The notes under the pieces: generated by a model
The model's input: the letters and a program-made list of their open reading frames with translations, nothing else
Databases searched by the model: none
Told to the model about the DNA's origin: nothing
Shown: positions 1 through 20,792 of the stretch, piece after piece
Layout of the letters: each line of letters begins with the position of its first letter
How positions within the stretch are numbered: position 1 is the stretch's first letter
Source of the DNA: Candidatus Thorarchaeota archaeon
GTDB taxonomy: Archaea > Asgardarchaeota > Thorarchaeia > Thorarchaeales > Thorarchaeaceae
Direction: 5' to 3'
Assembly: GCA_016839445.1 (NCBI GenBank)
Contig: JAEOUG010000165.1
Span: 1 to 20,792 of the forward strand
Length of the DNA: 20,792 nucleotides
Made by a program: the position numbers and the translations under genes

Positions 1-846
1 CACGGAGGCGCTACATCCTTCGATGCTGAGCACCACAAAGAGATACTTGCCGCAATCAGTGCCTCCGCCCGTTTGGGGATGAAGGCGCTTCAAAGGGGAG
101 GGTCTTCTCTCGATGCCGTAGAAGCCGCCATATGGGCACTGGAGGAAACGAGTCTCTTCACTGCAGGCCTTGGGGCTTGCAAGAATCTCGATGGGGAAAC
201 AGAGGTTGACGCGATTGTAATGGATGGCAACCGCCTTCAGAGCGGTGCCGTCATGGGGGTCAAAGATCTTGCTCATCCTATCTCATTGGCCAGATACGTT
301 CTGGAGCGAACTCCTGTCATGCAGGTCGTGGGTGGCGGAGCAGAGAAGCTGTACTCAAAGATGCTTGCTGAGGGCTACAGAAAAGAAGTGGCGCCTAGAC
401 GTACGGATGCCTTTGCACTCGCAAAGGACTCTGATACGGTGGGGGCGATTGCAGTTGATCGAAAGGGACGCCTGGCCGCAGGATCGTCAACCAGCGGCTG
501 GCCCGGCAAGTTGCCAGGACGGGTTGGCGACAGCCCGATAATCGGGAGCGGTGTCTATGCAAATGACGTCGCCGCTGCTAGCTGCACAGGCAAGGGTGAA
601 CAGATTCTTCGAATCGTCATGGCTCGTGTTGCAGTTCTGCATGTCGAGCAAGGCATGAGCGTCATTGAGGCGGCTAGGAGCGCTGTGTCTGAGCTTAGGC
701 AGAAGACGCCCGGGGAGGGAGGCCTAATCATGGCCGACAACAAGGGCAATGTGTCCTACGCATTTGATACGCCACATATGCCCGTGGCCATAGCGAGCTC
801 AGAATCCGACCAAGTATTCTGTGAAATGAGACCTCGCTCTTTGTAG
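1..846 (+). CDS. iaaA: Isoaspartyl peptidase/L-asparaginase (Ntn-hydrolase, asparaginase 2 family), 5'-truncated by the window edge
   Basis: Frame 1 is open from base 1 and reads HGGATSF..., the family N-terminal HGGA motif, so the true start lies upstream of the window rather than at 73. Autocleavage site D|TVGAIA (Thr codon 436-438), GRVGDSPIIGSG and TGKGE motifs are present. Confidence 0.93.
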   Translation, partial: HGGATSFDAEHHKEILAAISASARLGMKALQRGGSSLDAVEAAIWALEETSLFTAGLGACKNLDGETEVDAIVMDGNRLQSGAVMGVKDLAHPISLARYVLERTPVMQVVGGGAEKLYSKMLAEGYRKEVAPRRTDAFALAKDSDTVGAIAVDRKGRLAAGSSTSGWPGKLPGRVGDSPIIGSGVYANDVAAASCTGKGEQILRIVMARVAVLHVEQGMSVIEAARSAVSELRQKTPGEGGLIMADNKGNVSYAFDTPHMPVAIASSESDQVFCEMRPRSL

Positions 847-872
847 ACAATGACGCAGTCTAGAAGCGAGTA

Positions 873-1346
873 CTAGGATCTGCTATCTTCGATGATCTTC
901 ACGATCTCCTCTTCGATCGTTGGAGTCATTCTAGGCTTGGTCTTGATTCTGCCGACTTCAATGCCCTTCGAGTCGAAGATGAGAATAGTGGGACTGCTTG
1001 TTATCTCGAAGACGTCTACTTCTTCTGGAGACGGAGGGACCTCCCACAGCTTCTTCGAGCCGTAGGGTGGCTTGGTCATGCCTCCGAGAGCCACTATCGT
1101 CTTCCCTGTGGCTTCTTCAATGAGAGATAGGACAGGTATCGCCTTCCTTGCGTCACCACACCACTCAGCGAAGGTTGCCACAACTCTGTATTCCTGCAAG
1201 TACTCTCTGAGTTTGGATATCGCATCCTCGTTGAGGTTGTAGAACTCTTTCTGTCTGACGAAGGCTCCTCGATAAATCGGTTTGAGGTCTGCAATCGCTT
1301 GTGAAGCTCCAGGCGCATCCTTCCTGATGTCTTCTATTGTCGGCAT
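873..1346 (-). CDS. Thioredoxin-fold protein with a single-Cys WCGDA active site
   Basis: AEWCGDARKAIP helix start and the later cis-Pro-like ITSSPTILIFD...EVGRI strand pair. GGAGG SD at 1356-1360 (minus) fits ATG 1346 better than ATG 1352. Confidence 0.8.
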   Translation of the reverse strand: MPTIEDIRKDAPGASQAIADLKPIYRGAFVRQKEFYNLNEDAISKLREYLQEYRVVATFAEWCGDARKAIPVLSLIEEATGKTIVALGGMTKPPYGSKKLWEVPPSPEEVDVFEITSSPTILIFDSKGIEVGRIKTKPRMTPTIEEEIVKIIEDSRS

Positions 1347-1376
1347 GGCCATTGCCCTCCGGGTAATGTTGGTCTA

Positions 1377-1862
1377 TCAGTCTGTTTCGCAGACAATGTC
1401 GGTTCCCTTCTGACCCTTCTTGGATTGAAGGGGAGCCTGCTTGATGAGCGAAACGAGCTGCTTTAAGTCTGTGCTGTGGGACTCCTCTTCCTCTCTCATG
1501 TGATCGAGCATAAGCTTGGCAATCGGGTCGTTGATTCTGGGCAGGACCTTCTGTAGCAGCCTAACCATTTCGCCCTCCTCCTCAATCAGGTGCTCAAGTT
1601 CACGTTCCAGTTTGACACGACCTGCATATCTACCAACCTTTGCAGACCACTCATCACATGGCACTGTGATGATGTGCTCAATCATTCCCTCTAGGAACTT
1701 GATGTGCTTCCATGTGTCTAGCCTGAGATCCATGAAGGCAAGTCTGACAGCTACTTCCTTGGCATCCTCCTCCAATCTGGAGATGCGGTCCAAAGTCTTC
1801 TTTTCCACTTCTATCTGAGATTCGAGTATCTCAATAATCTCTTCTTCTCTTGCACTCAACAA
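1377..1862 (-). CDS. Ferritin-like/rubrerythrin-like four-helix-bundle protein
   Basis: All-helical, with a two-fold pattern: QIEVE...DTWKH / LIEEE...EEESH. TTG start. Confidence 0.75.
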   Translation of the reverse strand: MLSAREEEIIEILESQIEVEKKTLDRISRLEEDAKEVAVRLAFMDLRLDTWKHIKFLEGMIEHIITVPCDEWSAKVGRYAGRVKLERELEHLIEEEGEMVRLLQKVLPRINDPIAKLMLDHMREEEESHSTDLKQLVSLIKQAPLQSKKGQKGTDIVCETD

Positions 1863-1895
1863 TAGTCATCTCCGGGCCAGCGAACCTGACCTATG

Positions 1896-1930
1896 AACAA
1901 TTAACGATTGTTATTTCGTGTCTTATAAGA
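1896..1930 (-). promoter_or_regulatory. Putative TATA box (palindromic TCTTATAAGA, 1921-1930) followed by the inverted repeat AACAAT-N5-ATTGTT (1896-1912)
   Basis: AT-rich intergenic island upstream of the ferritin-like gene. Both palindromes are exact. Confidence 0.55.
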
Positions 1931-1949
1931 TTATTGATGATTCACTTCG

Positions 1950-2966
1950 CTAGTCAATGTGCAGCGCGCGCCTGTAATCCGGATGGTCGAATTCCTGGCC
2001 TACTTCGCGCTCATTACCCAGGAACTGATTCATCATGAGGCCAGCATAGTTCCCAGTGCCAACAGCCATGGCCACCTGTTGAGTAATCGCTCGGACATCC
2101 CCGGCAGCCCAGACACCCTCGATGTTCGTCTTTCCTCTGTGGTCTGTGAGGATGTTTCCCTTCTTGTCTATCTCGACACCAATCTGTTGTGCGAGTTCTG
2201 ACCTTGCTTCATCCACGAAGGCGACAAAGAAAACGTTGGCTCTAAGTCTGCGTCTATCAGCCAGAGTCACGTACTGAACAACACCGATCCTTGGGAACTC
2301 CACTGACTTGATTATTCCCTGTGTCCAGCTGAATGGTGAGTCTTCAAGTTTGGATAGATCTTGGGTCTCGAAGGGGACGTAGGCGTCCTCTGTCATCAGT
2401 ATCTGTATCTTGCCAATGTCTGTGAAGCGAGTAAGCGAATTGGCCACATGCAAGGCACTGCCTACGGTTCCAGTGTTCACGACGAGGACTTCTTTGTCTT
2501 TGCATAGAGGAGCCTCACAATCTGGGCAGTAGAAGGCCGCATTTCCGGCATTGGCGACCGGCAGCCACGAGCGCCACTTGCCATCAACCTGAGGGTGCTT
2601 CCGTGCTGTGCCTGTGGCAATCAGCAGGATCTTCGCCTTGTACTCGGACTTGTCGTCTGTGCGGTAACTGGGTGAGGTCTTGACTCTGAATTGTGGATAT
2701 CTGCCACTTAGCTCCACCACATCCCCGGCCACGAATTCGGCACCGGCCGCCCTAGCTGCCCCCTGCATGTTCCTAAGGAGCCCGCGTCCTTCGTGATAGG
2801 TGTCGCCAGTCGCGAAATTCATGATGCTGTTGACATGGAAGTGCATGGGACTCGTACCTCTGTCAAGCACCAATACCTTCCTCTTTTGATAGGCAAGATG
2901 GAGTGCTGCAGAACAGCCGGCTGGTCCTCCTCCTATTATGATAGCATCGTATTCTCCTTGGTTCAA
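1950..2966 (-). CDS. Thioredoxin-reductase-like FAD-dependent oxidoreductase (CPDC redox motif, degenerate NAD(P)H-binding motif)
   Basis: GGGPAG FAD motif, ATG motif (LIATG), YCPDCE and TNIEGVWAAGD...QVAMAVGTG. The second Rossmann motif reads VLVVNTGTVGSA. TTG start. Confidence 0.85.
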   Translation of the reverse strand: MNQGEYDAIIIGGGPAGCSAALHLAYQKRKVLVLDRGTSPMHFHVNSIMNFATGDTYHEGRGLLRNMQGAARAAGAEFVAGDVVELSGRYPQFRVKTSPSYRTDDKSEYKAKILLIATGTARKHPQVDGKWRSWLPVANAGNAAFYCPDCEAPLCKDKEVLVVNTGTVGSALHVANSLTRFTDIGKIQILMTEDAYVPFETQDLSKLEDSPFSWTQGIIKSVEFPRIGVVQYVTLADRRRLRANVFFVAFVDEARSELAQQIGVEIDKKGNILTDHRGKTNIEGVWAAGDVRAITQQVAMAVGTGNYAGLMMNQFLGNEREVGQEFDHPDYRRALHID

Positions 2967-3196
2967 TCCTCGACCCCGAGCGAGTCTTCTCCCTTCGCCT
3001 AATAACTCTGTGCGAATGGTCGGCCCACTTCAGTCCGGAATTCTCTGAAAAGACTTAAGTTGACGATGGGCTGTCACTCCTCAGGGTGGGAAATGAGGCT
3101 GAGAATCGTGCTCGGTGACTCGCTTGGCTCTTACATCTTGAAACCATTGCACGACTTCTCAGAATCTGGATTTCCAGTCAAGATGGGGCAGAAAAG

Positions 3197-3355
3197 ATGG
3201 CACAGATCACGATGATTGTTTCAGTCATTAGTATCGCAGCTGCAGCGATACTTGGAATCCTCCTGGTTCTCTTCATACTCAGATTGAAGAAAGCGGGAGC
3301 AACTCGGCAATCGCTTCTGAATGAGATCAAGGAGGGTCCGAGCCAAAATGCGTAG
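3197..3355 (+). CDS. 52-aa single-pass membrane microprotein (absent from the supplied ORF track)
   Basis: Own translation: MAQITMIVSVISIAAAAILGILLVLFILRLKKAGATRQSLLNEIKEGPSQNA*. It has a ~22-residue hydrophobic stretch followed by RLKK, and its stop overlaps the ATG at 3348. An alternative start is ATG 3212. Confidence 0.6.
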   Translation: MAQITMIVSVISIAAAAILGILLVLFILRLKKAGATRQSLLNEIKEGPSQNA

Positions 3356-6300
3356 CAGACGATTCTTGCTCCTTCTGCCAATCCTGCTGATGCTTGTAGG
3401 TGCGTCCCAGATGCCTGCCTCTCTGTCTAGAAACGCAGGAATTGATCTTGGAGAAACAGCAGTCCTCTCTCAGAGCGGTCCGTACGACGGAGTAATCCCT
3501 ATGAATTCCTGTGTCTTTGTCGGAGACGTCTACAATGACTTCCAGAATGCGCTCTCCTACCTGGCGGCCGTACCACTCGCGGTAAGAAGCAATTCCACTC
3601 ACATGACATCTGGATTGCTGTTACCGGACACGGACTCGTATGAGACCCCGTTGGAGGAATGGCTGGCGCTCGCTGGATCTGCGACACAAGAGGCGATATA
3701 CATCGGTGACGTTACAAACCCCGACTTCATAGCTGCTGGGGGTATGGCTGACAACACGTTCTACATAGATGGTGAGAACTACTTCGATGTGGCTGCCGAG
3801 ATTGCCACGCAATTCTTTGGAGGCACTTCCGACGTCGTCCTAGTTGAGGCAAATCCGACTATCCAGTTCAACAACGACACCCTCTACGATACTACAGGTA
3901 ACCTGGGTGGTCTCCAATTCACGTACATTCATGGAACGACAAGCCAGAGCAACGACTGGGAGTGGTTTGGGACGTACAACCCGACTGAGGGGGGTGCCAT
4001 TATCAGTCTAGAGTACGACGGATCGCCATCAGGTTACATCTGGTTCGATCTCCTAGCAAGGGAAGATGGTGAGTACTATCCGCTAGACTATCCATATCTT
4101 GACGGGGAAACAGTCCGCTTCCCGTACACAAATCGGCCTGGCGAGACGTGGATCATCCACGCCATAGACCTCTACGATTATGTAAGGACAGTCACTCTGG
4201 ACATCAAGGTTGAGGTTCCACAGGCAGACTACTATGCCTTCACTGTGAATCCCGGAGAGGACTGTGTCATTGACTTCGAAGTCGATGTTCCATCAAACGC
4301 TGCCGTTGGTCTCAACGTGCTCGGCCCAACTGGCGACATTGTTCTAAGTGCGAATCGGTTTGCCCTCTTCTCTGAATACGGAGAGACCACAGGGTTCACG
4401 GCGTCGCTGGCTCATCCAGCTCCTGGATCCTACCAGGCTTATGTCTACAACGCCGAAACGTACTCAGTGGGCTACAGTATAGACATCACCAAGAAGGTCT
4501 TGATGGAGGATTGGGAGGAAGCTGGTGCTGCAGCAGCCAATGGCGCATCGATAGCAAGTGCATTGGGAGCTCCACTTCTCTATTACACCTCAGATGGCCT
4601 TCCATCGTACACAGTCGATGCACTGACCGCACTTCAGCCAGAGAGAGCAATCGTGGTTCGACCGATTGGTGCCCATGTCTACGATATTCAGACATACTTG
4701 GGTGGGATGGGTATCCTCTCAACGCGGTTGAACAGCTTCAGCGACATCCAGAGCTACCTTGACGTGCTCAATGGACGCACTGCTGGAACCGGAAGTGTTG
4801 TGCTCTACGATTCTTCTGGCACCTTCTTCTCTTCGGCAGGACTTGCAGCAACTCAGCGGCGTTCAGTTGCCATGCCGTTCAGCTACGGGGACTCGGGTCT
4901 CATGACCCTCTCGCAGATACCAGAACAGCTGAACTGGATGAGAGAGTACACGATGCCACTTGCATCCACGTTCTCTATACTTGATGTCTGGACGAGTTCC
5001 GGGCGACTCAGTGGTATGAATCCTCCGTATGCTTCCATGAGTGACATTGCTGACGCTTTCTACAGTTGGGTGGGACTGCATACCGGCATCAACAACCCTC
5101 AAACAACAATCACCATAGCTCCCTACCAAGGGTTCGGTGACACTCTTGCTCCAACCTTTGAGCGCGCGATAGCGGGTAGGACGAAGCCAGGTAGGTATCC
5201 TTCTGGTGAGAATGATGCAACACTGATTCAGATAATGCGCTCGATCCTCCGAGTTCCCTTGCAGACTGCGGCGTCGCGGTCTAAGGTTGGATTGGGCACT
5301 CATCTCGTATACTCGTACGACACCGTTGTTGAAACAAACACTCGCACACCAGTCTATGTATCGAACTCGGATGACTTCCCGAACTTCATGACGGATGCTG
5401 GATTGACCCCCGATCAGGAGGTTGGTCCTCAGGTCATCTCTGAGCTGGCATTATCGCCCTACTTCTGGTTAGCGTCGACGCACGGCGGAGTCGGAGGAGA
5501 GGGATACGACATTGAAGGAATCGCGGCTCTCATGCTCTGGGACGCATATCGAGGATATGACGAATCTGCCATTCCCTTCGACCCAGACTACAACGGCGAC
5601 GGAGTTGTCAATCCTCCTGAAGCCTACATCGATGGCTACAATGTGAGCCAGTTTGTGTCTGGTGTGGACCTCAATGGAATGTTCGCTTACTTCGACTCCT
5701 GTCAACTGGCATCGAGCTATGCTCCCGCCACTATGATGGAGGCAGGATGCGACGCGGTGGTTGCGTGTCGAGTAGATGCTCTGATTGGTGCTTCAGATCT
5801 CTTTGAGATGAATGTCATGGAGTCGATGTCAGGCGGAGAGGTCAGTCTAGGAGCTGCGATGAACGGCGCCTACCAAGTGAACTCACACGTCTATTCTACT
5901 GGATACGAGGGAGTCGACACCTACTCCACAGTCAGCACAGTCGGTGTGATTGGGGCGAGCTGCATTCAGTTTGTCATATACGGAGACCCCGATGTGACTC
6001 TACATGATCACAGCAAGACTCCAGCACCTTTCGCACCTCGTATCGGCGACATTGGGCCCGGTCGCACCGTGCGGGCTCATCCAGGCACTTCCTACGAGCT
6101 GCCGATTGGACCTCATGACCCAGTAGGCAATCTCTACGCAAAAGAGGGCGACTACGACATAGAGATCTACTCTCCCACTGCTGCACTCGTCGAGTCTGGT
6201 TCTGTCCACTGCACCGACTTGACGTTCGGAGGTTACGTGTTCAACATATCGGAGTCTGCTGCTCTCGGGCTGTACACGGTGGAGGTCACCGATACTTCTA

Positions 6301-8513
6301 CTCTTGAGGAGTACTCGTTCTCTATCCTTCTTGAGTGGCCAGTCCTAGAGGTCGTCCGACTCCAGACGACTCTGCTGTCGCAGTTCGGCTACTGGACCTT
6401 CGACCTCTCAGTGTTCAACCCTCAGGATGTTTATGCTGACACCATCATGACAGTGTATGTTGGAGGGCAAGTGCTATGGTCCGCAGATGTTGAGTGGGCC
6501 CCTGGCTACTCACAGATGTCAATCTACCGAGAAGTCGGATTCATGCCCTATGGTGCTGCCCAAGTCAGCGTCGTGCTCATTCTCAAGGTCACCTCGGCTC
6601 AGTGCTGTTCATTCTCAGACACTGTACATGTGAGCCTTCATTGGATCTCCATAGTCCTCTATGGTGTGGTGCCGGGTCTTGGCGTTGCTGCAGTCATTTT
6701 CGGCCTACTCGCTCAACGGAGTGGAAAGAAGAATAGCCTTCTGCAGACCGCCTTGGAGAAGGAAGTCCAGCATGACTATGAGGAGGCATTCAGCAACTAC
6801 ATGGATCTCGGCCTAGTGGAGGGTGGAATCCGGACTGCCGTGAAGGCTGGCTACACTGAGAAGGTCTTGGAACGAGTGATGCAGGCTCGGAACCCCCAGG
6901 TCAACGGGCTTCTTGCAGACTCTGCGCGAGGGCTCTACGAGAGAGGCGAGTTCTCTCTTGCTGGCAGAGTGTTCGAGTCGATTGGCGATTCGCTGGGACA
7001 GACGAAGTCCATGATAATGCACTGCCTCGCAACAGGTGATGCATCTGGTGCTGCAGATCTGATAAGGGGCCTGATCACCTCTGGTCGTCAGGACCTTGCC
7101 TCAGAGATGTTGCTAGAGAGTCAAACCAAGGGTCTCGCAGGGAAGGTTCTGGAAGGCATAGGAACTCCAGTGCTTGGCCTGATTCAGTTCATGGTTCGAC
7201 AGGGGAGGCCGTATCAACCGCTCCTCGATGGCGCCGTGCCTGAAGTGCAGGATGATGCGCTGCGACTGAGCTTATGGGTCGGCTTTGGGGCCATCGACCG
7301 AGTAGTAACTGAAGTCCTAGACGCATCATCTGTCGGAGAGATGGTTGAGATGACGAATCACTTGGCCGGAGACACGAGGACGTCTGTCGCCTCTGAAGTG
7401 GTGTCTCAGCTGGCTGCCGGAAAGAACTCCAAGAAGATCAAGGACTACCTCAGCGGCATTGGGCTTGACAATGCATCCTTCTCGTTGATTACGAGAGGAG
7501 TTGTCGACCAGCTGATGGACAACCCATCAGACAAGACGATGAGGAATCTTCTGAGTTCACTTGCCAAAGATGCACCCGGCAGTGATGCCTATGTTGCGGA
7601 GGTCTTCGAGGTTCTTGAGTTGGTGCAGGCCGGTGATTCGTCCGCGGCAGCAGCCATGGACGAGGGCAGAACCTTGAGTCTGATGGCAACGGTCTCTAAC
7701 CCTGCCGTAGTGGAGAAGCTTGTTGGCCGACTGCATCGAAGCAGGTTGGGTACTTCTCCGCTGGATTCTCTTCAGGTGTCTGACCTCGCCCAATACACCG
7801 TTAGACTGAGATATGCTGCAGTGGCTGCTCCCAAGCATGTATCGGACGTCGTCGAGAAAGAGCTCTCTGAAGTGGAGCCAATCCTGCGCCAGAAGATTAA
7901 GAGTCAGGCTAGGTCTGTCCTTATGGGACTAGACTTCAAGCCTGAGAGCAGCTGGTCTACCCATGCGACGGTAGAACAGCTCGTAATCCAGAGCGTAGAC
8001 AGGACTAATCCCTTCGCTACTATCGACGCGCTTGCAGATGCTGCAGGGGAGACCGGCTTCCCTGAGCTCGAGCAGTTGGTCGTCAAAACGATGAATGATG
8101 ATGAATCTGTCCGAGCATTCGTCAGGCGTGCAGTAAATGACCCTAGAATAAGACAGAAACTCGCGAGAGGGCAAGCTGTTCAGATGGGCGGACTACATGT
8201 TCCTCTATCAAACGAGCAGATTCTCGCCAACATCGCCAAAGAGGAATGGGACGCCAAGGCGGCCTACGCCTGGAAGAATGGTGTTCAGGCTAGCGCATTC
8301 GGAGTGCTCTCTAAGACTCTCTCAGAGATCGATAAGACGCGGCCGAACTGGCTGGAGGAGGCAACATCCCTGATCTGCAAGTACGTTGAGCATCTCAATG
8401 CTCGGAGGCTATACCACAAGAGTGGAACGAGTGCCGCGGTTAGATACCTATGCGAAGCAGCTGGAATGACGCCTCTGGAGGAGAGGTCCCTCAGAGACCG
8501 ATGTAGAATCTAG
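3348..8513 (+). CDS. Large type I membrane protein: signal peptide, CWB2-like repeats, beta-sandwich domains, C25/gingipain-like cysteine protease domain, Ig-like stalk, one TM helix, cytoplasmic TPR/alpha-solenoid region
   Basis: GGAGG at 3331-3335 precedes ATG 3348 (MRSRRFLLLLPILLMLVGA signal peptide). Protease motifs: GRYP (5190), STHGG (His 5481), FDSCQLA (Cys 5700), VIYGDP (5982). TM at 6642-6713 is followed by QRSGKK, then a helical C-terminal region of ~600 aa. Confidence 0.75.
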   Translation: MRSRRFLLLLPILLMLVGASQMPASLSRNAGIDLGETAVLSQSGPYDGVIPMNSCVFVGDVYNDFQNALSYLAAVPLAVRSNSTHMTSGLLLPDTDSYETPLEEWLALAGSATQEAIYIGDVTNPDFIAAGGMADNTFYIDGENYFDVAAEIATQFFGGTSDVVLVEANPTIQFNNDTLYDTTGNLGGLQFTYIHGTTSQSNDWEWFGTYNPTEGGAIISLEYDGSPSGYIWFDLLAREDGEYYPLDYPYLDGETVRFPYTNRPGETWIIHAIDLYDYVRTVTLDIKVEVPQADYYAFTVNPGEDCVIDFEVDVPSNAAVGLNVLGPTGDIVLSANRFALFSEYGETTGFTASLAHPAPGSYQAYVYNAETYSVGYSIDITKKVLMEDWEEAGAAAANGASIASALGAPLLYYTSDGLPSYTVDALTALQPERAIVVRPIGAHVYDIQTYLGGMGILSTRLNSFSDIQSYLDVLNGRTAGTGSVVLYDSSGTFFSSAGLAATQRRSVAMPFSYGDSGLMTLSQIPEQLNWMREYTMPLASTFSILDVWTSSGRLSGMNPPYASMSDIADAFYSWVGLHTGINNPQTTITIAPYQGFGDTLAPTFERAIAGRTKPGRYPSGENDATLIQIMRSILRVPLQTAASRSKVGLGTHLVYSYDTVVETNTRTPVYVSNSDDFPNFMTDAGLTPDQEVGPQVISELALSPYFWLASTHGGVGGEGYDIEGIAALMLWDAYRGYDESAIPFDPDYNGDGVVNPPEAYIDGYNVSQFVSGVDLNGMFAYFDSCQLASSYAPATMMEAGCDAVVACRVDALIGASDLFEMNVMESMSGGEVSLGAAMNGAYQVNSHVYSTGYEGVDTYSTVSTVGVIGASCIQFVIYGDPDVTLHDHSKTPAPFAPRIGDIGPGRTVRAHPGTSYELPIGPHDPVGNLYAKEGDYDIEIYSPTAALVESGSVHCTDLTFGGYVFNISESAALGLYTVEVTDTSTLEEYSFSILLEWPVLEVVRLQTTLLSQFGYWTFDLSVFNPQDVYADTIMTVYVGGQVLWSADVEWAPGYSQMSIYREVGFMPYGAAQVSVVLILKVTSAQCCSFSDTVHVSLHWISIVLYGVVPGLGVAAVIFGLLAQRSGKKNSLLQTALEKEVQHDYEEAFSNYMDLGLVEGGIRTAVKAGYTEKVLERVMQARNPQVNGLLADSARGLYERGEFSLAGRVFESIGDSLGQTKSMIMHCLATGDASGAADLIRGLITSGRQDLASEMLLESQTKGLAGKVLEGIGTPVLGLIQFMVRQGRPYQPLLDGAVPEVQDDALRLSLWVGFGAIDRVVTEVLDASSVGEMVEMTNHLAGDTRTSVASEVVSQLAAGKNSKKIKDYLSGIGLDNASFSLITRGVVDQLMDNPSDKTMRNLLSSLAKDAPGSDAYVAEVFEVLELVQAGDSSAAAAMDEGRTLSLMATVSNPAVVEKLVGRLHRSRLGTSPLDSLQVSDLAQYTVRLRYAAVAAPKHVSDVVEKELSEVEPILRQKIKSQARSVLMGLDFKPESSWSTHATVEQLVIQSVDRTNPFATIDALADAAGETGFPELEQLVVKTMNDDESVRAFVRRAVNDPRIRQKLARGQAVQMGGLHVPLSNEQILANIAKEEWDAKAAYAWKNGVQASAFGVLSKTLSEIDKTRPNWLEEATSLICKYVEHLNARRLYHKSGTSAAVRYLCEAAGMTPLEERSLRDRCRI

Positions 8514-8528
8514 GACTGGGGCTTGACG

Positions 8529-8552
8529 AGCGGCGGCAGAACTGCCACCGCT
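8529..8552. terminator. GC-rich stem-loop between convergent genes
   Basis: The minus strand reads AGCGGTGGCAG-TT-CTGCCGCCGCT, fully paired with one G-U pair, directly at the iorB stop codon. There is no U-tract. Confidence 0.5.
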
Positions 8553-9180
8553 AGGCTTGGAGGCACTCGCCTCCAGCCTCAAATCCCAAGTCGAAGGCCT
8601 TCGAGTTCGCCTCAACAGTCTTTGGAGGTACAAGTGCGAGCACCGCTTTCCTAACCTCTTCAGCAGGAATGGGAAACTCCTCACAGGCCACCGTGGCGCC
8701 AACCAGCACTGAGTTCTCGGTTCTTGCATTGCCTGCCTTCAGAGCGAGCTCCAGCGAGTCAAGAAGCACGACTCTCTTGGTGACCTTTCTAACCCGCTCC
8801 ACTATCTCATCGATGGTGAGGTATCTCTGCTTCTTCGACTTGTCCATAGCCACTGACTGCGTTTCTATCACAGAAGGCATAATCCTGTTGCTCATGATGA
8901 CAACGCCATCGTCCTTGAGGTACTCGATGTAGCGAAGAGCCTCAGACGCTTCCATTACAAGCATCATGTCGGCCTTTCCGTAGGGGATCAAAGGTGATAT
9001 CGGTTCTCCAATTCGAAAATGAACATAGATTGACCCCTGTCTTTGAGAGAGGCCGTGCTGCTCACCTGTCATGACCTTCATGCCGGCGTCTACAGCAGCC
9101 TTTCCGAGTATTGCAGACAGCAGCATGAGACCCTGGCCTCCTACTCCTGCAAACATGATGTCAAACGACTTCTTGGGCAT
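8551..9180 (-). CDS. iorB: Indolepyruvate:ferredoxin oxidoreductase beta subunit
   Basis: AGVGGQG, EQHGLSQRQGS and N-x-V-L-V-G motifs. The start is corrected to ATG 9180 (MPKKSF), which overlaps the iorA TGA (TGATG). Confidence 0.93.
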   Translation of the reverse strand: MPKKSFDIMFAGVGGQGLMLLSAILGKAAVDAGMKVMTGEQHGLSQRQGSIYVHFRIGEPISPLIPYGKADMMLVMEASEALRYIEYLKDDGVVIMSNRIMPSVIETQSVAMDKSKKQRYLTIDEIVERVRKVTKRVVLLDSLELALKAGNARTENSVLVGATVACEEFPIPAEEVRKAVLALVPPKTVEANSKAFDLGFEAGGECLQA

Positions 9181-11081
9181 CACTTCTTCACCTCCACATG
9201 GCGAGGTGCGTCCACTGGACACACCTGTCGGCATTCTAGGCAACCGTCACAGAGGTCCTGCTGAATGACCATCTTGTGGTTCTTCTCGTTCACCGTGATA
9301 GCAGGGCAGTAGAACTCGCGAACACATGCGTAGATTCCTCGGCAGGTTTCCTCGTCATTCTCGCTGGGAACAATCTTCTGTCCCTTGCTCTTCTTCTCTC
9401 GGTCTCCGTAGAGAGCGCACTCCCTTCTTGAGATGATGACATTGAATCCGTCTGCTTGAATGGCGTTCTTGATGGGTGAGATACAATCCCGTGTTTCGTA
9501 TGGGTCTATCACGGTAACACTGTCTGCGCCTAGCCCTACGAGGAATTTCTCCATGTCTATCTTCCTTGCCGGATGACGACCCGCGTCGTAGGAGGAGTTC
9601 GGATTGAACTGCTGACCTGTCATTGCGGTTACTGAGTTGTCGAGCACAAAGAGTGTCACGTTCTGGTTGTGATGGATCAAGTTGACAATCCCCGGGAGTG
9701 CCGCATGGTATAGAGTTGAATCACCTACCATCGCAATCACCTTGTCCTCTAGGGCCATCTCCATCCCCGCAGAGATCCCGAGTGACGCTCCCATGGCTAA
9801 CATGGAATCGCTGAACTCGTTGGGTGGAAGGAAGGCCATAGAATAGCAGCCTATGTCGTTGTTGAACACGATGTCATCGCGAATCCTGAGTTGCTGCAGC
9901 GCCTGGCGAAAGGCCCAGAGTGTTCCTCGATGAGGGCATCCCGGACAGAATATCGGAGGTCTCTCAGGAAGGATGTCTTTCAGCTTGGTGGCCCGCTCCA
10001 AGACTGCTTTGTAGTCCATTGAGGGGCTCACACCCATCACGCCTGCAAGAACCTCTTCAACGATTGGCACATTGTACTCCAGCATCTCAGAGAAGTGGCC
10101 AGACTTCTTCCCAACAATCATCAGGTCGGGATTGACGTCTTTGGCCAGAGCAGCTACCCTCGTTTCAAGATAGGGCGTCAGCTCCTCTACAATAACGAGC
10201 TTCTTGAGACCCTTCAAGTAGCTAGAAATCTTCATCTCAGGGAGCGGGAATAGAGTCCCGACCTTGAAGACTGGAAGATCAATCTCAAGGTTCTGCATTG
10301 CCTCAAGTACATGCAGGTAGCATACTCCCGCTGTGAGAACACCTGTCTTCCCTTCTCCGGGCTTTACGAAGTTGAAGTTGCAGTTCTCGAATTCGCTCTG
10401 AACAGCGTCTCGCTTCTTCAGGAGCTGATCCTTGAGTCGCCGGGCTACGGATCCCACAGTGAAGTACTGAGCCTTGACATCCTTCCACTTCTTCCTCTCG
10501 AAGGGAGTCCTGTCAAGCTTGCCAAGCTTGACCATGCCACGCTGATGATTCACGCGAGTAGTAGTCCTCATTATGACGAGGGTCTTATGCCTCTCTGACA
10601 CATCGAATGCCCACTTCGTCATGTCCAAGGCCTCTTGTGCAGTTGATGGTTCGATCATCGGAACGTAGGCAGCTTCACCGAAGTATCTTCCATCCTGCTC
10701 TGACTGAGATGAGTGGGCATACGGGTCGTCAGCAATCAGACACACACAGCCTCCCCTCAGTCCAGTGTATCCGATTGAGAACATCGAGTCACTGGCAACA
10801 TTCATACCGACTGACTTCATCGAAGTGAAGGATCTCATTCCTGCCATCGATGCACCAGCAACGGTCTCGAGTGCTACCTTCTCATTTGCCGAGATATGCA
10901 TTCGATAGTCGCCGAAGTGGTCGAGCACCTCACTGAAGGTATCGAGAATCTCAGAGGTCGGAGACCCTGGGTAGAATGCCACAATCTTGACATCCGCCTC
11001 AAGAGCTCCTCTCACTACTGCTTCATTGGCCAGCATTAGAGCAGGCCCCTTGTCAGTCCGCTTGACGTCTTCAGAGGTCAT
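9180..11081 (-). CDS. iorA: Indolepyruvate:ferredoxin oxidoreductase alpha subunit
   Basis: YPGSPTSEI, NEKVALE, MKSVGMNVASD, SSQSEQD, CPGCPH, the TPP motif GDSTLYH...LDN and a C-terminal ferredoxin domain. Confidence 0.96.
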   Translation of the reverse strand: MTSEDVKRTDKGPALMLANEAVVRGALEADVKIVAFYPGSPTSEILDTFSEVLDHFGDYRMHISANEKVALETVAGASMAGMRSFTSMKSVGMNVASDSMFSIGYTGLRGGCVCLIADDPYAHSSQSEQDGRYFGEAAYVPMIEPSTAQEALDMTKWAFDVSERHKTLVIMRTTTRVNHQRGMVKLGKLDRTPFERKKWKDVKAQYFTVGSVARRLKDQLLKKRDAVQSEFENCNFNFVKPGEGKTGVLTAGVCYLHVLEAMQNLEIDLPVFKVGTLFPLPEMKISSYLKGLKKLVIVEELTPYLETRVAALAKDVNPDLMIVGKKSGHFSEMLEYNVPIVEEVLAGVMGVSPSMDYKAVLERATKLKDILPERPPIFCPGCPHRGTLWAFRQALQQLRIRDDIVFNNDIGCYSMAFLPPNEFSDSMLAMGASLGISAGMEMALEDKVIAMVGDSTLYHAALPGIVNLIHHNQNVTLFVLDNSVTAMTGQQFNPNSSYDAGRHPARKIDMEKFLVGLGADSVTVIDPYETRDCISPIKNAIQADGFNVIISRRECALYGDREKKSKGQKIVPSENDEETCRGIYACVREFYCPAITVNEKNHKMVIQQDLCDGCLECRQVCPVDAPRHVEVKK

Positions 11082-11200
11082 CTTTCGTCCTCGCTATGGT
11101 CGATGTCTGGAATAGTCTGAACATGCTTGCTCGGGACATAAGCCTTGGCCTACGGCAACATCTCGGCGGCCCGCCACTCCATGAAACAGGGTTGGTCCAA

Positions 11201-11214
11201 AGAAGCTATATTTG
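11201..11214 (+). promoter_or_regulatory. Putative BRE/TATA element (AGAAGCTATATTT) for the GTPase operon
   Basis: Purine-rich run plus a TATA-like box about 60 nt upstream of ATG 11273, in the divergent intergenic region. Confidence 0.35.
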
Positions 11215-11272
11215 GGATTTGTACAAGCAAGTGGCGGGACCTTGACTACTTCGACTACAGGGACGTGCATCA

Positions 11273-11569
11273 ATGGAACTCACCTTCAAATGTCCTGAAT
11301 GCCAAGGAAAGTCTATACTCTCCATGAGCGATGAAGAGGCCGCTCAGATTAAGGAACGAATACGAAGTGAGGGGCGATCTCCGACACTCATCGTTCGATG
11401 CGAGAATAACCACGAACTACTTGTCACATTATACAATCCCCGGACAGGAGAGTCGTTAGGAGTACGGGACATCGTTGTACCTCACCGGTCGGAATCTGGG
11501 GAATCCTCGAAGAAGACGGGCTCCAAGGAAGTAGATTGGCTGGCAAAAGCCTTCGGGGGTGAAGACTAG
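11273..11569 (+). CDS. Small Zn-ribbon-like protein (CPEC...CENNH)
   Basis: CxxC at the N-terminus and CxxxH about 35 aa later, with a low-complexity linker and a C-terminal amphipathic segment (VDWLAKAF). Its stop overlaps the next GTG. Confidence 0.75.
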   Translation: MELTFKCPECQGKSILSMSDEEAAQIKERIRSEGRSPTLIVRCENNHELLVTLYNPRTGESLGVRDIVVPHRSESGESSKKTGSKEVDWLAKAFGGED

Positions 11570-11949
11570 TGGTTGTCAAACTCGTTGTCCGAGTAGAAAT
11601 GTGCGATATGTCTTCAAAGGTTCTCTTTCCGGAAGACGACACTACTGAGGAAAGAGCTGCTCTGTTGACTGGTATTGTTCAGCTCGTTTCTGTCGCCCTC
11701 AAGAGAGAGCAGGATGCCGACGCGGCTCTAGGCAGACCTCACTTCATGAAGTCTGACAAAGGAGTCATCGGATACGCCCAGACTACTGACGGATTCCTCT
11801 ACATTTGTGAGTCTGACAACGAAAGCGAGTCAGGTGATGTTCTTAGAGCGGTTGTGGACGCAGTCCACGCGACAGAAGAAGAGATTGTGAAGCGTATCAA
11901 GAAGGTGATGCGCAGACGCGGCGGCGAGATTGCAGGTCTCTGGGGGTAA
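11569..11949 (+). CDS. Longin/roadblock-like small domain protein
   Basis: 126 aa with an apparent beta-beta-alpha(AALLTGIVQLVSVAL)-beta-beta-beta-alpha-alpha order. GGGGTGA SD, TAGTG overlap, and located upstream of a small GTPase. Confidence 0.6.
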   Translation: MVVKLVVRVEMCDMSSKVLFPEDDTTEERAALLTGIVQLVSVALKREQDADAALGRPHFMKSDKGVIGYAQTTDGFLYICESDNESESGDVLRAVVDAVHATEEEIVKRIKKVMRRRGGEIAGLWG

Positions 11950-11964
11950 GAAGGAGGTAGAACG

Positions 11965-13359
11965 ATGGATTTCGAGCTTGCTTTGTACACGAGTGGAACA
12001 ATGACTGCAGTGCTGCTTGCTGCAATGCTAGTTGTCTATGGTGTGTCGATTCGCAGAGTCTTCGGCAACGTGACTAGCTCAACCAAGAGAGCACTGATCA
12101 TGTTTGGCTTGTCAGGTCTGATGACAGTAGTCGTTACGGTAGCTGGGTTGTACTTCCGGGGCTTCTTCCTCTCATGGATGGGTTTCTTCTTTGCATTCGT
12201 TGTGTCAACCATTCTGTATGTTCTCTACCCTGAAAGCCGTAGGGCATTCGTTGGCCGCTTGGTCACCTTCATCATCGCTTTCGGAATGCTTGCTGAGAAC
12301 TTCGTGAGAATGGTCTTGCTGCCTGGTTACACACAGATGTTCGAATACATGGGACTCACAATCCTACTTGTGGCCAGTTTCATCTACTCCATTATACTCG
12401 TGAGGGACACGCCGTCGGCATTCAGCGGTTCCATCCTCCTAGTTCTTGTGCTCTACGTGGTCACAGCAGCTACGGCGGCTACATCATTCATCTTCATACA
12501 CACCGAGTACTTCATCATCCAGTCACTTCCAATCATTGTTTCAGCAGCGGTCTTTGGGTCTGTCCTTAGGCCATGGAGGACTATGATCACACTCTTCATT
12601 GTCTTCCTGGCTGCGTCAATGGGTGGAGGACTGGTCTGGGCTGCTCTTCTTGCAGGAGATGTACTCATCTGGCAATTCACCATTGTGGCTGTCGCTGCCT
12701 GCATTTGCGTGGTTGCTCCGCTCAACTTCTTCATACAACAAGGCGCTGACACAGGTGCAAGGACTCCCCGCTTCATTGGTGTCGTGCTGATTGCCCTCTC
12801 TCTGCTGATACTGACCCACACCAACTCATGGGCTATCTACCTCATGGAGATTGGGCCAAAGGCTGCGCTAGTCTGGAATGAGTACATGGTGTCAGTGGAT
12901 GTCATTCTAGGAGTGATTGCCATTGGCACATTTGCCTTGGCTGCTTCTGCAGCATCATTTGGGGAGAGAACCTACTCCACAATCAGAGAGGTAGTTGTGG
13001 CACTCGGCACAGCCATTGCAGTCCTGGGTCTCTATCCTGTTCGCTTTGATCGCTGGCAGGCCAACGCTCTGTACCCGATCTTGGCCCTCTTGATGGCCGT
13101 TGGAGTCATCATGTTCATACGTGTGTCAGTCCGCATCTACAGAGCTGGAGCCACAAGGGCCGCTCAGAACTTCATGACGTTCATAGTCTCATCCTTGACG
13201 ATTGGCATAGTCGTTATGTTTTCTGACCAAATCGCGGCCATTAGTTTTGGCCTAGTACTACTGATGATGGCAGCCGCAGGAGCACTGGCTCTGGCAAGTA
13301 GCCCACCAGTCCTTGCGTCCATAGGGAAGAGATTTAGAGGGACTCAAGCGGGGACGTAA
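11965..13359 (+). CDS. Polytopic membrane protein, ~15 predicted TM helices, unknown function
   Basis: Strong SD (AAGGAGGT) before ATG 11965. About 15 hydrophobic segments with short loops, and Arg/Lys concentrated after the odd-numbered helices. Confidence 0.85.
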   Translation: MDFELALYTSGTMTAVLLAAMLVVYGVSIRRVFGNVTSSTKRALIMFGLSGLMTVVVTVAGLYFRGFFLSWMGFFFAFVVSTILYVLYPESRRAFVGRLVTFIIAFGMLAENFVRMVLLPGYTQMFEYMGLTILLVASFIYSIILVRDTPSAFSGSILLVLVLYVVTAATAATSFIFIHTEYFIIQSLPIIVSAAVFGSVLRPWRTMITLFIVFLAASMGGGLVWAALLAGDVLIWQFTIVAVAACICVVAPLNFFIQQGADTGARTPRFIGVVLIALSLLILTHTNSWAIYLMEIGPKAALVWNEYMVSVDVILGVIAIGTFALAASAASFGERTYSTIREVVVALGTAIAVLGLYPVRFDRWQANALYPILALLMAVGVIMFIRVSVRIYRAGATRAAQNFMTFIVSSLTIGIVVMFSDQIAAISFGLVLLMMAAAGALALASSPPVLASIGKRFRGTQAGT

Positions 13360-13376
13360 GAAAGCAGGTATGTGAT

Positions 13377-13925
13377 ATGACGATAGTGAAGGCTGTAGTT
13401 CTTGGCGATACGGAATGTGGCAAGACTTCCTTCACTAAGCGGTGGGTCACGGGCAACTTCCCAGACCCTGACTATCTTCGGACTACTATCGGGGTTTCCT
13501 TTGACACGAAGAAAGTCGAGCTGCCCGACGGCAGGAATGTCACTCTATCTCTCTTCGACTTCGGCGGCCAGACGCGATTCATCGAGCAACTGAAGGCCAT
13601 GATCCGGGGCACTGTTGTTGGTCTCTTGTTCTTCGATGTCAGCAGGCTTCAGACCTTTGACAATCTGATGAACTACTGGATGCCAATGATTGAAGAGAAC
13701 AGCACACTCAGGCTCCGCGAAGGAGACGGTAGTAGGTTCATTCTCGTGGCCAACAAGGTAGACCTCATTGACGATGAACGCATAGATTCTATTGGAGGCG
13801 AGATGTTGGACTTCGTCGAGGGGTTCGGCATGGCTGGGCAGTTCATCTCTGCGAAGACGGGTCTCGGAATGGAGAACCTTGACATGATGTTCCTTGAGGC
13901 TCTTCAAAGACACCTATCAGACTGA
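13377..13925 (+). CDS. Rab-like small GTPase (Ras superfamily)
   Basis: G1 GDTECGKTS, G2 TTIGVSF, G3 DFGGQ, G4 NKVD and G5 SAK; 182 aa. Confidence 0.95.
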   Translation: MTIVKAVVLGDTECGKTSFTKRWVTGNFPDPDYLRTTIGVSFDTKKVELPDGRNVTLSLFDFGGQTRFIEQLKAMIRGTVVGLLFFDVSRLQTFDNLMNYWMPMIEENSTLRLREGDGSRFILVANKVDLIDDERIDSIGGEMLDFVEGFGMAGQFISAKTGLGMENLDMMFLEALQRHLSD

Positions 13926-15263
13926 GTAGCTCATGCCTTCTACCTGGACATAGGGAAGGAGGTAGGTCTGATTGTCATATCTTGTGGCCAATCGTTCCTT
14001 ACTAATCGCAGTGATGTTCTTCAGGAGTTCGAAGACGTTCCCCGTCACTTGTATCTCCTTCAGAGTGTGTCTGAGCTCTCCGTCCTCTATCAGCTGACCT
14101 CCCTTCACCGGACCTGCGAAGACTCCTGAGACTGGATCCGGGAACGCACTAATCCTCGGGATAAGAATCCCCTTCCTGATGCCACCCAACATCTCATCAA
14201 CCGAAACACTACCAGCTGGTATCTCGATGTTTGTGCTAGAGATAGTTGGGGCTTGTCTGAATGTCCCTCTCGCGTGGCCAGTTGACTGCAATGACTCCTT
14301 GTTAGCAGTGAAGGCGTCATAGAGAATCCCCTTGAATACGCCTTTGTCTATGATCTTGTGCGGGCGATGAGGAATACCTTCTCTGTCAAAGGAAGCGCTC
14401 CCGGTTTCGCTCTCTTTGCTTCCATCGTCGATAATCGAGAGACTCGGTACCGCAATCTGCTCGCCAAGCCGATCGGCGAGGTAGCTTGCTCCGTCCTGTA
14501 TCCTACTGGCGCAAGCAGCAAGGACAAACGCATTGAGGAGCTCAACAAGGCAGTCTGGAGAGAGTATTGTCGGACCAGCCAAGGCTTCTGCCTTTTTCGC
14601 TCCAAGGTTTCGGACGACCCTCTCCCCGAAACCTGTCACTGTTGCTTCTATGTCCACCTTCTTCTTACTTGGAAAGGCCTCCAGGACATAGTCGAACGAG
14701 CCTATGTCGTCACCATCGACAGCCATCCCGAAGAGGAAGATTTGAAGGAATGTCTTCTTCTCCGATGACCTGATTCCGTTCGAGGAGAGAATTGCGCTCT
14801 CTACTGCGTTAGCTCCTAGGTTTGTAGAGTCTACTGAGATCCTCTCATCAAATGCTCTAACAGCTGAAAGGACATCGGCCGCATACTCAAGGACTTCATC
14901 CATTGAGAGGTCTTCCAAGTTCTTATCGTGAAGGCCCTTCACCCTCGAGATAGGCTGAGGATTGGGGAGCGAGTAGTGATCTATGCTCGGTGTCCCCTTA
15001 GCAATAGAGACCGCGGTTGCGATACCTTCCTCGATCCTTTCAGAGGCCAGCGAATTCACGCTCGTGAACCCGATGCACTTGTTGATGAGCACGCGGATTC
15101 CTACTCCATCCACAATGGTACTTGTCGCGCTCTTCAGGCTGTTTGACTCGATATTGATTGCTTTCTCCCTTCTCGACTGAGCAAACAGCTCGACTTCATC
15201 GGCTCCCGCCCTGAATGCCTTCTCTAGAATAGGATCTAGCGCGTCAAGCAATTCCCCACCCAT
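13917..15263 (-). CDS. pmbA: TldE/PmbA family protein (non-catalytic partner of TldD)
   Basis: GVGIRV, FDREG and GHA motifs, with no HExxxH. The start is corrected to ATG 15263 (MGGELL), 1 nt after the tldD stop, with a GGAGGTG SD at 15270-15276. Confidence 0.9.
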   Translation of the reverse strand: MGGELLDALDPILEKAFRAGADEVELFAQSRREKAINIESNSLKSATSTIVDGVGIRVLINKCIGFTSVNSLASERIEEGIATAVSIAKGTPSIDHYSLPNPQPISRVKGLHDKNLEDLSMDEVLEYAADVLSAVRAFDERISVDSTNLGANAVESAILSSNGIRSSEKKTFLQIFLFGMAVDGDDIGSFDYVLEAFPSKKKVDIEATVTGFGERVVRNLGAKKAEALAGPTILSPDCLVELLNAFVLAACASRIQDGASYLADRLGEQIAVPSLSIIDDGSKESETGSASFDREGIPHRPHKIIDKGVFKGILYDAFTANKESLQSTGHARGTFRQAPTISSTNIEIPAGSVSVDEMLGGIRKGILIPRISAFPDPVSGVFAGPVKGGQLIEDGELRHTLKEIQVTGNVFELLKNITAISKERLATRYDNQTYLLPYVQVEGMSYSV

Positions 15264-15264
15264 C

Positions 15265-16650
15265 TTATGCACCTCCACCTGAAACAAGAGCTTGGGCTCG
15301 AGTTGAGCCTCCTCCGCCATCAACCTTGGCCAGTTGCCCTTTGCCGCAGTACCCTGCTCCCATCGAGAGCTTCCAGTTCCTGCCAACAGCGTCGACAGAC
15401 ATGAGGACGTCGTATGCATTACCGGTAACAGCTAGGTCTCGAACGGGACGACCAATCTCTCCCTTCACAATCTCATAGGCTTCAGGAATCTGAAACATGA
15501 ACTCCGCGCTGCTGTCTGCCTGTCCTCCGCCAGGCTCGACACACAGGTATCCAAAATCAATCCCTTCGAGGACTTCTTCATGTGAGAGATTACCTGGCTC
15601 AAGGTAGGTGTTCCTCATTCGTATCAGAGGTTCAACATCGTATTCAAAGGCGCGCTCATTGCCGGTCGGCTCGACGCCGAAGTGGTGCGCCGAGTGCCGA
15701 CTGTGCAAGTATGACCTCATCATCCCCTTCTCTATGATCACAGTCTTCTTAGCTTCTACTCCTGCATCATCAACGGGTATCCAACCTGCACCATAGTCCT
15801 GTTCTCCAGAGTCAATTAATGTGACCTGATCTGATGCAACCTTCTTGCCAATCTTCCCTTTTGCCGCACTTCCTGACATCACGAAATCAGCTTCCACCGT
15901 ATGTCCGATGGCCTCATGTGCTATGAGTCCTACAACGCCGGGTTCCATGACTATCGTCTGTTTGCCACCCTTGGGAAATGGAGCATCCAGAAGCCTGAGA
16001 GCGAAGTCTGCGACACGGTCCGCCAACTCAAGGGGCGGTTTCTGCTTGAATATCTCCCATCCCCCTGTGATGCCGACTCCCGCAGCAGCCGGAACAATCT
16101 TCGAGCCCTCCGCAGCTATTGCCCTCAAGAACAACATGGGGCGGCTGTCTTTCAACTCGACATCGGTACCATCTGAGTTCATTATGATCTTGTGACTACG
16201 ACCCTCAGAGACCCATGAGAGGCAACCACTGATTCTCTTGTCGTGGCCGCGAGCCCTTGCGTCCATCTCCTTCACGATTCCTACAGCCTCTTCGACTCTG
16301 TGGTTCTCAAAGGGGTCCTTTCCCCTACTCTCGAAAGAACCGGTGACAGGCTTGATCGGAGCCAGCGTAATCTTGTCCTTCTTGGTCTTTGCCAGAGTCC
16401 TTGCGGCTGTTACCGCGTCAGCAAGCGCTTCATCTACTGCGCTACTGTCAATCTTGCTGGTACTCGCGTAGCCCCAGGCCCCATCAACAAGCACCCGAAT
16501 TCCTATACCAGCGAAGTCGTCGACATTGGCCCTCTCAAGTCGCCCCTTGTCCATCCTTATCTGCGTGTTTCTATGGTGATGGTATCGGGCTTCGATATGA
16601 ACACCTTCTGGGCACTTCTCAACGGCTCTGCCAACTAGGTCTCTTATCAT
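15265..16650 (-). CDS. tldD: TldD metalloprotease
   Basis: GIGIRV...GAWGYAS, metal motif HEAIGH, DDAG, TGN-x-R, RMRNT and C-terminal CGK. Confidence 0.95.
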   Translation of the reverse strand: MIRDLVGRAVEKCPEGVHIEARYHHHRNTQIRMDKGRLERANVDDFAGIGIRVLVDGAWGYASTSKIDSSAVDEALADAVTAARTLAKTKKDKITLAPIKPVTGSFESRGKDPFENHRVEEAVGIVKEMDARARGHDKRISGCLSWVSEGRSHKIIMNSDGTDVELKDSRPMLFLRAIAAEGSKIVPAAAGVGITGGWEIFKQKPPLELADRVADFALRLLDAPFPKGGKQTIVMEPGVVGLIAHEAIGHTVEADFVMSGSAAKGKIGKKVASDQVTLIDSGEQDYGAGWIPVDDAGVEAKKTVIIEKGMMRSYLHSRHSAHHFGVEPTGNERAFEYDVEPLIRMRNTYLEPGNLSHEEVLEGIDFGYLCVEPGGGQADSSAEFMFQIPEAYEIVKGEIGRPVRDLAVTGNAYDVLMSVDAVGRNWKLSMGAGYCGKGQLAKVDGGGGSTRAQALVSGGGA

Positions 16651-16690
16651 AGATTCCTATCTCCTCAGGGCCCTGAACTATGAAGCTCCT

Positions 16691-16700
16691 CGTTAATAAG
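16691..16700 (-). promoter_or_regulatory. Putative TATA box (CTTATTAA) for tldD-pmbA
   Basis: About 45 nt upstream of ATG 16650, with a GAGGAG SD in between. Confidence 0.4.
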
Positions 16701-16863
16701 TCGACACCATCTAAGCAGAATCTTGAACGAACACTCCAAACGAACGCCTAGACCGCTAATGTGGAGCATAGACAGTGCTCATACTAGTGCACAATGTCCA
16801 CAGTGGGCAGGTCAACTGCACCCGGATGCTTGGGAGGTTGTTGTCGAGAGTCTGGACTGACCT

Positions 16864-17340
16864 CTATCCACCTGGGCTGCCTTTCCATGGAGTATCCTTC
16901 CACATGGCATCCCATATCATGTCTTCAGTGAGCGTTTCCGGCTCAACGATGGTCTTGTGGAGTTCCTTCAACAGTGCATGATGTCTAATCTCATCTTCCC
17001 GGATCATCATGGCTATCGTCTTGACCTGCTCACTATCGCTCTTCTCAGCCAGTTGCCCATAGGTCTTGACGGCCTCTTCCTCCATCTTGATGTGGGCTTC
17101 AATACCCTTGGCAATCTTGTCTCTCTCACCGGTTGATATGAAGGGCGTTGGACCCTCGACGGCCTTGCGAAGAGACCTGAGCAGAGCTGCGTGCTTCTTT
17201 GAGTCTGTGGACACGCCTAGAAGTAGGTCCTTCACAAAGGCGTTGCCCAGCTTCGCCACATTCTCTTCAACTATCTTGATGATGTTCATTTCGAGCTCGA
17301 TTTGACGGTCGATAAAAGCAAGAGTCTCGTCCTTATCCAT
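16864..17340 (-). CDS. Ferritin-like/rubrerythrin-like protein
   Basis: QIELE...DSKKH / HIKMEEE...EDEIRHH two-fold diiron-type pattern and an aromatic tail (WDAMWKDTPWKGSPGG). The start is corrected to ATG 17340 with an AGGAG SD. Confidence 0.85.
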   Translation of the reverse strand: MDKDETLAFIDRQIELEMNIIKIVEENVAKLGNAFVKDLLLGVSTDSKKHAALLRSLRKAVEGPTPFISTGERDKIAKGIEAHIKMEEEAVKTYGQLAEKSDSEQVKTIAMMIREDEIRHHALLKELHKTIVEPETLTEDMIWDAMWKDTPWKGSPGG

Positions 17341-17497
17341 GAGTGTACACTCCTGATTTCTCTGGGAGGACTGCGTACACATGTCACTTAAGACTGTTCA
17401 CAAAGGACCCTCTGTTCTCAGGCTGCTTCATAATCTATATCAAGGGTTTTCTGATGATACACAAAGACCACTTGGACAGAACGTGAGGTTGGACGAT

Positions 17498-17740
17498 TTG
17501 GCTAGAGCCACGATCTATACAGCTCCGCAATGCCCTCACTCTAACAGATTGAAGGAGTTTCTTGCAGAGCACAACATAGACTTCGAAGAGAGGTGCGTTC
17601 TCACATCTCCAGAGACCTTCAGTGAGCTGGAGGAGGCGACCGGACAGAAAGCAATCCCCGCCCTAGTCGTTGATGGAGAGTCATTCATCGGGTTTGACAG
17701 TAGAGCGCAGAGACGCATCAAGCGGAAGTTTGGAGTGTAG
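17498..17740 (+). CDS. Glutaredoxin/NrdH-like redoxin with CPHS site
   Basis: IYTAPQCPHS...TGQKAIPALVVDGESFIGFD is a typical Grx fold. The start is probably TTG 17498 after GTGAGG (GTG 17483 or TTG 17489 are possible) rather than 17381. Confidence 0.85.
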   Translation: MARATIYTAPQCPHSNRLKEFLAEHNIDFEERCVLTSPETFSELEEATGQKAIPALVVDGESFIGFDSRAQRRIKRKFGV

Positions 17741-17744
17741 AGAG

Positions 17745-18680
17745 ATGTACGATGTAGCGATTATTGGCTCGGGAGTCACTGGATATGCGGCCGCAATGTA
17801 TGCAGCCCGTCTCGATCTTGCCGCAGTAGTAATTGGCGATGTTGACGGGGGGACAATAACCCTCACGGACGATGTGGCCAACTATCCTGGATACATTCAG
17901 TTGACAGGTCAGGAACTCGCGGGCAAGCTTCGTGAACACGCCCTTGACTACCCTGTGACACTGGACACAGATCTTGTGACTGAGGTGTTCAGGTCCAAAG
18001 AGGACTGCTTCTATGTTGTGACGGAGAAGAAGACATTCCTGGCGAAATCAGTCATCATCGCCACCGGCATGAAGGAGAGAGAACTCGAGGTTCCTGGTCA
18101 CAATGAGTTCAGGAATAGAGGCGTGAGCTATTGCGCCCTCTGCGACGCCCCCCTGTACAAGGACAAGGTAGTGGCCGTTGTCGGAGGAAGCGACAGTGCA
18201 GCAAAGGAGGCCCTTCTCCTCGCCAAGTACTGCCAGAAGGTCTACATCATCTATCGGCGAGAGAAGATTCGACCTGAACCCATCAATGCCGAGAGAATTG
18301 AAAGAGAGCCCAAGATAGAGGTCATCACCAAGACAAACGTCACTGAGATTATCGGAGACCAGAAGGTGAATCGGCTTCGATTGGACAATCCCTACAAGCA
18401 CTCAGACACACTTACTGTTGATGGCGTATTCATCGCCATTGGAGGCATTCCCAACTCCCAGCTGGCAGGAAAGATGGGAGTCCTGCTCAACGAGAAGGGC
18501 GAGATCATCATTGACCGAGCTAGCAGGACCAATGTAGAGGGAGTCTTTGCAGCTGGCGATGTGGTCGATACGGAGTTCAAGCAGGCCATTACTGGCGTAG
18601 CTGAAGGAGTCCACGCAGCCTATCAGGCATACAGGTATGTGAATGAGCACGACTTCGTCTTCACATGCCAGCAGGACTGA
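17745..18680 (+). CDS. trxB: Thioredoxin-disulfide reductase (low-Mr, NAD(P)H-dependent type)
   Basis: GSGVTG FAD motif, GVSYCALCD, VGGSDSA, IYRREK and TNVEGVFAAGD. The start is corrected to ATG 17745 with a GGAGTG SD. Confidence 0.93.
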   Translation: MYDVAIIGSGVTGYAAAMYAARLDLAAVVIGDVDGGTITLTDDVANYPGYIQLTGQELAGKLREHALDYPVTLDTDLVTEVFRSKEDCFYVVTEKKTFLAKSVIIATGMKERELEVPGHNEFRNRGVSYCALCDAPLYKDKVVAVVGGSDSAAKEALLLAKYCQKVYIIYRREKIRPEPINAERIEREPKIEVITKTNVTEIIGDQKVNRLRLDNPYKHSDTLTVDGVFIAIGGIPNSQLAGKMGVLLNEKGEIIIDRASRTNVEGVFAAGDVVDTEFKQAITGVAEGVHAAYQAYRYVNEHDFVFTCQQD

Positions 18681-18691
18681 GCTGCAGCTCA
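18678..18691. repeat. Perfect 14-bp palindrome TGAGCTGCAGCTCA between convergent trxB and PDO
   Basis: Exact self-complementary sequence beginning at the trxB stop codon. Confidence 0.6.
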
Positions 18692-18695
18692 TACC

Positions 18696-19343
18696 TCACT
18701 CGTCGATTGCCTCGAAGAGCTTGTCAACGAACATGTCAGGAGGTGCCATACCTTCAAGGGACACGCTGTCATTGATGACGGTCTTTGGCACGCCGTAGAC
18801 CTCGAATTCGCGCGAGAGATCCTGGAACTCCAGTGATTCAACCATCTCCGACGAGATGAGTGGATTCAGAATCGCTGCCTGGTGTGCCAGCCTTGTCATG
18901 TTCGGACAATATGGGCACTGTGGCGTCACAAAGACACGGATGCGCAGTTCCTTGTCGATGGACTTGATGTCCTCAATGATGTCTGGAGGGAGGGGTATGT
19001 TCTCCGTTGACACGTCGATTATGGAACCGATAAGAGCGCCGAATTCGTGTCCAGCTGGAATGCCATAGAACTTCACCTTGTACTTGTCTTTGCCATGCAG
19101 AACAATGGCGGGGTGGTGTTCGACGCCCATTTCCTTTGCGACTGCACTGTCTAAGGGGCCTTTGTGTGTCTCAACTCTGATCTTGTCTGAGAACTCAGCA
19201 ACAAGCTCGACCATATCTCTGGTGTCATTGCAGTAGAGGCATTGGTGGTCTCCGATGAAGAGGTGGATAGTGACCTCCTTCTCTAGGGCCTCAAACATCT
19301 CTTGGACCTGTGCCTTGGTCTCATCATCCATTTCAATGACCAT
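18696..19343 (-). CDS. Protein disulfide oxidoreductase (PDO; AhpF N-terminal-like, two Trx folds)
   Basis: CLYC and CPYC motifs, FYGIPAGHEF and VYGVPKTVIND. Confidence 0.93.
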   Translation of the reverse strand: MVIEMDDETKAQVQEMFEALEKEVTIHLFIGDHQCLYCNDTRDMVELVAEFSDKIRVETHKGPLDSAVAKEMGVEHHPAIVLHGKDKYKVKFYGIPAGHEFGALIGSIIDVSTENIPLPPDIIEDIKSIDKELRIRVFVTPQCPYCPNMTRLAHQAAILNPLISSEMVESLEFQDLSREFEVYGVPKTVINDSVSLEGMAPPDMFVDKLFEAIDE

Positions 19344-19396
19344 TGTGCATCGACTGGCCCTCTGCGCTCCAGAATTTAACCTATACGATTTGCCCG

Positions 19397-19618
19397 CTAC
19401 TGGCTGTAGTTGTTTTTGATTGAGCTGTTTTCCTTAACGGACTCCAGCACTTGAACGATTGCCCGTCCTTCCTTGCGAGTGATTTTGAGAACGCGGTCCT
19501 CAGTCTTGAGCGTACAGCTCTCACCCTCCTTGAGGCTGGACATGACTCCTTGTCCAAGAGGTCCATTAAGGTACTTCATGTAGTGCTTGGCAATCTCCTG
19601 GACATCGTTCTTCTTCAT
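19397..19618 (-). CDS. Small hypothetical protein (73 aa)
   Basis: AAGGTGG SD before ATG 19618 (MKKNDV) and a TTTATAT box at 19674-19680 (minus). It fills the gap between co-oriented genes. Confidence 0.65.
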   Translation of the reverse strand: MKKNDVQEIAKHYMKYLNGPLGQGVMSSLKEGESCTLKTEDRVLKITRKEGRAIVQVLESVKENSSIKNNYSQ

Positions 19619-19693
19619 AGCCACCTTGCATCCCCTCGAGCAATGGCTAGTGGATATCTTAGACATTCGATAATATAAATGATTCAGGCGTGT

Positions 19694-20770
19694 CTATTTC
19701 CATTCGATTCTGTCATCTTCGATGAGTTCGTCGATTGCGTCAGGGATTCTCTTCTGTTTTTTCAGAGACCCTTGGGCCTCAAGCACTGTATCCTCTGAGA
19801 CCATGAGGTCTTCGAGATCTGAGCAAGAGAAGAGCGGCGTCACGTCAATCTTGTCGAAGCTGTTGTCCTCTGGATGATCACTGAAGAGATACAGCTCGGT
19901 GAGTCTCTGACATGTCGCCAAGGGTGACAGGTCTACTTCCGTTAGTTCATTCCCGGCGATGTCTAGAAACGAGAGCTGAGGCGTGAATGAGAGGGGAGTA
20001 AGGTCGAGCCGTTCAATACGGTTCATAGCAAGACCTAGTCTGACTAGGTTCTTGCAGCTCTGCAGCGGACCTAGGTCAATCGATTTGAGCCCATTACCTG
20101 CAAGCCTGAGGATTCTCAGGTCTCCACATCTGGACAGCGGGCTGAGGTCTATTGTCTCGAGTCTGTTGTGGTGGAGGTAGAGGAACCTCAGGTTGGTGCA
20201 CTCTTTCAATGGAGTGAGGTCTACACTTCCTAGCTGATTATACATGAGATTGAGCTGCTTGAGTTGTGTACAAGCTGAGAGAGGATCCAGCTTGATGGAG
20301 GTGAGGCTGTTGTTTTCCACTTCAAGAGACTCTAGTTGAATGCAAGCGGACAAGGGTTCAAGATCAATCGACTCAAGGGAGTTGTTGAATAGCCGTAGTC
20401 GCTTCAGCTTCATGGAGTTTGAGAGCGGAGAGAGGTCGATGGTCTTCAGTTGGTTGGTTCCTAGATTCAGCTCTGCAAGATTCGTACAAGAGCTCAGGGG
20501 TCCAAGGTTGATTGCCTTCAGTCCGTTCTTGAATAGGTCTAGGCTAGTCAATGTTCTGCAATCAGACAATGGGTCTAGATTTACTTCCTGAAGGTCATTG
20601 CGGCCCAAATCGAGTGTGAGCAAGCCCGGAAGGTGAGCTACTTGGCTTAGATCAATAGAGGAAACCTTGCTGTGACTAAGATCCAGCTTCCCTTCATTGT
20701 CCTCTTCGTCATACTCCACCGTGACCGACTTGCCTTCCTTGTCAGTATATGTGACTGTGCTCTCACTCAT
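19694..20770 (-). CDS. Leucine-rich repeat protein with ~12 repeats of 24 aa
   Basis: Ten consecutive exact 24-aa repeats with consensus LxxLxLxxNxLxxIDLxPLxxCxx, plus flanking irregular repeats. No signal peptide or TM. Confidence 0.95.
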   Translation of the reverse strand: MSESTVTYTDKEGKSVTVEYDEEDNEGKLDLSHSKVSSIDLSQVAHLPGLLTLDLGRNDLQEVNLDPLSDCRTLTSLDLFKNGLKAINLGPLSSCTNLAELNLGTNQLKTIDLSPLSNSMKLKRLRLFNNSLESIDLEPLSACIQLESLEVENNSLTSIKLDPLSACTQLKQLNLMYNQLGSVDLTPLKECTNLRFLYLHHNRLETIDLSPLSRCGDLRILRLAGNGLKSIDLGPLQSCKNLVRLGLAMNRIERLDLTPLSFTPQLSFLDIAGNELTEVDLSPLATCQRLTELYLFSDHPEDNSFDKIDVTPLFSCSDLEDLMVSEDTVLEAQGSLKKQKRIPDAIDELIEDDRIEWK

Positions 20771-20792
20771 CGAGGTAATCCCCTTTGCTGCC

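Follow-up and report, generated by a model that had tools for sequence, protein, structure and literature searches.

The 20,792-nucleotide stretch of Candidatus Thorarchaeota DNA analysed here (the window) carries what is, on a modest balance of probability, a two-gene module in which an active surface peptidase rides on a cytoplasmic scaffold chassis together with a small transmembrane (TM) partner. The first gene of this module encodes a 52-aa single-TM protein, and its stop overlaps the start of a second gene, for a type I membrane protein. Outside the cell the latter has CWB2-like and PPC-like domains, a very divergent C25-like domain in which a His-Cys pair is conserved, and a stalk of Ig-like domains, followed by a proline-bearing TM helix and, inside, a two-domain α-solenoid of about 600 aa. 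The ectodomain peptidase would feed on external protein, as has been proposed for other sediment-archaeal C25 enzymes; the tail would most likely be a protein-binding scaffold and, via cytoplasmic partners, hold the chassis-borne ectodomain in place, position it or cluster it, and the small protein would associate with the TM or juxtamembrane region. Together with the stalk, the TM helix and the tail, this small protein makes up a conserved chassis, and protease-free versions of it occur as well.

To our knowledge, all described C25-type peptidases are secreted or simply anchored, and we know of few prokaryotic single-pass surface proteins with a large solenoid in the cytoplasm. Here, in one Thorarchaeota family, a C25-like enzyme is mounted on a conserved membrane-spanning module able to carry other ectodomains, and this module brings with it a small membrane partner of its own and, inside the cell, a very large putative platform for protein interactions. 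In the Asgard context this raises the question of what the cell interior does with surface information or force, and tail partners, if found, would offer a practical way into the study of outside-inside coupling in those archaea that are most closely related to eukaryotes. Should the tail be no more than an elaborate anchor, the locus would be a lineage-specific curiosity, yet one that adds a C25-like clade missed by Pfam. The preliminary description did not recognise the architecture as one already described, and our literature search likewise found no description of a C25-like domain joined to a TM helix and a long tail, although the supplementary tables of peptidase surveys may list such genes as C25.

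The locus and its reading frame

The frame that is open on the forward strand from 3321 to 8513 encodes 1730 aa with no internal stop. The start at 3348 is preferred to that at 3321 because the public gene call P0002 (1721 aa) also begins there, the N-termini of orthologues align there and a small upstream ORF ends at 3355; the product of 3348–8513 is thus a type I membrane protein of 1721 aa. Residue numbering throughout is that of the 1730-aa frame. The signal peptide, acidic ectodomain, single TM helix and long helical tail of the preliminary description are all borne out by hydropathy, charge count and a model of the tail, its motifs GRYP, THGG, DSC and YGDP lie in that order at aa 624, 720, 792 and 887, and type I topology is supported by hydropathy and by a charge asymmetry present in eight of eight orthologues. 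We regard this architecture and topology as very nearly certain.

Three full-length orthologues were found in other assemblies (77, 62 and 41% identity; 1719–1741 aa). The TM junction (nt 6645–6701) is spanned, with neither joints nor loose ends, by contigs from three different studies (X1 record 7, 6143–6959; X2 record 18, 6456–7022; X6 record 23, 5948–7928), of which one run may be the window's own source, so the junction is not the assembly chimera that the preliminary description had considered. These contigs, the full-length orthologues and the invariance of His721 and Cys794 indicate that the features are not due to chance. An assembly or gene-calling artefact in which two unrelated proteins, one a surface protease and one cytoplasmic, were fused, and for which the unusual architecture is the sole argument, is already refuted by the bridged junction and by full-length orthologues in independent assemblies and genomes, the frame being open, and its probability is negligible. 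A search for related loci with a four-row alignment returned one locus, and no RNA run is listed as containing the gene. Samples in which the gene occurs come from marine sediment and mangrove.

The ectodomain and its C25-like domain

All features are on the forward strand. The signal peptide (3348–3428) consists of MRSRR, a hydrophobic core and then ASQ/ASL, with a hydropathy peak at aa 15–33 after RSRR, and agrees with the orthologue N-termini. The N-terminal ectodomain region (aa 37–284, 3429–4172) is conserved in the orthologues and includes a weak second CWB2-like α/β stretch with a sub-threshold profile match to Cwp6. It is followed by a PPC-like or β-jelly-roll domain (about aa 285–390, 4173–4490), recognised when the family profile was compared with the PDB by its match to the C-terminal domain of a subtilisin-like protease (3afg, E 1.3e-8; 9ues, E 8.9e-9); the Pfam PPC model scores in relatives of the protein. 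Next come a CWB2-like α/β domain (aa 401–490, 4521–4790), the C25-like, gingipain-fold (clan CD) catalytic domain (aa 491–905, 4791–6035), an Ig-like or macroglobulin (MG2)-like β domain (aa 906–1000, 6036–6320) and a membrane-proximal β domain (aa 1001–1108, 6321–6644). The last is a conserved part of the chassis that aligns with a protease-less 975-aa relative; W1025, P1061, G1078 and W1108 are conserved in it, and a weaker hydropathy peak at aa 1072–1090 falls within it. The ectodomain of about 1070 aa has 127 acidic and 37 basic residues, against 78 and 68 in the tail, and all eight orthologues counted share this acidic-outside asymmetry. Family scans of the whole protein gave sub-threshold MG2 and MIT matches alone with Pfam and none with NCBIfam, and phmmer searches of the PDB sequences with aa 401–1000 and with the relative P0022 found nothing meaningful.

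In the structure model the catalytic domain has the two-subdomain α/β caspase-hemoglobinase fold of RgpB and Kgp. Its motifs are GRYP (5190), His721 (codon 5481–5483), Cys794 (codon 5700–5702) and YGDP (5979); strand 715–719 leads into T-H721-G-G and strand 788–792 into S-C794, so that the two residues that the preliminary description had put forward as a dyad each directly follow a β-strand, and both are invariant. We take them to be the C25 catalytic positions, an assignment made from family motifs and the fold match rather than from a residue-level alignment. His721 and Cys794 are present in 30 of 30 alignment rows, in which identity to the distant rows is 19–24%. Across a wider set, each is found in 35 of the 40 rows that cover its column, and among tail-bearing rows with the column covered His is kept in 11 of 11 and Cys in 12 of 12; none of the tail-bearing rows that cover the Gly after His721 or the GDP motif has lost it. 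Such retention is not automatic, since a third related group (P0023, P0026, P0033, P0035 and P0036) has kept the domain and lost both His and Cys.

The link to family C25 drawn in the preliminary description holds as a remote one, through relatives and fold, and fails as a score. The Pfam model PF01364 does not match the protein at E≤1, and in a six-frame search of the genome it gave four matches, the window gene not among them. Its cut-off is passed by 6 of the 29 relatives scanned (23.6–47.8 bits), and a paralogue in the same genome scores 24.7 bits. Searched against PDB sequences, the 30-row family profile found the PPC-like and CWB2 domains and no gingipain, and hhalign of the family alignment with the canonical C25 protein of the same genome aligned the GDP end alone (probability 27%). 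Because relatives pass the PF01364 cut-off and the window protein does not, we call it C25-like: by sequence relationships and modelled fold it is a remote homologue of C25, and not a member by the Pfam model.

Compared with the gingipains RgpB and Kgp of Porphyromonas gingivalis (MEROPS C25, PF01364, clan CD), the window protein is only 10–12% identical, its His-Cys spacing is 73 residues rather than the 33 of RgpB, and it has additional CWB2-like and PPC-like domains; the gingipains carry a type IX secretion C-terminal domain where this archaeal protein has a TM helix and a 600-aa tail. Much closer in plan are membrane-anchored C25-like proteins of the same archaea (clade B, including the 1269-aa paralogue G000:C72), which share the PPC-like and CWB2-like domains, a C25-like domain with His and Cys and a C-terminal TM helix. 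Several of these pass the PF01364 cut-off; they have tails of only 4–59 aa, are 19–24% identical to the window protein and are separated from its clade by a long, fully supported branch. From the predicted fold and the preserved dyad, the ectodomain is rather likely to be an active surface cysteine peptidase. Passages of PMC6461988 include C25 genes in the count of extracellular peptidases in sediment archaea, and a figure legend of bioRxiv 10.1101/2025.03.11.642519 also places C25 among these enzymes.

The membrane helix, the cytoplasmic tail and the small partner

The TM helix (aa 1109–1127, 6645–6701; hydropathy 2.29) has a proline in its middle and is followed by QRSGKK; P1118 and L1120 do not vary across 18 rows. 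Beyond it lie a TPR-like α-solenoid N-domain (aa 1130–1439, 6708–7637) and a helical C-domain with two long helices and one β-hairpin (aa 1446–1730, 7656–8510). The model of the 603-aa tail has 36 helices and the one hairpin (pLDDT 85.7), and its helix-turn-helix hairpins are stacked as in α-solenoids; it was built on 13 sequences and the arrangement of the two domains in it is uncertain (pTM 0.58). Fold comparisons gave generic matches alone (IFT, Ski3, Naa15, VPS35L and COPI solenoids and designed repeats) and no specific structural relative. The cytoplasmic solenoid of the preliminary description is therefore upheld by an all-helical model and generic solenoid matches, and there is a weak internal repeat (tail residues 13–109 against 71–153, probability 56%).

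No TPR family model matched the window tail or three orthologous tails at E≤1, and no domain of Pfam, NCBIfam or PADLOC, signalling domains included, scored above threshold in the tail (PADLOC, 0 families at E≤0.01). The Pfam MIT model (PF04212) gave a sub-threshold match of 14.5 bits, with a cut-off of 30, over 22 residues at the tail start in two of four scanned tails (window, E 0.04; G014 orthologue, E 0.12). An Atlas search with the tail gave scores of 0.79 or less, with no usable match for the C-domain. A word-based search among proteins shorter than 951 aa found no other tail, and a tail profile run against longer proteins recovered only the three closest rows, which is weak evidence since known relatives were missed; no second copy was found in the tail's own genome. 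By sequence and model, then, the tail appears as a two-domain α-solenoid of no known family. The lack of enzymatic domains and the generic fold make it probable that this tail is a non-enzymatic scaffold; that it serves in anchoring or positioning rather than in signalling is a tentative assignment, held at somewhat under even chances.

The small ORF (3197–3355, forward strand) encodes 52 aa with a short N-terminus, one TM segment, RLKK and a C-terminus of about 20 aa with an I-K/E-E-G motif; the protein is absent from the public protein collection. Its stop lies 8 nt inside the large gene (ATG at 3348), and homologous single-TM ORFs of 50–170 aa overlap the large-gene start in all seven loci with upstream DNA. 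A profile of the small ORF matches 9 of the 86 genomes of the family, nearly the same set as the tail carriers, and no such upstream ORF is found at four clade B loci or at the tail-less clade-A locus L005. The small protein is likely a partner of the TM or juxtamembrane region; a prediction of its complex with aa 1098–1730 scored 0.21, against a mark of 0.32 and run without controls. Besides the small ORF no conserved neighbour was found, and a neighbouring 464-aa gene was rejected as a partner, as it occurs in 40 of the 86 family genomes and is unrelated to the nine that have the module. We note that G011 and G014 have a second small TM ORF upstream that is not present in the window, and that at a distance of 5 kb there is a gene for a Ras-family GTPase, with synteny kept in two relatives.

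Modularity and possible roles of the tail

Of 400 genomes of the phylum, nine were found to have the module, and these belong to a single family: 9 of the family's 86 (the window's own, G000, and 8 of 85 others), and 4 of 28 in the genus (G000 and 3 of 27). This patchy occurrence means that it is dispensable. Relatives do carry the cytoplasmic tail, as the preliminary description had expected, and some carry it without the protease: in a sister genus the stalk, TM helix and tail occur in 975-aa and 797-aa proteins with short, Ig-only ectodomains, one of which (975 aa) matches aa 949–1723 of P0001 (E 2e-45). These proteins (G354 and G353, 975–976 aa; G352, 797 aa) have in common with the window protein the MG2-like domain, the juxtamembrane domain, a TM helix with the proline and a tail of about 620 aa; they lack its C25-like, CWB2-like and PPC-like domains. 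An overlapping upstream gene for a small TM protein is also present, here of 168–170 aa with an acidic extension, and the C25-like genes of their genomes are all of clade B and on other contigs. Conversely, P0012 and a G003 protein belong to the same protease clade and have tails of 5–9 aa, the tail-less form being nested within the tail-bearing clade (SH-aLRT 98). The membrane-proximal Ig-like domain, the TM helix with its proline and the tail thus make up a separable chassis, and the functional coupling of tail to proteolysis suggested in the preliminary description is weakened by the occurrence of each without the other.

This bears directly on the reading in which the protein signals across the membrane by regulated proteolysis, ectodomain binding or cleavage leading to autoprocessing, perhaps in trans between the subunits of a dimer, then to shedding and to release or rearrangement of the solenoid. 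Such a mechanism would follow what has been proposed for DdvA, a transmembrane anti-sigma factor of Myxococcus xanthus (PDB 8rw5, 8rot). DdvA, however, is a TPR-CHAT protein with an incomplete His-Cys site, is not C25-like and has the opposite orientation, its N-terminal zinc three-helix bundle lying in the cytoplasm, where it binds an ECF sigma factor. The Pfam and NCBIfam scans found no such zinc domain here, and none of 15 neighbouring ORFs is a sigma gene. The tail also serves ectodomains without a protease, neither it nor the neighbours include a sigma, anti-sigma, kinase, cyclase or DNA-binding domain, and neither a site-2 protease nor any other partner is conserved in the vicinity, so signalling of this kind is unlikely. 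In separase and in TPR-CHAT of Csx29/Craspase, clan CD protease and helical repeats touch within one compartment, whereas here the membrane lies between them, and the repeats therefore cannot gate the active site directly.

A decidedly improbable alternative is that the C25-like domain serves in binding and not in catalysis; the protein would then be an adhesin or a receptor, directed at a surface or a partner cell, and the tail its link to the cytoplasm. The group lacking His and Cys does keep the domain, on proteins with cytoplasmic tails of 140–218 aa, the ectodomain is rich in binding-type (CWB2-, PPC- and Ig-like) domains and protease-less chassis proteins exist; against this stands the retention, described above, of His721, Cys794, the following Gly and GDP in the tail-bearing rows, with a dyad invariant in 30 rows despite the low identity to distant ones.

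An active peptidase on a scaffold remains our preferred reading. In a last alternative, a long shot, the tail would be a coat-, tether- or MIT-like module, and the chassis an archaeal transmembrane adaptor by which enzymes or binding domains outside the cell are tied to the Asgard machinery of membrane remodelling or of the cytoskeleton (ESCRT-III/Vps4, actin, small GTPases). If true, prokaryotes would here have their own form of receptor-to-coat or receptor-to-cytoskeleton coupling, and chassis with the protease would direct surface proteolysis to places where the membrane is deformed or material is taken up. The points in its favour are leads only: the MIT match below cut-off, IFT, VPS35L and COPI among the generic fold matches, Atlas neighbours with clathrin/VPS/SNAP-type TPR at scores of 0.75–0.77, below the chance-hit level, and the syntenic Ras-family GTPase gene.

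The long gene and its product

The large gene of the window encodes, in order, a signal peptide, an ectodomain with a gingipain-type fold and a conserved His-Cys pair, a transmembrane helix and a helical cytoplasmic tail. It occupies a single long open frame, 3321..8513 (+), of 1730 aa (the numbering used here). Translation likely starts at nt 3348, as the preliminary description had it, because this is where the publicly called gene (P0002, 1721 aa) begins, the N-termini of the orthologues line up with it, and a small upstream ORF terminates 8 nt past it. The signal peptide is represented by a hydropathy core at aa 15–33 preceded by RSRR, and the single membrane helix with its basic stop by a strong hydropathy helix at aa 1109–1127 followed by QRSGKK. 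The ectodomain is indeed acidic (127 acidic versus 37 basic residues), and the tail carries 78 acidic and 68 basic residues; this asymmetry recurs in eight of eight orthologues and fits, by the positive-inside rule, a type-I topology.

No artefact explains the length of the gene. The same plan recurs in three full-length orthologues from other assemblies (1719–1741 aa; 77, 62 and 41% identity) and in proteins of the genus genomes G011 (1744 aa) and G014 (1746 aa). The coverage check that had been proposed for the membrane junction (nt 6645–6701) found it spanned, with no joint or loose end, by contigs of three studies, one run of which is possibly the window's own source.

Neither Pfam nor NCBIfam recognises the protein, and PDB sequence searches with the protease domain gave no match. 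An exhaustive HMMER search with aa 401–1000 yielded no more than 42 relatives among 1.84 billion representatives (E ≤ 0.001). Of these, 29 were scanned with PF01364 (Peptidase_C25), namely the first orthologue and 28 of the remaining 41, fragments being left out; six pass the cut-off (23.6–47.8 bits). A six-frame PF01364 search of the same genome finds a canonical C25 gene (111 bits) and a 1269-aa paralogue on contig C72 (24.7 bits), and the large gene is not among its matches. The AlphaFold2 model of aa 401–1000 (30-row alignment) is confident, with a mean pLDDT of 86.3 and a pTM of 0.80, and Foldseek ranks the Porphyromonas gingivalis gingipains Kgp (E 1.2e-10) and RgpB (E 8.5e-10) and PorU at the top, followed by separase (18.6), CHAT/Craspase (15–17), the CHAT domain of the Myxococcus xanthus transmembrane anti-sigma factor DdvA (14.7) and MALT1 (about 11). 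The motifs GRYP (aa 624), THGG (aa 720), DSC (aa 792) and YGDP (aa 887) lie where they had been placed. In the model His721 (codon 5481) follows strand 715–719 as T-H-G-G and Cys794 (codon 5700) follows strand 788–792, which we take to be the clan-CD arrangement. Neither residue varies in the 30 aligned rows; in a wider alignment of all the relatives collected each is present in 35 of the 40 rows that cover its column, and the tail-bearing rows keep His in 11 of 11 and Cys in 12 of 12. The proposed C25-like fold is borne out by the Foldseek result and the conserved His-Cys pair, but not by a PF01364 match of the window protein, whose domain we read as a remote, probably active C25-like domain that the Pfam model overlooks. 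The window protease belongs to a known kind, within which it is a new and remote clade. Outside this domain, about aa 285–390 match a PPC-like beta-jelly-roll (family profile against 3afg, E 1.3e-8).

The tail and its probable small partner

The long helical tail that had been described is also predicted by the model of aa 1130–1730 (13-row alignment; mean pLDDT 85.7, pTM 0.58), which shows an N-domain and a C-domain, with 36 helices and one hairpin in all, joined by a linker of low confidence (tail-model residues 310–316). Pfam finds there only a sub-threshold MIT match to 22 residues at the tail start (E 0.04, and 0.12 in the G014 orthologue), and the Atlas gave no usable match. At its start the tail has a weak internal repeat, suggestive of TPR-like hairpins. 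Searches, of which the word-based ones are weak evidence, turned up neither a free-standing tail nor a second copy. The preceding membrane helix has a mid-helix proline in all 18 rows and a tryptophan at its outer edge in 17.

Immediately upstream lies a 52-aa ORF (3197–3355, +), in which a single membrane helix is followed by basic residues and a short C-terminus; the stop of this ORF overlaps the ATG at 3348. This small gene is coupled to the large one: the overlap is present in all seven loci that have upstream DNA, and, since the large gene is flanked on both sides by opposite-strand genes, the small ORF is its sole possible co-transcript partner. Its homologues have 50–54 aa (G011, G014, G387) or 168–170 aa (G354, G353; the G352 copy is cut). 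A profile of six such sequences matches nine of the 86 family genomes, and seven matches adjoin the large gene; in G356 the contig ends just past the small ORF, and the weak G378 match is on a different contig from a tail gene that is cut at its 5' end. A simple hydropathy filter showed no small membrane ORF ahead of the gene in five tail-less relatives. Of the relatives' small ORFs, two are in the public protein collection, where they are unnamed or called hypothetical; the window's 52-aa protein is absent from it. A second single-helix ORF (53–54 aa) overlaps the start of the first in G011 and G014 (locus L014, 3918–4079; locus L004, oriented 1071–1235); the window has no counterpart of it.

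Protease and chassis as separable parts

The protease and the chassis, by which we mean the juxtamembrane stalk, the proline-bearing helix, the tail and the small partner, are separable. In a sister genus the tail belongs to complete proteins of 975–976 aa (G354, G353) and 797 aa (G352) whose ectodomains consist of just ~300 or ~120 aa of Ig/MG2-like sequence without a protease; the 975-aa protein aligns with aa 949–1723 of protein P0001 (E 2e-45). The only C25-like genes of these genomes are on separate contigs and belong to clade B, a group of short-tailed surface proteins that includes the C72 paralogue. Conversely, P0012 (1204 aa) and a G003 protein (1276 aa) have a protease of the window's clade (clade A), a membrane helix and a tail of 5–9 aa, and no tail was found in the G003 genome, which is 85% complete. 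In a quick maximum-likelihood tree built from 32 rows of the catalytic region (P0013 was too short to include), the two clades separate at SH-aLRT 100. The 18 rows of clade B have tails that are short or unknown, and clade A has 11 tail-bearing rows, two identical tail-less rows that nest among them (SH-aLRT 98), and P0009 (1338 aa), whose 201-aa tail matches the 600-aa tail over no more than its first ~50 residues (positions 6–57 of the tail profile, hmmsearch E 8.6e-6). The module has a restricted, patchy distribution. Among 400 genomes sampled from the phylum, a profile built from four diverse tails detects the tail in nine, all in the window's family (eight of 85 besides the window's genome, and none of 314 in other families).

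The ectodomain would be a working surface peptidase, a role also assigned to C25 genes of sediment archaea in PMC6461988 and bioRxiv 10.1101/2025.03.11.642519. The tail is most likely a protein-binding scaffold for its cargo, because it is combined with different ectodomains and contains no recognisable domain for catalysis or signalling; together with the small membrane protein it may anchor, position or cluster that cargo through cytoplasmic partners. A signalling device, the less likely reading, would have a precedent in DdvA, a single-pass protein described in PMC11506125 as having a clan-CD domain outside and a partner-binding domain inside, but this reading is weakened by the existence of chassis proteins without a protease and by the searches, which found no regulator domain or regulator gene. 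Sub-threshold matches give no more than a hint of a link between the tail and ESCRT, coat or cytoskeletal machinery. The architecture had not been recognised as a described one, and paper searches, whose scope excluded the supplementary tables of peptidase surveys, indeed found no description of it; as far as the literature searches reach, the tail, membrane helix and small partner are an undescribed family.

Other genes

The same genome carries the canonical C25 peptidase (883 aa, PF01364 111 bits) on contig C131 (locus L017, 865–3516, +). Its Pfam match is split: ~300 repeat-like residues separate the His region (AGHGN) from the Cys region (AASCSTG). The protein has a C-terminal membrane helix. 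Five relatives of the large protein (P0023, P0026, P0033, P0035 and P0036) lack both His and Cys, and no row is missing just one. They form a third group of 1918–2035 aa that retains the C25-like domain and has lysine-rich cytoplasmic tails of 140–218 aa, in which one or two hairpins are TPR/MIT-like (Pfam TPR_8 in P0023, E 4.3e-4); they have the look of pseudoproteases equipped with their own cytoplasmic tails.

The neighbouring genes, which encode a Ras-family GTPase, a leucine-rich-repeat protein, indolepyruvate/pyruvate ferredoxin oxidoreductase subunits, two TldD/PmbA proteins and thioredoxin-type reductases, are consistent with an Asgard archaeon. A three-gene run (11569–13925, +) comprises a 126-aa ORF, a 464-aa ORF, neither of which has a Pfam, NCBIfam or PADLOC match, and the Ras-family small GTPase. 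In G011 and G014 this run is likewise in synteny with the large gene, and the 464-aa family occurs in 40 of the 86 family genomes, often as tandem pairs, with or without the tail module. The leucine-rich-repeat protein (19694–20791, −; LRR_4/LRR_8, internalin-like repeats) extends past the window end. Of two small ferritin-like proteins, that at 16864–17382 (−) matches rubrerythrin/ferritin-like families, and that at 1377–1862 (−) matches only encapsulin-associated ferritin-like cargo families, below threshold (E about 1e-3). The frames listed for the two adjoining TldD/PmbA-family metallopeptidase genes (13917–16650, −) overlap by ~155 nt, and the downstream gene (13917–15419) therefore probably begins at a later start codon than that listed.

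Follow-up and report, generated by a model that had tools for sequence, protein, structure and literature searches.

A 15-helix membrane protein with a predicted GPCR-like seven-helix domain in a conserved small-GTPase gene cassette of Thorarchaeota

Asgard archaea encode many eukaryote-like small GTPases, whose partners and route to the membrane are largely unknown. In a window of DNA from a Candidatus Thorarchaeota archaeon (the whole stretch analysed, 20,792 nucleotides; GCA_016839445.1 JAEOUG010000165.1:1-20792), a gene for a membrane protein with many helices is followed, as the original prediction had pointed out, immediately by a GTPase gene: a Ras-family gene starts at position 13377, 17 bases 3' of the membrane gene. 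This raises the question of what kind of membrane protein is encoded here, and whether its association with a small GTPase is more than a matter of position. The membrane gene itself begins with ATG and comprises 464 codons on the plus strand, at positions 11965 to 13359; a candidate Shine-Dalgarno-like sequence, GGAGG, is found on the same strand at positions 11953 to 11957, 8 bases 5' of the ATG.

The membrane gene is a genuine gene under selection. A search of 5.8 billion clustered proteins detected 13 close relatives of its product with lengths of 404-482 aa and one 256-aa fragment, and among 1.84 billion proteins 51 cluster representatives were found at E <= 0.001, almost all of them 441-482 aa long; the shorter ones span one end of the protein, like fragments cut off at contig ends. 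Relatives retain the N-terminal MDF, with D2 present in 43 of 50 sequences. The query had no Pfam match at E <= 1 and no NCBIfam match, none of the 50 homologues hit a relevant Pfam family, and a search of PDB sequences with the family profile yielded no match at E <= 10. We searched 301 genomes drawn from the phylum. Within the taxonomic family of the window, 37 of the 76 genomes other than its own matched the profile of the protein family, which is present in 14 of the 16 genera there, the window's own genus counted; none of 224 genomes across 29 other families gave a match. Since the genomes sampled are incomplete, absence elsewhere means that the family was not found in those searched. The protein family is an orphan and, in the searches made here, turned up solely in the Asgard (Thorarchaeota) family to which the window belongs. 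No description of the family or of its gene neighbourhood was found in the open full-text literature on Asgard small GTPases in combination with membrane, longin, 7TM or GPCR, a listing in supplementary tables being possible. GPCR-like 7TM domains are known from E. coli DgcT/CdgI (PMC10760455), and the accessible part of PMC13466386, which treats the origins of GPCRs, makes no mention of Asgard 7TM proteins.

Kyte-Doolittle hydropathy of the query and mean hydropathy over an alignment of 50 homologous sequences agree on 15 hydrophobic segments. The same number of transmembrane helices, which the original prediction had counted, was obtained from an AlphaFold2 model of the whole protein built on this alignment (mean pLDDT 94.1, pTM 0.91). 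In the model, TM1 to TM8 occupy residues 3-35, 38-63, 65-87, 92-118, 125-148, 152-172, 180-198 and 204-230, and TM9 to TM15 residues 233-250, 266-295, 306-331, 334-355, 366-393, 397-418 and 420-444. Two further helices are a short one in a cytoplasmic loop (residues 253-263) and a terminal one (residues 447-461), the latter corresponding to the short basic amphipathic tail that had been anticipated. Clusters of basic residues had been reported to follow the odd-numbered helices, and every cluster listed is present. Averaged over the family, lysine and arginine residues add up to 20.5 in the eight inside loops and to 2.6 in the eight outside loops (19 and 4, respectively, in the query), and this excess on the inside supports the proposed N-out/C-in topology. 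With 15 helices in this arrangement it necessarily follows that TM1-TM7 and TM9-TM15 share the same orientation, as had been claimed. The reported lack of MFS, ABC and rhodopsin signals was likewise borne out by the absence of any family match and by the lysine distribution, the core of TM15 containing no lysine in any of the 50 sequences. A microbial (type I) rhodopsin was rejected as a candidate on the same counts, together with the occurrence of a lysine in TM7 in only one of 50 sequences and the lack of a Pfam match.

An indication of a fold comes from the C-terminal part of the protein (residues 231-464; positions 12655 to 13356, plus strand), which comprises TM9 to TM15 and the amphipathic helix 447-461. 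Modelled alone on 54 aligned sequences, it gave a structure with a pLDDT of 93.9 and a pTM of 0.89 whose secondary structure is the same as in the full model. When this separate model was compared with the PDB using Foldseek, all 46 matches listed were GPCRs with a probability of 1.00, mostly of class A, plus a taste receptor, a class T receptor and GABA-B. For the matches listed, TM-scores normalised to the query ranged from 0.44 to 0.56 (at least 0.50 in 34 of the 46), E-values from 2.4e-3 to 1.3e-2 with none reaching 0.001, rmsd values mostly from 5.9 to 8.4 A, and sequence identity from 11 to 17%. Targets shared by both searches fit the whole model and the C-terminal part with nearly equal rmsd (6.3 versus 6.2 A for 9f33_R, 6.5 A in both cases for 7xmt_R); together with the TM-scores to shared targets, which are likewise nearly equal, this indicates that the GPCR matches of the whole model fall on its C-terminal half and that the bundle is self-contained in the full model. 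With moderate fold evidence, residues 231-464 are thus predicted to form a self-contained, GPCR-like seven-helix bundle in N-out/C-in orientation.

The likeness of this predicted bundle to GPCRs is one of fold, and common descent by homology is not implied. Because the PDB is rich in GPCR chains, any up-down seven-helix bundle may draw GPCR matches. The 7tm families of Pfam matched neither the query (E <= 1) nor the 50 homologues (E <= 0.1). A regular-expression scan of residues 231-464 for D/ERY, CWxP and NPxxY, which we take to define the GPCR microswitches, revealed no NPxxY and no CWxP; the sole match to [DE]R[YWFH] is a DRW at residues 361-363, located in an outside loop, and DRY does not occur.

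For the protein as a whole, no PDB match was obtained at E <= 0.001. Its best whole-length structural matches were MATE, POT, MFS and nitric-oxide-reductase proteins, with TM-scores of only 0.13-0.25 normalised to the query and E-values of at least 0.1. A 12- or 14-TM transporter fold, which the original prediction had named as one counter-case, was therefore not found. Assignments to MFS, MATE or POT transporters were rejected in view of the missing Pfam or NCBIfam matches and the missing global fold match, and readings as a GT-C-type protein or a CREST hydrolase were set aside as motifs or a global fold match were missing. Locally, the whole model resembled only two kinds of protein at high Foldseek probability: GPCRs, with target-normalised TM-scores of 0.41-0.50, and mouse Myomaker, with target-normalised TM-scores of 0.43-0.47 over 217-230 columns and E-values of 0.19-0.83. 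From the search with the whole model to that with the C-terminal half, the E-values of shared targets dropped 42- to 212-fold, so that Myomaker, if it matched the C-terminal half, would be expected to rank near the top there. It is absent among the matches listed for residues 231-464, and by elimination the match was assigned to the N-terminal part (residues 1-230, TM1 to TM8 as delimited by the model helices; positions 11965 to 12654, plus strand). Thus, the Myomaker-like match probably lies on the N-terminal part, which would then, if this assignment is right, resemble a 7TM protein other than that of the C-terminal half. When the N-terminal 203 residues of 29 sequences were used as a profile to search candidates of 109-361 aa, nothing was retrieved at E <= 0.01, and as it also missed known N-terminal fragments of 276-285 aa, this search is insensitive. 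In a protein atlas, the clusters nearest to residues 1-203 consist of unnamed proteins of 189-263 aa, with scores of 0.90-0.91.

The original prediction regarded the protein as two fused 7TM receptor-like bundles. A GPCR-like C-terminal half, as predicted here, agrees with one part of this proposal; the other part, two related halves, was not supported at the level of sequence. We split the 50-sequence alignment at seven pairs of boundaries and compared the resulting N- and C-terminal parts by hhalign, which in all seven cuts gave a probability of at most 12.5%; the best alignment spans 48 columns, pairs TM1-loop-TM2 with TM13-loop-TM14 and is thus off the register expected for a 7+1+7 arrangement. 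Given this low probability and the out-of-register alignment, there is no sequence evidence of a duplication in the 15-TM protein. An ancestral duplication that produced two equivalent receptor-like bundles, TM1-TM7 and TM9-TM15, joined by an inverting TM8, is a statement about architecture and not about function. It would fit the same orientation imposed on both sets of helices, the predicted 7TM bundle in the C-terminal half, and the local match of the whole model to Myomaker, itself a 7TM protein, probably on the N-terminal part. Nevertheless, we consider such an origin unlikely, as in addition to the hhalign results the conserved motifs of one half are not repeated in the other, helix and loop lengths of the halves do not correspond in the model, and the halves resemble different 7TM proteins, provided that Myomaker has been assigned correctly.

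The 15-TM gene provides the membrane component of a conserved cassette, which consists of a zinc-ribbon gene, a gene for an orphan protein of about 125 aa, one or two copies of the 15-TM gene, and a gene for a Rab-like GTPase. In the window, the first two genes overlap by one base, and gaps of 15 and 17 bases separate the second from the third and the third from the fourth gene, respectively. The cassette is flanked by housekeeping genes on the opposite strand, which encode subunits of an indolepyruvate/pyruvate-type oxidoreductase and TldD/PmbA peptidases. We compared 28 related loci from related genomes and public contigs (29 were searched, and L013 was left out for its overlap with L007), which contain 30 runs of the membrane gene. 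The gene for the orphan protein, p126, precedes the membrane gene in all 28 runs with upstream sequence, the GTPase gene follows it in 25 of 26 runs with downstream sequence, and the zinc-ribbon gene stands first. Two tandem paralogues of the membrane gene are present in 8 of 30 runs, and at several loci (L016, L033, L042) whole cassettes occur as tandem pairs. The order of the genes holds down to 27-37% identity to the membrane protein of the window. At the single exception, L041, the membrane gene is directly followed by a second cassette, with no GTPase gene between. All loci come from one taxonomic family, so that synteny could partly reflect shared descent, and together with the L041 gene this would be compatible with a gene order merely inherited in one lineage, the functions of membrane protein and GTPase being unrelated. 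However, we regard this as very improbable, considering that the arrangement is kept at such low sequence identity, that it survives duplication both of the whole cassette and of the membrane gene alone, and that the genes in the window are so tightly packed, with overlaps or gaps of less than 20 bases.

The first two genes of the cassette encode small proteins. Gene 1 (positions 11273 to 11569, plus strand) encodes a zinc-ribbon protein of 98 aa, Zn98, recognised by its open reading frame and invariant cysteine and histidine residues: all 21 sequences compared share C7, C10, C43, H47, a GRSPT motif and, at the C-terminal end, E-x-DW-x4-FG, and the only Pfam match, Zn_ribbon_Brz, scores 21.4 bits, below the cut-off of 27.9. 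Gene 2 (positions 11569 to 11949, plus strand) has a GTG start that overlaps the TAG of gene 1 by one base and encodes p126, an orphan soluble protein of 126 aa. It showed no match to Pfam or NCBIfam, and in PDB sequences two chance-level matches with E-values of about 0.75. At E <= 0.01, a profile search recovered 180 relatives. The 120 listed are all devoid of Pfam domains, and wherever a source names them the name is 'hypothetical protein', nearly always in Thorarchaeota records. The idea that p126 is a Roadblock/LC7 (MglB-like) regulator found no support, as there was no Robl_LC7 match in Pfam and hhalign gave a probability of 0.5% against 10 of the genome's own Robl_LC7 proteins. In the protein atlas its nearest clusters score 0.90 each, one being named 'Roadblock/LAMTOR2' and the other having Fuz_longin_1 in 34% of its proteins. 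Intu_longin_1 is matched below threshold by two of 14 members of the p126 family (best E-value 0.12), and a search of the genome with Fuz_longin_1 at E <= 1 gave four matches that do not include p126. p126 is thus possibly longin- or roadblock-like, and these similarities serve as leads only.

Gene 4 (positions 13377 to 13925, plus strand) encodes a Rab-like small GTPase of 182 aa, identified by Pfam Ras (E-value 2.7e-23; 82.8 bits with a cut-off of 21.6) and by matches to PDB sequences, the best of which is a Thorarchaeota Rab (7ezb, 1.8e-18), followed by eukaryotic Rab28, Rab38, Rab32 and Rab8. Twenty-three cassette GTPases keep a GDxExGKTS P-loop, T36/T37, DFGGQ with the catalytic glutamine, NKxD, and SAK or SAR; the glutamate of the P-loop is invariant and presumably occupies the position of Gly13 in Ras, and a 17-residue insert precedes NKxD. 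None of the 23 has a C-terminal cysteine.

Strict synteny and a GTPase that lacks an anchor of its own make a membrane sensor or anchor the best reading of the 15-TM protein, which would dock or regulate the Rab-like GTPase with p126 as cofactor; we give this an even chance of being correct. In such a system, the conserved cytoplasmic loops of the 15-TM protein would serve to hold the GTPase at the cell membrane or to regulate it there, a putative outward-facing cluster of conserved polar residues might bind a ligand or an ion, p126 might act as exchange or GAP cofactor, and Zn98 as adaptor or output. That the 15-TM protein binds the GTPase and acts as a sensor, and what Zn98 and p126 contribute, is what we infer from the available data. 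A complex prediction for the 15-TM protein and the GTPase scored 0.00 relative to a mark of 0.32, which counts neither for nor against binding. Points counted against the sensor or anchor reading are the weak fold evidence with E > 0.001 and rmsd values of 6-8 A, the absence of DRY, NPxxY, CWxP and a 7tm Pfam match, the unexplained eight N-terminal helices, the missing roadblock or Fuz_longin_1 support for p126, and the L041 gene without a GTPase.

The distribution of conserved residues is of interest for the proposed contacts. The most conserved loops of the 15-TM protein are the cytoplasmic ones between helices 5-6, 7-8, 9-10 and 13-14 (mean conservation 0.55-0.66), compared with 0.12-0.45 for the outside loops, the four-residue N-terminus excepted, although the overall contrast is small (0.48 for inside loops versus 0.47 for membrane segments). 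Among the inside residues, R205 (48 of 50), F256 (49 of 50), P268 (47 of 50), G395 and P447 (both 50 of 50) are nearly or fully invariant. Cytoplasmic motifs include S/T-P-S-x-F (149-153) and R-P-W-R (202-205) in the N-terminal part, and P-L-x-F-F-x-x-Q...A-R-T-P (252-268), G-A-x-R-A-A (395-400) and S-S-P (445-447) in the C-terminal part; these stretches, the most strongly conserved of the protein, are found where the two parts meet, on the side assigned to the cytoplasm. A second conserved group, H285 (46/50), W304 (36/50), D/N305 (42/50), D/E312 (46/50) and D/E421 (43/50), is placed by the assigned topology at the outward ends of helices in the C-terminal bundle.

Polar residues conserved at helix ends, namely H285, D/E312, D/E421 and, in 27 of 50 sequences, E/D111, would also suit a transporter or transceptor that is controlled by the GTPase or reports via it, similar to SLC38A9-Ragulator-Rag or FeoB. 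The many helices connected by very short loops are in accordance with this alternative, as are the N-terminal eight helices, which have no assigned fold, and the tandem paralogues common among relatives (8 of 30 runs), which could pair. Yet the protein belongs to no transporter family in Pfam or NCBIfam, its resemblance to MATE, POT, MFS and nitric-oxide-reductase proteins over the whole length is confined to the low TM-scores given above, an inverted repeat was not detected in the sequence, and the helix cores are devoid of conserved charged residues, except for those near the outer ends. A function of this type thus appears unlikely to us.

If the 15-TM protein is a membrane sensor or anchor, several known systems invite comparison. 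Like residues 231-464, class A GPCRs such as the turkey beta1-adrenergic receptor (4ami) and the dopamine receptors D2 and D3 (8irs, 9f33) possess seven helices in N-out/C-in orientation and an amphipathic helix after the seventh; the TM-scores of such receptors to this part are 0.44-0.56 (normalised to the query), and both are linked to a GTPase of the Ras-like superclass, here by gene pairing. In contrast to class A GPCRs, the 15-TM protein shows neither sequence similarity to them nor their motifs, has eight extra N-terminal helices and an archaeal host, and its neighbouring GTPase is small and Rab-like and not a heterotrimeric G-alpha.

LYCHOS acts together with longin-containing regulators of small GTPases. 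In LYCHOS, also known as GPR155, a PIN-like transporter domain and a GPCR domain are combined in one 17-TM protein (PMC11525196, PMC11574030). The 15-TM protein likewise joins an N-terminal membrane domain of many helices to a C-terminal seven-helix domain that is GPCR-like, here by prediction, which represents an architectural analogy and not membership in the same family. The LYCHOS structure 8u5v is only a weak match to the whole model, with a probability of 0.15 and a query-normalised TM-score of 0.18; the N-terminal part comprises eight helices here and ten in LYCHOS, and the 15-TM protein has no DEP domain.

With respect to gene organisation, the actinobacterial conservon (CvnA-D), reportedly described by Komatsu et al. 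in 2006, is a four-gene small-GTPase cassette. Further prokaryotic four-gene cassettes of this kind are the Group 1 Rup systems (PMC4316618). In all these systems, as in the thorarchaeal locus, a Ras-superfamily GTPase is encoded in a conserved cassette together with small uncharacterised proteins and a membrane component. However, their membrane component is histidine-kinase-like or single-pass, compared with a 15-TM protein with a predicted GPCR-like half; their regulator is a recognisable MglB/roadblock protein, whereas the candidate p126 has no detectable roadblock signature; and the cassette GTPase is Rab-like. The solved Thorarchaeota Rab 7ezb, which lacks the prenylated cysteines of eukaryotic Rabs (PMC10933270), is the best match of the cassette GTPase among PDB sequences, and both are without prenylation cysteines. 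The invariant P-loop glutamate and the 17-residue insert before NKxD distinguish the cassette GTPases from 7ezb. No membrane partner of this Rab is named in the accessible portion of PMC10933270, whose main text nowhere uses the term 'membrane protein'.

The notable feature of the locus is a confidently predicted GPCR-like seven-helix domain within a 15-helix protein of a small-GTPase cassette. A far-reaching reading of this feature is that, in Thorarchaeota, a ligand-controlled membrane protein with a GPCR-fold domain docks a Rab-like GTPase or acts as its exchange factor, assisted by a longin-like cofactor. We consider this quite unlikely as it stands. If true, it would represent a receptor-to-GTPase relay in close archaeal relatives of eukaryotes, arisen by common descent or by convergence, that uses the same two folds as eukaryotic GPCR-G protein signalling, and it would explain how Asgard Rab-like GTPases without an anchor reach the membrane. 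The 15-TM family was found in a single taxonomic family, which speaks against its being directly ancestral to the eukaryotic system. The cassette provides a concrete and conserved set of four candidate partners, including a confidently modelled membrane protein. If these proteins bind each other, they would constitute a compact system for the membrane recruitment of a Rab-like switch outside eukaryotes, and could help to address whether the coupling of receptors to GTPases predates the eukaryotes.

In related loci, the gene for the 15-TM membrane protein (11965-13359, + strand, in the window) is often present as two tandem paralogues between the genes for p126, a 126-aa orphan protein, and the Rab-like GTPase (8 of 30 runs of the 15-TM gene), and in some relatives the whole cassette is doubled in series. 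Such paralogue pairs or repeated cassettes are found at loci L016, L007/L013 (which overlap), L031, L032, L034, L038, L040, L044 and L045; in L016, for example, one cassette spans roughly 3324-6001 and the other roughly 6086-8709. Hetero-oligomers could thus be formed.

The P-loop of the cassette GTPases (window gene 13377-13925, + strand) reads GDxExGKTS, with a Glu that is invariant in all 23 sequences, at the position of Ras Gly13. In addition, a conserved 17-residue insert (EENS...GDG.RF), absent from the Thorarchaeota Rab 7ezb, the best PDB sequence match, precedes the NKxD motif. Judged from these two sequence features, the cassette GTPases may employ an unusual GAP mechanism.

The gap of 190 bases between the first cassette gene and a divergent oxidoreductase gene contains the A/T-rich stretch CTATATTT (11202-11216, + strand), about 60 bases 5' of the start of the former, a possible archaeal TATA element. 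Elsewhere in the window, a 1730-aa open reading frame (3321-8513, + strand) matched no Pfam family at E <= 0.001, and a leucine-rich-repeat protein gene (19694-20770, - strand; LRR_4, 4.2e-33) is cut by the window end, with the protein's N-terminus lying beyond it. The listed frames of a TldD/PmbA-type metallopeptidase gene pair (13917-15419 and 15265-16650, - strand) share about 155 bases, and the downstream gene probably begins at a later start codon than the one listed.

A short, conserved tail of aromatic residues and glycine closes each of the two small cassette proteins: E-x-DW-x4-FG(G) in the 98-aa zinc-ribbon protein (11273-11569, + strand) and L-W-G in p126 (11569-11949, + strand). 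These tails could be docking peptides for one shared partner.
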